Assembly: GCA_963737905.1 (NCBI GenBank) | Contig: CAVTUQ010000002.1 | Location: 1-64,000, forward strand | DNA length: 64,000 nucleotides | Direction: 5' to 3' | Source: an uncultured delta proteobacterium | Lineage (GTDB): Bacteria; Desulfobacterota; Binatia; UBA9968 | In this document: one piece after another, positions 1 through 64,000 of the stretch | How positions within the stretch are numbered: the stretch's first letter is position 1 | How the letters are laid out: every line of letters starts with the position of its first letter | Program-made: the position numbers and the translations under genes | Notes under the pieces: generated by a model | Databases searched by the model: none | What the model saw: only the letters and a program-made list of their open reading frames with translations | Told to the model about the DNA's origin: nothing

Positions 1-1762
1 GCCAGGCAAACTTGGGCTCATCCTGTAACTGGCCGGAGACGAGATCCAACTCACGGCCAGCGCGGACTAAAATAACCTCGCCGCTCTGTATCCGGTAAAT
101 TCTATCGGCGGATTCGACCACGGCGGGCTGGTGCGAGATGGCCAAGATGGTCAGCCCACCTCGAAGCCCTTGCAGCGTTCGGCAAATTGCCGCCTCGGTC
201 TGCGGATCGAGCGAGCTTGTGACCTCATCGAGGATCAGCAGCTTGGGGCGGCGCGCCAAGGCCCTCGCGATAGCGATACGCTGTCGCTGGCCGCCTGAGA
301 GCGCCATACCGCGCTCCGCGACCGAGCTGTGTATCTGTTGCGGCAGTTCGGCCACGAATTCCCATGCCCCGGCGGCGCGTAGCGCAGCCTCGACGTCGGC
401 CTCGTTCACCTCCGGATCGCCAAGCGTCACGTTCCACAGGACCGTTTCGTGCAGCAGGAAAGACTCCTGCGGCACGTAGCCGATCATCCGGCGCCACTGC
501 CTGAGGTTAACCTGCTCCAATGGCACATTGTCAATCAGAATTTCGCCTTGCTGTGGACGAAGCAGGCCGATAATCAGATCGGCGATCGTGGTTTTCCCTG
601 CTCCCGACGGGCCCATGATGGCAGTGAATGAACCCGCCGGGACGGTCAGCGACGCATTCCGAAGCACAGATGTTTTTCCATAACCGAAACTGACATTGTT
701 CAGGCGAACCGAGTTCTCAAGGCGGGGAGAGGTGCCTTCAGGATTCGTTTCGCGGGCGCGGCTGGCGTCTTCAATGATGGCCTGCAATGACCAGAAGGCG
801 CTCTCATAGGACTTCATCTTTTGATACTGCCGCTGGATCTTTCCCAGAGATGCAAGCGAGCGCGTAAGTACCAGAATCATGACGAGCACGGCGTTGAACG
901 GCAGCTTCCACTGAATCAGGGCCACGTACAAACCGGAGGTGATGATCAGGCCCATCGCGAGATCCTGAGCCGCGCTCAGAGCCTCCGTGCTGATCACATC
1001 CTGACGCAGCGCGCGATTCAAGTGCTTATTTTCTGATCCAAGAAGAGAGCCGACCAGTTCTTCACGGGCCATCGCTTTCAGAGGTTTGACCGATTGAAGG
1101 CTGTCGGCCAAACGGGTCAAGAGAGACTTGAGCAGTTGAGTCTGGCGCATGCCGGCATGATGCGTCATACGGACGAGCCGGCGCAGCCCCCAGAGGACCA
1201 TCCCTCCTCCCGCGAGGGATAGCAGGGCGCCCTGCCACGTAACAAAAAAGGCCGCGCCCGCGAAGACAATAGTTTGAATGAGAACTGCCAGAGTCCTGGC
1301 GCCTTGAACATACGCCTGTGACGCCCGGAGCGCTTCGGTTCCGATGGCATTGGTCAGGCTGCCCACAGGTTGGCGCACGTAGAACTCCCACCGGGCAGCC
1401 AGGAGGGAGCGAAGTAGGGAGAGTTGCAAGTCGGTCGTGACATGGGCAACGGTGTAGCCGACCTGGGCGTTCGCCAGGAGCAAAAATACCGCCTTGAGCG
1501 CAAGACAGACGAGGATGACGACCAGCAAAGCGCCGACTGTCGGCGTTACGCCAATTGCCGAGAGCGCTTCCGTCGGCATGTGTCCCAGCCCCGATAACCC
1601 ATTGCCGGGGCCTTGAGCAGCGGCGTCGCTAGTCAGCAGGTTGAGCGATGGAAGCAGCAAGAGCAGGCTGAGCCCCTCTGCGACGCTGGCAAATAACAGC
1701 GAGACCAGCGTGAGCGCGCTCCGTCCGGGATACATCCGGGCAATTGTAATCAAAAACCGCAT
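1..1762 (-). CDS. ABC exporter, fused permease + ATPase (MsbA-like); 3' end runs off the window
   Basis: Manual translation from ATG 1762 (MRFLITIARMYPGRS...) gives TM helices, then Walker A GPSGAGKT, signature LSGGQRQRIAIARAL and Walker B LLILDE. It is missing from the ORF track because it has no stop in the window. Confidence 0.9.
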   Translation of the reverse strand, partial: MRFLITIARMYPGRSALTLVSLLFASVAEGLSLLLLLPSLNLLTSDAAAQGPGNGLSGLGHMPTEALSAIGVTPTVGALLVVILVCLALKAVFLLLANAQVGYTVAHVTTDLQLSLLRSLLAARWEFYVRQPVGSLTNAIGTEALRASQAYVQGARTLAVLIQTIVFAGAAFFVTWQGALLSLAGGGMVLWGLRRLVRMTHHAGMRQTQLLKSLLTRLADSLQSVKPLKAMAREELVGSLLGSENKHLNRALRQDVISTEALSAAQDLAMGLIITSGLYVALIQWKLPFNAVLVMILVLTRSLASLGKIQRQYQKMKSYESAFWSLQAIIEDASRARETNPEGTSPRLENSVRLNNVSFGYGKTSVLRNASLTVPAGSFTAIMGPSGAGKTTIADLIIGLLRPQQGEILIDNVPLEQVNLRQWRRMIGYVPQESFLLHETVLWNVTLGDPEVNEADVEAALRAAGAWEFVAELPQQIHSSVAERGMALSGGQRQRIAIARALARRPKLLILDEVTSSLDPQTEAAICRTLQGLRGGLTILAISHQPAVVESADRIYRIQSGEVILVRAGRELDLVSGQLQDEPKFAW

Positions 1763-1864
1763 GCTTCTTTAATATTCTGGCCTATGTCGTCCGAAGAGAA
1801 CATCGCAGATTCGGAACCCTGATGTCCGGTAAGTCATCATGGCCATCGCGGCTGGGTAGTCACC

Positions 1865-3046
1865 TCAAGTTAATGCCCTAGCGGTAGCAAACGCTTTGCA
1901 GATTCGATCGATCTGGTCCGGCGTGTGCGCCGCAGTCGCGCTACACCGAAGCAGGCTGCCGCCGTCGGGGGCCGCCGGCGGCAAAATCATGTTGACATAT
2001 ACTCCTTGATCCAGGAGGGCGTTCCATAAGCCGATCGCTTCTTCGCGTTGCTCGAACCGGACCGCGACAATCGGACTAACCTCGGGACCCAGTCTGAATC
2101 CCATCTCCTGCAATGACTGATACAATCGCCGCGCATTGTTCCACAACAGGACACGGAGTTCAGGCTCGATTCGGAGCCTGTTTAAAGCGGCTCTGGTCGA
2201 CGCGACCACCGCCGGGCAGGGAGATGCGGTGAAAATATACGGGCGGCTCCCATATCGGATAAGCTCCGCCTCGTGATGATCCGAGACACAAAATCCGCCA
2301 GTGGCTCCCAGGCTTTTGCTGAACGTGCCGACGATAAAATCGACGCTGCTTTCAACGTCGCTCTCCTCCGAAAGTCCGCGGCCCCGCTCCCCCAGCACTC
2401 CAAGCGAATGGGCTTCGTCTACAAGCAAACAAGCGCCATGCTCCTGTTTTACCGCCGCGACTTCCGCCAGCGGCGCTCGATCTCCCAGCGTGCTATAGAT
2501 GCCTTCCACGACGATCAGCGCGTTGGCACGACGCTCCCCAAAACGTCCCAGACGCTTGTCGAGATCACCGACATCGTTGTGGCGGAACCGAATGACTTCT
2601 GCCCCGCTCATCCGGCAGCCGTCATAAATGCTTGCATGGCAATCGGCATCGATAAGGATCACATCTCCCGGCCCGGTGAGCGCCGAAATAAGGCCCAGAT
2701 TGGCAATGTACCCGGTTGAGAACACGACACACCACCGGCGCCCATAAAAGTCCGCCAGATCCTTCTCTAACGCAACGTGCCCGCTATAGCTGCCGTTAGC
2801 CATTCTGGATCCGGTAGTTCCCGTTCCTTCTTCTCGCACGGCTCGGACCGCCGCTTCTATACACTGAGTATCTAAGGTGAGACCAAGATAGTTGTTCGTT
2901 CCCGCGAGGATCATTGGACGGCCGTTCACAATGGCCTCCGTTGGCGACAGGATCCGTTCAATCGTCGCGCGAAAAGGGTCCTCGCCCAATCGCGCCAGCG
3001 CCTCATGGGCGTCGGCAAGTTGCCGGAATTTGTCAAGGAGGGCCAT
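1865..3046 (-). CDS. spt: Serine palmitoyltransferase (alpha-oxoamine synthase, PLP-dependent)
   Basis: GTNNYLGL, DCHASIYDG, DEAHS, GTFSKS (PLP Lys), YIFTAS motifs. Context with ACP, FAAL and a reductase favours Spt over BioF/Kbl. Confidence 0.8.
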   Translation of the reverse strand: MALLDKFRQLADAHEALARLGEDPFRATIERILSPTEAIVNGRPMILAGTNNYLGLTLDTQCIEAAVRAVREEGTGTTGSRMANGSYSGHVALEKDLADFYGRRWCVVFSTGYIANLGLISALTGPGDVILIDADCHASIYDGCRMSGAEVIRFRHNDVGDLDKRLGRFGERRANALIVVEGIYSTLGDRAPLAEVAAVKQEHGACLLVDEAHSLGVLGERGRGLSEESDVESSVDFIVGTFSKSLGATGGFCVSDHHEAELIRYGSRPYIFTASPCPAVVASTRAALNRLRIEPELRVLLWNNARRLYQSLQEMGFRLGPEVSPIVAVRFEQREEAIGLWNALLDQGVYVNMILPPAAPDGGSLLRCSATAAHTPDQIDRICKAFATARALT

Positions 3047-3294
3047 TACCCTCGGTCAACGAGCTGCTGGACGCAGCGGGCGAAATGCCCGACGGTCCGC
3101 ACGTCCGGGATGATGTTCAAGGGAATGGAAACGTCGAACCGTTCTTCGGTCTCGAGCAGGAGCTGCATGACCTTCATCGAATCGAGGCCTAGATCGGATG
3201 TGAATTCCGTGTCTTCGGAAAGGCTGTGCCCGTCCGGCGTATACGGCCCTAAAATCTCGTAGAGTTGGGAAAGTATCGACTCGTAGTGGCTCAT
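3046..3294 (-). CDS. Acyl carrier protein (specialised, sphingolipid-type)
   Basis: 82 aa, acidic, DLGLDSM phosphopantetheine motif; stop overlaps the spt start. Confidence 0.9.
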   Translation of the reverse strand: MSHYESILSQLYEILGPYTPDGHSLSEDTEFTSDLGLDSMKVMQLLLETEERFDVSIPLNIIPDVRTVGHFARCVQQLVDRG

Positions 3295-3372
3295 CGTGCG
3301 GGAGGCCGTGAAGGTGATCCGTTCATCCGCGGGTACTTGACCTGCCGTACTTTCCTCGGCGCCACCACCGCA

Positions 3373-4356
3373 TCACTTTCTATCACGGATGCGGCCGTCT
3401 TGTAAAGCTTGCCGGCCAGTTACACTTGCCATGAGGCCAAGAGTCGCCCGCAGGCCTTCTTCTAGACACACCGTGGGCGTCCAATTGGCCGCCTGGCAAA
3501 ACATGGAGTTATCACACACCCAGTCGGGATGCCTGATCTCCCGCACTTTCCCTGGGGTAAACATGGGTGCATATCCTATTACCGATGCGGCGATTTGATT
3601 AAGTTTCGCGGCGACATTCATGGGCAGCTCGGACACGTGGAAACGAAACGCCGGTTTTCCGCGAAGCCGCTCCAACGTTTCCGCGACCTCGCACCAACTA
3701 TATCCCCCTGGGTGTCCATCATCCAACTCGAACACGCGGCTCTCTCGGTTCTCGCTGACCAGCCATTTTATCACCGCCTCCGCCAGGTCTTCGACATAGA
3801 GCAGAGAGAACCTGGCGTCATTTCGGCCCAGCAACGGGGCGATCCCGCGCCCCATAAGCCGGAACAAGGGAAGCATCGCGCGGTCCCCAGGGCCATAGAC
3901 AGCTGGCGGACGAAGCACGGTCCACGCAAAGCCGCCAGCCATTTGGGATAGAGCGATCTCCCCCATCCGCTTGCTGGCCGCATAGGCCGACAAATTTGGT
4001 TCGCGAGCCGCCAAAGATGAAATTAAAAGGAACCGGGGAGCGGGGCTCCTGATCGCGGCAATTTGCGCCAGCCGTAACACCGCCTCAACATTCACAGGGT
4101 AAAAATCGGCGTCGGTGATGCCGCGCACCGCCCCTGCGCAGTGGACCACGGCATCCGCATCGCCCACCAGGCTGTCGAGGCGCTCAATATCTTCGAGGGT
4201 GCCGTGAACCCACTGAATCGAGATTCCCTCTAGGCGCGCCCGCCGCAACGGCGCGCGAATGAGCGCGCGTACGCACCACCCTTCTTTTACGAGTTTTCGA
4301 GCTATCGCGCTCCCGATGAATCCCGTCGCCCCCGTCAACGCGATGACGCCGCGCAT
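3373..4356 (-). CDS. NAD(P)-dependent epimerase/dehydratase family reductase (CerR-like)
   Basis: TGATGFIG Rossmann motif, YAASK catalytic motif, LRPPAVYGP; likely start MRGVIAL at 4356. Confidence 0.85.
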   Translation of the reverse strand: MRGVIALTGATGFIGSAIARKLVKEGWCVRALIRAPLRRARLEGISIQWVHGTLEDIERLDSLVGDADAVVHCAGAVRGITDADFYPVNVEAVLRLAQIAAIRSPAPRFLLISSLAAREPNLSAYAASKRMGEIALSQMAGGFAWTVLRPPAVYGPGDRAMLPLFRLMGRGIAPLLGRNDARFSLLYVEDLAEAVIKWLVSENRESRVFELDDGHPGGYSWCEVAETLERLRGKPAFRFHVSELPMNVAAKLNQIAASVIGYAPMFTPGKVREIRHPDWVCDNSMFCQAANWTPTVCLEEGLRATLGLMASVTGRQALQDGRIRDRK

Positions 4357-6197
4357 GGATTTGATTTTTCCGGCCGAGCCTCGGTGGACGCGCTTCGCTT
4401 GACCCATTTCCGTTGCAGAATAGCCGGACCATGCCAGCTCAGAAATTCTTCCCGTGCCCTTGAACGGGAGAGCTTTCCGGAGGACGTACGCGGCAGGGTG
4501 TGCGGAGGAACGATCTCAATGAAACAGTCCAGCCCGAAGCGCTCGTGGATCAGCCCCTGCAAGCGATGGACAAATTCTCCTTGCCTGGTAGAACTCCCCT
4601 CACGCCACTGCACGACCATGGCCGCCATTTCAATCCCATTAGGGTTTAGAACTGAAAAGGCGCACGCCTCGCCCGTTCTTACCTCGGGCAATTCCTCAGC
4701 GACATGCTCCAAATCTTGAGCCCAGATTTTTCGGCCATTGATAATGATGACATCTTTCTTGCGGCCAATGATCACAACCCGACCTTCGGCGAGATAGCCA
4801 ATGTCTTGGGTGTCAAACCATCCGTCCGAGGACAAGACCTCACGAGTTTTCTCGGCATTGTCGAAGTACCCGGACATAATATTGGCGCCTCGCAAAAAAA
4901 TTACGCCGGCGTGGCGATCCGGCAGAACTGTGCCTTGCTCGTCACGAATTTCGACTTGAATTCCCGGCAGAGGGACGCCGCAAATTACAAACGGCCTGGT
5001 ATTCGATATTTCCCCTTCTAAGCCTGGGTCACGCCCATTCAGGGCCAAAGCTATTCCACGCTCGGATAACACAGCCGGGTTAACTCGATCAACGGTAATG
5101 CCTTGCTGGAGGGGTGCGAAACTTACGGCGAGGGAGGCCTCTGCCATTCCGTAGCAGGCCGTAAATGCACTTGGTTTAAACCCGCTTGGCTCCAGAACTT
5201 CGGCAAACTCCGCCAAGGCGCCTGACTGGATCGTTTCGGCCCCTACTCCGGCGACCCGCCACGCGCCGAGATCGAAAGTGCTGACGACATCCCGCCTGAG
5301 ACGCTTCACGCACAATTGATAACCGAAAGACGGGCTAAAGGAAATGGTGGCTTTGGTGCGTGTCATCAAGGACAACCACAACAGTGGTCGCATGGCAAAC
5401 ATCCAGGTTTTTAGATAATCCACGGAGACCTGCGACACCATCGGCCCGAGCACGAATCCCACAAGCCCCATATCGTGATAAAAAGGCAGCCAGGAGAGGG
5501 CGCGGTCGCCGGGGCGGAGTTTGAGACCATGAATTGTGATTTCATTCAGATTGGCGAGGACAGCCTTTTGGGTAATCATTACTCCCCGGGGAAATAGCGT
5601 GCTTCCGGAAGTGTATTGAAGATAGGCGACCTCATGCGGCTCCGACGGACGCAGACTCTCTTGGGAGTCAGGCAGTCGCTCGAAGGCTTCCAGCGTCCCG
5701 ACATGGGGAATATTCAACTCCTTGGCAGCCTCGGCCATAAAGGGATAGAACTCAGACGGCGCCATCGCCACGGACGCTCGGCAAACGCGCAAAAGCGCCT
5801 TGAGTTGCGCGACATAAGCCTGTCGGGCACTCATGAAGGCCGACGCCGAAAACGGCACCGGCACGAGACCGGCATACTGGCAAGCGAAAAACATGCGGTG
5901 GAAATCTGGATCCGTCTCTGCAACGATTGCTACTCGAGCGCCCCGGTCGAGTCTTAAGCTCAAAAGCTTTCGTGCCAAGGATACTGCCTGCTCTCGAAGA
6001 TCCGCATATGACAGGACGGCGCACAAATCGCCCCGACTCCCATAGAAATTGCATCCGGTCTGTCCCAGGGCTGAGTAATCCAGGGCCTCGCATAGCGTGG
6101 AAAAATCAGCGGCCCGAAAAGCTACGGTGTTCTCAGTGGGGGTGGGTTCCAATTCAGTTCCGTGTTCACCACTTGTGCGCAATGCTACCTCCTTCAT
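4335..6197 (-). CDS. Fatty acyl-AMP ligase / acyl-ACP synthetase
   Basis: YLQYTSGST, SWLPFYHDMGL, YGMAEA, GRKKD, PRTSSGK adenylation motifs; start uncertain (ATG 6197 or TTG ~6152). Confidence 0.9.
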   Translation of the reverse strand: MKEVALRTSGEHGTELEPTPTENTVAFRAADFSTLCEALDYSALGQTGCNFYGSRGDLCAVLSYADLREQAVSLARKLLSLRLDRGARVAIVAETDPDFHRMFFACQYAGLVPVPFSASAFMSARQAYVAQLKALLRVCRASVAMAPSEFYPFMAEAAKELNIPHVGTLEAFERLPDSQESLRPSEPHEVAYLQYTSGSTLFPRGVMITQKAVLANLNEITIHGLKLRPGDRALSWLPFYHDMGLVGFVLGPMVSQVSVDYLKTWMFAMRPLLWLSLMTRTKATISFSPSFGYQLCVKRLRRDVVSTFDLGAWRVAGVGAETIQSGALAEFAEVLEPSGFKPSAFTACYGMAEASLAVSFAPLQQGITVDRVNPAVLSERGIALALNGRDPGLEGEISNTRPFVICGVPLPGIQVEIRDEQGTVLPDRHAGVIFLRGANIMSGYFDNAEKTREVLSSDGWFDTQDIGYLAEGRVVIIGRKKDVIIINGRKIWAQDLEHVAEELPEVRTGEACAFSVLNPNGIEMAAMVVQWREGSSTRQGEFVHRLQGLIHERFGLDCFIEIVPPHTLPRTSSGKLSRSRAREEFLSWHGPAILQRKWVKRSASTEARPEKSNPCAASSR

Positions 6198-6807
6198 CGG
6201 TTCGACCTTAAAGCGCGGAACATTAGCCCTCACCGAAAACTTAGGCTTTACGAACAACCTATTGATTTAACAAGCGTTTCTGATCAGGGTTATGATGGAA
6301 ACCGATAGCCGGTATTCGTTAATCCGAAATGTCGGGACCCCATACAACCCAATCAAGCTCGGCATTGATGAGCGAGTTCGTGGCTCTGTACCGGATCAGC
6401 TTCCATTGTTCCTTTACCGTTTGTGTGATGAGAGTCCATTAGCTGGTAGTAGTCGGGGTGACCAATTATCACTATCTTTAGCTTTAGCGAATCGAAGCTA
6501 AATCAACACTCGCCAAAGGAATGATTCCTTTGTCCATTATAGTACGATGGTGTCCCCTTATAGTACTACACGATGAGGTTAGTCAAAGAAAAAATATTCA
6601 TTTCCTTTTCTGGTTGATGAAAAACCCAATGTTTTACCGGGCGGCTCGGCTGGAGAGCGGTCGGGAGGCGCGCGAAAGGTTCCTTAGGGCGCCGCTCGCT
6701 CTGAATTCGAGCGAGCGGCGCCATCGGCTTGCATTGGCAGGCGGTATTCGGCTGTCAGACGGGCTGAGCCAGGATATTGCGAACACTTAGTGTACAAACA
6801 CGTGCCG

Positions 6808-7133
6808 AAGTTTATAGAGGTTGAGTACGACGGCAGGACGAGATTCCAGCGGAAACTCCGGAGCCGCATCTACCGCTATCGTTGGCTACAGCGGTTGCTC
6901 TACGCCCCTCTGGCGAGTAACGCGCATGTCGTCGATACGTTACACCTGATCTGGAGGATGAACCAGAAGAAAGCCACCGGGCGAAAGTCTTGGCTGGAAC
7001 AGTTGGCGCGGTGGAACACGATTAACACGCGCCCAGCCCGCTGGCTCCCGACGTCAAGCAGATGCTGCGAGACACGCTCGCGGAGGACGTGACCAAGCTC
7101 TCCAATCTGCTGCAGCGCGATCTGAGCCATTGA
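6808..7133 (+). pseudogene. C-terminal relic of a sulfotransferase-family gene
   Basis: ...YDGRTRF...RIYRYRWLQRLL...RWNT, then after a 1-nt frameshift near 7038 PLAPDVKQMLRDTLAEDVTKLSNLLQRDLSH*. This resembles the sulfotransferase C-terminal ...DV.KL..LL.RDLSHW with TGG>TGA. No N-terminal PAPS motif is present. Confidence 0.55.
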
Positions 7134-7203
7134 CTGACCGAGCCAGAGTGCTGTCTAGAGCGTTTGTCACTATCTGTATCTGATCACTTCAGGAATGGCT
7201 ACA

Positions 7204-7292
7204 GCGCCCCATTCGACTCGCGGTAAACCACCGCTCGCTCATGGCAGGCCACAACATTTCGTCTAAGACAAACATCGAGTCGAATGGTGCCC
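7204..7292. repeat. REP-like inverted repeat element
   Basis: Perfect 12-bp inverted repeat CCATTCGACTCG (7209-7220) / CGAGTCGAATGG (7277-7288) enclosing GCTCGCTCATGGCAGGC. Confidence 0.5.
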
Positions 7293-7540
7293 CGTGTGCT
7301 CTACTCGACGATTACCCCCCTCGCGTTTCGCCGTGAATCACTCTTTATTTCCGTCTGCATGACAAAGAACACCTCAAACTGGGTGTTCGTGGAAAGATGA
7401 ACAATACAGCTCTTTGCCATACCGACAGGTCTTGCTTCCCCGTTGGTTAAGTTCTAAGGGAAAGCAGGCATCGGCGTGCGCCTTGCCGTGTAACCATCTG
7501 GGCCTTTTTTGTCGCGCCAAAATTCAGGCGCGGAGAGGAC

Positions 7541-7915
7541 ATGTCTGCGAGGAAAATTTTAGTAGTCGATGATAATGATAACGTGAGGTCTTTTTTAGTT
7601 CTCTTACTGGAGCGGTCCGGTGGATACGAGATCTTGGTGGCCGCCACCGGAGAAGAGGCGGTGGAGAAAGCCATTTCTTGGAGACCCGATGTTATTCTCA
7701 TGGATATAGTCCTGCCTGGCATCAACGGTATAGATGCAACGAAGGCGATAAGAAACAATCCAAGCACGGCCCAAATTCCAATTATTGCTTTCTCTGCTTT
7801 GCCTTTAGGCGGATGGAAGGAGCAAGCGCTAAAGGCAGGGATTGTAGCGTACCTTCAGAAACCGATTAACTTAGAGGTACTGATGGAGACAATCCAAAAA
7901 TTCATCCCATCTTAA
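7541..7915 (+). CDS. Single-domain response regulator (CheY/DivK-like receiver)
   Basis: ILVVDD, PDVILMDIVLPGING, IPIIAFSA, YLQKP; RBS GGAGAGG upstream. Confidence 0.9.
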   Translation: MSARKILVVDDNDNVRSFLVLLLERSGGYEILVAATGEEAVEKAISWRPDVILMDIVLPGINGIDATKAIRNNPSTAQIPIIAFSALPLGGWKEQALKAGIVAYLQKPINLEVLMETIQKFIPS

Positions 7916-8069
7916 GCCACAGGCGCTGCAATGCCTCATTTGGGTAAGCCGAAATTCCCCCGAATGGGGATTGACGTCACTAGCACCGCGGCAGCTATAA
8001 CTGCGGGATAAAGGGTCTTTTTGTTGATTCGCTGCGATGGTCGATGACGTGAAGCACTTGCGGTTTAAA

Positions 8070-8288
8070 ATGAAACAAGTCTCGTATAAGGACTATGTAA
8101 TAACCGTCGCCAACACCAAAGAAAACAGAACTTGGCGATCCCATGTGACTATTACCTGGTACGGAGGAAAATTTGACCTGCATGATGAATTTTGTTTCAA
8201 AACTGAGATAGAATCCGAGGAACACGGCGTAGCATTGGGAAAGCATTGGGTGAACAATCGCATTCAGAGCATGCAACGCCTCCCATAG
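8070..8288 (+). CDS. Small hypothetical protein
   Basis: 72-aa ORF with a protein-like pattern (YKDYVI...F.TE.E.EE.G..LGK.WV); no family recognised with certainty. Confidence 0.55.
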   Translation: MKQVSYKDYVITVANTKENRTWRSHVTITWYGGKFDLHDEFCFKTEIESEEHGVALGKHWVNNRIQSMQRLP

Positions 8289-8577
8289 GCTAGCATTGAG
8301 TTGCGCCAGCTTTCAGTCGACGGCGACTGTTGCGTGTCATTGATGATCCAGTTTGTCCCACACTGCCCAGAAGGCAGTGAAAGAAATGAGGCGCGTCACA
8401 AAAGCGCCTGGAAGTGTCGCAACTTGTCTGTGAGACAGCAGTGGAGGCATGGAGCTAGGGGAAGATTCTGGAAGGCGTTCTTGCCTTTTGTTTTTGTTCA
8501 TGTAGCTTCGATTTGTTCTTGTTGTTTCATCAATCATCCTCGACCCCCCGACCCAGTACGAAGGGAGTCCGCGTCCA

Positions 8578-9333
8578 GTGCTTATCCGTGTGTTCTTACT
8601 TGTTCAACTCCTTGCCGTTCCGGCATTGCTTAATGCCACAACGATTGTAGCTGTAAGAACACCCACTGATATTTACTTAGGTGCCGACAGCAGAGTCACG
8701 GAGGTTCGTCCAGACGGACGCTTTTACTATGAAGCGAAATGTAAGATCGGACAAGTGGGTGAGATATTCTTTGCGGGTGCTGGACTGTATGGGCACCAAC
8801 CCACCGGCCTAAGCATTCGATCATCGTTGATCCAAGCGCAATCCTCCGCAGCGAGCCTATCTGAGACAGTTGAGAGATTCGAGACGCTTTATACAGACGC
8901 CCTAGAGAGAACGTTACGCTCCGCTCTGAAAGATAGCCCGATGGTGTACAAAAAATACTTTCTAAACGGACATGTTTACGTGTACCTTTTTGCGTTTGAG
9001 AATGGCATCACCCGATATTTCGAAAGAATCTTTACCATTCAAAGTTCTACCGATCCTGTGACAGTCGGCATTGAACGGCATGACTGCCCGCCAGGCTGTC
9101 TAGGCGGTGAAGCCACGATCCTTGGAATTGGTTATGCTGACGTAGTGAAGGAAGTATCACCCGATGTCTTAAAAACACGCCCGCCAGTTGAATTAATAAC
9201 GGAACTCGTTGATGCGAGCATAAAGGCCGACCCCGCCCATCAATCCGGCGGTCCGATAGACATTCTCCATTTGAACAAAGACGGCGGGAGATGGGTCCAG
9301 AAAAAAAAGGAATGTCCCGAAATCCAGTCCTAG
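8578..9333 (+). CDS. Exported Ntn-hydrolase / proteasome-beta (HslV)-fold protein
   Basis: 20-aa signal-peptide-like leader, then TTIVAVR...LGADSR...KI...FAGAG and C-terminal D....SGGPIDILHLNKDG; RBS GGGAG upstream of GTG. Confidence 0.7.
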   Translation: MLIRVFLLVQLLAVPALLNATTIVAVRTPTDIYLGADSRVTEVRPDGRFYYEAKCKIGQVGEIFFAGAGLYGHQPTGLSIRSSLIQAQSSAASLSETVERFETLYTDALERTLRSALKDSPMVYKKYFLNGHVYVYLFAFENGITRYFERIFTIQSSTDPVTVGIERHDCPPGCLGGEATILGIGYADVVKEVSPDVLKTRPPVELITELVDASIKADPAHQSGGPIDILHLNKDGGRWVQKKKECPEIQS

Positions 9334-9454
9334 AGAGCAATGAACATCGGCGAAATACCGATTTGAAAATCCTCTAAGGTACTCCTGTTGATTCCCGTTG
9401 TGATCGGGATAGTGATGTATTTCAAAATCCTCAACGTCTTTTGGAAGGTTCAAG

Positions 9455-9541
9455 TTATCGTCTGTTCAACCACACGTACAGCCAAAACAAGCCGATCACA
9501 ACAATGGCGACGATTAACATAGTTAGATCGGTGCTGTTCAT
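9455..9541 (-). CDS. Putative 28-aa single-TM membrane peptide
   Basis: Manual translation MNSTDLTMLIVAIVVIGLFWLYVWLNRR*: hydrophobic core with a basic C-terminus. Confidence 0.4.
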   Translation of the reverse strand: MNSTDLTMLIVAIVVIGLFWLYVWLNRR

Positions 9542-9690
9542 CTCAAAATATGCTAAGGGGTAGAGGCAGTCGTTTAAGGACTCACGCAAGTGTGTCTGCG
9601 GGTTAAACTTTTATCGCTCATTCGACTTAGGGAAATTGCCTTTTGTGCTGCTTGCCCGCTGAGTGAAGGATTGTCTCGCGAGACGCCAAG

Positions 9691-10161
9691 CTAATTCCTA
9701 GATTTGAGCGACCGCTCGACTTCGCGCTCGGCCATTTTTTTCCTGAGCGTTTCGCGCTTGTCATAAAGCTTCTTGCCCCGTGCCAGCCCCAGTTCAACCT
9801 TTGCCCTGCCGTTCTTGAAGTACAGTTTCAACGGAATGAGGGTCAGCCCGCGCTGTTTGGTCTTGCCGGCAAGCCGCTCGATTTCCCGCGCATGAAGAAG
9901 GAGCTTTCGTGCGCGGGTGGGCTCGTGGTTAAACTGATTGGCCCCCGGATAGGGACTCACGTGGGCGTTGACCAGAAAGGCTTCGCCCTTCTGAATGCGC
10001 GCATAACTGTCTTTGAGATTGGCCTTGCCGTCGCGGAGGGATTTAACCTCACTCCCTACGAGAACCAAGCCGGCTTCGTAGGTCTCGTCGATGAAGTAGT
10101 TGTGCCGCGCCTGCCGGTTAACGCAGACGATCTTCTCTCCGGCAGGCTTCTCCTTAGCCAT
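9691..10161 (-). CDS. smpB: SsrA-binding protein
   Basis: [38 protein letters not shown]. Confidence 0.97.
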
Positions 10162-10807
10162 TGTTCCTGTTTTTATCGTCGGGTGTAATCAGCCCTCCGG
10201 AAGCGATGAGCTTCAGCGCCTCTTCCATGGTTATGCTCAGGGGTGCCACGTCGTTCGCCGGTACCAGAAGAAAGAATCCCGACGTTGGATTGGGCGTCGT
10301 AGGAATAAAGACATTAACGAGCGGAGCCTCATTGGTTTTTTCCAACTCGTGCCATGCCCGTCCCATTGCAAACCCGACTGTATAAACTCCCTTGCGTGGA
10401 TATTCAATCATCACCACCTGTCTGTTGGCCCCCGATTGTCCCAAGAAAGTCTGAACCAGTTTCTGCACGGCTGTATAGATACCCCGGAAAATCGGGATCT
10501 GAACGAAAATTCTGTCCCAGGCGGAGAGAAACCGGCGGGTGGCGACACCCCGGGTAAGAACGCCTAGAAAAAGAATCAATCCGATGGTAAAAACCGCGCC
10601 TAAGCCTGGAATCGCGAACGGCAAATAGGAGTTAGGGTGGAGTCGAGACGGCAGCACGTTCAACAACCCGTCCATGAGCCCGATCACCCAACCCAGAAAC
10701 CATAGGGTAATCACCACCGGCAGGAAAACCAACAGACCGGCCAGAAAGTACCTTTGTAAAATTTCCCGCACGTTGACCTTCATTCTCTTCTGCGTATCGT
10801 CCGCCAC
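10154..10807 (-). CDS. DUF502 family membrane protein
   Basis: [30 protein letters not shown]. Confidence 0.9.
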
Positions 10808-10820
10808 GTCTCCGTCTACT

Positions 10821-11666
10821 CTATGGTTTGAGGATCCGGTTGTCGATGAGCCGGGTCTTACCGATCCGCACGGCCAACGCCAGCAAAGCGGATCCCCGAA
10901 TCTCTTCTACCGGTTCGAGTGTAGCAGAATCACAAAGGGTAACATATTCCACTCTCGCCAGCGGCTCTTCTTCGATGCCTGCGCGGGCGGCTTCGGTAAT
11001 GACTCCCCTCCTGGTCTCCCCTCCCTTCACCATACAGGACGCTCGACTGAGAGACCGGGACAGGCACAATGCGGCTTGCCGTTCGCGGGGGCTTAGATAG
11101 ATGTTGCGCGAGCTCATGGCCAAACCATCCGGCTCGCGAACGATAGGATACCCGATGATCTCGATATCGAAATTCAGATCCCGCACGAGCCGTCGCACCA
11201 ACTGCAGCTGCTGGTAGTCTTTTTCGCCAAAGATCGCCACGTGGGGCCGGACGATATTGAAGAGCTTCGTAACGACCGTGGCGACGCCCCGAAAGTGGCC
11301 GGGTCGATGGGCGCCGCACAGAAGCGCGCTCAGGTTCTCCACATCCACATGAGTCTGGTAGCCCTCCGCATAGATCTCTCGTACCGAAGGATGAAACAGC
11401 ACGTCGACGTGCTCGCTTTCCAGCAGCCTTCGATCGCGCTCAAAGTCGCGTGGATAGGCGGCAAAGTCTTCATTGGGACTGAACTGCGCCGGGTTCACGA
11501 AAATGGAAACAACCACTCGATCGCCGCGCTTCTTCCCATCGCGCACGAGACTCAGATGCGCGTCATGAAGAAATCCCATGGTAGGAACGAAGGCGATGCG
11601 CCGCCCGTCGCGCCGCTCCGCCTCAGTCCAACGGCTCATCTGCCGAACGCTTTCAATGATCTGCAT
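10821..11666 (-). CDS. panC: Pantoate--beta-alanine ligase
   Basis: FVPTMGFLH, SIFVNP, RPGHFRGV, FGEKDYQQ, GLAMSSRN, RLIDN. Confidence 0.97.
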   Translation of the reverse strand: MQIIESVRQMSRWTEAERRDGRRIAFVPTMGFLHDAHLSLVRDGKKRGDRVVVSIFVNPAQFSPNEDFAAYPRDFERDRRLLESEHVDVLFHPSVREIYAEGYQTHVDVENLSALLCGAHRPGHFRGVATVVTKLFNIVRPHVAIFGEKDYQQLQLVRRLVRDLNFDIEIIGYPIVREPDGLAMSSRNIYLSPRERQAALCLSRSLSRASCMVKGGETRRGVITEAARAGIEEEPLARVEYVTLCDSATLEPVEEIRGSALLALAVRIGKTRLIDNRILKP

Positions 11667-11679
11667 AGGCAGGACAGCT

Positions 11680-11770
11680 GAATTGGAATGTTGGAGTACT
11701 GGAGTGTTGGTGTAATGGAGGATCGACGCACATCCCCATCACTCCCCTACTCCATCACTCCATTCACCCA
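11680..11770. repeat. Intergenic hairpin of degenerate tandem 8-mers
   Basis: (TGGAATGT)(TGGAGTAC)(TGGAGTGT)(TGGTGTAA) arm facing an ACTCCATC/ACTCCCCT/ACTCCATT arm, between panB and panC. Confidence 0.7.
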
Positions 11771-11773
11771 TCT

Positions 11774-12577
11774 TTACTTGAACGAATGCTCCTCGCCGGG
11801 AAATTTCCGCTCGCGAACATCAGCAATGAAACTTTTAACCGCCGCGGTCACTACCTCTTTCATATCGGCATACCGCTTCACGAACTTTGGCGTAAAATCA
11901 TCAAACAGCCCTAGCATGTCATGGATCACAAGCACCTGACCGTCACAATGCGGTCCTGCGCCAATGCCGATGGTGGGAATCGCCAGCCGCTCAGAGATCT
12001 CCTTGGCCAAGTCCAGAGGAATACCCTCCAACACAACGGCAAACGCACCGGCATCCTCCACCGCCAAAGCATCGCCCATGACCGCTTCCCTTTGCTCCCT
12101 GCTCTTCCCTTGGACCTTATAGCCGCCAAACCGGTGCACCGACTGTGGTGTGAGCCCGACGTGACCCATGACCGGGATGCCGATCTTGACGATGGCCTCG
12201 ATGGTAGCTTGGATCGCCAAACCGCCTTCGAGTTTCACCCCCTCGGCGCCGCCCTCTTGGAGCAGCCGCCCGGCATTGTGAATCGCCTGTTCCCGGCTTA
12301 TCTGGTAGGAGAGAAACGGCATGTCCCCGACCACCAGCGCCCGCTTTCGTCCCCGCACTACGGCGCGCGTGTGGTAGACCATCTCGTCCAAGGTAACCGG
12401 AAGGGTGTTTGCCTGCCCTTGAAAAACACAGCCCACCGAATCGCCGACCAACAGGATATCGACACCAGCCTGGTCCAGTATCCGCGCAAAGGAATAATCG
12501 TAAGCGGTGAGGCAAGCGATCTTTTCGCCCTGGTGCTTTTTTTTAGCGATATCCGGTACGGTGACCTTCTCTTCCAT
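11774..12577 (-). CDS. panB: 3-methyl-2-oxobutanoate hydroxymethyltransferase
   Basis: LTAYDY, LVGDS, GDMPF, VKLEGG, GHVGLTPQ; start MEEKVT at 12577 after RBS GGAGG. Confidence 0.97.
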   Translation of the reverse strand: MEEKVTVPDIAKKKHQGEKIACLTAYDYSFARILDQAGVDILLVGDSVGCVFQGQANTLPVTLDEMVYHTRAVVRGRKRALVVGDMPFLSYQISREQAIHNAGRLLQEGGAEGVKLEGGLAIQATIEAIVKIGIPVMGHVGLTPQSVHRFGGYKVQGKSREQREAVMGDALAVEDAGAFAVVLEGIPLDLAKEISERLAIPTIGIGAGPHCDGQVLVIHDMLGLFDDFTPKFVKRYADMKEVVTAAVKSFIADVRERKFPGEEHSFK

Positions 12578-12593
12578 GGATTCATCCTCCGCA

Positions 12594-12718
12594 AAACAGA
12601 AAAGCCTTCCGGACCGATCCGGAAGGCCAACAATAGCGAGTGGTGAACAACTTGAAACCACTCAAGCTAATCGCCTATTGGCATCCGTCTCAGTCCAGAT
12701 TATCTGGATCCAAGCGGT
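12594..12718 (-). promoter_or_regulatory. pan RNA-motif-like leader with intrinsic terminator upstream of panB
   Basis: Minus-strand stem CCG-CTTGG-A-TCCAGAT/ATCTGGA-CTGAG-A-CGG with two bulged As, followed by terminator GCCTTCCGGA-TCGG-TCCGGAAGGC-TTTTCTGTTTT. Confidence 0.7.
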
Positions 12719-13341
12719 ATATAATGTTGCGTCCCCAAACCCATGTTATTAATTTCCTTGATCAAGTCAGCCAGATCTTTGCTGCTCGCAACGAAATCAA
12801 TGTCAGAGGTATTCACCACCAGTAGGGGCGTCTCATCGTAATGGAAGAAAAACTGGTTGTACGCCCGCGCCACCTCTGAGAGGTATTCGAAGGTTACGCC
12901 ACGTTCGTATTTTTTATCCCTTTTTTTGACCCTTTTGTAAAGCACCTCGGGTCGAGCCTGGAGATAGACCACCAGGTCCGGCTTCGGCACCCTCGTATTC
13001 AGAAGCGCATAGATCTGCTGGTAAAGGTTCAGCTCCTCGTTGCTCAAGGTCAAGGTCGCGAAGATCTTGTCCTTGGCGAAAAGGTAGTCCGCAACGGTAT
13101 TTTGATTAAACAGGTCCTGCTGGCTGAGCTCCGTTTGCTGCTGATAGCGATTGAGTAAAAAGAAGGTCTGATTTTGAAAGGCGTAACTCTCTCGAGCCTG
13201 GTAAAACTTTGGAAGAAATGGATTTTCCTCCACTTTTTCAAAGACGGTCCGGGCCTGGAATTCGTTGGCCAGGAGTCTAGCCAAACTGGTTTTGCCCACC
13301 CCGATGGGCCCTTCGACGACTATATATTTGCTCTTCGTCAT
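12700..13341 (-). CDS. Deoxynucleoside kinase
   Basis: IVVEGPIGVGKT, ENPFL, PDLVVYLQA. Confidence 0.92.
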   Translation of the reverse strand: MTKSKYIVVEGPIGVGKTSLARLLANEFQARTVFEKVEENPFLPKFYQARESYAFQNQTFFLLNRYQQQTELSQQDLFNQNTVADYLFAKDKIFATLTLSNEELNLYQQIYALLNTRVPKPDLVVYLQARPEVLYKRVKKRDKKYERGVTFEYLSEVARAYNQFFFHYDETPLLVVNTSDIDFVASSKDLADLIKEINNMGLGTQHYIPLGSR

Positions 13342-13400
13342 CTGACGCGGCAAATTTACATAATGGACCTAAAATTGTCCAGGCTGTATTATAAACCCTG

Positions 13401-14483
13401 ATGATACCAACGCTAAGAGAAAAAATCGCCCAGATGTTCGTGGTCGGCGTCGCCGCTCAGAAACTCAGCGGCGAAGAACGGAGGGCGATGGAACATTTTT
13501 CCTTCGGTGGCTTTATTCTCTTTGGCCATAATTGTTGTGATCCCGCCCATATTCTTTCTTTGACGCGCGCTCTTTGGGACACCGGCAAAAGCTCGCCGCC
13601 GTTCATCGCCATCGATCAGGAAGGGGGAAGAGTTCATCGGCTTCCCAAACCGTTTACCCACTTTCCTCCTGCAGCGCGCCTCGGTGAAACCAGCGACCCC
13701 AAGCTCGCGTACAGGGTCGCCCGGGCCACCGCGGAAGAGCTCACCGCGGTGGGAATCAATCTCGATTTCGCGCCGGTGCTCGACGTCAACTCCAATCCGA
13801 CAAATCCCGTAATCGGCGACCGATCGTTCGCTTCCGACCCGCAAAAAGTGATTGCCCTCGGGGAGCAATGGATCCACGGCTTGCGCGACGGCGGGATTAT
13901 TCCCTGCGGCAAGCATTTTCCCGGTCACGGCGACACGGACAAAGACTCTCACCTCGATTTACCGGTGGTCGATCGGCCCCTGGAGGAACTGCAAAAGGTC
14001 GAACTTCCGCCGTTCGTCAATGCCTGTCGGAACGGCATCGAATCCTTGATGACCGCCCACGTCCTTTATCGCGCCCTTGACCTTAGACTTCCCGGGACCT
14101 TGTCGCGCAATATCGTTACGGGATTGTTAAGAGAGGAGTTGAATTACCACGGTGTCGTCTTCAGCGACGACATGAAAATGAAAGCCATCAGTGACCGCTA
14201 CGAGGAAGAAGACGCTGTTGCACTGTGCGTCCGCGCGGGTATCGATGTGATGCTCTTCTGTCACGAGCTGCCCAGAGCCATCCGTGCTTTCGACTTTCTG
14301 TGTACGGAGGTCGAAAAAGATGAGACGGTCCGGTCGCGGGTGGAAAACAGCTACAACAGAATAGCAAAGCTAAAGCGGGGCTATTTGAAAAGATTTACAG
14401 GTGTCACGGCCGGCCAATTGGAGAAACGGCTGGTCCGATGGAACCATCGACGGATCGTCGACGAAATTCAGGGCAACTTGTAA
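13401..14483 (+). CDS. nagZ: Beta-N-acetylhexosaminidase (GH3)
   Basis: AIDQEGGRV, FAPVLDV, KHFPGHG...DSH, SDDM. Confidence 0.92.
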   Translation: MIPTLREKIAQMFVVGVAAQKLSGEERRAMEHFSFGGFILFGHNCCDPAHILSLTRALWDTGKSSPPFIAIDQEGGRVHRLPKPFTHFPPAARLGETSDPKLAYRVARATAEELTAVGINLDFAPVLDVNSNPTNPVIGDRSFASDPQKVIALGEQWIHGLRDGGIIPCGKHFPGHGDTDKDSHLDLPVVDRPLEELQKVELPPFVNACRNGIESLMTAHVLYRALDLRLPGTLSRNIVTGLLREELNYHGVVFSDDMKMKAISDRYEEEDAVALCVRAGIDVMLFCHELPRAIRAFDFLCTEVEKDETVRSRVENSYNRIAKLKRGYLKRFTGVTAGQLEKRLVRWNHRRIVDEIQGNL

Positions 14484-15811
14484 GCGCTGTAGGCGATCAA
14501 CTTTTTGATGTCCTGTTGCAATTCCCCTCCCCATTTCTCCAACAGCACGTCCGCGGGACACTTGCCTTGAAAGAGCAGCGTTTTCAGGGAATTCAAATAG
14601 ATCGTTTCATCGTCACCCTGGCTATTGAGCGCCCTTTGGCGTCGCAATCCCTCCCAGGCGATCTGCAACAGTTCCTTCGCCAAGTCAAGGAGAGAATAAC
14701 GGCGGATACGCGCCGCCAGCGCATCTCGATGAGAATCAAGATACACTTGCATTCTCTCATCCCAGCTCCATCCCTTGACTAAGTCCCAAGCGGCTTGCAA
14801 ACAATCCGAGTCGTAAAAAGCTCCCTTGATTATCGCGGGCAAAGCCGGCATCAGTTCTGGTGGTTGGCTATCCGCCGAACGAACTTCGATATATCGTTTG
14901 ATCCGGGTCTCGGGGAAAAGAGTCGTCAGATGATCGTTCCAATCTTCGATGGTCGCACGCTCGCTATTATAGCCTCGCTCTAAGAATTGCCGGAAAGTCA
15001 TGCCGGTCATGTCGACATAGTCGTGATTCCGGATAATGAAATACATGGGCACGTCCAAAGCGTATTGGACGTAGTGATTGAAGGAAACGTCAGGCAAAAA
15101 GGCGAACTTGAGCAAACCGGATCGGTTCTTGTCCGTATCCGTCCAAATATGCTCGCGGAAACTGCGATAGCCATTGAGCTGCCCATCGCAGATCGGCGAG
15201 TTGGCAAACATTGCAATGAGAACCGGGGACAGTCCCATGCCAGTGCGAAACTTGACCATGGCGTCTTTTTCGTCGCTGTAATCGATATTGGCCTGCACCG
15301 TAGCGGTTTGTTTCATCATGCGCTGGCCGAGAGTCCCCACCTTGGGCATATACGGCCCCATGATGCGATAGCGTTTCTTGGGCACCCATTCGATCTCTTC
15401 CAACCGGCTCACCGGCTGCATACCCAAGCCCAGAAAAACCACATCCAGCGGTTCCGCAACCTCCAACAGCTCGCGAATATGCTGGGTGAATTCTTCATAA
15501 GTGCAGTGGATGCTATCGCAGGGCTCGCCGCTGAGTTCAATCTGCCCCCCGGGCTCCAGGGTAATTTGCGCGTTGGCGCGAGCCAGTGCGATGACGTGAC
15601 CGTCTTGTTCTTCCGGCTCCCATCCGAAACGTTCGCTCAGCCCCCGCAGAATAAATTCGACGCCCCGTGGCCCGGAATAGGGAATGGCTTTGCCCGTATT
15701 CCTGTCGATGCCGACCTTTTCGTACTCGGTTCCGACGCGCCAACGGTCGCGAGCTTTCCCCGCATCGTGGAAAAAACCTTCCAGTTCTTCTTTTTTTTCA
15801 ATGACTGACAT
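14468..15811 (-). CDS. gshA: Glutamate--cysteine ligase (GCS2, plant/alphaproteobacterial type)
   Basis: VGTEYEK, ITLEPGGQIELSG, TATVQANID, FANSP, HLTTLFPE, IEVRSAD. Confidence 0.9.
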   Translation of the reverse strand: MSVIEKKEELEGFFHDAGKARDRWRVGTEYEKVGIDRNTGKAIPYSGPRGVEFILRGLSERFGWEPEEQDGHVIALARANAQITLEPGGQIELSGEPCDSIHCTYEEFTQHIRELLEVAEPLDVVFLGLGMQPVSRLEEIEWVPKKRYRIMGPYMPKVGTLGQRMMKQTATVQANIDYSDEKDAMVKFRTGMGLSPVLIAMFANSPICDGQLNGYRSFREHIWTDTDKNRSGLLKFAFLPDVSFNHYVQYALDVPMYFIIRNHDYVDMTGMTFRQFLERGYNSERATIEDWNDHLTTLFPETRIKRYIEVRSADSQPPELMPALPAIIKGAFYDSDCLQAAWDLVKGWSWDERMQVYLDSHRDALAARIRRYSLLDLAKELLQIAWEGLRRQRALNSQGDDETIYLNSLKTLLFQGKCPADVLLEKWGGELQQDIKKLIAYSAYKLP

Positions 15812-16829
15812 GGCTGCGAATGTTCTTTTGATAAGGAGGACGGATTACTCCTTTTTCAGTGATAATTGCCGATACCAAATCTTGTGAGGTAACATCAAAT
15901 GCCGGATTGAATACTCTAGTGCCTTTGGGCGCAAGCGCCCGCCCGAACATATGAGATACCTCTTTTGGGTCCCTTTGCTCGATGGGGATATCTTTCCCGG
16001 ACGCACAGTCAAGGTCGATGGACGAAGTCGGCCCCGCCACATAAAATGGAATCCCGTGCCTTTTCGCCAGCACGGCGATGCCATAGGTTCCGATCTTGTT
16101 GGCCACGTCGCCATTGGCGGCGACCCGGTCGCAACCGACCACCACGGCATCGACCTTGCCCTTTTGCATCAAATAACCTGCCATATTGTCCGTCACTAAC
16201 GTGGCAGGGATTTTTTCCTTCTTGAGCTCCCAGGCGGTCAAGCGGGCGCCTTGAAGAAAAGGGCGTGTCTCGTTGACCCAGACTTCGACCTGTTTTCCAG
16301 ACTCCTTCAAGGCGCGAATAACGCCGAGGGCTGTTCCATACCCCGCCGTCGCCAACGCACCGGCATTGCAGTGTGTCATGACCTGTCGGGCATTACCCAA
16401 AAGACTCGCGCCGAATTTGCCTAACTGTTTGTTGGCGATGATATCCTCTTTGTAAATCTTTTGTGCTTCGCCTTTAAGCAGGCGCTTGACCTTTTCCACG
16501 CCCCGGCTCCGGTTGTCGGCGTAAACTTTGCGCATGCGTTCCAAGGCCCAGAACAAGTTTATCGCGGTGGGGCGGGTTTTTGAAAGCGTCAGTAAAATAC
16601 GTTCGAACTCGCGGTCAAAATTCTTCTGCCGAATTTCTGCCGCGCCGAGGGCTACGCCCATGGCCGCCGCCACGCCGATGGCAGGGGCGCCACGAATCAC
16701 CATCGCGCGAATGGCCTCAGCCACTTCTTGATAGTTGTGGCAGATTCGGTAGACCTCTTTGTGAGGCAACAACCGCTGATCGAGCATAATGACCCGGTCA
16801 TTCTTCCATTCGATCGTTTTTACAGCCAC
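15798..16829 (-). CDS. mtnA: S-methyl-5-thioribose-1-phosphate isomerase
   Basis: LDQRLLP, IRGAPAIG, RPTAINL, THCNAG, ETRPFLQGARLT, NKIGTY, NPAFDVT; likely GTG start at 16829. Confidence 0.95.
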   Translation of the reverse strand: MAVKTIEWKNDRVIMLDQRLLPHKEVYRICHNYQEVAEAIRAMVIRGAPAIGVAAAMGVALGAAEIRQKNFDREFERILLTLSKTRPTAINLFWALERMRKVYADNRSRGVEKVKRLLKGEAQKIYKEDIIANKQLGKFGASLLGNARQVMTHCNAGALATAGYGTALGVIRALKESGKQVEVWVNETRPFLQGARLTAWELKKEKIPATLVTDNMAGYLMQKGKVDAVVVGCDRVAANGDVANKIGTYGIAVLAKRHGIPFYVAGPTSSIDLDCASGKDIPIEQRDPKEVSHMFGRALAPKGTRVFNPAFDVTSQDLVSAIITEKGVIRPPYQKNIRSHVSH

Positions 16830-16953
16830 CGCAATGTTCCCATTTGAAAGGAGACCGAGTATATTAGGAGCGAAAAGCAAGCGTCAAGGCCCCGTGGTGG
16901 ATTTCTATCATCTGTTCGGCTATCTTTCCGGACTTCTTTTTATAAAATCCGAG

Positions 16954-17139
16954 ATGGACCCTGTGACCTTGGTTCGCACGGCCGCTCTCGTCCACATCCT
17001 GGATGCCATCCTCTGTCGCGTAATCGCAGGACAGAGCGGGCGGCAAAAACTTCCTTGGACAGTCGCGGGCTTGTTTCTTGGCATCTGGGCTTTAGGAACA
17101 TTGTTTTTGTTGCCGGCAAGAAAACCGAAGTATAATTAA
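16954..17139 (+). CDS. Small 2-TM hypothetical membrane protein
   Basis: MDPVTLVRTAALVHILDAILCRVIAGQSGRQKLPWTVAGLFLGIWALGTLFLLP. Confidence 0.65.
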   Translation: MDPVTLVRTAALVHILDAILCRVIAGQSGRQKLPWTVAGLFLGIWALGTLFLLPARKPKYN

Positions 17140-17145
17140 ACAGAT

Positions 17146-17536
17146 CTACTCGCCCTCAGCAACGACAAAGGCGAGTCCGTGCTGTGCCGTGTGCGTGATT
17201 GAAAGAGACCAACGCCGCATGCCTTGTTCTGCGGCGAGCCGCGCGGTCTTATCGTGCAAGACAATCTCCGGCTTGCCGCTACGCGCCCGTGCAACTTCGA
17301 TGTCGAGCCAAGATACTTTTGAACCCCAACCCCTTCCCAGCGCCTTCATCACGGCTTCTTTAGCGGCGAATCGCCCGGCATAGCTCTCATAACGTCCGCG
17401 GTCGTTTTTTTTCGCAGTATTGAATTTCATAGGCCGTAAAAACTCTATCACGAAAGCGTTTGCCGATCCGCGAGTCTTCCAAAGCTTTTTGAATGCGTTC
17501 GACTTCCACCATATCCACGCCAATGCTAAGCACCAT
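17146..17536 (-). CDS. acpS: Holo-ACP synthase, split by a 1-nt frameshift at ~17405
   Basis: N-terminal IGVDMVEVERI...RVFT..E in one frame; AGRFAAKEA...GKP...LSITH in the next frame; junction at an A8 run. Confidence 0.9.
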
Positions 17537-17728
17537 GCCACAAAGTTTGCCCCGCGTTGGACGGGCTGTCAATAAGACGGGCATCGCCCGCGGTTTCGCG
17601 CGGAACGAAGAGGATCCGCAGTCCCGGTCGAAGTCACTTTATCAGGTCGGCTCTAGTCAAAACCGGTGGCGCGGCTTACAGGGATTTGTTACCATGGTCG
17701 TCTCGACAAGAGGAGAGGAGCCCCTATC

Positions 17729-18913
17729 GTGCTTAGACGCATTTTTCTGTCCGGTTTGTTCATCTTTTCAATCTTGCTGCCGGCCACAGCCTGGGCGCAA
17801 AAAGGAACCATCAAGATTGCCGTTCAAGCGCCGCTTTCCGGAGAGCAAGCTGCTTTGGGCGAGCACGTGAAACTCGGGGCTCAGTTAGCGGTTGAGGAAG
17901 CCACCAAGTCGTTTAAGGCTCTAGGCTTTGATCTGGTGTTCGTGCCCTATGACGATCAAGCGAAACCCGAGGTCGGCGTCGCCAATGCGAGAAACATCGT
18001 CGCCGATCCAGACGTTCTGGTTTTAGTGGGCCATTTCAATTCGGGGGTGGCGCTCCCCTCTTCGGAGGTTTATAAGGATGCGATGCTAGCCATGATCTCG
18101 CCCGCCAATACAGCGACGGAAATCACCGATCGAGGGTACCCTAACGTCAATCGCGTCTGTGGGCGAGACGATGTTCAGGGCCCCGTGGGCGCCAGATTCG
18201 CGGCGCAGGATCTCAAGCTTAAATCCGTCTATATCATCCACGACAAAACCCTCTACGGCCAGGGAGTCGCCGATAACTTTCGCAACGAGGCCAACAAGCT
18301 AGGTTTGAAAGTCTTGGGTTATGACGGCACTGAAGAACGCGCTAATTTCGCTCCGATGATCATTCCCATGAAGGCGAAGAATCCAGACCTCGTCTATTTC
18401 GGCGGCATCTATCATCAGGGCGGACTGCTGCTCAAACAGATGCGCGAGAAGGGAGTGAATGCGGTTTTCATGGGGCCAGATGGTCTTGACTCGTCGGAGA
18501 TGGTCAAGATCGCCGGCGCCCAGGTTGTCGGCAGCTACTATACCACCGTGGCCGGCCCGCCGGATGCCTATCCGGAGAGCGCTGCCTTCGCCAAGAAATT
18601 TAAACAGCACTTCGGCAAAGAGGTCGAGTCTTTCGCCATGTATGGTTACGACGCAGCTTTGGTTGGAATTAAAGCCATGGAACAAGCGATCGAGTCAAAC
18701 GGAGGAAAGAAGCCTAGCCGCGCCGAAGTCTCTTCGGCGGTCAGGAAATTAAAGAACTTCAAAGGTGCTACCGGTTCTATTGCCTTCGACAATAAAGGCG
18801 ATCCGGTGAAAGCAAAATACTTCGTTCTGCAATTCGAAAAACGCAGCTATCCGGGTAAGGTGGTCAAGGTCATCGAACAGCAAGCTCCTCAAGCCTTGGT
18901 CAAAAAGTCCTAG
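17729..18913 (+). CDS. livK: Branched-chain amino acid ABC substrate-binding protein
   Basis: Signal peptide ending AWA, APLSG, GHFNSG, HDKTLYGQG; GTG start after AGGAGAGG. Confidence 0.88.
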   Translation: MLRRIFLSGLFIFSILLPATAWAQKGTIKIAVQAPLSGEQAALGEHVKLGAQLAVEEATKSFKALGFDLVFVPYDDQAKPEVGVANARNIVADPDVLVLVGHFNSGVALPSSEVYKDAMLAMISPANTATEITDRGYPNVNRVCGRDDVQGPVGARFAAQDLKLKSVYIIHDKTLYGQGVADNFRNEANKLGLKVLGYDGTEERANFAPMIIPMKAKNPDLVYFGGIYHQGGLLLKQMREKGVNAVFMGPDGLDSSEMVKIAGAQVVGSYYTTVAGPPDAYPESAAFAKKFKQHFGKEVESFAMYGYDAALVGIKAMEQAIESNGGKKPSRAEVSSAVRKLKNFKGATGSIAFDNKGDPVKAKYFVLQFEKRSYPGKVVKVIEQQAPQALVKKS

Positions 18914-18942
18914 GCTCAATCTCACTGTCATTGAAAAAATTT

Positions 18943-18976
18943 GCCAGCAGGTCCGGTCGGGCCCGCTGGCTTTTTT
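18943..18976 (+). terminator. Rho-independent terminator after livK
   Basis: GCCAGCAGGTCCG-GT-CGGGCCCGCTGGC followed by T6. Confidence 0.75.
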
Positions 18977-18989
18977 AGCCTATCCATCT

Positions 18990-20084
18990 ATGAAAAAGAA
19001 ACTGCGCGTCGCGATTCTGTTCGGTGGGAAATCTGCGGAGCACGAGATTTCCCTCGTATCGGCACGGAATATCGTCGAAGCGATGGACACAGACAAATAC
19101 GAGGTCGTGTCCATTGGTATCGACAAGGAAGGCCGATGGTTCTTCGACGAAGGAGAGTACCTGCTGCATCGCAAGAACCAATCTCAGGTGGTATTCCGGC
19201 AAAACCGCCATCCAGCGGCCGTGCTCCCGGGAACCACGGCCACTCCGATGATTCGCACTTCTCCAGGACGGGCCTTAGGAAAAGTGGACGTCGTGTTTCC
19301 GGTGCTCCATGGTCCCTTTGGCGAGGACGGCACGGTTCAGGGATTGTTGAAACTCGCCAACCTTCCTTTCGTCGGCGCCGGAGTTCTCGGCTCGGCGGTG
19401 GGCATGGACAAAGACGTGATGAAACGGTTGCTCAGGGACGCCAAGATCCCGATTGCCAAGTTCCTGGTCTTTGAGAGGAGCGGATCGAACAAGATCAATT
19501 TTGCGGCCGTAAGACGAGCGTTGAGGTTGCCCTTCTTTGTCAAGCCGGCCAATCTCGGGTCCTCCGTCGGGATCAGCAAGGTTCGCTCGAACAAACAATT
19601 CGGCGGCGCTATCAGAGAAGCTTTTCGTTACGATAACAAGATTTTGATCGAAGAGAACATTCATGGCCGGGAAATTGAATGCTCGGTTCTCGGGAACGAA
19701 AATCCTCTCGCCTCACTGCCCGGAGAAATTATTACGCGACACGATTTCTATTCCTACGACGCCAAGTATCTCGACAAAAAGGGAGCACAATTGGCGATTC
19801 CTGCCGCACTTCCCAAAAATATCGTAAAAGAGATCCAGACACTGGCGCTTAGGACTTTCAAGACCCTAGCTTGTGAGGGGATGGCCCGAGTCGATTTTTT
19901 TCTGCGTGACAACCGGGAGATTTTCGTCAACGAGATTAACACCATTCCCGGTTTTACCAACATCAGCATGTACCCAAAGCTGTGGGAAGCCAGCGGGATC
20001 CCTTACGGCAAACTGATCGATCGCTTGATCCAGCTTGCTCTAGAGAGGTTTCGCAGGGAAAAGGAACTAAGAACTTCTCACTGA
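18990..20084 (+). CDS. ddl: D-alanine--D-alanine ligase
   Basis: FGGKSAEHEIS, LHGPFGEDG, KPANLGSSVG, YSYDAKY, NEINTIPG. Confidence 0.95.
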   Translation: MKKKLRVAILFGGKSAEHEISLVSARNIVEAMDTDKYEVVSIGIDKEGRWFFDEGEYLLHRKNQSQVVFRQNRHPAAVLPGTTATPMIRTSPGRALGKVDVVFPVLHGPFGEDGTVQGLLKLANLPFVGAGVLGSAVGMDKDVMKRLLRDAKIPIAKFLVFERSGSNKINFAAVRRALRLPFFVKPANLGSSVGISKVRSNKQFGGAIREAFRYDNKILIEENIHGREIECSVLGNENPLASLPGEIITRHDFYSYDAKYLDKKGAQLAIPAALPKNIVKEIQTLALRTFKTLACEGMARVDFFLRDNREIFVNEINTIPGFTNISMYPKLWEASGIPYGKLIDRLIQLALERFRREKELRTSH

Positions 20085-20109
20085 TGCGACTCCCCGTCCA
20101 GGATCATAG

Positions 20110-20150
20110 AAAAGGGCTCAACACCCGCTGGGAAACCGGCGGCTAGACCC
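20110..20150 (-). terminator. Probable terminator hairpin between convergent ftsZ and ddl
   Basis: Minus strand GGGTCTAGCCGCCGG-TTTC-CCAGCGGGTGTTGAGCCC-TTTT, an imperfect stem. Confidence 0.5.
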
Positions 20151-20192
20151 CATCCCAATCGATTCAATCGGGCGACTCAGGAGCCACCAACC

Positions 20193-21395
20193 TCAGTCCA
20201 TCTGTTTTCGCAAAAAAGTGGGAATATCGTATTCGTCCTCTTCTTTGTCACGCCCGAACTCAAACGTGGTCTTATTCAAGGTCAGCGTCTCCGTTTCCTC
20301 GCTGCCCTGTTTCTTACGTTGCCAAGTGGGCGTGTCTAAATCATCCACGATGGTACCCAAGTGCACCACTTTCTTGTTTTTCTGAGGTGCGCTCGTAATG
20401 CTTGAGACATTCACGGGCACGGGTTTCCGTTCCTCTCTATCCTCTCCGAATCCCGTGGCGATGACGGTAATACGAATCTCGTCGGTCATGGTCTCATCGA
20501 TAACCGAGCCGAAAATAATGTTCGCATCTTCATGCGCTTCTTCTTGGATCATCGATGCCGCTTCGTTGACCTCGTGCAGACAAAGGTCCGGCCCGCCGGT
20601 GATATTGATGAGCACCCCCCGCGCGCCTTGAATAGAAATATCTTCGAGTAACGGGCTGGAAATGGCTTTCTGAGCCGCCTCGATGGCGCGATTCTCTCCT
20701 ACCGCCGAGGCGGCTCCCATCAATGCCAGGCCCATCTCCGCCATCACGGTCCGGATATCGGCGAAGTCGAGGTTAATCAAACCCGGAGTGATAATGAGAT
20801 CCGAGATGCCGCGAACGGCTTGAAGCAACACATCATCCGCCCTGTGAAACGCCTCAAGCATGGTGGTCGTCTTGGCAGCGATGCTGAGCAAGCGCTGGTT
20901 CGGGATAACGATGAGCGTATCGACATTCTCCTTTAAATTCTCAATTCCCTCTTCGGCTTGGCGCATTCGCTTCTTGCCCTCGAAAATGAATGGCTTCGTT
21001 ACCACTCCCACCGTTAGCGCGCCCGCCTCCCGAGCCAAGCGAGCCACAACGGGTGCGCCCCCCGTACCGGTTCCACCACCCATACCGGCGGTGATGAAAA
21101 TCATATCGGAACCGGCCAGGTAATCCCTGATGATCTCTTCGTTCTCCTGCGCCGCCCGCCGCCCGATTTCTGGATTGGCGCCGGCACCGAGCCCCTTGGT
21201 CACGGTCTCACCCAGCTGAATTTTGACGGGTGCGCGGCTCGCTTCCAGGGACTGGGCGTCCGTATTCGCCACCATAAAATCAACGCCGGTAAATTTGCTC
21301 CCGATCATGGTATTAACCGCATTCCCGCCGCCGCCGCCGATTCCGATAACCTTGATGCGAGCTTTAAGATTTTCCTGCTCGACGATCTCAAACAT
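20193..21395 (-). CDS. ftsZ: Cell division protein FtsZ
   Basis: GMGGGTGTG tubulin signature, NLDFAD, C-terminal DIPTFLRK. Confidence 0.98.
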
Positions 21396-21436
21396 AAGTT
21401 TTCCTCCTTATAATGGGTGAATAATTTTGACTCCGA

Positions 21437-22663
21437 TTAAAAAAACTCGCTCAACCAATCCGACATCCGATGCTTCACTTTGGACAGAATCCCGTCGTCA
21501 CGGTAACGCACGGAAGCGCGCTCCTGGCGCTTCATACCGCAGAGGACCAACCCGACGCCCGCGGCATAAATGGGACTGGAGACGACGTCGACCAGGCCGA
21601 CAACGTGGGTGGGAGTACCCAGCCGTGCCGGCATTCCGAACACCTGTTCCGCGGTCTCGACAGCCCCTGGAAGGAGCATCGAACCACCGGTCATAACGAC
21701 TCCGGATGCCAAGGAACCCTCGTACCCCGACTTTGCGATCTCTTTCTGCACCAGTTGAAAAATCTCTTCCATACGGGGCTCGATAATCTCGCAGAGGATT
21801 TGACGCGAAACGGTGCCGGCGGTCTTCCCCGCCACGCTGGAAACTTCAACCCTCTGGTCGCCACAAACCGTGGAGGCTTTGGCCAAGCCGTAGCGTTGCT
21901 TGATCCGCTCCGCATCGGCGGTAGGGGTTCGTAGACCCGCGGCGATATCGTTCGTAAGATGATTGCCGCCGACGCTCAACACCGCGCTGTGTCTCACCGT
22001 GCCATCGTGAAACACCGCGATGTCCGTCGTTCCGCTACCGATATCTATCAGTGCCACCCCCAACTCGCGCTCTTCTCCGCTGAGCACCGCTTCCGCCACC
22101 GCCATGGGCATCAATACGATATCCCCGATGTTGAGACCGGCGCGGGTACAGCATTTGACGATGTTTTGCGCCGACGTAACAGCGCTGGTAACGATATGGA
22201 CCCGCGCCTCCAAGCGCACTCCTGACATCCCCAAAGGCTCTTTGATGCCATCTTGATCGTCGATGATGTAGTCTTGCGGCAGAATCTGGAGAACTTCCCG
22301 ATCCGTCGGAATCGCCACGGCCTTCGCCGCATCGATGACTCGATCCAGATCTCGCTGACACACTTCCTTGTTCTTGACCGCGACAATACCGTGACTGTTA
22401 AAGCCCTTGATGTGATTTCCCGAAAGGCCGGTGAAAACCGTATGAATCTCGCACCCGGCCATCAGCTCCGCTTCTTCCACTGCCTTTTTAATGGAGTTGA
22501 CCGTGCTTTCGATATTGACGACGACGCCTTTGCGCAACCCTTGCGACGGGTGGGACCCAATTCCGATAATTTCCGCGCCCCGATCGGTCATTTCGCCGAC
22601 GACGGCGCAAACCTTCGAGGTACCGATGTCCAAACCGACTACGATGCTGTGCTTCTTCGCCAT
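21437..22663 (-). CDS. ftsA: Cell division protein FtsA
   Basis: GLDIGTSK, IDIGSGTT, VMTGG; position in the dcw cluster. Confidence 0.97.
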   Translation of the reverse strand: MAKKHSIVVGLDIGTSKVCAVVGEMTDRGAEIIGIGSHPSQGLRKGVVVNIESTVNSIKKAVEEAELMAGCEIHTVFTGLSGNHIKGFNSHGIVAVKNKEVCQRDLDRVIDAAKAVAIPTDREVLQILPQDYIIDDQDGIKEPLGMSGVRLEARVHIVTSAVTSAQNIVKCCTRAGLNIGDIVLMPMAVAEAVLSGEERELGVALIDIGSGTTDIAVFHDGTVRHSAVLSVGGNHLTNDIAAGLRTPTADAERIKQRYGLAKASTVCGDQRVEVSSVAGKTAGTVSRQILCEIIEPRMEEIFQLVQKEIAKSGYEGSLASGVVMTGGSMLLPGAVETAEQVFGMPARLGTPTHVVGLVDVVSSPIYAAGVGLVLCGMKRQERASVRYRDDGILSKVKHRMSDWLSEFF

Positions 22664-22701
22664 GACCTTGCGTTATCACCTACGCGCAATACACGCTCCC
22701 G

Positions 22702-23517
22702 TTACGGCCGCATCCGTCTCACGCGGGCCACTACTTGATCACCAAAACTTGCATCCAAAGTCACCAAACGCTCCTCATGTCCCTTCCAAAGCTTTAGAAC
22801 GCGGTCCACACGTCGCACCTTGGCTTCCCAGTCATCCCAACCCATGTGCAGCGCCAGGGGGTAGGCCGTCGTGTAGAGAATCACGCGGTCGGCAGCTTCA
22901 AAATGGACCTCGGAAATCGTATGAGAATCTTTGGCCATCAAATCGCTGAGCCGAACGGCATCCTGGATTTTCCTGCGGACTGCCGGATCACGACTCCCAA
23001 GCTCATCCGCACGCAGACCCGTCAGTAAGGGAAATTGGACGCTTTCTCCCGCTCCGACCTCCTTAAAAACAACTCCGTCGGAATCCACGTAATAGAGTTT
23101 CCCCATCGCCACGATTGCCCTGGGTGTTCGCTCTTCGATTTCGATGACAACCCGACGAGGAAATTCGCGGCGCACGAGGACTCGGCGCACCCATGGATGT
23201 TTGGCGACTTTCTTTTCAATCGTCGCCGGCTCAATGCGCCAGATATTCATGCCGTGCTTCAACCCCGCCATGGTAACGATCTCATTACCCCCGAGCTTTT
23301 CTCCCCCACGCACTTGAATCTCTCTCACAGAAAAATACGGGCTCTCCAAGATAAACTGACGCGTCCAAGCGACTGAGGTCATCAACTGCCTGCGCCACTC
23401 GTAAAGCGCGACGCTGAGAACGATGAGAGTCGCAACAATACTGCCCACCATAATCCACTGACGCCATCGGCGTCCGTTTCGTTTGCGATTGTCTCTGCGA
23501 TAGATTGTCAGTTGCAT
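22702..23517 (-). CDS. ftsQ: Cell division protein FtsQ/DivIB
   Basis: Single TM, POTRA region (HPWVRRVLVRREFP...IEERTP); dcw position. Confidence 0.88.
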   Translation of the reverse strand: MQLTIYRRDNRKRNGRRWRQWIMVGSIVATLIVLSVALYEWRRQLMTSVAWTRQFILESPYFSVREIQVRGGEKLGGNEIVTMAGLKHGMNIWRIEPATIEKKVAKHPWVRRVLVRREFPRRVVIEIEERTPRAIVAMGKLYYVDSDGVVFKEVGAGESVQFPLLTGLRADELGSRDPAVRRKIQDAVRLSDLMAKDSHTISEVHFEAADRVILYTTAYPLALHMGWDDWEAKVRRVDRVLKLWKGHEERLVTLDASFGDQVVARVRRMRP

Positions 23518-24446
23518 CGTTTTGCTCTTGCCTCAACAGTCTCCCAATCCCCGAGCAGTCGAACCTCGGGCTCCAGTTCGACGCCGAACTGCGCTCTGAC
23601 CTCGGCACGCGCCAATTCCATCAGCCGGCGGACGTCTTCCGCCTTGGCGCCGCCAAGGTTAACAATGAAATTTCCGTGCCGCTGCGAGATCTGGGCTTGG
23701 CCGATTCTTTTGCCTTTTAGGCCCGCGGCTTCGATCAGCCTTCCGGCAAAATATCCCGGTGGATTGCGAAACATGGAGCCGGAGTTGGGGTAGCCCGAGG
23801 GCTGGCTGGCTTTGCGCTTTGTCACCAGTTCACGAACTCTAGAAGTGACTTTCGCGGAATCTTCTTGGCGCAGTCGAAGCCGCACCTCGGTCACCACCAT
23901 TCCCGCCGGCAAATGTGAATCACGATAAGTAAAGGTCATGTCGTTCCTGGACAAACGCATCGGCTCACCCTCTCGCGTAAAGCCATCGACCTGATCGATG
24001 ACTTTCTCCAACTCTGAGCCGTAGGCTCCTGCGTTCATAAAGAGAGCACCGCCCATCGTCCCTGGAATCCCTTCGGCGAACTCCATTCCGGAGTATCCCT
24101 TCCGGGCCGCTTCTCTTACCAGTTGGGTAACCGCAAAGGCCGCGCCAACCTTAACCCGGACGATTTCGCCTTCTTCTCGCCACTCAACCTGCTTGAACTC
24201 TCCCGCTAGATGAATCACAGCGCTGCGTAGACCACGGTCGCTGATCAAAACGTTGCTGCCGTTACCCAGGAGACAAAAATTTGCTTTGTATCGAGAGAGA
24301 GTCATCAGGACTCGCGTCAACGCGGCGCCGGTGTCTACCTCGATGAAAAAATCTGCCGGGCCGCCGACCTTCATGGACGTGTAGCGCGCCAGCGGCTCCG
24401 AGACTTTAATCCTGACGCCGGCAACGAGCCGCAGTTCCTGAGCCAG
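23508..24446 (-). CDS. murB: UDP-N-acetylenolpyruvoylglucosamine reductase (true start upstream of ATG 24374, uncertain)
   Basis: EPLARYTSMKVGGPAD, LGNGSN, GIPGTMGG, MNAGAYG, SGSMFRNP; the frame is open back to a TGA at 24473. Confidence 0.92.
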   Translation of the reverse strand: MAQELRLVAGVRIKVSEPLARYTSMKVGGPADFFIEVDTGAALTRVLMTLSRYKANFCLLGNGSNVLISDRGLRSAVIHLAGEFKQVEWREEGEIVRVKVGAAFAVTQLVREAARKGYSGMEFAEGIPGTMGGALFMNAGAYGSELEKVIDQVDGFTREGEPMRLSRNDMTFTYRDSHLPAGMVVTEVRLRLRQEDSAKVTSRVRELVTKRKASQPSGYPNSGSMFRNPPGYFAGRLIEAAGLKGKRIGQAQISQRHGNFIVNLGGAKAEDVRRLMELARAEVRAQFGVELEPEVRLLGDWETVEARAKRCN

Positions 24447-24517
24447 CGGCGTTTCGTCACTCTCCTGTCGTCATCGCGAACCATGATCGCATTGGAATAT
24501 GGGAGCGCTGGGCTCCA

Positions 24518-25921
24518 TCACTTCATCGTGCCATCACTCCGTGGGTCGACTCGTTTGAGCGCCCCCACTAGCGCTTCGCCGATTTTATAGATGTCTCCCG
24601 CGCCCAGGGTCAGCGCCACATCCCCTGGCTGGAGGGTTTCCGTAAGCCGCTCCACGATTTTGCTTTTGTCCGCAACAAACTCGATGTCCAAATGGCCCTT
24701 TCTCTTGATCGCTTGATAGAGCGCCTCTCCGGTTGCGCCGGGTATTGCATCTTCCCCCGCCGGGTAAACCTCCGTCAGGATGAGCCGGTCGGCGCCCTCG
24801 AAAGCGGTCAAAAAATCATCAAAAAGATCTCGAGTGCGGCTGTAACGATGGGGCTGGAAGATGACGATCAGGGGTCGCGTCCAACTATCACGAATCGCGC
24901 CAATCGTGGCGCGAATCTCCTCGGGATGATGACCGTAATCATCGATCATCGTAATCCCTTTCGGCTCGCCTTTGATTTCAAAGCGGCGGTGAATACCGCT
25001 GAACGCTTCCAGGGCTTCGGCTGTTTGGGAAAAAGGAATTTCCAACTCATGGGCGACCGCAACCGCCGCCAGCGCGTTGGTCGCGCTATGGCGGCCCAGC
25101 AGCTGGAGACGCAGTCTTCCCAACGACTGGGAGTGATGGAGTACCGACAACTCGACACCGTCAGCTTTGGTATTGAGTTCCTGGGCGGAAAAATCGGCCT
25201 CGGGAGACAACCCGTAGGTGGTGAAGCGTTTGCGCACTTTGGGCAGCAATGCCCGCACGTTGGCATTATCCAGACAAAGAACCGCAAGACCGTAGAACGG
25301 GACCTTGTTGATGAAATCCAAAAAACTCTCGTTCAAGCGCTCCATCGTTTGATGGAAATCCATATGTTCTCGATCGATGTTGGTCACCACAGCGATGGTC
25401 GGAGAAAGCAGCAGAAAGCTGCCATCGCTCTCATCGGCCTCCGCGACGAGAATCTCGCCCTGCCCCATCTTGGCATTCGTGCCAAGCATGCGGACACGTC
25501 CACCAATGACGATTGTCGGATCCAATCCACCGGCGCTTAGCGCTGCGGCAATCATCGAGGTCGTGGTCGTTTTGCCGTGGCTGCCGGCCACAGCCACCCC
25601 GTACTTCATGCGCATCAGCTCGGCCAACATCTCGGCGCGCGGGATGACCGGAATGTGCCGTCGTCGCGCCTCCAGAACTTCCGGGTTGGAGTATTTGACC
25701 GCCGTGGAGATCACCACCACCGAAGGATCAGCCGCCAGATTTTCTTCTTGATGACCTAGAAACACCTGCGCCCCTAACTTTCGGAGCCGCTCCGTCACTT
25801 CGGTCTTGTGGAGATCCGAGCCGGTCACTGCATAGCCTAAGTTCAGCAATACTTCCGCGATCCCGCTCATGCCGATGCCACCGATGCCAACGAAGTGGAG
25901 TCGGTGCTTTTTCTGCAGCAT
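24518..25921 (-). CDS. murC: UDP-N-acetylmuramate--L-alanine ligase
   Basis: HFVGIGGIGMSG, GSHGKTTT, EADESD, DDYGHHP, FQPHRY; start MLQKKH at 25921. Confidence 0.97.
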   Translation of the reverse strand: MLQKKHRLHFVGIGGIGMSGIAEVLLNLGYAVTGSDLHKTEVTERLRKLGAQVFLGHQEENLAADPSVVVISTAVKYSNPEVLEARRRHIPVIPRAEMLAELMRMKYGVAVAGSHGKTTTTSMIAAALSAGGLDPTIVIGGRVRMLGTNAKMGQGEILVAEADESDGSFLLLSPTIAVVTNIDREHMDFHQTMERLNESFLDFINKVPFYGLAVLCLDNANVRALLPKVRKRFTTYGLSPEADFSAQELNTKADGVELSVLHHSQSLGRLRLQLLGRHSATNALAAVAVAHELEIPFSQTAEALEAFSGIHRRFEIKGEPKGITMIDDYGHHPEEIRATIGAIRDSWTRPLIVIFQPHRYSRTRDLFDDFLTAFEGADRLILTEVYPAGEDAIPGATGEALYQAIKRKGHLDIEFVADKSKIVERLTETLQPGDVALTLGAGDIYKIGEALVGALKRVDPRSDGTMK

Positions 25922-25946
25922 AGAATTCCTGTCACTGTTCGCACAT

Positions 25947-27013
25947 TTACCCGCGTACCAGAGCGTAGCACTCATCGACGATTCGAGCCGCGGCTTCCGG
26001 TCGCCCCATCCTACGGGCCGCGGCGGCCATGCGTTCGATCCTTTGTCGATCGGATGCAAGCGCTTGGATCCGTCCAGCCAGGAGATCTCCGCTCAGTTCT
26101 TGATCGAGAATCATCTCCGCCGCCCCCTGATCTTGAAGCGCTTGTCCATTCCAGCGTTGATGGTCGTAAATCGCGTAAGGGTAGGGCACCAGGATCGCCG
26201 CTTTGCCGAAGGCGGTCAGCTCGGCCACAGTCGTGGCACCGGCCCGGCAAAGGACTAAGTCGGCGCTGGCGTAGGCCGCGTCCATTTTCTCTATGAACGG
26301 AAGCACCTCCGCTTCGAAAGGCAGAGAATCATAGGCCGCTTTGATTGCGGCAAAGTCCGCCTGCCCGGTCTGGTGAATAACCTGCAATCCGCTGGCGAGA
26401 TCCGTCAGCCTATGCAGCGCATCCACAACAGCGAGATTGATGCGGTGAGCGCCGGCGCTGCCGCCAAAGATCAAAAGCACGAATTTTTCGCTCGGCTTCA
26501 CTGCTGAAAGCTTGCGCCAGCGAACCGGATTACCCGTCTCTAAAACCTGTCTGCCGGAAAAATAGGCTCTGCTTTCCCGGTAGGAGATGAAAACCCGATC
26601 GACAAACCGGGCGAGAAGCTTATTGGTAAAACCAGGTCGGAGATTCTGCTCCATTATCGCGCAAGGAAGACCGCGCAACTTTCCTGCAAGTAAAACAGGG
26701 CCCGACGCATAACCGCCGAGACCGATAATAACGTCCGGCCGAAAGTTTCGAATAACGGTGAGTGAACGCAGGAGGCCAGCGGGAATACCCCAGGCCGCAT
26801 CCAACAAACCGCGAGCCCCCCTCCCCTTCAGTCCTCTTACGGGAATCGTTTCAAGCCGGAATCCTTCCCGTGGAAGAACTCTGGCTTCGATGCCTTGCCC
26901 GTTCCTATAAACAATATTTCCGTCATTGCATCACGCTGTTGAAGCTCGCGCGCCACCGCCAGCCCTGGGAACAGATGGCCACCGGTTCCCCCGCCGGCGA
27001 AGATCACGCGCAT
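25947..27013 (-). CDS. murG: Undecaprenyl-PP-MurNAc-pentapeptide GlcNAc transferase, 1-nt frameshift at ~26899
   Basis: ATG 27013 [17 protein letters not shown]...FIGT, then shifted frame GIEARVLP...GGYAS...GNPVR...GGSAGA...RAGATT. Confidence 0.93.
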
Positions 27014-27015
27014 TT

Positions 27016-28110
27016 CTACAATCTCCTACGGGAGAGTCCCAGCAGTATTCCTGCCTCCATTAAATTAAGAACCATGGCTGATCCGCCGTAGCTGATGAAA
27101 GGCAGCACCAATCCTTTAGTGGGCATCAGACCCATAACCACACCGATGTGGATCAATGCCTGGAGCCCGAGGAGAACCGTCAGCCCAAAAGCCAGGTACT
27201 GCTCAAACGGCTCTTCGATCCTGGAAGTAAGCCGCAGCCCGCGCGCGATAATGACCCCGAATAAAACCAGAACAACCAACGCACCCAACAACCCCAACTC
27301 TTCACCGATCACCGAAAAGACAAAATCGGTATGGGCCTCGGGAAGATAAAAAAGCTTCTGTCGGCTTTCGCCCAGACCGCGTCCCCACAACTGCCCGGAG
27401 CCGAAGGCGATGAGTGATTGAACCACTTGGAAACCGTTGCTGGAGGCCTCACGCCACGGATCCATGAACGTCAAAAGCCGGCGAAAGCGATACTCTGCGG
27501 TCACCATCACATAGACCAACAGGGGCAACGCCATAAGTCCGGTAGCCAACAAATGGGAAAGACGTACCCCGCCGACAAAAAGCATCAAAAAGAGCAACGT
27601 TGCCAAAATCAGCGCCGTGCCGAAGTCTGGTTCCAGGAGCAGCGCTGCCAAAAAAAATGCTCCGACGATGAGGTGGGGCAGAACACCCAGGGAAAAAGTC
27701 TTTATCTTATCTGCTTTCCGGGCCATCGATTGAGCGAGGTACAAGACAATCGCCAGCTTCGCCAGCTCTGCGGGCTGGAACGCAAAGCCCGGCATCATTA
27801 ACCACCGCCGCGCGCCACCGCGCGCCACACCGATGCCCGGAATCAAGACCAAAACCAGCACAAGGAAAGTCATGCCGAGGAGCGGATAACTGAGCCGGCG
27901 GTAGAGTGGGGAAGGCAACAGGGAACAAACCACTAGAGCCACCAAACCCGCACTGATGGCTATCAGCTGCTTACGGAAGAAGTAGGTGCCGTCGGTGAAG
28001 CGCTCTTGGGAGTAGAGGTAGCTCGTACTCAGCACCATCGTCACTCCCAGCGCCAACAATGCGGCGACCGCCAGCAGAAGCCATTTATCCACTGCAAAAC
28101 CGTCTCTCAT
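27016..28110 (-). CDS. ftsW: Peptidoglycan polymerase FtsW (SEDS)
   Basis: [35 protein letters not shown]. Confidence 0.96.
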
Positions 28111-29441
28111 AGGGCCTGAACCAAACTTTTAAAAACTCTCCCCCGCTCGGCGTAATTGCGAAACATGTCGAAACTCGAGCAGGCGGGCGACAGCAATACA
28201 ACGTCGCCCGGCCGGGCGTGGAGATGAGCGTCGCGCACCGCTGCTTCCATGTCGTCGACGATGGCCGTTTCCGTTAGCGCTCCCAGGGCCTTGGCAATCA
28301 GCTCCTTGGCGGCGCCGAAAAGCACCAGCCGCTTGACTCTTTCTCCGACGCCTTCTCGCAGCACCTCATAGTCGCCGCCTTTGTCGACCCCTCCCGCGAG
28401 AAGGATGACCGGAACAGAAAAACTCGCCAGTGATTTGACAACCGCGCCAACATTGGTCCCCTTGGAGTCGTTGTAGTAACTTACGCCGTCCTTCTCTCTG
28501 ACAAATTCGAGACGATGCTCGAGACCCGGAAATTCTTCCAAAGTTTGCTGGATGGTTTGCGCCGGTATGCCGATGGTCTTGGCCACGGCAATGGCCGCCA
28601 TCATGTTTTCTATATTGTGCACGCCTTGAATTTTCACACGGCGCAGCGGGAATCGTTCTTCGCCGGAAGCACCGCGCCAAACGATTTCGTCCGGCTTTGC
28701 AAAAACGCCCTCTTCGACCTCGGAGAGGCCGAAGGAGATAATTTTCGCTGCCTTGCCCTGCCGCATCGCCCACACAAGTGAATCGTCGCGATTGAGAATC
28801 GCGACATCCTTTGCCGTCTGTTTTTCGAAGATCCTTTCCTTTGCACCGCAATAAGCCGCAAAGTCCGGATAGCGGTCGAGATGGTCTTCACTCAAATTCA
28901 GCAAGACCGCCACCCGGGAACGAAAGTCTTCAATCCATTCCAGTTGAAAGCTGCTGATTTCGACAACGCCCCATTCCCAATCACCCCCGACAAATCCGAT
29001 CAGGGGCGCGCCGATGTTGCCGCCGATGAAAACCCGGGTGCCGTTGGCTTTGAGCATAAGGCCCACCAGAGTCGTCGTCGTGCTCTTGCCATTGGTGCCC
29101 GTGATGGCGACAATCGGGAACTGGTAAAACCGGTAGGCCATCTCGACCTCGCTGAGGATCTCAATGCCACGACTGCATGCCTCCTGAAGCAACGGATTGT
29201 CCGCCGGCACTCCCGGGCTCGGCACCACTAAATCCACCTCTTCTAACCAGCGACGCTCTTCACCCCCTAAAAGATAATCGACCGACAATCCCTTGAGGGC
29301 TTCGATCTCCTGTTTGAGATCCGTTTCCGATCGAAGATCGCTAACCGACACTTTAGCCCCTTGATTCACGAGGAAACGCGCACATTCAATGCCCGTGCGG
29401 GCCAGGCCCACGACCAGCACTTTTTTGTCCCTGAGCTCCAT
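28107..29441 (-). CDS. murD: UDP-MurNAc-L-Ala--D-glutamate ligase
   Basis: SPGVP, ITGTNGKSTT, GGNIG, EISSFQL, DHLDRY, NDSKGTN, LSPACSSFD. Confidence 0.97.
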   Translation of the reverse strand: MELRDKKVLVVGLARTGIECARFLVNQGAKVSVSDLRSETDLKQEIEALKGLSVDYLLGGEERRWLEEVDLVVPSPGVPADNPLLQEACSRGIEILSEVEMAYRFYQFPIVAITGTNGKSTTTTLVGLMLKANGTRVFIGGNIGAPLIGFVGGDWEWGVVEISSFQLEWIEDFRSRVAVLLNLSEDHLDRYPDFAAYCGAKERIFEKQTAKDVAILNRDDSLVWAMRQGKAAKIISFGLSEVEEGVFAKPDEIVWRGASGEERFPLRRVKIQGVHNIENMMAAIAVAKTIGIPAQTIQQTLEEFPGLEHRLEFVREKDGVSYYNDSKGTNVGAVVKSLASFSVPVILLAGGVDKGGDYEVLREGVGERVKRLVLFGAAKELIAKALGALTETAIVDDMEAAVRDAHLHARPGDVVLLSPACSSFDMFRNYAERGRVFKSLVQAL

Positions 29442-29456
29442 GGTCCATCGCCGGTT

Positions 29457-30533
29457 TCATCTAAGCTTCAGCGTGCTCAATCCCACCACGGCGCAGATAA
29501 AAGAAATAATCCAAAACCTCACGATAATTTGCGGCTCCGGCCAACCCTTGAGCTCATAGTGATGGTGAATCGGCGCCATCAAAAAGACTCTCTTGCGTCG
29601 AAGCTTATAGGACGCAACCTGGAAGATGACAGACAAAGCCTCCATGACAAAGACGCCGCCCACGATGATCAGGAGAATCTCATTCTTGGTCATGACGGCA
29701 ACGATGCCCAACGCCGCGCCCAGAGCCAGAGATCCGACATCGCCCATAAACATCTGCGCCGGGTAAGCGTTGTACCAGAGAAAACCTAGACCCGCTGCGA
29801 CAATGGCCACGCAGAATACCATCAGCTCTCCGGTTCCAGCGACATAAGGGATCTGAAGATAGTCCGCGTATTTTAAATTGCCGGTCAGGTAAGCGATGAC
29901 GGCATAAGTACCCGCGGCGATCATGACCGGCCCGATGGCCAACCCATCGAGTCCGTCGGTCAGGTTGACGGCGTTGGACGCACCGACGATGACCAACATT
30001 GCGAAGGGAATATATAGAGGACCGAGATTAGGGCGAACGTTCTTAACGAAGGGAATTCCAATTTCAGTGCTGAATTTCGGAACATAGTAAAGCGCTAGCG
30101 CGACGCAGAAGGCCACGGCAAACTGGCCCACGAGCTTCCACCGCGCCGGCAGTCCCTTGCTGTTCTTATGGGTGAGTTTCAAATAGTCATCGGCAAACCC
30201 CACTGCCCCAAACCCTACGGTCCCGAAAAGTCCGATGAGAATGTACAGATTCGCAATATCCGCTAGCATAACCGTGGAGAGAAACAACGCGAGAATAATG
30301 AGGGTCCCTCCCATCGTCGGCGTGCCGGCCTTGGTCGAATGGGATGCGGGGCCGTCGTCGCGAATCTGCTGGCTGATCTGCTTCTCCGTCAGAGAGCGGA
30401 TCAGCCCAGGACCCAGAATAAACGAAACCGCCAGCGCCATCAGCGCCGCCATGGCGGCGCGAAACGTAATGTAGCGAAACACGTTGAAACCGGAATAAAC
30501 CGTGTGGAGTTGGTACAGCAGATGGTACAACAA
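29457..30533 (-). CDS. mraY: Phospho-MurNAc-pentapeptide transferase
   Basis: [37 protein letters not shown]; TTG start. Confidence 0.97.
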
Positions 30534-30544
30534 GTCGGTTTCTC

Positions 30545-31948
30545 CTAGGCCTCGCCGCTTTTCAATTTATCGAGGATCCTTTCCATCTTCATGCCGCGCG
30601 AGCCTTTGAAAAGTAGCCAATCCCCTTTCCCCACATGACTTTTGAGCAGCCTCGCGACGTCGCCATGATCTTTGCCGATAGCGATTCGATCCTCCGGCAT
30701 GCCGCCCAGGATCGCGCCCTGCCTAACGTGCTTGGCTTGCGTACCCAATAGATACAGACGATCGATACCGGCGCGCGCCACCTCTTTGCCCAATTGCAGA
30801 TGCTGCCGGCGGCTTTGCCGGCCCAATTCAAACATATCGCCAAGTACAGCAGCCTTGTCACCGCTGCATTCGATCCCGGCTAGCGTCTTGACCGCCGCTT
30901 GCATGGAGGCGGGATTGGCATTGTAGGCATCGTTGATGATTCCGACTTTCCTCCACTTCTCGATCTGCATGCGCATACGAAAGGGTTTGGCCTTTTCGAG
31001 GCCCCTACGAATAGCCCTCAAACTGACGCCCAAACCGCAAGCCATCGCCGCCGCGCCAGTGGCGTTCACAACGTTGTGTTCACCCAAAAAATTGAGCCGG
31101 ACGCGGGATCGCCGTCGACCCACCCGGAGATAAAGCATGGTCCCTCTAGCACCGAGGGATCGCCACGATTCGGCACGCACCCGACCGCCCTGACCATAAG
31201 TAATCTTTTGGCCTTCGAATCTTTCGCCGAGGCGGCGCACCCATGGGTCGTCCAGGTTGACCACGATCTTGCCGCCGGGTCGAAGCCCACCGAATAGCGC
31301 GCCCTTTTCACGGGCGACTCCCGCCAGGCTGTTGAGCCCTTCGAGATGAGCCGCAGCCACGGCGGTGATCATTCCCATGTCTGGGGCGGCAATCTCGGCC
31401 AGACGTTGGATCTCCCCCGGACGATTGGTTCCAAGCTCGACCACCGCCACCTTGTTCCTTTTGTGCAAACGGAGGAGAGTCAAGGGCAAGCCGACAAGGT
31501 TGTTGAAATTACCCTCGGTTTTCAGAATCCGTCCGCGAAGCGGCTTTCTATCCACGTAAGCTTCTTCGAGAATCGCCGCAAGCATCTCTTTGGTGGTGGT
31601 CTTGCCATTGGATCCAGTGATCGCCAGCACTTTCGGGCCGACTAACTCGCGGCGGCAATGAGCCAGATCGCCGAGCGCACGCAACGTGTCGCTCACTTTG
31701 ACGACCGCGGCAGCGCCGTACGCCGGCGTACGAAGATCGCGATGAACAACAACGCAACTCGCGCCGCGCCCTACGGCTTCGCGCACGAATCGATGTCCGT
31801 CCAACCGCTCACCCTTTAGGGCAACAAAAACCGATCCCCGTTTTACTTTGCTCGAGTCTGTCACCACTTCACCGAAGCGATCGCTTTTTCCGCCACGGAG
31901 GAGCCTCCCCCCGGTCGCCAACAGAATTTCTTTACAGCGCCACCCCAT
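30545..31948 (-). CDS. murF: UDP-MurNAc-tripeptide--D-Ala-D-Ala ligase
   Basis: [41 protein letters not shown]. Confidence 0.96.
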
Positions 31949-31958
31949 TCCCCAACCA

Positions 31959-33485
31959 CTATGCGCTGCTGCCGATTCGACTCAGCTCCTCCCGCGCAAC
32001 TTCTCGATCATCGAAATGAATTTTCTTTGCTCCGAGGATCTGATAGTCCTCGTGCCCCTTACCCGCAATCAACACCACATCACCCCGTCGAGCCGCACCC
32101 AACGCAATCCGAATGGCAGCGCGCCGATCCTTTTCAACCCAATAGCCGCGTTCCGTTTGCGGGCTACCCTCTCCGGATCTCTTCAAACCGGCCTTCTGTA
32201 TGCCGTCCTCGATTTCGGCCAGAATCCTGAGCGGGTCCTCGCTACGCGGATTATCCGAGGTTAAAATCACGAGATCACTCAATCGTGCAGCGATCTCGCC
32301 CATCAACGGCCGCTTTCCCCGATCCCGGTCTCCGCCGCAACCGAAAACCGTCAAGACTCTTTGTTGAGTCAACGGCCGAACCGCACCGAGTACTTTTTCC
32401 AGAGCGTCAGGGGTATGGGCATAATCCACCAAAACCGAAACTCCCCGATTGTTTTCGACCTTCTCCAATCTGCCCGGCACAGAGGTGAGCTGTCCAATAC
32501 CCTTGGCAATCACCGCGGCCGGCAATTCCAGGCAACCCCCGACTCCGACGGCGCCCATGATATTTTGCAAATTGGCAGCACCGATGAGCGGCGAGGAAAA
32601 ATCGAGGTAGTGACCTTTGAACTCCAATTGTCCTCTAATCCCGCCCACATCACTCTCAACTTTTACCGGGTGAATGTCCCATTCGCGATCCTCGCCGTAG
32701 CTCCACGCCTCCAAGCCCGCCTCACGAACCTGGCGCAGCAGCTCCCTTCCCCTGGCGTCTCCCCCGTAAATTACGGCAGCCTTCTTTGGCTTCACGCTCA
32801 CTTTCAGATAATCCGTAAAGAGCCTGCTCTTAGCCAAAAAATAGTCATCCATGTCGGCGTGGTAATCAAGATGGTCGCGCGAAAGATTCGTGAATAAAGC
32901 AACGTCAAAGTCGATTCCTCGCACCCGCTCTTGAACCAAAGCATGGGAGGAAACTTCCATCGCTACTGATTGAACGCCGGCTGTTTCCATCTCCGCCAAA
33001 AGCGATTGCAATTCGAGCGATTCCGGCGTCGAGTGATGGGAAGGAACCTGGCGTCCCCTATAGCGATAGTTGATGGTACCGATCACACCCGGCTCCAGAC
33101 CTGCGGCCGAGAGTATCGATTCGACCAGATAGGTCACCGTGGTCTTTCCATTCGTTCCGGTGACACCCACAAGCTTCATCCGCCGACTCGGCAGGCCGTA
33201 GAAATATCCTCCCCACAATCCCATGGTACGCCGAACATCTTTTGTCCGTATCCAGGTTGTTCCATGCGCCCAAGTCCCCTTCCGAGCTACGACCACCCCG
33301 GCGGCGCCATTCTGAAGTGCTTGAGGAATGAACTCGTGACCATCCACTTTCTCTCCGGAAATGGCAAAAAAGATTTCTCCCGCTTTCACTTGGCGAGAGT
33401 CGTAGGTTAGCCCTGTCACTTCTTGCTCGAGATCCCCCTCTGCTTCTTCTACCTCCTTTAACGCCAACAACTCCCGCAAACGCAT
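31959..33485 (-). CDS. murE: UDP-MurNAc-dipeptide--meso-DAP ligase
   Basis: GTNGKTT, EVSSH, DHLDYH, DYAHTPD, DNPR (DAP specificity), AGKGHE. Confidence 0.97.
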   Translation of the reverse strand: MRLRELLALKEVEEAEGDLEQEVTGLTYDSRQVKAGEIFFAISGEKVDGHEFIPQALQNGAAGVVVARKGTWAHGTTWIRTKDVRRTMGLWGGYFYGLPSRRMKLVGVTGTNGKTTVTYLVESILSAAGLEPGVIGTINYRYRGRQVPSHHSTPESLELQSLLAEMETAGVQSVAMEVSSHALVQERVRGIDFDVALFTNLSRDHLDYHADMDDYFLAKSRLFTDYLKVSVKPKKAAVIYGGDARGRELLRQVREAGLEAWSYGEDREWDIHPVKVESDVGGIRGQLEFKGHYLDFSSPLIGAANLQNIMGAVGVGGCLELPAAVIAKGIGQLTSVPGRLEKVENNRGVSVLVDYAHTPDALEKVLGAVRPLTQQRVLTVFGCGGDRDRGKRPLMGEIAARLSDLVILTSDNPRSEDPLRILAEIEDGIQKAGLKRSGEGSPQTERGYWVEKDRRAAIRIALGAARRGDVVLIAGKGHEDYQILGAKKIHFDDREVAREELSRIGSSA

Positions 33486-33489
33486 TTCC

Positions 33490-35442
33490 TTAACCTTGAA
33501 GGTTCAAAACCAAAATATTTTCCTCGTCCCAACGACCTCCGGGCACCGGAGATTGCCGCACCACATAGCCGTTCCCGCGCATTTTTACCTTGACTCTCAT
33601 CGCTCGCGCTTTCTCCACCGCCTCCCGAAGGCTGAGGCCAACGAAGTCCGGCACCGCCGCGACGCTGCCATCGGCGGCAGTTTCCTTCTTTGGGGCTCGC
33701 CGGACGGGAAGTTCGGCTTGGCCAATGGTGGCCGCCGGAACCAAGTCTGGCTTTTGCGGAGCCACCATCAGGTGACGGAGCGCCCCTTGTGCGATGTTGC
33801 GGAAAACCGGAGCGGCAACGACGCCTCCGTAGGCGTTGACCTCAGGCTCATCGACGAGGACCAAAGCCACCAATTTGGGGGCATCCGCAGGAACAAATCC
33901 GACAAACGACCCAACTCGTTTCGTCGCCGCGTAGCCGCCGTGGGCGAGATCCGCCTTCTGTGCCGTGCCTGTCTTTCCCGCCACCTCAAACCCTTCCACC
34001 TTCGCCATCGTCCCGGTGCCGCCCTCATTGGTCACTTCTTTCAGCATGGACGCCAACAATCTCGATGTCTTCTCCGAGACCACACGCCGGACTACGTGGG
34101 GCTGGTTTTCGAGGAGCACCTCGCCCTTGGGGCCCACGACGCGCCGTACCAAGTAGGGACGCATGAGGAAGCCGCCGTTTGCGATAGCGGCGTAGGCCAT
34201 CACCATCTGCATCGGCGTTGCCGAAATGCCCTGGCCGAAGGCGTGGGTAGCGAGATCGATTGCCGACCAGGATTCTGGTTTTCGAAGCAGCCCGGGAACT
34301 TCGCCCGGCACATCGATGCCGGTAATCTGACCGAAGCCAAATTTTTCGATGTACTTAAAGTACCGTTCCCGTTTTAGCTTCTCTGCCACCTTGGTGAATC
34401 CAATGTTGCTCGATACCTGAAGGATTTTGGAGAACGGCAACCAACCGTAGGGGTGGGTGTCATGAATGAATTTTCCGGCGTAAGCGTATTTTCCCATTTC
34501 GCAGTAGAAAAGATCGTCTTTGCCCACCACTCCTTCTTCTAAGGCCGCCGCCGCAAGGATCGTTTTAAACGTTGAGCCAGGCTCAAAGCTGTCGGCAACG
34601 GCGCGATTGCGCTTTTGCTGCGCCGACTGTTTGGAAAAATTGTTCGGGTTGAACGACGGATAATTCGCCAGGGCGAGCACTTCCCCGGTGAACGGCTCAA
34701 CGACGATCGCAATTCCCGCCTTTGCGCGATACTTGCTGATCGTTGCCTCCAATTCCTTTTCCGCAAGATGCTGAATCGACGTGTCGAGAGTTAGGTGAAT
34801 GTCGCCCCCCGGCGGAATCTGCAGACCCTCGACGCCTTGGACCAAAACCCTGCGGCCCAAAGCGTCGCGTTCGATCACCGACGAGCCGGTTTCTCCCCGG
34901 ATGTAGTCATTGTAGTGTAACTCCAACCCTTCCAATCCTTCCGAATCGCGACCGACAAATCCAATGACTTGCCCTGCCAACTGACCCTGTGGGTAGTAGC
35001 GGTTGGGCTCGTAAAACATGCCGATGCCGTCCGCGCTCAAGGCCTGTATCTGCTCAGCTTCTTGAGGACCGATCTGCCGCTTGATCCAAACAAAAGGCTT
35101 GTCCGAGGTAATCTTCTGCTTCACTTCGACAAGGTCGAGATTGAGAACCTTAGCGAGTGCTCGGCTCACGCTTACCGGATCATGAATGCGATGCGGACGG
35201 GCATAAACCGACTGCGCTTCCAGGCTCAACGCCAGCGGCTCGCCCGTGCGATCCATGACCGCGCCTCTTTTCGGAAGCACGATCCACTCCTTGAGGTGCT
35301 GCCTTTCACCGAGTCGTTTGAGCCTTTCTCCCTGCAGAACTTGAAGCTGAAAAGCCCGTCCGGCGGCTACGACAAACAGAAACACGAAAAATACTTTGGC
35401 TACACCCAAACGCAAACGATTTCCCCGATAAGAGCGTCTCAT
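33490..35442 (-). CDS. ftsI: Divisome transpeptidase PBP3 with C-terminal PASTA domain
   Basis: EPGSTFK (SxxK), SSN (SxN), KTGT; C-terminal VPDFVGLSLREA PASTA. Confidence 0.95.
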   Translation of the reverse strand: MRRSYRGNRLRLGVAKVFFVFLFVVAAGRAFQLQVLQGERLKRLGERQHLKEWIVLPKRGAVMDRTGEPLALSLEAQSVYARPHRIHDPVSVSRALAKVLNLDLVEVKQKITSDKPFVWIKRQIGPQEAEQIQALSADGIGMFYEPNRYYPQGQLAGQVIGFVGRDSEGLEGLELHYNDYIRGETGSSVIERDALGRRVLVQGVEGLQIPPGGDIHLTLDTSIQHLAEKELEATISKYRAKAGIAIVVEPFTGEVLALANYPSFNPNNFSKQSAQQKRNRAVADSFEPGSTFKTILAAAALEEGVVGKDDLFYCEMGKYAYAGKFIHDTHPYGWLPFSKILQVSSNIGFTKVAEKLKRERYFKYIEKFGFGQITGIDVPGEVPGLLRKPESWSAIDLATHAFGQGISATPMQMVMAYAAIANGGFLMRPYLVRRVVGPKGEVLLENQPHVVRRVVSEKTSRLLASMLKEVTNEGGTGTMAKVEGFEVAGKTGTAQKADLAHGGYAATKRVGSFVGFVPADAPKLVALVLVDEPEVNAYGGVVAAPVFRNIAQGALRHLMVAPQKPDLVPAATIGQAELPVRRAPKKETAADGSVAAVPDFVGLSLREAVEKARAMRVKVKMRGNGYVVRQSPVPGGRWDEENILVLNLQG

Positions 35443-35786
35443 GGTAAAACAATCACCTGACCCTTCTCCGGAGGCCTAAGCCCCAAACGCCTGCGAGACA
35501 TCGCCTCCAAACGGTCGGGTGAGGTCAATGTGGCTAATTCAACTTTCAATTCTCGATTTTCTTGTTCGAGCTGATTTTGGAGCTTGCTCGTGGTCGCCAG
35601 GACATAGCCCATATGGACCACCTGCAATCTCAACCAGACGTGTAGCAATGCGACGCCAACCAAACCAAGAACCAAACAGGTGACCAACAGCACGTGCCGC
35701 GGGCGCTGACCGCGATCGACGCTGTGGACCCGCTCCTTTTTTTGAGATCGTAAGGCTTTGGCGTTCTGTCTTACCGCGGTTGCCAC
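35439..35786 (-). CDS. ftsL: Cell division protein FtsL
   Basis: TM helix followed by a leucine zipper (LEQENRELKVELATL.SPDRLE); dcw position. Confidence 0.88.
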   Translation of the reverse strand: MATAVRQNAKALRSQKKERVHSVDRGQRPRHVLLVTCLVLGLVGVALLHVWLRLQVVHMGYVLATTSKLQNQLEQENRELKVELATLTSPDRLEAMSRRRLGLRPPEKGQVIVLP

Positions 35787-35798
35787 TGGGTTATTCCC

Positions 35799-36728
35799 TC
35801 AAATCCGTTCCACCGCGCGCAATTTGGCCGAGCGCGCGCGGGGGTTGGCTTCAATCTCGCTCGGTGAAGGGGAGAGCGGTTTGGCCGTAAGCAACTTCAC
35901 TTTTCGGCTCCAACCACATTGGCAAGTTGGTGTCCTCGGAGGACAGAGACATTCACGGTTCCACCTGCGAAATGCCGTCTTGACCAACCGATCTTCCAAT
36001 GAATGAAACGAAATGACGACCATACGACCCTTCGGCTGAAGCAATTCATAACCGTTACCCAAAAAGCGATCCAAATTCTCGAGCTCTTGATTGACCACGA
36101 TCCTCAGAGCTTGGAAGGTTTGAGTCGCCGGATGGTGATCTCGTCCGCCCTTGCCCTTAACTCGTGCGACGATTTCAGCAAGCTCCTCCGTCGTTTTAAT
36201 GGACTTCATCTTCCGTTCAGAGACGATGGCTAGCGCAATACGACGAGCCCGCGGCTCTTCACCGTAGTTGCGCAGGATGCGTTCCAGCTCCGATACCGGG
36301 AACGTATTGACGATCTGATACGCATCCAGCGATTGGCGGCGATCCATTCGCATATCGAGTCTCGCTCTGCCCCGAAAGCTGAAACCCCGCTCTGGAGATT
36401 CAAACTGGTGCGACGAGACACCCAAATCCAAAACAATACCATCCACCCGCTGCCAACCGATCTCAGACAGGACCGCCCCAGCCGTCCCGAAATTCCCCTG
36501 CCGCGCCACGAGGCGATCTCCGAATCGGGTCAGTCGTTGGCTCGCCGCCGCCAAAGCCTCGTCATCCAGATCCAGGCCCAGGACTTGCCCATCGGGACCG
36601 CTGTGAATCAGAATTTGCTCTGTGTGCCCTCCTCCTCCCAGGGTGCCATCCAGGTATCGTTTCCGCGGTTCGGGTCTGAGGAAGTCAATCACTTCCCGAG
36701 CCATTACAGAAACATGCGTAAACGCCAT
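35799..36728 (-). CDS. rsmH: 16S rRNA m4C1402 methyltransferase
   Basis: HVSVM, DGTLGGGGH, DLGVSS, LDMRMD, ISFHSLEDR, NPRARSAKLR. Confidence 0.97.
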   Translation of the reverse strand: MAFTHVSVMAREVIDFLRPEPRKRYLDGTLGGGGHTEQILIHSGPDGQVLGLDLDDEALAAASQRLTRFGDRLVARQGNFGTAGAVLSEIGWQRVDGIVLDLGVSSHQFESPERGFSFRGRARLDMRMDRRQSLDAYQIVNTFPVSELERILRNYGEEPRARRIALAIVSERKMKSIKTTEELAEIVARVKGKGGRDHHPATQTFQALRIVVNQELENLDRFLGNGYELLQPKGRMVVISFHSLEDRLVKTAFRRWNRECLCPPRTPTCQCGWSRKVKLLTAKPLSPSPSEIEANPRARSAKLRAVERI

Positions 36729-37094
36729 TTAGTGACTGGTGCCGTCCCCCTCCCAGTCGTCGTCAAAACTCTCAATGGCATCTTCCAACGAGGTGTATTC
36801 CTCGAAGAAACGATCCATCCCGACGACCTTAAAAATATCCCGCAGAAACGGGCTCATCCCCGCCAGCTTGAGATCACCGTTTAAATTTCTAAGCAGCTTG
36901 AGCCGTTCAAGGAGAACTCCGATACTCAAATAATTGATATGATCCACGGCCCGAAGATTCAGGACGACTTTCGTGCGGTCCTTTTCAATCAGTCCACCGA
37001 TCATGTCTTTGATCCGGATCATTTCCCGAAAATCGATATCGCCAGCCACATCAAGCACCGAAATGTCCTGGATGGGTTTTCGCGGCAGCAGCAT
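36729..37094 (-). CDS. STAS-domain (anti-sigma-factor-antagonist-like) protein
   Basis: VLDVAGDID, KVVLNLRAVDHINYLSIGVL, GDLKLAG...DIFKVVG; RBS AGGAG. Confidence 0.88.
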   Translation of the reverse strand: MLLPRKPIQDISVLDVAGDIDFREMIRIKDMIGGLIEKDRTKVVLNLRAVDHINYLSIGVLLERLKLLRNLNGDLKLAGMSPFLRDIFKVVGMDRFFEEYTSLEDAIESFDDDWEGDGTSH

Positions 37095-37137
37095 TCCTCA
37101 TTCTCCTTTCAAGCTACTTCCATCTTTCTCGACGTTC

Positions 37138-37590
37138 TTACAATCCCAAGTCGCCGAGAAAATCAGGGTCTTGCATCAACTTCTCTTCGGCATCCGAGAA
37201 TATTTTTTTCCATGCATCGAGATCCCAGACGCGAAACTTTTCCAAAGCTGAGACCAGCACCACATCGCGCTTCAGTTCGGCGTATTTCCTCAATAGCGGC
37301 GGAATCAAAATGCGGCCCTGCTTATCGACGACGCATTCAGACGCGCCGCCGAAGTAATAGTTTTGAAACATCAACATTTTGCGATCGAACTTTGGCTTCT
37401 TTCGAATCTCTTCTTCCAACCTTGACCATTCATCGAGAGGATAAATGTCGAGACATTTCATTCCATCGACGACGAAATTCGTAATGACGATGCGTTCATC
37501 ATTTTTCCCGAGAAGGACCTCCCGGAACTTAACAGGAATGCTCAAGCGGCCCTTGCCGTCGAGCGTATGTTCAAAACTGCCGCGAAACAT
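37138..37590 (-). CDS. mraZ: Transcriptional regulator MraZ
   Basis: MFRGSFEHTLDGKGRLSIP and second repeat DKQGRILIP. Confidence 0.97.
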   Translation of the reverse strand: MFRGSFEHTLDGKGRLSIPVKFREVLLGKNDERIVITNFVVDGMKCLDIYPLDEWSRLEEEIRKKPKFDRKMLMFQNYYFGGASECVVDKQGRILIPPLLRKYAELKRDVVLVSALEKFRVWDLDAWKKIFSDAEEKLMQDPDFLGDLGL

Positions 37591-37629
37591 ACATCCCCTA
37601 GGCTAAATAGGACTCAAATGGGATATCAT

Positions 37630-37683
37630 CCCACATTATCCCACATAGGCGCCACTTATAACTTTATGAGCACTATCTGTCAA
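37630..37683 (-). promoter_or_regulatory. dcw sigma70 promoter with three MraZ-type GTGG boxes
   Basis: Minus strand TTGACA (37683-37678)-N17-TATAAG (37660-37655), then GTGG repeats at 37655, 37644 and 37634 (11/10-nt period). Confidence 0.85.
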
Positions 37684-37930
37684 TAAAAATTTCAACTTTT
37701 TCGCGGATTTTTGCGCCTATCGGCCGCGCTGAATTCAGTCAATATGTTGACAGTCTCCCCTGGTGATCTACTAGATATCGAATGATCAGTTTGATATCTC
37801 TTCGGATCACAAAAAAAGTCAAAGAATGACAAGAATACGTACAAACTGGACGACAAGACTCTTCGTCTGGCAGGCGTCAAGCCGAATAGCAGATCGAGAC
37901 AGAAGCGAGTAGATAACGATTGTGGGCTAA

Positions 37931-38286
37931 AGTGGATCGTAAGCCGGATTCTGTTCGCGGTTCCTAATAGGAACCCTAGCGATCATTCATCTTGCCCCAT
38001 GATTACTCATGGGGTCGAGCGACCTTACCCGAGGGTTATGGGCGGACCACCCAACCCTCCTATTTGGTCTTGCTCCGGGTGGGGTTTGCCAAGCGTCCAT
38101 CATCACTGATGGACCGGTGAGCTCTTACCTCGCCTTTTCAACCTTACCCATCAAAAATGACGGGCGGTGTGTTTTCTGTGGTACTTTCCCCCGATCACTC
38201 GGGGCCGTCGTTAGCGGCCACCTTGTCCTGCGGAGTCCGGACTTTCCTCCCTCTGCCCAGGGCGGAGGGCGATCGCTTGATCCACT
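37931..38286 (-). ncRNA. rnpB: RNase P RNA (type A)
   Basis: Minus strand GAGGAAAGTCCGGACTCC near the 5' end and ACAGAATCCGGCTTAC near the 3' end; P1 helix AGTGGATC/GATCCACT. Confidence 0.96.
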
Positions 38287-38721
38287 TTAGCCCAGTGAGG
38301 ATTTTCTGATTGCGTCGTCGATCCCTTGGTTAGCCAATCGATCCGCTAACCGGTTCAATTCCCGAGGCACATGAAGAATACGATAGGCCTCAAACTGACG
38401 CAATAATGTGACGGCTTTTTGAAAAAGCCTCTTCAGCTTTTCGTCCTTCACACGGTATTCACCGTTAAGCTGGCGCACCAGTAGTTGTGAATCACTCTGG
38501 ATCCGGACACTTTTTTTGCCGAGCTGAAGGAGCGCTTCGAGCCCCATGAGTAACCCTTCATATTCTGCGACATTGTTCGTGGTATATCCCAAGTAAGCGC
38601 TTAGCTCCTTCACCACTTTGCCGTGCCCGTCGAGAATCACGGCTCCACATCCTGCAGGTCCGGGATTGCCTCGGGCAGCGCCATCAACCATGAGAAGCCA
38701 TGCATTGTCTGGTCCCGACAT
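38287..38721 (-). CDS. rnhA: Ribonuclease HI (archaeal/actinobacterial-like type)
   Basis: VDGAARGNPGPAG, TNNVAEYEG, SDSQL, HVPRELNRLADRLAN. Confidence 0.92.
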   Translation of the reverse strand: MSGPDNAWLLMVDGAARGNPGPAGCGAVILDGHGKVVKELSAYLGYTTNNVAEYEGLLMGLEALLQLGKKSVRIQSDSQLLVRQLNGEYRVKDEKLKRLFQKAVTLLRQFEAYRILHVPRELNRLADRLANQGIDDAIRKSSLG

Positions 38722-38853
38722 AGTTAAATGAAGCGCCCTTCTCCGATCGTTCAAGAAATGCGAATGCGGCGATATAGCTGAATGGATCCCAGCTTAGCAG
38801 ACGCTTTGGATGATCGCCGGGTTACGAATGGTGAAGCAGGATTTTCGACGGCT

Positions 38854-39588
38854 TTAGGCTTCTTTTTCCTGTGGGACCGACGGTTTGTAATAGAGAATAC
38901 GCTGACAACTAGGGCAAAGATTGACTTTTTCGCTCTTGATAATTTCATTCCATAGCTGCGGCGGTATGTTCATATAGCAGCCTTGGCAAATTCCACCGGT
39001 AACTTCCACAACCGCGCTTCCGCCCCGCCGTGCAAAAATGAGCTCGTAGCGTGAAATCAGCTCTCCCGCAATCTGCGAAGCAATCGTTTTTCTAAGCGTA
39101 TAGGCCTCCGATACGAGTTGATCAATGTCGGAGATTTTCGATTGCATCTCCTCCTGCCTCTGTTGCCACTCCTCCTCCATGAAAGCCGCCTCTTCCTCTT
39201 TGGCCTTGAGCTCGGCCTTGATACGGTCGATCTCTTCGAGAACCCGGATCAGGTCCTCCTCAAGGTCGCCGTTACTTTGTTTAATTTGATCAATCTCCCG
39301 TTGTAATGCTTGCAGCTCTTTTGTGTTCTTGATGCGATTCATTCGCATCCGTTTATCCATGGCCTTCTTGCCTTCGTCTTGTAGTAATCGTTCTTTTCCT
39401 TGACGCTCCTTTTCTTTTTCCGCACAACCAGCCGCAAGCAACGCGATTTCCTGCTTCTTAGACTGGATTTCTTTGTCCTTGACCAGGAGCGCCCCGAGTA
39501 ACTGCTGTTTAGTGTTATTTTTCTCTTTTATCTCACGATCAACGTTCTGCAATGTAGCCAATATCTCTATCTGTTCAAGCAATTTCAC
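38854..39588 (-). CDS. C4-type zinc-ribbon coiled-coil protein (DUF164/CT398 family)
   Basis: Long coiled coil, then CQGC...CPSCQRIL; typical synteny with rnhA-rnpB. Confidence 0.9.
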   Translation of the reverse strand: MKLLEQIEILATLQNVDREIKEKNNTKQQLLGALLVKDKEIQSKKQEIALLAAGCAEKEKERQGKERLLQDEGKKAMDKRMRMNRIKNTKELQALQREIDQIKQSNGDLEEDLIRVLEEIDRIKAELKAKEEEAAFMEEEWQQRQEEMQSKISDIDQLVSEAYTLRKTIASQIAGELISRYELIFARRGGSAVVEVTGGICQGCYMNIPPQLWNEIIKSEKVNLCPSCQRILYYKPSVPQEKEA

Positions 39589-39603
39589 TTCTCCCATCTG
39601 CCC

Positions 39604-39632
39604 AAAAAAGAAATGCACCCCTGGGGGTGCAT
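39604..39632 (-). terminator. Intrinsic terminator immediately upstream of the zinc-ribbon gene
   Basis: ATGCACCCC-CA-GGGGTGCAT followed by TTCTTTTTT on the minus strand. Confidence 0.7.
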
Positions 39633-39837
39633 GTCTTCAATCGAACCTTTGCCAATAAATAAAGCGTGGGTCTTGCTACTTCCACTCCCTCTTAAATCTC
39701 CTTAAATAATACCTATCTCGATTCTACACACTTGTAAAGTGGTATGAGACCCCATAACACTCTTCCTGAATCCCTTTGGCGCTGGCGATGTTTCGCTAGC
39801 GCCACCGGACCGGCTGCAGCATGAAACGCGCTGATGC

Positions 39838-41022
39838 CTATGGCATTCTCGGGCTCGACCGATACGGTTGAGTTCTCAACTGGCGCGCCACGCTATTGGT
39901 GCTGCGGATCAAGTTGGTGATCCAGGCCGTCAATTCATTGAGGCCACTGGCATTATTTCGAGCGATGGTCGTCCAGGAGTCTCCCCGTTGATACTCGCTC
40001 ACGATATTTCTCACGGACCCCCGCCCCAAATACGAAAGACCCCTCAACGCCGCGTATTGACCATAACCGACCTTGAGCTGTTGTCGTTCGTTAACCACAA
40101 CGGGAAGACTCAGTCTGAGCTCATACGACAGCGCTTCAGCGACCGCCCGTTCACCATTCTGCTGTTCCACGAACTGATTGATGGCCTGGATTCGCTTCAA
40201 CAACTCTCTTTCACTTCTAGCCGCAGGAGAGTCGAGCGCCTGTGGCGAAGGAAGCATCTCCACGACGCGTTCTGCGGGCTGATAGTATTGCAACGCTTCC
40301 GGCATCCACGCCTTGAGCTGTTGAATTCGCGTTTCTGAGCCTGGATGCGTAGAGAGAAAATCCGGGGTCGCACCTTTTTCCTTGCGCTCCATGCGATTCC
40401 ACACTTCCAAAGAAACCCTTGGATCGTACCCGGCTTTCGCCATCAGGATAAGCCCAACATGATCCGCCTCCGATTCCTGGGACCGGCTAAAAGGAAGTAC
40501 CACACCAACGGAAGCACCCAAACCGAGAGCCTGAAGGATTTGCGGATTTACGCCGCCGGCACCCGCCAGAGCCAATCCGGTTCCCAATATCTGGGCCTGA
40601 GTCATCCGCTCTCCAGAATGGCGGAGCAACGCGTGCGCGACCTCATGGCCTAGGATAACCGCCAACCCCGCCTCGTCTTGGGCAATCGGAAAAATACCTG
40701 TGTAGACCGCGACCTTCCCTCCAGGAACACAAAAGGCGTTGATATCCTCCGGGTCATTAATGACCCGGAATTCCCATCTGTATTCCGGCTTATTCGCCGC
40801 CCGCGCAATTCTTTCTCCCACCTTGCGAACGATCCGCAAGGCGTCTGGGTTATCCGCCAATACGCTATCCCGCATAATGTGTCGGTAAGCCTCTTCCCCT
40901 GACTCCATCTCGCTCGATTCGGAGACGAGCATGAGCTGACCCCTGCCCGTGTAGGGCGCCGTAACGCAACCCGCGACCCACAATAAAGCGGCAACGGCGG
41001 CTGCGACATTTCTCCCCAGCAT
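39838..41022 (-). CDS. M48 family zinc metallopeptidase lipoprotein with C-terminal extension
   Basis: Lipobox VAGC, NAFCVPGG, HEVAH, SRSQESEAD, FLSTHP. Confidence 0.9.
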   Translation of the reverse strand: MLGRNVAAAVAALLWVAGCVTAPYTGRGQLMLVSESSEMESGEEAYRHIMRDSVLADNPDALRIVRKVGERIARAANKPEYRWEFRVINDPEDINAFCVPGGKVAVYTGIFPIAQDEAGLAVILGHEVAHALLRHSGERMTQAQILGTGLALAGAGGVNPQILQALGLGASVGVVLPFSRSQESEADHVGLILMAKAGYDPRVSLEVWNRMERKEKGATPDFLSTHPGSETRIQQLKAWMPEALQYYQPAERVVEMLPSPQALDSPAARSERELLKRIQAINQFVEQQNGERAVAEALSYELRLSLPVVVNERQQLKVGYGQYAALRGLSYLGRGSVRNIVSEYQRGDSWTTIARNNASGLNELTAWITNLIRSTNSVARQLRTQPYRSSPRMP

Positions 41023-41082
41023 CGGAAAAATCGTATCTTTCGACCCCCGGCTACGCAAGACCGCTCGCGCCCCCAAGTTTCC

Positions 41083-41158
41083 GTTCAAGGTCCAATGTTC
41101 CAGGTTCAACGTTTCGATTCGTTTCAGACCTTGAACATTGAACCTTGAACCTTGAACT
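41083..41158. repeat. Hairpin of degenerate tandem 7-mers (TTGAACC)
   Basis: GTTCAAG GTCCAAT GTTCCAG GTTCAAC ... TTGAACA TTGAACC TTGAACC TTGAACT. Confidence 0.7.
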
Positions 41159-41220
41159 TAAAAACCGCCACCTTCGATCCGGAGGTCTCGTCGCTGGTTA
41201 CTTGCCAATAAATAACCCGG

Positions 41221-42627
41221 CTATAAGGCCATTTTTCCGGGATTCATGATGCCATTGGGATCCAGCGTTTTCTTGATCCGGCGCATAATCTCCACGCCGT
41301 AACCGTGCTCTTCGGCCATGAGCGGCGCTAGTTTTACGCCGACGCCGTGGGTGTATTCCATAGAGCCGCCCATTTCGTGGACCAAATGCAGCAGTTCATC
41401 GACGGTCTCTTCCAACGCGAGTTGCGCCTTGTTCTTGCCGTCATCCTGGATAGCCAAAGGCATGGAAAAAAGTTCCGGTTGAATCCAGAGTCCGCTTTCG
41501 TGGATGCGAACACCACGTTTTTTGACGATCTCCACCGCTGCCGCTCTGAATGACAACACCTTCGAGGCGGGCAGCGCAACATGAATCCAATCGCGATAGA
41601 CGCCATCCCTGCCGCGCTCCCTTCGTTGCCGCCGGTTCCGCATGAATCGCCTGGCGATTTCGTGTCGATCGTCCCAGAATCTCTCCGCCTCTCTCTTCGG
41701 CAATCTTCTCCCGCCAAACCGCTCACAAACGGCGCGCGCACGTTTTTCTTCCGCCTCTACGACTTCACGGATTCCTTCAAACGCTAGATAAAGCACCGCG
41801 CCCCCGGGAAATTTATCGTCCGTGTCGCCAAAATCGAGGAGCGCAGGTCGCAAGCGCTGGCGAAACATCTCTTGAATCCCGTTGTAGCCAACCTCAAAGG
41901 ACTCGAAGCAAAATCCATGAAGTACGCGCTTCTCCGGTGCTGGAAAGATCCGAATGGTTGCCTCCGTGATGATTCCAAAACAGCCCTCGCCGCCGATGAA
42001 AAGAGACTTTAAATCGATACCGGTGGACGACTTGGGAACCGCGCGCGTGCGAAGCACTTCGCCATTAGGCAGCACCGTTTCCAACCCCAGAACCTGATCT
42101 CCCATGGAGCCATACAGCCCGCCGCGGTACCCCACGCTATTGGTCGAAATCGCGCCGCCAACCGTAGCAACCGGCAACGTCCACGGGTCATGGCCGAGTA
42201 TAAAACCCTCTCGGCTGAGCCTCTTTTCCAACTCTTCCAATACCGTGCCCGGATGCACGCGAGCCGACCGGGCCTGTGCATCGACCTCTAGTATTTGGTT
42301 CATTCGACGCAAATCGACGACGATCCCCGCCTGGATCGACAACGCCCCGCCCATGAGCCCCGATCCACCACCATAGGGGACAATCGGCACTTTTTCTTCG
42401 TTGGCTAAAAGGACAATCTGTCTGACCTCATCGGTTGAAGAAGGCAGGACGCTACAGAGGGGGAGCGTCACTTCAGGCCGCTTCGCAGGATGAAGTCTCC
42501 CCTCGCTCAAAGCGTCCCATGACAACTCGTCAAGATGGTTTTCATCGGTGGTGATATGCTCCGGCGCGACGATCTGGGCGAGTCGCTCCATTATCTTTTG
42601 CTGCAAAGGGTTTTTCATCGAACCCAT
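41221..42627 (-). CDS. FAD-binding oxidoreductase (GlcD / alkyl-DHAP synthase-like)
   Basis: PYGGGSG, ATVGGAIST, GGEGCFGII, HGVG, DPNGIMNPGK. Confidence 0.88.
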   Translation of the reverse strand: MGSMKNPLQQKIMERLAQIVAPEHITTDENHLDELSWDALSEGRLHPAKRPEVTLPLCSVLPSSTDEVRQIVLLANEEKVPIVPYGGGSGLMGGALSIQAGIVVDLRRMNQILEVDAQARSARVHPGTVLEELEKRLSREGFILGHDPWTLPVATVGGAISTNSVGYRGGLYGSMGDQVLGLETVLPNGEVLRTRAVPKSSTGIDLKSLFIGGEGCFGIITEATIRIFPAPEKRVLHGFCFESFEVGYNGIQEMFRQRLRPALLDFGDTDDKFPGGAVLYLAFEGIREVVEAEEKRARAVCERFGGRRLPKREAERFWDDRHEIARRFMRNRRQRRERGRDGVYRDWIHVALPASKVLSFRAAAVEIVKKRGVRIHESGLWIQPELFSMPLAIQDDGKNKAQLALEETVDELLHLVHEMGGSMEYTHGVGVKLAPLMAEEHGYGVEIMRRIKKTLDPNGIMNPGKMAL

Positions 42628-42708
42628 CCGGCGGCGAACTCAGAGTATATCGAAAAGCCGATCAAGGGAGAAGTCGTAAGACCCAACGTCCGCGGACTGA
42701 CTGAAACG

Positions 42709-44022
42709 TCACAACAACGTACCGCGCAAAACGACATCGGCGATCGTGAAATAGATAATCAAGCCGGTGACATCCACAAGCGTCGCCACGAAAGGGGCAG
42801 AGGCACTGGCCGGATCGAAGCCGAGGCCGCGAAGGATGAACGGCAAAAGCGAACCGGCAATGGAGCCCCACAACACAACCCCGATAAGGCTCAGCGCTAC
42901 GGTCAAAGCGACCAGGAAGTAATGTTCGCCATAGGCATTGAACAAGCCCTGCCACGCGAGAATGCGCACTAAACCAATGGACGCCAAAATCAACCCCAAG
43001 CCCAAGCCCGTAACCAGCTCACGCCGGATCACTCTCCACCAATCTCTAATCCTCAGTTCTCCCAACGCCATGGCACGGATCACCAAGGTCGTTGCCTGAG
43101 ATCCCGAATTGCCGCCGCTGCTGATAATCAACGGCACAAACAATGCCAGAACAACCGCCCGAGCGATCTCAGCCTGGAACTGACCCATGGCGGTAGCGGT
43201 GAGCATCTCGCCCAAAAACAGGGCAGCCAGCCAACCCGCCCGTTTTCGAATCATCAGCAGCAGAGGAATCTGTAAGTAAGGCCCTTCTAGCGTCGCAACA
43301 CCGCCGATCTTTTGGATGTCTTCCGTGGCCTCCTCTTGAACTACGTGGACGATATCATCCACGTTGACGACACCCTTGATTCGTCCTTCCGCATCTACGA
43401 TCGGCATCATCAGCAGATGATGGCGCATGAAAAGTTGGCTTAGCGCTTCCTGGTCTAAATCATCGGGCGCGGAAATAATCTCTGTGCGCATGACCTCACT
43501 GACGTGCTTATCGCCGGCAGCGACGATCAGGTCACGGAAAGAAACCACTCCTAGCAGGTGCTCTTCTGAGTCCACCACGTAGACATAGTAAACCGTTTTC
43601 TCCCGCTGACGCGCATCCCTCCGAAGGTAGGCGATCGCCTCGTCCACCGTCATATCCGCGCGAAGCCGGGAGTAGCGGGTATTCATTAACCCCCCGGCTT
43701 CATCCTCCGCATAGTCGAGAAGCCCCCTGACTTCCCTCCGGATGGAATCATCCAGAAGAGCTAGCAAATTCTCTCGTTCTTCGGCTGGCGCCTCTTGAAT
43801 CAAGTCGGCGGCATCGTCCGGCGCCAACAATCTCATCCACAACCGCCGTTCCCCCGCCGGCAACGCCAATACTAGCTGGGCTCGGTCTCTGGCGCTAAGC
43901 TGAAAAAAGAAATCGTCGGCCTCCTCACGCTGCAAAAATTCAAAACCCTCCACTCTTTCATCTATGGAAAGCAGGGGCCACGCGTCGTAAAGTTCAGCTG
44001 GAGTGAAGTTCTTATCCGCCAT
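42709..44022 (-). CDS. mgtE: Magnesium transporter MgtE
   Basis: CBS pair, SGGNSGSQ, DPASASAPFVATLVDVTG. Confidence 0.95.
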   Translation of the reverse strand: MADKNFTPAELYDAWPLLSIDERVEGFEFLQREEADDFFFQLSARDRAQLVLALPAGERRLWMRLLAPDDAADLIQEAPAEERENLLALLDDSIRREVRGLLDYAEDEAGGLMNTRYSRLRADMTVDEAIAYLRRDARQREKTVYYVYVVDSEEHLLGVVSFRDLIVAAGDKHVSEVMRTEIISAPDDLDQEALSQLFMRHHLLMMPIVDAEGRIKGVVNVDDIVHVVQEEATEDIQKIGGVATLEGPYLQIPLLLMIRKRAGWLAALFLGEMLTATAMGQFQAEIARAVVLALFVPLIISSGGNSGSQATTLVIRAMALGELRIRDWWRVIRRELVTGLGLGLILASIGLVRILAWQGLFNAYGEHYFLVALTVALSLIGVVLWGSIAGSLLPFILRGLGFDPASASAPFVATLVDVTGLIIYFTIADVVLRGTLL

Positions 44023-44160
44023 GTTTTATCCGCAGAGATTAATGTGGCTATTCCTAACACATCATCTGACAGGTGCAATCGCAAAGCCGCTCGATTTTAT
44101 GATTGCTGGCGAAGAAACGGCAAGACACCGGGCGCGGGAAAAATCCGGACACGATTTGGG

Positions 44161-44868
44161 TCAATGCAAGGTGGGTTTGGAATCATCATCCCGTCGCCCT
44201 TGGATGACCTGGAAGCGGCGCCTGAGACGCGCGAGGCGGCGCTGATCGAGATACAACTTGAGACGCTCCCAAGGATTAACCCCGCGGAGATAGAGGTAAC
44301 CGAAAATCATCCCTCCCAGATGGGCGAGGTGAGCAATACCACCCTGGCCCGGGGTGATTGAAGAATAGAACGCGATACCGCCGATGATCCAGACGAAGTA
44401 TTTCATCTTGATCGGAAAGAGAAAGTAAAAATAAACGATCCGATTGGGATAGATAAGTCCGTACGCTAGAAGAATCCCGTAGACTCCGGCCGACGCGCCG
44501 ATGCTAGGCACGATTTGTCCCGGCACCAGGAGCGCGTTCAAGATGCCGCCGCCCACCACTGAGACAAAATAGTACCTGAGGAAGAAACTGCTTCCCCAGC
44601 GCCGCTCGAGATCACAGCCGAACATCCAAACCGCCAGCATGTTGAAGAGCAAATGAAGCAGCCCGCCGTGAAGAAACTGGTAAGTAAACACCTGCCAAAA
44701 ATAAAAATCCTGCCAGATCCTGGCCGGGACAAGGCCAAACAAAAACAGGATTTCCGAAGGAAGAAATAACTGCAGGAAAAAGACCGCCGTATTGACGATC
44801 AGCAGGACTTTCACTGCCGGAGTCAGCATGCCACCGCCGAACATCATCGTTCTCGTTTGGTATTGCAT
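44161..44868 (-). CDS. Rhomboid intramembrane serine protease
   Basis: HLLFNM, IGASAG, AHLAHLGG. Confidence 0.92.
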   Translation of the reverse strand: MQYQTRTMMFGGGMLTPAVKVLLIVNTAVFFLQLFLPSEILFLFGLVPARIWQDFYFWQVFTYQFLHGGLLHLLFNMLAVWMFGCDLERRWGSSFFLRYYFVSVVGGGILNALLVPGQIVPSIGASAGVYGILLAYGLIYPNRIVYFYFLFPIKMKYFVWIIGGIAFYSSITPGQGGIAHLAHLGGMIFGYLYLRGVNPWERLKLYLDQRRLARLRRRFQVIQGRRDDDSKPTLH

Positions 44869-44933
44869 ATCATTCAGAATAGCTTTCGCATGCGTCCAAG
44901 GGAAGCGGCTGGCTCCAAATCTTGATACCGTTT

Positions 44934-45636
44934 CTAGCCCCCCAGATAGGCTTGCCGCACAAAATCGTTTCCTGAGAGCTCACTGGCACTTCCTTGGAGG
45001 ACCACTTCGCCAGTTTCCAATACATAGCCCCGATGTGAGATAGCCAAAGCCATTGCGGCATTTTGCTCGACCAACAGGACCGTGACACCGGACTTGTTAA
45101 TGGACCTAATCGTTCCCAAGATTTGCTCCACGATTTTGGGCGCCAGCCCCATGGACGGCTCGTCGAGCAGGAGTAATTTCGGCCGCGCCATAAGGGCGCG
45201 GCCGATGGCGAGCATCTGCTGCTCGCCTCCGGAAAGGGTTCCGGCAACCTGCTTTTGCCGTTCCTTAAGCCTTGGAAAAAGTTCGAAAATCGCGCTCGAT
45301 GTCCGGGCGCCAGAGAATTTTTGGCCGTGTGTAGCCGCCGACGTGAAGATTCTCCAATACCGTGAATCGAGGGAAGATTTTTCGTCCCTCCGGCGCATGG
45401 CTGACCCCCCGCTGCACGATCACATGGGGATCGGCTCCGTTCAAAGAAAAGCCTTCCAATTCGATGCGTCCGCTATGCGGCCGCAATAAGCCCGAAAGGG
45501 TTTTTAACGTGGTCGTCTTGCCCGCCCCGTTGCCCCCCAGCAAGGTGACCAATTCGCCCTTCTCGATAGAGAACGAAACTCCCTTCAAAGCGTGGATGGC
45601 ACCATAGTATACGTGCACGTCCTTAACTTTGAGCAT
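44934..45636 (-). CDS. livF: BCAA ABC ATPase, frameshifted near 45290-45325
   Basis: GGNGAGKTT and PEGRKIF in frame 1; [19 protein letters not shown] and LLLDEPS in frame 2. Confidence 0.9.
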
Positions 45637-46408
45637 CTCCCACCCATGTCCCGCGCCCCAAGTAAGCTTCAATGACGCGCGGATCTCGGCGCACCTCGTC
45701 GGGGTGACCCTCGGCGATCTTTTCCCCGTAATCGAGGACGTGAACTCGGTCCGAAATGCCCATGACTACGCGCATATTGTGCTCAATGAGGAGGAGAGCC
45801 TGGACGTAGCGTCCGATGAGATCTTTGAACAGCATCATGAGTGATTGCGCTTCGGTCGTGTTCATTCCCGCTGTCGGTTCATCCAGTAAGAGCACTTTCG
45901 GATTGGCGGCGAGTGCTCGGGCGATCTCGAGTCGACGCTGCTCGCCGTAGGAGAGTTGGTGTGCCCATTCATTTTCTTTGCCTTGGAGTCCGGCGAGCTC
46001 GACCAACTCCATCGCCTTAGTTGCGGCATCTCTTTCTGCGCACTGGACCCCTTGACTCCGAAACAGAATCCCCGACAGGCTAGTGCTGATTCGGCAATGC
46101 ATGCCTACTAAGACATTCTCCAAAACCGTCATGCGCGCGAAGAGACGGATATTCTGAAACGTTCGGCTGATACCCGCATCCGTAATTTTGTCGGGCTTCA
46201 GCCCGACCAGCGATCGGCCAATAAACCGGATTTCTCCCTCATCCGGCCGATAGATTCCCGTGAGGGTGTGAAAGAGCGTCGTCTTGCCCGCACCGTTGGG
46301 CCCGATCAGAGCTGCAATCATGCCGTCTTCCAAGGTGAGATCCACTCGGTTCAGTGCCTGCAATCCGCCGAATCTCTTGCTGATGCCGCGCAGTTCGAGC
46401 AACGCCAT
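45623..46408 (-). CDS. livG: BCAA ABC ATPase
   Basis: GPNGAGKTT, RTFQNIRLF, LSYGEQRRLEIARAL, VIEAYLG. Confidence 0.93.
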   Translation of the reverse strand: MALLELRGISKRFGGLQALNRVDLTLEDGMIAALIGPNGAGKTTLFHTLTGIYRPDEGEIRFIGRSLVGLKPDKITDAGISRTFQNIRLFARMTVLENVLVGMHCRISTSLSGILFRSQGVQCAERDAATKAMELVELAGLQGKENEWAHQLSYGEQRRLEIARALAANPKVLLLDEPTAGMNTTEAQSLMMLFKDLIGRYVQALLLIEHNMRVVMGISDRVHVLDYGEKIAEGHPDEVRRDPRVIEAYLGRGTWVGDAQS

Positions 46409-46409
46409 C

Positions 46410-47657
46410 TCACTGTTCTCGTTTCTGTCGCGGTGGCAAGACTCCCTGCGGCCGAAACATCATCATGAGAATCAAAATCAAACCAAAAACCATACGTTCA
46501 TATTTCGCCGGCTCAAACTGGGCGGGAATCTGACTTAAACTAAAATCCCCCCAATACGGAATCGACAACACGATCCCCGACTGGCGGATGGAGTTTAGCC
46601 ACAGGGAAAGCCCCTTGAGAAGTTGAAGATTTAAAATCGTCACGCCGGTGGCGCCGAGAATTGCGCCGGGAATCGAGCCCAGGCCGCCGAGGATTACCAT
46701 GGCGAGCACTCCGATGGATTCCATGAAGGTAAAACTCTCCGGATTGATGAATACTTGCTTGGCCGCGAACAGAACACCGACGGCTGAGGCGAAGGAGGCG
46801 CCCACGGCAAGGCCAAGCAGTTTCATTCGCACCACTGGAATTCCCATGGCAGCCGCGGCGATTTCGTCCTCGCGAATGGCTTTCCACGCACGCCCAATGC
46901 GCGACTCTTCGAGTCTTCGCGTGACCAAAACTGTGAGAATCACGATCAACAAGACAAGAAAATAAAAGTAGAAGGGATAGAGAGCGGACGGATTCACTCT
47001 AAAACCGAGAAATTCCAAAAGTGGCTGAAAAAAAAGGGGTGGCTTCCCAATGGGGGTGATGCCCTTAGGACCATTGGTAATGTTGATCGGTTTGTCGAAG
47101 TTGTTCAGCAGAGCGCGCACAACCTCGGCAAACCCCAAGGTCACAACCGCCAGATAGTCGCCGCGCAGACGCAGGACCGGCAGTCCCAGTAACGCCCCCG
47201 TCAAAGCGCCCACCCCGACGCTCAGCACGAGAAACGGAAAAAACCAACCCGACGCCAGCGGAAACAAATTGCCGGGTAGAAAATGATTCGCCTGGGGCGA
47301 GCCGAAAATCGCCCAGAGATACGCGCCGATGGCGTAAAACGCGACGAAACCCAAGTTGAGCAGCCCGACGAAGCCAACCACTATATTGAGCCCCAGCGCT
47401 AGCACGATAAAAATGCCGACTTGAATGGCGATTTCCAGAAAGTAGCCGTTCACGGATCCCAGCAACGGCAACAGCACGAGCAACACCAGGGTGCCCAAAG
47501 AATACTTTGTGGTCTGATTGATCGGCGCATAATAAATGACTAGTAGGGACGCTTCGAAGCACAGAAAAGCCAGGACGGACTGAGGAAAGGCGAAGACTAG
47601 AGCGGCGCTCGCGATAATATATAAAACAACTCCAAGATGGGCCAAGCCAACCTTCAA
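46410..47657 (-). CDS. livM: BCAA ABC permease
   Basis: LGLNIVVG, LRLRGDYLAVVTLGF, AIREDE. Confidence 0.92.
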   Translation of the reverse strand: MKVGLAHLGVVLYIIASAALVFAFPQSVLAFLCFEASLLVIYYAPINQTTKYSLGTLVLLVLLPLLGSVNGYFLEIAIQVGIFIVLALGLNIVVGFVGLLNLGFVAFYAIGAYLWAIFGSPQANHFLPGNLFPLASGWFFPFLVLSVGVGALTGALLGLPVLRLRGDYLAVVTLGFAEVVRALLNNFDKPINITNGPKGITPIGKPPLFFQPLLEFLGFRVNPSALYPFYFYFLVLLIVILTVLVTRRLEESRIGRAWKAIREDEIAAAAMGIPVVRMKLLGLAVGASFASAVGVLFAAKQVFINPESFTFMESIGVLAMVILGGLGSIPGAILGATGVTILNLQLLKGLSLWLNSIRQSGIVLSIPYWGDFSLSQIPAQFEPAKYERMVFGLILILMMMFRPQGVLPPRQKREQ

Positions 47658-48622
47658 GCTCCTTCCTCCCGCACCTTCTCCCCCAACAACCCCTTCGGGC
47701 GAAAAATAAGAATCAAGATGAGGACGGCGAAAGCAAAGACATCCTTGTATTCCGCGCCGAACGCTCCGCCGGTGAGGATCGAAAGATAGGAAGCCGCAAA
47801 CGCCTCCAACATGCCGAGAACCATTCCGCCTAACATCGCGCCGGGGATATTTCCGATGCCGCCAAGCACGGCAGCGGTAAAGGCCTTGAGCCCTGGAAAA
47901 AATCCGCTGTAGGGGTTGACCAAGCTGTAATGCAAACCAAAGAGCACGCCGGCCAGACCCCCCATCGCCCCACCCACAAAAAAGGTCAACGCGATCACCC
48001 GGTTCACCGGGATACCCATCAGGGACGCCGTATCCGGATCTTGGGCCACAGCGCGAATCGCCGTCCCGAGTCTCGTCCGATTAACAAAAAGATGGAGCGC
48101 CACTAAGCTCAGGAGCGCAGTTACAATCACCAGCAGCGATTTCACCGGCACCACCACATTGAGCCCCAGCGGCACGGTCTTATCGAGGATGTCCAGTGTG
48201 GGATACGTAAGGTAAAAAGAATTCCGCCAAAGACTTTCGAAAAAACGCAAAGCGTCCTGCAAAAAAAACGAAGCGCCGATAGCGGATATCAACGCAACGA
48301 GTCGCGGACTCCCCTGGAGCGGACGATAAGCCACTCGCTCCAGCGCCATGGCCGCCAGACCGCTAATTAGCATGCCGCTAAGAATCACCAGCAGCAAGAC
48401 GAAAGCCGTGGGAAGCGTTGCCAAATGGCCGGTGCTTTCGAGCAGCAGGAGAATCTCCACGCCCACAAAGGCGCCAAGAACGAAGATCTCGCTGTGGGCG
48501 AAATTGATAAACTCTAAAACCCCGTAAACCATGGTGTAGCCCAAGGCGATCAACGCATACATAAACCCCAGTACAATACCGTCCACGAGCACTTGCGGTA
48601 GGATCTCGATCGCGAGTTCCAA
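47654..48622 (-). CDS. livH: BCAA ABC permease
   Basis: YALIALGYTMVYG, FINFAH, KAFTAAVLGGIG, RPKGLLG. Confidence 0.92.
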   Translation of the reverse strand: MELAIEILPQVLVDGIVLGFMYALIALGYTMVYGVLEFINFAHSEIFVLGAFVGVEILLLLESTGHLATLPTAFVLLLVILSGMLISGLAAMALERVAYRPLQGSPRLVALISAIGASFFLQDALRFFESLWRNSFYLTYPTLDILDKTVPLGLNVVVPVKSLLVIVTALLSLVALHLFVNRTRLGTAIRAVAQDPDTASLMGIPVNRVIALTFFVGGAMGGLAGVLFGLHYSLVNPYSGFFPGLKAFTAAVLGGIGNIPGAMLGGMVLGMLEAFAASYLSILTGGAFGAEYKDVFAFAVLILILIFRPKGLLGEKVREEGA

Positions 48623-48682
48623 ACTTGTCTAGTCCTTTCAAAAATTGTTATGCTAACAAATCCTCTTCTTGGCCGCTACCGT

Positions 48683-48704
48683 ATAAACCCCGAATAAACC
48701 CCGA
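48683..48704. promoter_or_regulatory. Perfect 11-bp tandem direct repeat upstream of livH (candidate regulator box)
   Basis: ATAAACCCCGA x2, ~25-45 bp upstream of a TGnTAGCAT extended -10 on the minus strand. Confidence 0.45.
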
Positions 48705-48877
48705 GGTCAGAACCCCTCGTGTTGAAACCATGTTTCAGTCGCGTATATTTCCCTGTGAGTGATGCTCGAGCAGGAAGTCCACTTCACCCTTTACCGTTAC
48801 CGTTCACTCCCGCATATAACTTGAAACTTGCTCAAAGGCCCGATGAGTCGTGCTAGCGCGCCGATCGCTGTACGTGA

Positions 48878-50233
48878 TCAAGGTGATGGCGGGGTATGTT
48901 CGACAATGAAACTTTGCAGGCTCTTTCCTTCTAGAGTTTGCGTAACCGAGTCGTCGACTTCCCGAAGCAGTTCTTCGATGGTCACTTCGTCTTCGGTCCG
49001 GAACGCCGGCTTCTTCGCGCCGGAATTCCTCACGCAGTCGAGGATATCTTTGATGCTAATCCTTTCCGGGTCGCGGGCCAAAACAAAAATTTCCTCATCA
49101 GCCACGGGCAACACCAAGCGACTTTGACGAAACGTCTCCATGAAATCTCTCACCAGCCCTGCCGGAAGATAGAGCTGGCCTGCCAGGGCCGACACGCTCA
49201 ACGGATCAAGGCCGTGGAAGAAATTGCGCCCGATTAAGAACATCATGTGAAGCGCCAATTTTTCGCGCCCTGCCGGGCTGTTGACCAAAAGCTCCCTCTC
49301 TCTCTCATAGAAGCGAATGTGTTGATGCGCATAGGTTACTTGCGCCCCGAGCAGCACGATCACCCAACCGACGTGCAGCCAAAGCAGAAACAAAAGGAGG
49401 ATCGCGAAGCTGGAGTAAATTGCGTAATAGCGAGTTGAGGATGCAACAAAAACAGTAAATCCCCAGCCCACGGTTTGCCAGAGCAGCGCCGCCACCAGGC
49501 CGCCGACCACGGCGGATGTAAGCTTCACGCGGGTGTTTGGAATGAAGACATAGAGGAAGGTGAATGCGCCCCAGAGGGTAAAATAGGGCACGAACTTGAG
49601 GAGCGCTAAGATCACGGTTCCGAAGGGCTCCAGGGAGATCATTTTTTGGACAAAGGTGTTGCTTTGTAAGGTAGCGGTGATCGTTAGCGCCGCGAACACC
49701 AGTACTGGACCGACGAGAATCACGCTCAAGTAGTCGCTGAACTTGCGCGTCAGCTTTCTCGCCGCCTTAACGTGCCAGATGCGATTGAAGGCATCCTCGA
49801 TGGTCCCCATCAGCGAAAGGACCGTAATGAATAAGCTTGCCAAGCCAACACTGCCAAGCGCCCCGGCGTTCATCTTGTCGACGAAGCCAATGAGATAAGC
49901 AGTGATCTCTTGACCCTTCTCCCCTAACGGCGCCAGCGCTTGGGCAAGGGCTGGCTCCATGCGGTTGTGAACGCCAAAAGCTTTGAGGATGGAAAAAATG
50001 ACAGCCAATAGCGGGGCGAGGGATAATAGCGTCTTGAATGCCAATGCCATGGCCTGTAGGTTCACCAAATTCTCGATGAAGTCCCTGCTGACCATGAAAC
50101 CGATCTTGAGCAGTGAGTGAATTAGCCCTTTGAAGCGGGTCACCTCTGAAATTTCGGTGTCCCAAATCAGATCGATAACTTTAGTCTTGAACTGCTCAAG
50201 GGACCCTTTTTTCTCGCGACTCGATGGGCTCAT
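48878..50233 (-). CDS. YihY/BrkB family membrane protein with C-terminal winged-helix-like domain
   Basis: AMALAFKTLLSLAP, IEDAFNRIW, IPNTRV, IYSSFA..LLFLLW, LARDPERI. Confidence 0.88.
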   Translation of the reverse strand: MSPSSREKKGSLEQFKTKVIDLIWDTEISEVTRFKGLIHSLLKIGFMVSRDFIENLVNLQAMALAFKTLLSLAPLLAVIFSILKAFGVHNRMEPALAQALAPLGEKGQEITAYLIGFVDKMNAGALGSVGLASLFITVLSLMGTIEDAFNRIWHVKAARKLTRKFSDYLSVILVGPVLVFAALTITATLQSNTFVQKMISLEPFGTVILALLKFVPYFTLWGAFTFLYVFIPNTRVKLTSAVVGGLVAALLWQTVGWGFTVFVASSTRYYAIYSSFAILLLFLLWLHVGWVIVLLGAQVTYAHQHIRFYERERELLVNSPAGREKLALHMMFLIGRNFFHGLDPLSVSALAGQLYLPAGLVRDFMETFRQSRLVLPVADEEIFVLARDPERISIKDILDCVRNSGAKKPAFRTEDEVTIEELLREVDDSVTQTLEGKSLQSFIVEHTPPSP

Positions 50234-50358
50234 GGCGGTCGTGGGCTTGTAAGGGACTTAATCGACGGCCGACGGGCAAGAATGACTATCTAAACTCTAC
50301 CAGCTTCGGCTGCCTGTCACAAAGAAAATTTCTGGGACACTTGTTTGAGCCGTAAGAC

Positions 50359-50889
50359 CTATTTTCTCCACCTTCTAAAAACGACGGCCAGCCCAAGCCC
50401 CAGCAACACGCAGGGCAGCCACACCCAACGTAACTCGGAAAGAATCACCTTAACTCCCCACGGCGATAAAAAGCGTGAAATCTCGATCGGCGATACTTGG
50501 ATTACCTGATACCGGGCGAAATACCGCTCATCCGACCACGGCCAGAAAAGTGCGATGCCAAGCCCGCCGTTTGTGAACGCGTCGAGGATTCCGTGAGAGG
50601 CTGTAGCAAGAAATAGGAACCAGAAAGCAACACCGAAACTGCAAAGTAACCACCGATGAGCGCAGGCGCCGAGTAAAGCCATGAGAGCGGCGAAACACAA
50701 TGAGTGACTGAAGCCACGATGCCCGAACTCGTGTTGGTAAGGAATACCAAAAGTAAAGCTCACCACATCGAGATCCGGCAAGATCGACGCTGCAACGCCA
50801 GCTAAGAGGAGTCGTCTTGAAACGATCTCCTTCCCCAACCCGAAAGCGAGGGCAATCGGCACGGCTGGATGGGAAAAAATCGTCGGCAT
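50359..50889 (-). CDS. YdjM/YbcI-type membrane-bound metal-dependent hydrolase
   Basis: H, LPDLD, HRGFSHS, SHGILD. Confidence 0.9.
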   Translation of the reverse strand: MPTIFSHPAVPIALAFGLGKEIVSRRLLLAGVAASILPDLDVVSFTFGIPYQHEFGHRGFSHSLCFAALMALLGACAHRWLLCSFGVAFWFLFLATASHGILDAFTNGGLGIALFWPWSDERYFARYQVIQVSPIEISRFLSPWGVKVILSELRWVWLPCVLLGLGLAVVFRRWRK

Positions 50890-50991
50890 CAGAAGCCAAG
50901 CGGCGAAACCCGCTCTTGTGTCATTCAGAGAGGCACAGCTGGAGAATCCATATTCTTACTGGCTCACGAAATCCTGAGTCTAAACGATCCG

Positions 50992-52773
50992 TCAATGTTG
51001 TTGTATGCCGTAGCGGCGGGCGAAAAGGTAGTAGGCGACGGCGATAGAAACCAGAATTATCGTCCAGATCACGCCAAAGGCGGCTAACTCGCCCACCTGA
51101 CCGTTCTCCCACAGCTCATAGATAGCGACGGAAACCACCGGCGTTTGCGGACTTACGAGCAGGATCGACATGGACAGTTCCTTGGCAGAAAGCAGGAAGA
51201 TAAACACCCACCCGCCCAAAAAAGACGGGGTCAGCAAAGGCATCGTGATACGGCGCATCGTATTCAACCATGACCCCCCGGAAGCATAAGCCGCTTCTTC
51301 CAATTCGCGATGGAGTTGCAACAGGCCGGAATGAGTGTAGCGAATGCCGTAGGGAATATAGCGCGTGACGAAGGCCACGAGGAGAATCCATAGCGTGCCA
51401 TAGATGGGGATCGGGACGATCAGATAAAACCGCATAATCGCCAAGCCCATCACGATGCCGGGAAACAGGAGCGGCAGGGTTGTCAGCAGATCGAGCAGCC
51501 AGCGGCCGCGCAATTTGGTGCGTACCAGGATCCACGAAGCCAACGTCGTCAGCACCATCACCGCGCTGGCGCTGCCGAGACCGAGCAAGACGCTGTTCTT
51601 GATGGAGTCGGTAATTTTCGGGAAATGGATCGCCGTCACGTAATTCTTCAAAGTGAACTTGGATATCGCTTCCAAAGAGGGCTGAATGTAGAACGGGAGG
51701 AGCGAGGCCCACAGCACGATGAGAAACGGCAGTACCAAAAGAACGAAGGAATAGAGCAACAAGCCCGTAGCCGTCACATAGCGCCAACCACCGAGTTGGA
51801 TCAAGGCGGGCCGATAACCCTTGCCGGTGATGGTATGGAATCGTGTGGCTTCCCGCGTCATTCGGAAATAGAAATAAAGCGTGCACGCCACGACCAACAT
51901 CAAAAGCACGGAAAAGGCCCCGGCCCTGCCGTAGGTGGGGGGCATCCGTTGCGCGTCGAGGAGAATCGAAGTCGTCAGAACGCGAATATCCCCCGGCAGT
52001 CCGACCAGAGCCGGAATTTCAAACGACTCGAAGGCACGAATGAAGATCAGCAGCAAGACGGAGAAAAATGCCGGCAACATGAGTTGCAACGAAACGCGCC
52101 TGAGCGTCTGCCAGGCGCGCGCGCCGCAGACGGCGGAGGCTTCTTCCAGAGACGGGTCCATGGAACGAAACGAAGCCGCCAGCAACAGGAAAACAAAGGG
52201 CGACCACAGCAGCGCTTCAACGAACACCATTCCCCACATCGAATAGACATTCACCACCGGCCCGCTTTGATCGAGAAATCCGCGCAGCCAGCTGTTGACC
52301 GGCCCGGCTTTGCCGAGAATAAGAAGCCAGCCGATGGTGTACAGAATAAACGGCGTGCCGAAGGAGGCAAAAGCGGTGAAATATCCCCAACCGCGCAGCG
52401 GCGAGTCCGTGCGCGTAACGATCCAGGCAACCAGGCCGCCCAAAAGCGTGGCGAGCAATGCACTACCGACGGAAAAATAGACGGTGTTCAAAAACGGCCC
52501 CAGTACCTGGAGTTCACGAAACATGTCCCGATAGTAACTCAGGGTGAATTCATCCAGTTCCCCGGTGAGCTTGGTGGTAAAAAGACTGGTCTGGATCACT
52601 GAATAGAGGGGCGGCAGGACGAGATACGCCGTCACGACGGAGACCGCAATCAGCACCCAGGTCTGCGCCTCGAGACGGGAGAAGAGGTCAAGTCCCAATA
52701 TGCCGCGGGCGTGCCGCGCCTTGCCAGATCCGAGAGGCAGCTTAAAAGTTTCCGATGACTGCTGTTTGGCCAC
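50992..52773 (-). CDS. FbpB-like (iron/thiamine-type) ABC permease
   Basis: Two EAA motifs (LEEASAVCGA, LEEAAYASGG), ~12 TM. Confidence 0.9.
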   Translation of the reverse strand: MAKQQSSETFKLPLGSGKARHARGILGLDLFSRLEAQTWVLIAVSVVTAYLVLPPLYSVIQTSLFTTKLTGELDEFTLSYYRDMFRELQVLGPFLNTVYFSVGSALLATLLGGLVAWIVTRTDSPLRGWGYFTAFASFGTPFILYTIGWLLILGKAGPVNSWLRGFLDQSGPVVNVYSMWGMVFVEALLWSPFVFLLLAASFRSMDPSLEEASAVCGARAWQTLRRVSLQLMLPAFFSVLLLIFIRAFESFEIPALVGLPGDIRVLTTSILLDAQRMPPTYGRAGAFSVLLMLVVACTLYFYFRMTREATRFHTITGKGYRPALIQLGGWRYVTATGLLLYSFVLLVLPFLIVLWASLLPFYIQPSLEAISKFTLKNYVTAIHFPKITDSIKNSVLLGLGSASAVMVLTTLASWILVRTKLRGRWLLDLLTTLPLLFPGIVMGLAIMRFYLIVPIPIYGTLWILLVAFVTRYIPYGIRYTHSGLLQLHRELEEAAYASGGSWLNTMRRITMPLLTPSFLGGWVFIFLLSAKELSMSILLVSPQTPVVSVAIYELWENGQVGELAAFGVIWTIILVSIAVAYYLFARRYGIQQH

Positions 52774-52787
52774 GGCGTCGCAATTCT

Positions 52788-53892
52788 TTATTTCAGGAAT
52801 TGGTTTTGAAAATAATCGACCCAGTCATTGCCCTGGTCGTAGAGAACATCCGGGCTGATGTAATTGGCTTTTTTGAATCTGCCTCCGCCGGGTTTGAGAT
52901 CTGCCTGTAGAGCGGGGATTTCGGGATGCGCAGGCAGATAGTTCGATACCTGAACGATCTTTTGTCCTTTTTTCGATAACAGAAAGTCGAGAAACAACAT
53001 AGCCGCGTGTGGCCGAGGCGAATTCTTCGCCAAGCCGATCGTGTTTATGGTCGCCGTCACCGGTTCCAGCGGCTGCCAATCCACCGGCGCTCCGGCTGTT
53101 TTGCTGATATAGGCGTGATGATTAAAGATCTGTATCGCTAACGGATATTCGCCGGCGATCACCAGGTCGAGAATCTGTCGGGCACTGGCGGTGCTTTTAG
53201 CGATATTTTGACCCTTGAGCTTTTGCAAGTAGGCCTTACCCGCCTCCTGTCCCATCGTGAGGAGAATGTTGCCGATGAACTGGGGGGCGCCGGAGCCGCG
53301 GCTGGTGGACCACATCATCTGTCCCTTCCAGCGCGGATTCAGCAGATCCTCATAGGTTTTGGGCAGCTCGCTCGTCTTGACGCTACGGGTGTTGTAACCC
53401 AGGGTCATGAAATAAACGTTGGTGCTACCCCAGAAACCTTTTGAATCTTTCAGCTCGGCCGGATACTCGGCGAGATGGGGTGAATAAAATCGCTGCATGA
53501 ATCCGGCCCGCTGCACCATGCTGGTAGCAGCGCTGCCGCTGACGACATCGACGTCGTATCTCTTAGCCTGATACTCGGTAAGAACCCGACGTGCGATGTT
53601 CTCCGAATTACCGCGGAAGAAATCAACCTGGATGAAGGGATACTCTTTCTCGAAAGCCTTCTTTGAGCGGGCGCACGACCTGATCGACAATCAGGCCGGT
53701 GTAGAACATGACCTTGCCTTCTTTTTTGGCGCCTTCGATCAGAACCTTCTGTCGATCCGGTGATTTCATCATGGCGACGTCTTCGACCGTCGCACTCCAG
53801 GATAGGTGCATGGAAGAAGCAACGGCTAGGGTCGCCGCAACCAGCAAACCCGCGCACCTGACCGACAATCGGCTTTTACAAATCACCATCAT
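52788..53892 (-). CDS. ABC substrate-binding protein (AfuA/FbpA-like), 1-nt frameshift at ~53657
   Basis: N-terminal EGAKKEGKV in one frame, AFEKEYPFI... in the next; close paralog of 53889-55007. Confidence 0.85.
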
Positions 53893-55007
53893 TTGAGGAA
53901 TTGATTCTGAAAATAATCCACCCATTCATTGCCTTTGTCGAATTGAACATCCGGGGTGATATACAGTGCCTTGTTGAAGCGTCCCCCGCCTGGCTTTAGG
54001 TCCGCCTGTTTCGCGGGAACCTTTGGATGCGCCGGCAAATAGTTGGATTGTTGAAAAACCTTTTGGCCCTTTTCTGACAAGACAAAGTCCAGTAACAGCA
54101 TAGCGGCATGGGGGTGGGGCGTATTTTTTGCCAGCGCAATCGTTTGGATCGTGGCGGTCACCGGCTCTATGGGATACCAATCCACCGGCGCTCCCGCGGT
54201 TTTGCTGATATACGCATGATGGTTGAAGATATGGAGCGCGATGGGAAATTCTCCGGCAATCACCAGGTCGAGAATTTGCCGGTTGCTGGCGGTGCTCTTG
54301 GCGATATTCTGAGCCTTTAATTTCTGCAGATAGGCCTTGCCGGCTTCTGGTCCCATCGACATGAGCACGTTGCCGATGAATATCGGCGCTCCGGAGCCGC
54401 GGCTGGTCGACCACATCATCTGCCCTTTCCAGCGCGGATTCAGGAGATCCTCGTAGGTCTTCGGCAGCTCATTGACCTTGACCATCTTCGTATTATAACC
54501 GAGGGTCAAGAAATAAAGGTTCGTCGATCCCCAGAAGCCCTGCGCATCCTTGAGCTCAGCCGGATACTCGGCCAAATACGGGGAATAAAAGCGCTGCAGG
54601 AAGCCAGTGGGATATTGCTTGTTGATCGCCCGCTTGACCATGACGGGCGAAACCGTACCGTCGATGAGATCGACATCGTATCGTTTGGCCTGGTACTCGG
54701 CGAGCATTCTGCGCACCAAGTTCTCGGCGTTGCCACGATAGAAATCAATTTGGATGAAGGGATACTCCTTCTCGAAAGCTTCTTTCACCGGCCGCACCAC
54801 CTGATCGACGATCAAGGTGGTATACCACATCAGCTTCCCTTCCTTCTTCGCGCCCTCGATAAGGATTTTTTGCCGGTCCGCCGATTTCATCATGGCGACA
54901 TCTTCCACCGCCGCGGCCACTGATGGCCGTAGCCCGGTAATGACCGCCGCCCCAATTGTGAAAACGACGGCAGCCCAAATTGATAAACGTTTACTCTTGG
55001 TCGTCAT
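53889..55007 (-). CDS. ABC substrate-binding protein (AfuA/FbpA-like)
   Basis: Signal peptide, EGAKKEGKL, PKTYEDLLNPRWKG, PHPHAAMLLLDF. Confidence 0.88.
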   Translation of the reverse strand: MTTKSKRLSIWAAVVFTIGAAVITGLRPSVAAAVEDVAMMKSADRQKILIEGAKKEGKLMWYTTLIVDQVVRPVKEAFEKEYPFIQIDFYRGNAENLVRRMLAEYQAKRYDVDLIDGTVSPVMVKRAINKQYPTGFLQRFYSPYLAEYPAELKDAQGFWGSTNLYFLTLGYNTKMVKVNELPKTYEDLLNPRWKGQMMWSTSRGSGAPIFIGNVLMSMGPEAGKAYLQKLKAQNIAKSTASNRQILDLVIAGEFPIALHIFNHHAYISKTAGAPVDWYPIEPVTATIQTIALAKNTPHPHAAMLLLDFVLSEKGQKVFQQSNYLPAHPKVPAKQADLKPGGGRFNKALYITPDVQFDKGNEWVDYFQNQFLK

Positions 55008-55116
55008 TCTCCATCTCTCCTTCAGAGGCAAAGGGCTCAAGCAAAGCTATTCCTCCAGCCTGCGCCTTGTCAAGGTTAATTGTCCTAGTCGCCAACGGCT
55101 GCCGCTCACAACATCC

Positions 55117-56241
55117 TCACTTGAGGATCGTTTCAGCAAACTTACCTGACGGCACTCTGACTTTGGTGTACTTGTCTTCGAGGTGGTTACGCACACGGTG
55201 GTATTCCTCAACCGTGATAGAATCTTTGGCCGCGTCCACACCGAGAGCTTTTAACCACTTCGTGTCGACGTCGAGGCGCCGCGAGCCGTTTTGCATCACT
55301 TTACCGTACCAATCTTGGCCTTCTCTGCTCAGGAACCAGTTGATGAAAATTTTCGTGGCATTCGGATGCGGCGGATCCTTCACGATACCCAAAACACCGA
55401 AGCTGTTGCTCGCCGGCAAGCCTTCTCTGGGCGCCGGCGCCGGCTTGATCGGCAGGCCCGCTTTCACGAACGGCTCCGCTTGGCTCCTGCCGATACCGAA
55501 CGCTATAGCCACCTTGCCCTTCGCCAGAGCGTCGGCGAGTTGCCGCAAATCCCGGGTCAAGAAGAGATCCTGCTGGACCAATTTTTTGAGAAACTCCTCG
55601 CCTTTGATCTCCCACATAAAGGACCAGACCGATTGCCCGGAGCTCGGCACACGCGGGTCGCTGAATCCAATCTTGCCTTTCCATTTGAGCGACAGGTAGT
55701 CGTCGAAAGAACGGAGTTCTTCCGGCTTCGCCAAACTCGTGTTGTACCAAATACTGTGGGTGCTCACATCCGCCAAAAAAGAATAGAGATAGCGATGGGT
55801 GCTCAAGTTATCCTCCCATATATGGCCGCCCCACCACTCTTTCGGATCCTTGACCTCGGGAAGAATCAGAAAGGACTCGATGGGCTCCAGCATGCCATCA
55901 TGGGCAAGACCCACCGCCGTCCCGGTGCCGACGATCAGGGCATCGAAGTAACTGACTCCCGCGTTGCGCTCCGCAGCGATCCGGCTCGCGTTGCGCGGAC
56001 CCGGTGCGGACACCAGTTCGGCCTCCAGGCCAAACTTCTGCTTCAAGACCGTCTCCATCTCTTTTCTGAGCTCGTTGGCGGGTGGAATGGCGACGGCGAT
56101 CTTGCCTTCTTTCTTCGCCGCTTCCAAAGTCTTATCCCACTCTGCAGGCCGCCGCGACTCGGCCGCCGAGGCCACCTGAACACTGAGCGGCACCATAGCA
56201 AAGACAAGAAGGACAACCAGAGCACGGAAACTATTTCTCAT
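55117..56241 (-). CDS. ABC substrate-binding protein
   Basis: Signal peptide, EAAKKEGKI, KWKGKI, PPHPNATKIFINWFLSREGQ. Confidence 0.88.
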   Translation of the reverse strand: MRNSFRALVVLLVFAMVPLSVQVASAAESRRPAEWDKTLEAAKKEGKIAVAIPPANELRKEMETVLKQKFGLEAELVSAPGPRNASRIAAERNAGVSYFDALIVGTGTAVGLAHDGMLEPIESFLILPEVKDPKEWWGGHIWEDNLSTHRYLYSFLADVSTHSIWYNTSLAKPEELRSFDDYLSLKWKGKIGFSDPRVPSSGQSVWSFMWEIKGEEFLKKLVQQDLFLTRDLRQLADALAKGKVAIAFGIGRSQAEPFVKAGLPIKPAPAPREGLPASNSFGVLGIVKDPPHPNATKIFINWFLSREGQDWYGKVMQNGSRRLDVDTKWLKALGVDAAKDSITVEEYHRVRNHLEDKYTKVRVPSGKFAETILK

Positions 56242-56362
56242 AGAGTCCTCTGATAACGCATTCTCTTGCAGAGCTGTAGTTGAAAACCCCGTAGAGTGTC
56301 AAGGCGGCTTCTAGCAAGGCCCAGAAAAAGAAAAGATCTCGGAGACGAGGCGGCATACTTCG

Positions 56363-56433
56363 CGTATGGCTGATAGCCTATGGCATATAGTTGGAACATA
56401 CGGACCATACGCTATAAACCATAGGCCATAGGC
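56363..56433. repeat. Hairpin of degenerate tandem 7-mers (CCTATGG/GCCATAG)
   Basis: CGTATGG CTGATAG CCTATGG CATATAG ... ACCATAC GCTATAA ACCATAG GCCATAG. Confidence 0.7.
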
Positions 56434-56520
56434 CAGCCCCGCGGTTGACTCGCTAAATCTTCAGGTGGTAAACGGCATTGACGCAGTACACGTGTTTAAG
56501 AACATTTGTCGGGAGGAACT

Positions 56521-56931
56521 ATGATTACCACCACAGGAATTTATCATATCGGCATCCCCGTCAACGACGTGGAGCGCTCCGTAAAATTCTACACCGAGGT
56601 TTTGGGAATGAAGATCGCGAAGCTCAACCGGGACGACATGGGAGATCATCTAAACCGGGCCGACCTGCGATCGGGAGACGGAATGGTCGTGCTATTCCAG
56701 CGGCCGGAGCCGATCGAGAAAGATGCTCTCAAAGAGGACGGCGCCACCCACCACGCTTTCACTGTGTCCCCTGAAGAGTTCGAGTTGGCGGCACAAAAGA
56801 TGAAAGATTGGGGCGTTAAGACCCATCGCATCCCCACCGTCGATCGTCCCACCGGGAGAGGATTTTATTTTTTCGATCCCGACGGTAATCTCTTGCAGCT
56901 TTACGCGCCGCCGAAAAAACCATCATCGTGA
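56521..56931 (+). CDS. VOC / glyoxalase family protein
   Basis: GIYHIGIPV, FYTEVLG, HHAF, FYFFDPDGNLLQL; RBS GGAGG. Confidence 0.9.
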   Translation: MITTTGIYHIGIPVNDVERSVKFYTEVLGMKIAKLNRDDMGDHLNRADLRSGDGMVVLFQRPEPIEKDALKEDGATHHAFTVSPEEFELAAQKMKDWGVKTHRIPTVDRPTGRGFYFFDPDGNLLQLYAPPKKPSS

Positions 56932-59213
56932 GACGCTTCAAAGTCATAGGAAAGCCGCATCCGCGATTGGACGGCCCCGACACCGTAACGGGACGCGCGG
57001 CCTACACGGTGGACGTCGTCTTGCCATCGATGCTCCACGCCAAGCTCTTTCGCAGTTCCGTGCCCCACGCGAAGATCACGCGCCTCGATACCGGCCGTGC
57101 GCGCGCGCTGGCGGGAGTCACGGCAGTCCTGACGGCTGAGAATGTGCCGCCCAAACGATTCGGTTTCACGGTTCAGGACGAGGAGATTTTCGCCGGCGAA
57201 AAGGTGCGTTATGTCGGCGATGTCATCGCCGCGGTGGCGGCCGTCGACGAAGAAACCGCGGAGGAAGCCATCGGCCTTGTCGACTGCGAGTACGAGGATC
57301 TGCCCGGCACCTTCGACATCGATAACGCGCTCCAGAAAAACGCACCTTTGGTTCATGAGGATCTAGCTTCCTACGGGCTGAATACCGCTCTCGCCCGCGA
57401 TTGGTACCCGGTCACCGGAACCAACATCGCGCACCAAACCGTTTATTCCAAGGGTGACATTGATCTCGGCTTTGCTGAAGCCGACGAAATCTTCGACGAC
57501 ACCTTTCGCTCCCAACAGGTGCAGCATTGTTCTCTAGAGCCGCATGCGGTCGTCGCTCATTGGGACGGGAACCGGCTCACAGTCTGGACCAGCACACAAA
57601 AAGTATTTCTCGTCCGCTCTGGCTTGGCTCATTTGTTTGACTTGGCGGAAAGCCAGATACGAGTGATCGGCACCAAAGTCGGGGCCGGCTTCGGCGGCAA
57701 GAATTCGATGCGCCTTGAACCTTGTGCCGTTGCGCTGGCACTCAAAACCAAGAGACCGGTTCGGCTCGTTAATAGTCGCGCTGAAGAATTTGCGGCCGCC
57801 GCCGGTTCAGTAGCAGCAACGGTCCGGGTTAAAACCGGAATCAAGCGGGACGGCACTATTACCGCGCGCGCAATGGACTTTTTCTGGGACACCGGCGCCT
57901 ACGCCGAGGGGCTGCCCGGCAGCAACCGAGCGTTGAAAGATGGCGTTGGGCCTTACAGGGTTCCCCATATCCGGGTCACATCGACACTGGTCTACACCAA
58001 CACGCTGCGAGGCTGTCCGTTTCGAGGCCTCGGAATACCCGAAGCGGTATGGGCCGTGGAATCGCAGATGGATATCATCTCCGAGAAGCTGGGCATCGAT
58101 CCCGTCGATCTACGTCTGAAAAACTGCCTGGATCAGGGGGACGAAACTCCTGCCGGCGATCGCGCCAAGCACATCGCGCTGCGGGACTGCCTGCTCAAGG
58201 TCTCCACTGAGCTCAAGCGCTGGAAGAAGCGAGCCCCATCGAACCATGGCTTCGGTGTCGCCCTCCTGCACAAGTCACCGACGACCTCGGCGGCATCTTC
58301 CAGTGCGCGCATTTGCATCGCCGCCGACGACAAAGTGTACCTATTTATCGGCGCGACCGACGTCGGCGGTGGAACCGGAACGAGCCTAGGCCAGATCGCC
58401 GCAGAAGAACTGGGTGTTCCTCTGAACGAAATCAACGTCGTCATCGCGGATACCGAGATGACTCCTTTTGACCACGGCACCTATTCGAGCCGGGTGACGC
58501 CCTATGTCGGTGCTGCCGTAAAGCTGGCTGCGACTGATGCCCGGCGGCAGCTGTTGAAAGCAGCGGCCGCGCTCTGGAACCGATCGCCCAAGATCCTACG
58601 TCTTGCCGGCAAGAGGGTGATTTCGAGAAACCGCAAGTCGATGACCTTTGCCGAAGTGATTGAGAAATCGCAACTCACTGAAATCGTCGGCTTGGGATCA
58701 ATAGAAAGCAAAGGACTTTGGGCGGGCGACCACGCAGGGGACGGCAAAGGTTTCAGCGCGCCGGGGTGGCCCTTTGGTGCCCAGGCGGTCGAAGTCGAAG
58801 TCGATGACGAGACGGGCGTGGTCAAACTCATAAGAGTCGCCTCGGCCCACGACGTCGGTCGGGCGATTAATCCCATGATGCTTACGAGCCAGATTCAAGG
58901 TGGAATTATGATGGGCTTGGGCTACGCTCTATGGGAAGGATTGCTTTTTCAAGACGGAAGAATCATTAACGGCAACTTCGCCGATTACAAGATTGCCACC
59001 GTTCGTGATATTCCAAACGCCGTACCTATCGTCGTTGAAAGAAACTATGCTGCTGAACCTTACGGCGCCAAAGGGGTAGGCGAGATGGCGGTATTCGGCA
59101 TTGCTCCGGCCTTGGCCAATGCGGTCGCCCGCGTAGCCGGCGTGCGCATCAAAGAGTTGCCTATGTCGGCTGAGAAGGTGCTCCAGCAAATCAAGAGATC
59201 AAAGGAGAGGTGA
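56928..59213 (+). CDS. Xanthine dehydrogenase family molybdopterin-binding subunit
   Basis: VGAGFGGK, FRGLG, AHDVGRAINP, QIQGG, AKGVGE (catalytic Glu). Confidence 0.92.
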   Translation: MRRFKVIGKPHPRLDGPDTVTGRAAYTVDVVLPSMLHAKLFRSSVPHAKITRLDTGRARALAGVTAVLTAENVPPKRFGFTVQDEEIFAGEKVRYVGDVIAAVAAVDEETAEEAIGLVDCEYEDLPGTFDIDNALQKNAPLVHEDLASYGLNTALARDWYPVTGTNIAHQTVYSKGDIDLGFAEADEIFDDTFRSQQVQHCSLEPHAVVAHWDGNRLTVWTSTQKVFLVRSGLAHLFDLAESQIRVIGTKVGAGFGGKNSMRLEPCAVALALKTKRPVRLVNSRAEEFAAAAGSVAATVRVKTGIKRDGTITARAMDFFWDTGAYAEGLPGSNRALKDGVGPYRVPHIRVTSTLVYTNTLRGCPFRGLGIPEAVWAVESQMDIISEKLGIDPVDLRLKNCLDQGDETPAGDRAKHIALRDCLLKVSTELKRWKKRAPSNHGFGVALLHKSPTTSAASSSARICIAADDKVYLFIGATDVGGGTGTSLGQIAAEELGVPLNEINVVIADTEMTPFDHGTYSSRVTPYVGAAVKLAATDARRQLLKAAAALWNRSPKILRLAGKRVISRNRKSMTFAEVIEKSQLTEIVGLGSIESKGLWAGDHAGDGKGFSAPGWPFGAQAVEVEVDDETGVVKLIRVASAHDVGRAINPMMLTSQIQGGIMMGLGYALWEGLLFQDGRIINGNFADYKIATVRDIPNAVPIVVERNYAAEPYGAKGVGEMAVFGIAPALANAVARVAGVRIKELPMSAEKVLQQIKRSKER

Positions 59214-59330
59214 GATGGAGGCTATCCGGAAGGATTTCGGATCCGTTTTGGCCAGCAGATACGTGCAAAATGGCGAGAGACAATTTATGAATAAGATTCT
59301 TTTCCGCCGACGTATTCAAAGTTCGATAAG

Positions 59331-59413
59331 ATGGCACTGAAACTGACCATGACCTGTGGCCCCTATGATCGCGTCCCGAGGAGGCGTTTCATCCGAGCAC
59401 GCTGGCCACTTAG
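59331..59413 (+). pseudogene. Internally deleted relic of a 4,5-dihydroxyphthalate decarboxylase-like/ABC SBP gene
   Basis: MALKLTMTCGPYDR (family-like N-terminus) fused out of frame to PEEAFHPSTLAT* (family-like C-terminus). Confidence 0.55.
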
Positions 59414-59416
59414 TTA

Positions 59417-59490
59417 GGCTTTTAGCATATGGCTTATAGTATATAGTTCCTTGGTTCCACCTATATGCCCTGAGCTATCAGCTATATGCC
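59417..59490. repeat. Hairpin of degenerate tandem 7-mers
   Basis: GGCTTTTAG CATATGG CTTATAG TATATAG ... CTATATG CCCTGAG CTATCAG CTATATG CC. Confidence 0.7.
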
Positions 59491-59500
59491 AGTTGTCGTT

Positions 59501-61573
59501 ATGATCACGCGCTTTGTCATTCAAAGAAGAGAACGGTTCGCCGGTGGTTACGAATTCCCCGTCACGGGTGCTTACGAAAAGCTCGTCGGTAAGGTTTACG
59601 GCGAGGTCGATCCGAGAAATCGGTTGGATAGAGTCATCGTCAACCTGGATGAGGCACCGCGAAACAGGCGAGGCAGAGTCGAGTACTGGAGCGACTTCTG
59701 CATCCTGAAACCCGTGGACATGGCCCGGGGCAACGGCAAGATTTTCTTTGATGCGCCTAACCGCGGTAGCAAACGCATCGTTAGTTTTCTCAACGATGCG
59801 CCTGCGACCAACGATCCCAGTACCCTCGAAGATGCCGGCAACGGCTTTCTCATGCGGCAGGGCTACACCGTCGTCTGGTGCGGCTGGCAGGGCGATCTGA
59901 TGCCACAAGAGAATTGGCTGGTGATGAAAGTACCCGTCGCGACCCATAACGGCAAAGATATCGTTCGCCAAGTCCGCACCGAGATCGTCGTCGAGAAAAA
60001 GGGAATCAAATCCCAGCCCCTCAGCGGCGACGAGCGCGTCAAGAGTTACGAAGCGGCGTCGCGCGACAAGACCCAAGCTTTACTCACGGTGCGGGAAAAA
60101 TCTTACGGACAACGAATTCCCATTCCAACTTCCGAATGGGAATTCGCCTCGTGCCTAAAGGATTCGCGCACAGGCAGAGAAACATTCAATGCGAGCAGCG
60201 AAGAACTCTATCTTCGCTCAGGCTTCACACCAGGCGCAATCTACGAGTTCATCTATCCGGCAAAGAAGCCTTTGGTCCTTGGCTTGGGCTTTGCCGTCGT
60301 GCGCGATCTGGTTTCCTTTCTTCGCTACGCTTCGAAGGACGCTGCAGGCACGCCGAATCCTTTGACTATAGCCCAGCAAGGCCGCAAACCTACACAGTCC
60401 CGATTCGCGGGATCCACTCTTTCGTTCTCCCCCCGCCTCGGGGGGAGGCAAAGAGGGGGGCCCGCCACCGAAATTCGACACGCCTACGGCTGGGGCCGCT
60501 CACAAAGCGGCCGATTTCTCCGGGACTTTGTCTATCACGGTTTCAATAAAGACGAGAGCCACCGCAAAGTATTCGATGCCATCGCTCCCCACGTCGCCGG
60601 CGGCGGCCGGTTATTTCTAAATTACGAATTCGCCCGTCCGGTCACATCTTCGCAGCAGCACACCAACCAGCTTGAGCCTGAGCTCTTCCCCCACGCCTAC
60701 AATATTCTAAAGGATGCACAGACCGGTCGACGAGATGGCATACTGAAACGGCCGAACACCGACCCTTATGTTTTTCACACGCAGACTTCCACGGAGTACT
60801 GGCAAAAGCGTGGCTGTCTCGCACACACGGACGGCAAAGGAGACGATGTTACACTCCCAGAGAAGGTGCGCATCTACGTTATCGCCAGCGCGCAACACAA
60901 CAGCCCGTTTGGCTCGGAGCCGGTGAAAGAAGATACTCAGCAACTTGTGAATCCGTTACCCGCAGGCGACGTGTTACGCGCGCTTATGGTTGCGCTGGAT
61001 CTGTGGGTCACCCAGGGAGTTTCGCCACCGCCGAGTCAGTACCCGAGAGTGGCAGATGGAACTCTGGTGCGACCTGATCGAAACTCGACACGCTTTCCCA
61101 AAATCCCCGGCGTGCGTTACCAAGGCCTACATAACCGACAGCTTTTCTTGGAGTATGGACCGCGCATTCATCGCGGGCGGATGGACGTCCATCCGCCCAG
61201 GCACCTCGGCAACGGCGCCTACACGATTCTGGTGCCCAAAGTCGATCGCGACGGCAACGATCTCGCGGGGATTCGTTTGCCTGCAGTCCAAGTTCCCATC
61301 GGCACGTACACAGGCTGGAACCTTCAACCGCGCCGTCTAGCCGAAGACGAGATGAGCGGCCTCCTCGGCTCCTTTATTCCTTTCGCAAAAACGAAAGCCG
61401 AACGAAGCAAACGGCGTGATCCGCGTTTGTCATTGAAGGAGCGATACAAGAGCCATAGCGACTACGTTAAGAAAATTAGCCATGCCGCAAGAATACTGGT
61501 GGATCAACGCTATTTGCTGCTAGACGATGCCCAGCGAATGATCGATGAGGCAAAGAAAAGACGCGTTCCGTAG
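59501..61573 (+). CDS. Alpha/beta-hydrolase domain protein (tannase/3HB-oligomer hydrolase-like)
   Basis: GWGRSQSGR nucleophile elbow, PNRG, GWQGD, TEYWQ, VDRDGN..GIRLP, DPRLSL.ERY. Confidence 0.85.
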   Translation: MITRFVIQRRERFAGGYEFPVTGAYEKLVGKVYGEVDPRNRLDRVIVNLDEAPRNRRGRVEYWSDFCILKPVDMARGNGKIFFDAPNRGSKRIVSFLNDAPATNDPSTLEDAGNGFLMRQGYTVVWCGWQGDLMPQENWLVMKVPVATHNGKDIVRQVRTEIVVEKKGIKSQPLSGDERVKSYEAASRDKTQALLTVREKSYGQRIPIPTSEWEFASCLKDSRTGRETFNASSEELYLRSGFTPGAIYEFIYPAKKPLVLGLGFAVVRDLVSFLRYASKDAAGTPNPLTIAQQGRKPTQSRFAGSTLSFSPRLGGRQRGGPATEIRHAYGWGRSQSGRFLRDFVYHGFNKDESHRKVFDAIAPHVAGGGRLFLNYEFARPVTSSQQHTNQLEPELFPHAYNILKDAQTGRRDGILKRPNTDPYVFHTQTSTEYWQKRGCLAHTDGKGDDVTLPEKVRIYVIASAQHNSPFGSEPVKEDTQQLVNPLPAGDVLRALMVALDLWVTQGVSPPPSQYPRVADGTLVRPDRNSTRFPKIPGVRYQGLHNRQLFLEYGPRIHRGRMDVHPPRHLGNGAYTILVPKVDRDGNDLAGIRLPAVQVPIGTYTGWNLQPRRLAEDEMSGLLGSFIPFAKTKAERSKRRDPRLSLKERYKSHSDYVKKISHAARILVDQRYLLLDDAQRMIDEAKKRRVP
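60413..60462. repeat. GC-rich REP-like palindrome inside the hydrolase CDS
   Basis: CTCTTTCGTTCTCCCCCCG-CCT-CGGGGGGAGGCAAAGAG hairpin read in frame as STLSFSPRLGGRQRGG. Confidence 0.55.
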
Positions 61574-61672
61574 AATCAGTGCCCAATCGCGCTAGGTAAT
61601 GAGACGATAGGATCTACTAATCGATCCCAAGAAAAAGTAGTCGACGCATCCTCAACAGACATTGGATGATGA

Positions 61673-62428
61673 ATGGCCAAAGCAAGCCGGTTCCGTTACA
61701 CGACTTTAGGACGAGAATCGATGCTGTTACTGCTTACCTTGGCAGCCGCCAGCGTCGACGCGATAAGCTATCTGGGATTAGGGCATGTCTTTACGGCAAT
61801 GATGACCGGGAACACAGTCTTGCTCGGGTTGGCTCTGGCCCAGGGAGAATTGCTGGCGGCTCTGCGAAATATCCTCGCTTTAATCGGCTTCGCTATTGGT
61901 GTTTTTGTCGGCGCGATCATTGTCGAGCGCGAGTCTTACCCGGAAGAATGGCCAGCCGCTGTAACCGCCGCTCTCGCTTGTGAAACTATTATACTCGCCA
62001 TTTTGGCCGCAAACTTCACACTGTTGGACAGCATCCATGGGGGAATGATCTTTTTGCTGATTGCTCTGTCGGCTTTCGCCATGGGCGTTCAATCGGCGGC
62101 GGTGCGTCGTCTCGGCGTTCCGGGAATCGCCACAACCTACATCACCGGGACATTAACGAGTCTGATGGTGGACCTCTTGGGCTGGCTCCGTTTTATCGCC
62201 GCGCAACTCCCCGTCTCAAAACCCGCCGAACGCAGCGACCTTGAAAGGATCCCTTGGGATCAGCGTGTGGGTCTTCTGGCGGGCGTGATTATTCTGTATT
62301 GCCTTGGCGCGCTGATCGGTGCCGTTCTACAATTGTATTCCGCACCCCTCGCGCCCCTATTCCCGTTGGGCGCCGTGATGCTGGTCGTGATTAATGCCGC
62401 CATTCGCCAGCGGCACCGACAACTTTGA
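61673..62428 (+). CDS. YoaK/DUF1275 family membrane protein
   Basis: VDAISYL, FTAMMTGNT, AMGVQ, TTYITGTL. Confidence 0.9.
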   Translation: MAKASRFRYTTLGRESMLLLLTLAAASVDAISYLGLGHVFTAMMTGNTVLLGLALAQGELLAALRNILALIGFAIGVFVGAIIVERESYPEEWPAAVTAALACETIILAILAANFTLLDSIHGGMIFLLIALSAFAMGVQSAAVRRLGVPGIATTYITGTLTSLMVDLLGWLRFIAAQLPVSKPAERSDLERIPWDQRVGLLAGVIILYCLGALIGAVLQLYSAPLAPLFPLGAVMLVVINAAIRQRHRQL

Positions 62429-62432
62429 AACC

Positions 62433-63437
62433 TTATCGCTGTTCGTAAAGTTTCCTGATGAAACCGCTCTTGTCGAGTTCGGCAATGAAGCTCGGATCCA
62501 TGAACTCTTCGGGCTTATGGTTCCGGATTTCCGGCCTCGTCAACGCCACGTAGTCGTAGGTGGCCTCTAAGCCCTTCATGATCGGATAAGGTACGGAGAT
62601 GAAATCCTGCTTGTAGAAAGCATACGAGCCTTCCAAAAATTCCGGATCGGTGGTTTTTACGTACTTGGTCAGGACCTTCAGGCTGAATTCTTTGTTTTGT
62701 TTGAAAAAGGCAATGCCTTCTACATGCGAGCGCACAAACCGCATGACCGTGTCGCGGTCTTCCTGGATAGTCTTTCGCCGCGTGACGATGGATGTCGTGG
62801 GATAAACAACCTCTTTCCTAGCGTCGATTAAAAGTCGGTAGCCCTTCCGCTCCGCCTGCACGTCTGCGGGATATGTCACGTCCGCTCCGTCAATAGCGCC
62901 GGTTAGCAGAGCTTGCAGCCGCTCGGTATTGGTCCCGATGGAGAGCCAGGTTATTTCCCGGTTTGGGTCAACACCATACTTTCGAATAATATATTTAAAG
63001 AGAAAATCACCCAGAGAACCTAGACTTGAGGTCGCGAGCCTCTTGCCCCGAAGATCTTCGGGTTTGCGGATTTCCGGTCTCACCAGCAGCTTGTTGCTAG
63101 GAGACGCAATCGTATGGGCAACGTTGACCATGTCCGCACCGGTGAGATTGGCTAACATCACCTGGGGAAGTGCCACCGGCGCGGCGAACAGACTGCCGCC
63201 AAGCAATGCCTGCGAGGTTTGCCCCGAGCCTCGAAGCAAGATGGGTTCGACACTGAGCCCGTTTTTCTCGTAGATCTTCGCCTCTTTCGCGAGCCAGGGA
63301 ATCCACATGGAGGCAGACAACGTGGTCACGCCCCAGTTGAGCTTTTTTAGAGGTCGATCCTGGGCCAGGCTATTCAAGCTAAGACCAAGAATGAAAATGA
63401 CTAACACCAACAAACTTCGCGCGACCCGTGCCTTCAT
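62433..63437 (-). CDS. NitT/TauT (SsuA/THI5-like) ABC substrate-binding protein
   Basis: Signal peptide, YEKNGL, DLRGKR, C-terminal PEEFMDPSFIAELDKSGFI. Confidence 0.88.
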   Translation of the reverse strand: MKARVARSLLVLVIFILGLSLNSLAQDRPLKKLNWGVTTLSASMWIPWLAKEAKIYEKNGLSVEPILLRGSGQTSQALLGGSLFAAPVALPQVMLANLTGADMVNVAHTIASPSNKLLVRPEIRKPEDLRGKRLATSSLGSLGDFLFKYIIRKYGVDPNREITWLSIGTNTERLQALLTGAIDGADVTYPADVQAERKGYRLLIDARKEVVYPTTSIVTRRKTIQEDRDTVMRFVRSHVEGIAFFKQNKEFSLKVLTKYVKTTDPEFLEGSYAFYKQDFISVPYPIMKGLEATYDYVALTRPEIRNHKPEEFMDPSFIAELDKSGFIRKLYEQR

Positions 63438-63479
63438 GGTTTTCTTGTTCCGCCTCCCGACTTTTCCCTCAAGCCTTCG

Positions 63480-64000
63480 CTATTTTTGCTCGTACAGTTT
63501 TTTGATAAACCCGCTTTTATCCAACTCGGCGATGAAGCTCGGGTCCATGAACTCTTCGGGCTTGCGGCCGCGGATCTCCGGTTTTGTTGTCGCTACATAG
63601 TCGTAAGTGGCCTCCAGCCCTTTCATAATCGGGTAGGGAACGGATATGAAATCCTGCCTAAAAATTTCGTACGAACCCTCCAAGAGTTCCTGATCGTTGG
63701 TTCTTAAATATTTGCTTAGAACTTTCATGCTGAATTCTTTGTGGGTCTTGAAATAGGCGATGCCTTCGACATGGGATTTGAGCATGCGCATCACCGTGTC
63801 GCGATCGTCCTGGACGTTCTTCCGCCGTGTAACCACCGACATCGAAGGATAGACGACCTCTTTCCTAGCATCGAAGAGAACTCGATATCCCATTCGCTGC
63901 GCCTGAGCGTCAGTCGGATAAGATAGGTCTGCGGCATCGACCGCACCTGATGAGAGGGCCTGGAGCCGCTCCGGCGGTGTTCCGATCGAAAGCCAAATGA
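63480..64000 (-). CDS. NitT/TauT ABC substrate-binding protein, 5' part off the window
   Basis: C-terminal half closely similar to the 62433-63437 paralog. Confidence 0.85.
   Translation of the reverse strand, partial: IWLSIGTPPERLQALSSGAVDAADLSYPTDAQAQRMGYRVLFDARKEVVYPSMSVVTRRKNVQDDRDTVMRMLKSHVEGIAYFKTHKEFSMKVLSKYLRTNDQELLEGSYEIFRQDFISVPYPIMKGLEATYDYVATTKPEIRGRKPEEFMDPSFIAELDKSGFIKKLYEQK

Follow-up and report, generated by a model that had tools for sequence, protein, structure and literature searches.

A putative Sec-exported proteasome-type threonine hydrolase encoded in a variable genomic islet of an uncultured delta proteobacterium

To our knowledge, every proteasome-type enzyme characterised so far (20S, HslV, Anbu, BPH and connectase) is cytoplasmic and has its Thr1 freed by autolysis or by removal of Met. 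The proteasome beta subunits of PF00227 presumably correspond to MEROPS T1, and the helper residues Ser129, Asp166 and Ser169 are not universal in the wider proteasome family. Ntn enzymes that work in the periplasm include penicillin G acylase and gamma-glutamyltranspeptidase, and in the Gram-negative penicillin V acylases it is the removal of a signal peptide that exposes Cys1, which would mean that a nucleophile can be created by signal peptidase. A 2023 article by Coluccia and Besaury (Mol Genet Genomics 298:1135) carries the words 'secreted proteasome repertoire' in its title; its subject may be the peptidases that Acidobacteria secrete, and it could bear on the family described here. Fuchs, Alva and Lupas reported 22 new families of proteasome homologs in 2021 (PMC8665760); the portion of their paper available to us assigns propeptides only to beta subunits and HslV, and the strings 'signal peptide', 'secret', 'periplasm' and 'disulfide' do not occur in that portion. 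BPH apparently works without an ATPase, as far as the accessible part of its description goes (PMC5777263). The literature that we searched contained no account of an exported proteasome homolog.

Here we analyse a gene at positions 8578-9333 of the window, by which we mean the whole stretch of 64,000 nucleotides from contig CAVTUQ010000002.1 of an uncultured delta proteobacterium (GCA_963737905.1). We consider it probable that this gene encodes a Sec-exported Thr1 Ntn hydrolase that is unmasked by signal peptidase I, where export, cleavage and catalysis are each inferred. In this proposal the Sec pathway would export the pre-protein and signal peptidase I would cut after Ala20, which would leave Thr1 as the first residue of an Ntn fold of the proteasome-beta/HslV type. 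The α-amino group thus freed and the hydroxyl of Thr1 would then work with Lys36, Asp17 and the backbone of Gly49, as in proteasome-type threonine hydrolases, and amide bonds of peptides might be cleaved, or possibly transferred, either in the periplasm or in the surroundings of the cell. The exported hydrolase would need neither ATP nor an unfoldase.

The gene and its genomic setting

The gene is observed as a complete open reading frame within a stretch of variable content, in which we distinguished the following features:

6600 to 9690, no strand: variable islet of lower GC content, holding a response regulator, an 83-aa ORF and the putatively exported proteasome-like gene
7541 to 7915: response regulator in the islet
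8037 to 8288: 83-aa ORF in the islet
8469 to 8490, + strand: terminator-like hairpin with T-run, 5' of the gene (6 sites against 2.7 expected, weak)
8560 to 8567, + strand: Shine-Dalgarno-like GAAGGGAG, with its end 10 nt ahead of the GTG (not tested against chance)
8578 to 9333, + strand: open reading frame of the putatively exported proteasome-like protein precursor (251 codons and a TAG stop, GTG start)

There is no in-frame start farther upstream; the open frame spans 275 aa and is closed 24 codons upstream of the gene, so that no N-terminal extension exists in the window. Comparison with the ortholog at locus L001 over 251 codons gave a dN/dS of 0.32, which speaks for a real gene. The upstream hairpin suggests, weakly, that the gene forms a separate transcription unit, and the promoter scan found one site against 2.3 expected, which is uninformative. 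Expression is only hinted at by two short contigs from RNA libraries (224 nt over 8643-8865 and 233 nt over 9231-9463), and such libraries can also hold DNA. Parts of the gene that lack contig cover in those runs carry no meaning, and shares below 0.2 were not used for habitat claims.

The GC content of the islet is 0.48-0.52, compared to 0.55-0.60 in its flanks. Congeners keep window positions 4402-6509 and 9690 onward, whereas the middle is not kept as one piece. The original prediction had placed the gene in an accessory islet without an HslU or AAA partner, and this description stands: the islet lies between conserved flanks, and none of the 17 ORFs that were scanned at window positions 2-20084 encodes an AAA+ unfoldase or HslU. 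The gene is sporadic, being present in 5/41, 4/401 and 8/301 genomes, and it has moved horizontally; the protein from a Thermodesulfobacteriota genome and that from a Pyrinomonadaceae genome share ~70% identity.

For a survey of neighbours, 518 ORFs of at least 90 aa from 56 related loci were clustered and the neighbours were compared with Pfam. The recurring neighbours were ABC_sub_bind (10 loci) and HxlR (7 loci), with a HhH-GPD glycosylase group and a lipoyl-synthase and GNAT group present in a few loci, and each recurring neighbour is confined to one group of related loci. A functional partnership with these neighbours was rejected, their recurrence being attributed instead to synteny of kin or to insertion history. 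No conserved partner or substrate gene adjoins the gene across the 56 related loci, and genomic context provides no functional clue. The same genome also encodes a canonical HslV on contig C2 (213867-214376) and two copies of Anbu, beside Alpha-E and transglutaminase genes. A 307-aa ORF that adjoins the canonical HslV appears recombinase-like by eye; it was not scanned.

Family, predicted fold and active-site residues

Homology searches returned 35 close homologs and 1048 representative relatives at E ≤ 1e-3. Of the 150 relatives listed, 14 did not enter alignment A2, being fragments or matches starting after residue 21, that is, as rows impossible to score at position 1 (P0035, P0050, P0061, P0084, P0086, P0090, P0094, P0103, P0104, P0116, P0148, P0161, P0169 and P0178). 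The window protein itself matches no Pfam or NCBIfam family, including PF00227 at E ≤ 10. Of 142 relatives taken from the 1048 and aligned, 51 reach PF00227 with E ≤ 0.1 (1.4e-5 at best) and 15 other families are matched by one member each. A profile of the 142 relatives retrieved BPH (5ovu) at E 2.3e-4, followed by beta2/beta6 subunits and HslV. Proteasome, HslV and BPH chains, with Thr1 placed on Thr1, make up 58 of the 60 PDB sequences listed. The single sequence aligned its Thr21 to Thr1 of BPH at E 0.93, and hhalign against the HslV of the same genome gave E 5e-4 in the same Thr1 register. Remote homology is seen, but the links of the protein and its family to the proteasome family, insofar as they rest on sequence, are all weak (best E 2e-4). 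In other resources, five family members gave no match in PADLOC, PHROGs returned one weak match to 'peptidase HslV family' (E 0.0025), the ESM Atlas gave only unnamed clusters for the family, and the cluster members of 10 family proteins are all labelled 'hypothetical protein'.

The AF2 model has a pLDDT of 95.1 and a pTM of 0.90, and Foldseek returned at least 500 PDB matches at E ≤ 1e-3. Each of the 48 rows listed is a chain of a 20S proteasome (E 5e-9 to 3e-7, probability 1.00), with TM-scores of 0.41-0.57 and large rmsd, and named fold matches in BFVD are proteasome-beta or HslV-like. On the evidence of the model, the predicted fold is related to that of 20S beta subunits and is clearly diverged from it. 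The Ntn fold that the original prediction required is therefore the one predicted, and assignment to another Ntn family was rejected, as none is represented among the listed Foldseek matches. A four-copy oligomer prediction with the mature chain (A2) scored 0.00 against a mark of 0.42; controls were not run, and the score speaks neither for rings nor against them.

The residues that would form the active site, and the cysteines, are encoded as follows, with counts from the 142 relatives and numbering from Thr1:

8638 to 8640, + strand: codon of Thr1, which is Thr21 of the precursor and the proposed nucleophile at the N-terminus (T in 130/142, S in 10/142)
8686 to 8688, + strand: codon of Asp17 in LGADSR/GADSR (D in 142/142), aligned to Asp17 of BPH and beta2
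8740 to 8745, + strand: codons of Cys35 and Lys36 (C in 139/142, K in 142/142), Lys36 being aligned to Lys33
8782 to 8784, + strand: codon of Gly49 in FAGAG, the equivalent of the Gly47 of the oxyanion hole (130/142)
9085 to 9099, + strand: C150-P-P-G-C154 loop (C150 in 123/142, C154 in 121/142)
9313 to 9315, + strand: codon of Cys226, which lies within the C-terminal tail and is the proposed disulfide partner of Cys35 (138/142)

In the alignments with BPH, beta subunits and HslV, Thr21 falls on Thr1, and Gly49 falls on the AGAG or LAG glycine of beta2 and BPH. The earlier assignments of Asp17 to LGADSR, of Lys33 to the Lys36 of CKI and of the Gly47 region to FAGAG were each upheld by the wider alignment, in which the homologs do conserve the proposed catalytic set, with Thr or Ser at position 1 in 140/142 relatives. 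In the 19 close homologs A20, T21, T22, C55, K56, C170, C174 and C246 (precursor numbering) are invariant. Given this invariance and the conservation among the 142 diverse homologs, the observed residue pattern lies far above chance.

The helper positions are less well kept. G163-I164-G165 occupies the place of the beta-subunit GSG, which had been read correctly as GIG, and G165 is present in 134/142 relatives while the next residue, at the Ser129 position, is variable. The segment D198....S203-G-G-PIDILHL, which had been equated with Asp166/Ser169, is present in the window protein, but position 203 is Ser in only 17/142 relatives and Val in 108/142, so that the match to Ser169 does not extend to the family. 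Equivalents of the Ser129 and Ser169 helpers of beta subunits are thus not conserved among the 142 relatives.

The window protein contains four cysteines (35, 150, 154 and 226), compared to one in the cytoplasmic HslV of the same genome; all four had been noted at the outset, and each is found in 121-139 of the 142 relatives. Counted from the Cys patterns, Cys150 and Cys154 are both replaced in 17 rows and only one of them is replaced in 6. The proposed disulfides Cys35-Cys226 and Cys150-Cys154 would probably stabilise the exported fold, but the pairing of Cys35 with Cys226 is an inference made without sight of the model coordinates.

Whether an exported proteasome fold need carry out general peptide hydrolysis is a separate matter. 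The protein could instead be a sequence-specific transpeptidase or ligase resembling connectase, an amidase for small molecules (an acyl-homoserine lactone, a lipopeptide or a cell-wall amide), or a non-catalytic binder. The missing Ser129 and Ser169 equivalents are compatible with such a role, as is the sporadic, horizontally moved gene, which is what accessory functions look like. Connectase demonstrates that the fold can ligate, according to the available parts of two reports (PMC7980362, PMC8665760), but no connectase chain is among the 48 listed Foldseek rows and no conserved partner or substrate gene lies nearby. The non-catalytic form is opposed by the full conservation of T/S1, D17 and K36. 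We regard this alternative as unlikely, although of the competing readings it survives best.

The leader and the proposed maturation of Thr1

We favour a proteasome-type hydrolase that is unmasked on export, and this reading depends on the segment that precedes Thr1:

8578 to 8637, + strand: signal-peptide-like leader of 20 codons (Arg4 in the n-region, h-region VFLLVQLLAV, Pro at -6, Ala at -1)

The leader MLIRVFLLVQLLAVPALLNA is observed to be of n-h-c type, with an h-region of ~10-12 residues and the ending ...PALLNA. Reading of the ORF confirms the original prediction of a 20-aa hydrophobic leader that stops directly before TTIVAVR. By rule-reading it meets the criteria for a Sec/signal peptidase I leader (tripartite n-h-c structure, Ala at -1 in 19/19, Thr at +1), and the cleavage site between A20 and T21 is accordingly an inference from the -3/-1 rule and not the output of a trained predictor. 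The residue at -3 is Leu in the window protein, which we take to be permitted by that rule but not optimal, and Gly, Val, Ala or Ile in relatives. In the AF2 model of the precursor, residues 1-20 form a block with pLDDT 47-49 outside the fold, which begins at residue 23. A leader of like build is carried by a periplasmic binding protein that is encoded elsewhere in the window. A lipoprotein reading was rejected because there is no Cys at +1, and a Tat-substrate reading because there is no twin arginine.

A hydrophobic leader, scored as an uncharged hydrophobic 7-mer (h-region) before Thr1, is found in 125/142 relatives. The other 17 have no h-region, with the conserved Cys still present; their genes may have been called too short, or they may be genuinely cytoplasmic. 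Since 11 of these 17 leaderless rows have Gly-1 as in the propeptide class and derive from short contigs, truncation is likely.

Residue -1 varies with the spacing of the h-region. Overall it is Gly in 46/142 relatives and Gln in 16/142. When the h-region lies at least 9 residues from Thr1, Gly occupies -1 in 24/34, an arrangement that resembles autoprocessing beta subunits; when it lies 8 residues or fewer away, Gly is found in 11/91 and Ala in 54/91. An upstream small-x-small site is present in 28/35 Gly-1 members, and cleavage there would leave a propeptide of 3-10 residues. The family tree shows at least 45 switches of the -1 class, which implies that evolution preserves the outcome, that Thr becomes residue 1, and exchanges the means.

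These frequencies of Gly-1 make it seem that self-cleavage is present in the family, and it can be asked whether Ala20-Thr21 is likewise cut autocatalytically, in the manner of the Gly-1/Thr1 bond in beta subunits, with the hydrophobic segment serving as a signal anchor or propeptide from which the domain is freed from the membrane. Some close relatives (L028, L038 and L002) have in-frame N-terminal extensions of ~60 residues ahead of the hydrophobic segment, which would make the segment internal. The window has no such extension, however, and in the majority of loci the sequence upstream has decayed or is not in frame. Moreover, the h-region is short for an anchor, and Pro at -6 with Ala at -1 is a standard c-region. 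We therefore give autocatalysis in the window protein somewhat less credence still than a non-hydrolytic role. That the protein is cytoplasmic, its hydrophobic N-terminus being a propeptide or a wrong start call, is very improbable: the relatives with short leaders and the treatment of described homologs as cytoplasmic in the available part of PMC8665760 speak for it, but it is countered by the h-region in most relatives, the four conserved Cys, the absence of any alternative start between leader and Thr1 and the likely truncation of the leaderless rows.

Significance and comparison with known systems

The computational checks proposed with the original prediction all favoured it wherever they were run. 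Export followed by cleavage by signal peptidase I thus remains the reading that we prefer, and the gene is probably a member of a large family of extracytoplasmic proteasome-type enzymes that has not been studied. Only tentatively, and with rather less conviction, do we suggest that this family represents the first branch of the proteasome family to work outside the cytoplasm, one that is widespread but sporadic, periplasmic or secreted, independent of ATP and of an unfoldase, and that has repeatedly swapped between Gly-1 autolysis and signal peptidase I as the means of creating Thr1.

If the proposal is true, proteasome chemistry would take place in the periplasm or the environment, where ATP is absent, and activation by signal peptidase would couple the switching on of the enzyme to membrane passage, a simple guard against activity in the cytoplasm. 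If rings also form, which has not been shown, an extracytoplasmic, self-compartmentalising protease would result. The family offers a natural experiment on Ntn maturation, in which Ala-1 would give Thr1 directly and Gly-1 would act through a propeptide, with Gln-1 (16/142) as a further class. New disulfide-stabilised, cofactor-free peptidases or ligases could be of practical use, and with ~1000 clusters at 50% identity lacking a Pfam model, one biochemical study would annotate many genes.

The periplasmic Ntn families differ from the window protein in using another nucleophile or internal autoprocessing, and they are absent from the listed fold matches. Anbu is also proteasome-like, but lacks a leader, and its profile comparison was insignificant (E 0.16). 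The 22 families of Fuchs, Alva and Lupas are likewise divergent and prokaryotic, with a Thr/Ser1-Asp17-Lys33-Gly47 core and no conserved context or AAA+ partner, as far as the available part of the paper describes them (PMC8665760). BPH (PDB 5ovu/5ovs) is the best PDB sequence match of the family, Thr1 to Thr1, but its chain begins at Thr1 without a leader, and since the match at E 2.3e-4 covers only ~50 residues, membership is not established. Like the proposed enzyme, HslV (ClpQ) is bacterial, encoded by a single gene and a Thr1 hydrolase with the same fold, and the family profile aligns to it in the Thr1 register; the window protein has the leader and the Cys that HslV lacks, and no HslU in window positions 1-20084. 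The 20S beta subunits (PF00227) are the best structural matches. Compared to them, the window protein is without conserved Ser129 and Ser169, an alpha-subunit partner or a PF00227 match, and it has a Sec-type leader in place of a cytoplasmic propeptide together with four conserved Cys. Common to both are the predicted Ntn fold, Thr1, the Asp17 of GADSR and the equivalents of Lys33 and Gly47.

The gene and its precursor

The subject of the analysis is a single open reading frame:

8578-9333, + strand, ORF for the proteasome-like protein, 251 codons, GTG start, TAG stop

A GAAGGGAG stretch, read from the sequence, lies upstream of this ORF and ends 10 nt from its start. The frame is closed 24 codons upstream, which leaves an open frame of 275 aa, and a longer form of the protein is therefore absent. 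The N-terminus reads MLIRVFLLVQLLAVPALLNA, followed by TTIVAVRTPTDIYLGADSR. The original prediction had listed a hydrophobic leader ending directly before Thr21 (Thr1 of the mature protein), counterparts of the proteasomal catalytic residues and four cysteines, and when the sequence was re-read every one of its listed features was present as described. Between the gene and the copy in a congener dN/dS is 0.32.

At three loci of close relatives (L028 ~3620-3900, L038 1565-1830 and L002 5878-6060), about 60 conserved codons upstream of the gene continue in frame to its start Met. They encode a small helical-looking peptide ending ...SEAIKSHAA, for which a Pfam search gave no match. The corresponding DNA at most other loci is either degraded or in a different frame, and the window is without it. 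The stretch may be what is left of a small gene upstream, or of an N-terminal domain that the protein once had.

Conservation and predicted fold of the family

Searches of family libraries with the window protein returned a single chance-level Pfam match (E 0.15), no NCBIfam match and a weak PHROGs match to 'peptidase HslV family' (E 0.0025), while a PADLOC search with five family members gave no match. A word-indexed search recovered 35 proteins at E<=1e-3; they lack Pfam domains and are named 'hypothetical protein' at most. An exhaustive search of 1.84 billion representatives recovered 1048 at E<=1e-3; of these, 279 passed E<=1e-10 and 6 passed E<=1e-30. The ESM Atlas showed unnamed clusters only, with few labelled members, among which Acidobacteriota was the commonest taxon.

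Nineteen close homologs (40-85% identity) share invariant A20, T21, T22, C55, K56, C170, C174 and C246 in precursor numbering. For a broader view we aligned 142 sequences, comprising the mature window protein, 5 word-search relatives and 136 of the 150 listed exhaustive-search relatives; the other 14 were fragments or matches starting after residue 21. In mature numbering, Asp17 and Lys36 are each present in 142/142 and position 1 is Thr in 130, Ser in 10, Gly in 1 and Met in 1, so that the expected Thr1/Asp17/Lys set is kept, with Thr or Ser at position 1 in 140/142. Also strongly conserved are Ser18 (139/142), Gly49 (130/142), Gly165 (134/142), Pro206 (138/142) and Trp219 (140/142). The proposed equivalents of Ser169 and Ser129 fared differently: the segments exist in the window sequence as described, but at the 'SGG' serine only 17/142 members have Ser and 108/142 have Val, and the residue after Gly165 is variable, and therefore neither is a feature of the family.

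Four conserved cysteines occupy the 231-residue domain (C35 in 139/142, C150 in 123/142, C154 in 121/142 and C226 in 138/142), whereas the cytoplasmic HslV encoded by this genome has a single Cys. In a hand count of the Cys patterns listed, 17 rows had lost C150 and C154 jointly and 6 had lost just one of the two. This fits a putative C150-C154 disulfide, the pairing being inferred without model coordinates. C35, which adjoins the catalytic Lys, and C226, in the C-terminal tail, are both nearly invariant and may form a second disulfide, again inferred without coordinates.

Taken singly, the sequence of the window protein aligned from T21 onward to residues 1-61 of the beta-proteobacterial proteasome homolog BPH (PDB 5ovu) at only E 0.93, and a profile of the 142 sequences improved this to 2.3e-4. 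Among the PDB sequences shown for the profile, 58 of 60 were chains of proteasomes, HslV or BPH, in which Thr1, Asp17, Lys33 and AG-Gly47 were in register. PF00227 was matched by 51/142 members at E<=0.1, the best at 1.4e-5; any other Pfam family drew a match from one of the 142 members at most. The genome itself encodes a canonical HslV (contig C2, 213867-214376) and two Anbu-like genes starting MTFCLGIK (contig C7, 273590-274111, locus L011, and contig C17, 40375-40836, locus L012), both adjoining Alpha-E and transglutaminase-like genes; the window gene is therefore an extra, fourth proteasome-type gene. By hhalign the family matched the HslV in the same register across 51 columns (E 5e-4); against an Anbu-like paralog the result, E 0.16, was insignificant. 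At the level of sequence these links to the proteasome group are weak, yet all agree in direction.

An AlphaFold2 model of the mature chain, built with the 142-row alignment, reached a mean pLDDT of 95.1 and a pTM of 0.90 (pLDDT >=90 at 211 residues, 70-90 at 20 and <70 at none), and its order of strands and helices is consistent with a beta-subunit-like sandwich. Foldseek returned at least 500 PDB matches at E<=1e-3; among the matches listed, 48/48 were chains of 20S proteasome entries (E 5.1e-9 to 3.4e-7, probability 1.00), with low TM values of 0.41-0.57. A viral structure library gave 29 matches at E<=1e-3, those with names being proteasome-beta or HslV-like phage proteins. The predicted Ntn fold is thus borne out by the model and its 20S matches, and so the window protein has, as modelled, a proteasome-type Ntn fold that is clearly diverged, the structural match coming from Foldseek alone. 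We filed the family as a new, divergent one of the proteasome-like group, outside every named family; it may be among the 22 new proteasome homolog families described by Fuchs, Alva and Lupas (PMC8665760).

The leader and the proposed release of Thr1

The window leader has one Arg in its n-region, an h-region of ~10 residues, Pro at -6, Leu at -3 and Ala at -1; on reading the sequence we saw neither a Cys at +1 nor a twin arginine. An h-region of this apparent length is too short for a membrane anchor. The Peripla_BP_6 protein of the same window has a similarly built leader (...IFSILLPATAWA, then QKG). When the full-length protein was modelled, residues 1-20 formed a loose helix beyond the fold, with block pLDDT of 47-49, and the fold began at residue 23. 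An h-region, defined as an uncharged 7-mer before Thr1 with mean Kyte-Doolittle hydropathy >=2.0, is found in 125/142 relatives. The other 17, whose leaders are very short (with a final Gly in 11), retain the Cys; they are likely truncated gene calls, which is not shown. P0058, the sole one of these among 10 relatives looked up, lies on a contig of ~1 kb.

The relation of Thr1 to its leader is the most telling result of the analysis. The 91 members with a gap of <=8 residues from h-region to Thr1 include 54 with Ala, 14 with Gln and 11 with Gly at position -1, and Gly takes that position in 15 of the 23 members with gaps of 9-12 residues and in 9 of the 11 with longer gaps. A Gly preceding Thr1 is a hallmark of self-cleaving beta subunits, and the HslV of the genome reads ...MIHG then TTILAIR. 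Of those Gly-1 members in which an h-region is present (35), a small-x-small site lies upstream in 28, so placed that a 3-10-residue propeptide would remain, and His stands at -2 in 11. Thus, from the shift of Ala to Gly with gap length and this hallmark, the family seems to have two routes to a free Thr1, either signal peptidase alone (Ala-1, as in the window protein) or signal peptidase and then self-cleavage of a short propeptide ending in Gly-1.

A FastTree tree built from the mature sequences requires at least 45 changes of the -1 class, against a mean of 63.1 for shuffled labels (0/200 shuffles as low), and the window protein falls in a well-supported 11-row clade with Ala at -1 throughout. 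The number of changes fits selection for a free Thr1 and not for any single leader. In 16/142 members Gln stands at -1 after an Ala-x-Ala-like site, and a further cut would be required to free Thr1. They resemble, by analogy, substrates of the Bacteroidetes Q-rule, under which Gln is exposed by signal peptidase (PMC5837995, PMC10653852). If these members, of undetermined taxonomy, are Bacteroidota under that rule, Gln-Thr would be left, and the enzyme would have to shed one residue or else be blocked by pyroglutamate.

Genomic setting and relation to known systems

The gene lies in a stretch (~6000-9500) with GC of 0.48-0.52, versus 0.55-0.60 in the surroundings. Congeners retain 4402-6509 (93% identity) and 9690 onward (71-86%), with the middle scattered. 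One congener carries the gene on a different contig (80% DNA identity), between an upstream ABC_sub_bind gene and a downstream RecN-like gene, and in a Pyrinomonadaceae genome a 68%-identity relative adjoins a transposase of the Mutator type and an HxlR regulator. A freshwater metagenome (X5) has contigs that match 8395-8479 and 9087-9333 and continue into unlike sequence. These X5 contigs, closely similar to the gene region, diverge before 8395 and right after the stop codon at 9333, and these divergence points hint that ~8395-9333 is mobile as one unit. The family occurs in at least 5/41 related genomes, 4/401 genomes of the window's phylum and 8/301 of the phylum of the Pyrinomonadaceae genome, starting genomes counted; these are lower bounds, with 6-8 candidates scored per genome. 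Outside groups of kin no neighbour gene is conserved. The surrounding gene content is:

2-20084, ABC transporter, aminotransferase, epimerase, AMP-binding enzyme, response regulator, SmpB, DUF502, PanC, PanB, dNK, GH3, GCS2, IF-2B family, Peripla_BP_6, Ddl

An AAA+ unfoldase was sought in 2-20084 and is absent, in line with the expected lack of an HslU or AAA partner nearby.

Several further observations concern the surroundings. An 83-aa ORF without a Pfam family (8037-8288, +) recurs as DNA in two congeners (83-85% identity), in one of them ~3 kb upstream of the proteasome-like gene on the same contig. The left part of the variable stretch (6257-7541, ~1.3 kb) has lowered GC and short ORFs only, two of which gave no Pfam match. 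In an Acidobacteriota-phylum genome, a single case, the neighbour of a homolog (L075, 901-1476, -) shows a match (E 2.5e-6) to the papain-like cysteine proteases of Peptidase_C70. The window also encodes a class A bacterial RNase P RNA (37925-38288, -, 303 bits); no tRNA or tmRNA genes were found in the 64 kb, though SmpB is encoded at 9691-10161.

In the proposed mechanism, the precursor would be exported by Sec and cut by signal peptidase I at A20|T21. Thr1, with its free amine, would then act as nucleophile and base relay with Lys36 and Asp17, Gly49 would supply the oxyanion hole, and amide bonds in extracytoplasmic peptides would be hydrolysed without ATP, the substrate not being identified. 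Only the features of sequence and model have been observed; export, cleavage, disulfides and catalysis are inferred, and the protein may instead be a ligase or a small-molecule amidase. The sequence features named in the original prediction are confirmed, and its interpretation, an ATP-independent enzyme activated by Sec export, is supported by every test that was run, with no experiment, trained signal-peptide call or known substrate behind it.

Fuchs, Alva and Lupas (PMC8665760) confine propeptides to HslV and beta subunits, and neither signal peptides nor secretion nor the periplasm come up in their text. No exported proteasome homolog was found in the literature searched, one suggestively titled paper lying outside that coverage. 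In its proposed working the window protein resembles the 20S beta subunit, HslV and BPH; unlike PF00227 members it fails the PF00227 threshold, and unlike beta subunits its family lacks conserved Ser129 and Ser169 helpers. Periplasmic Ntn enzymes of other families exist, so the principle has precedent, and the novelty would lie in the proteasome family using it.
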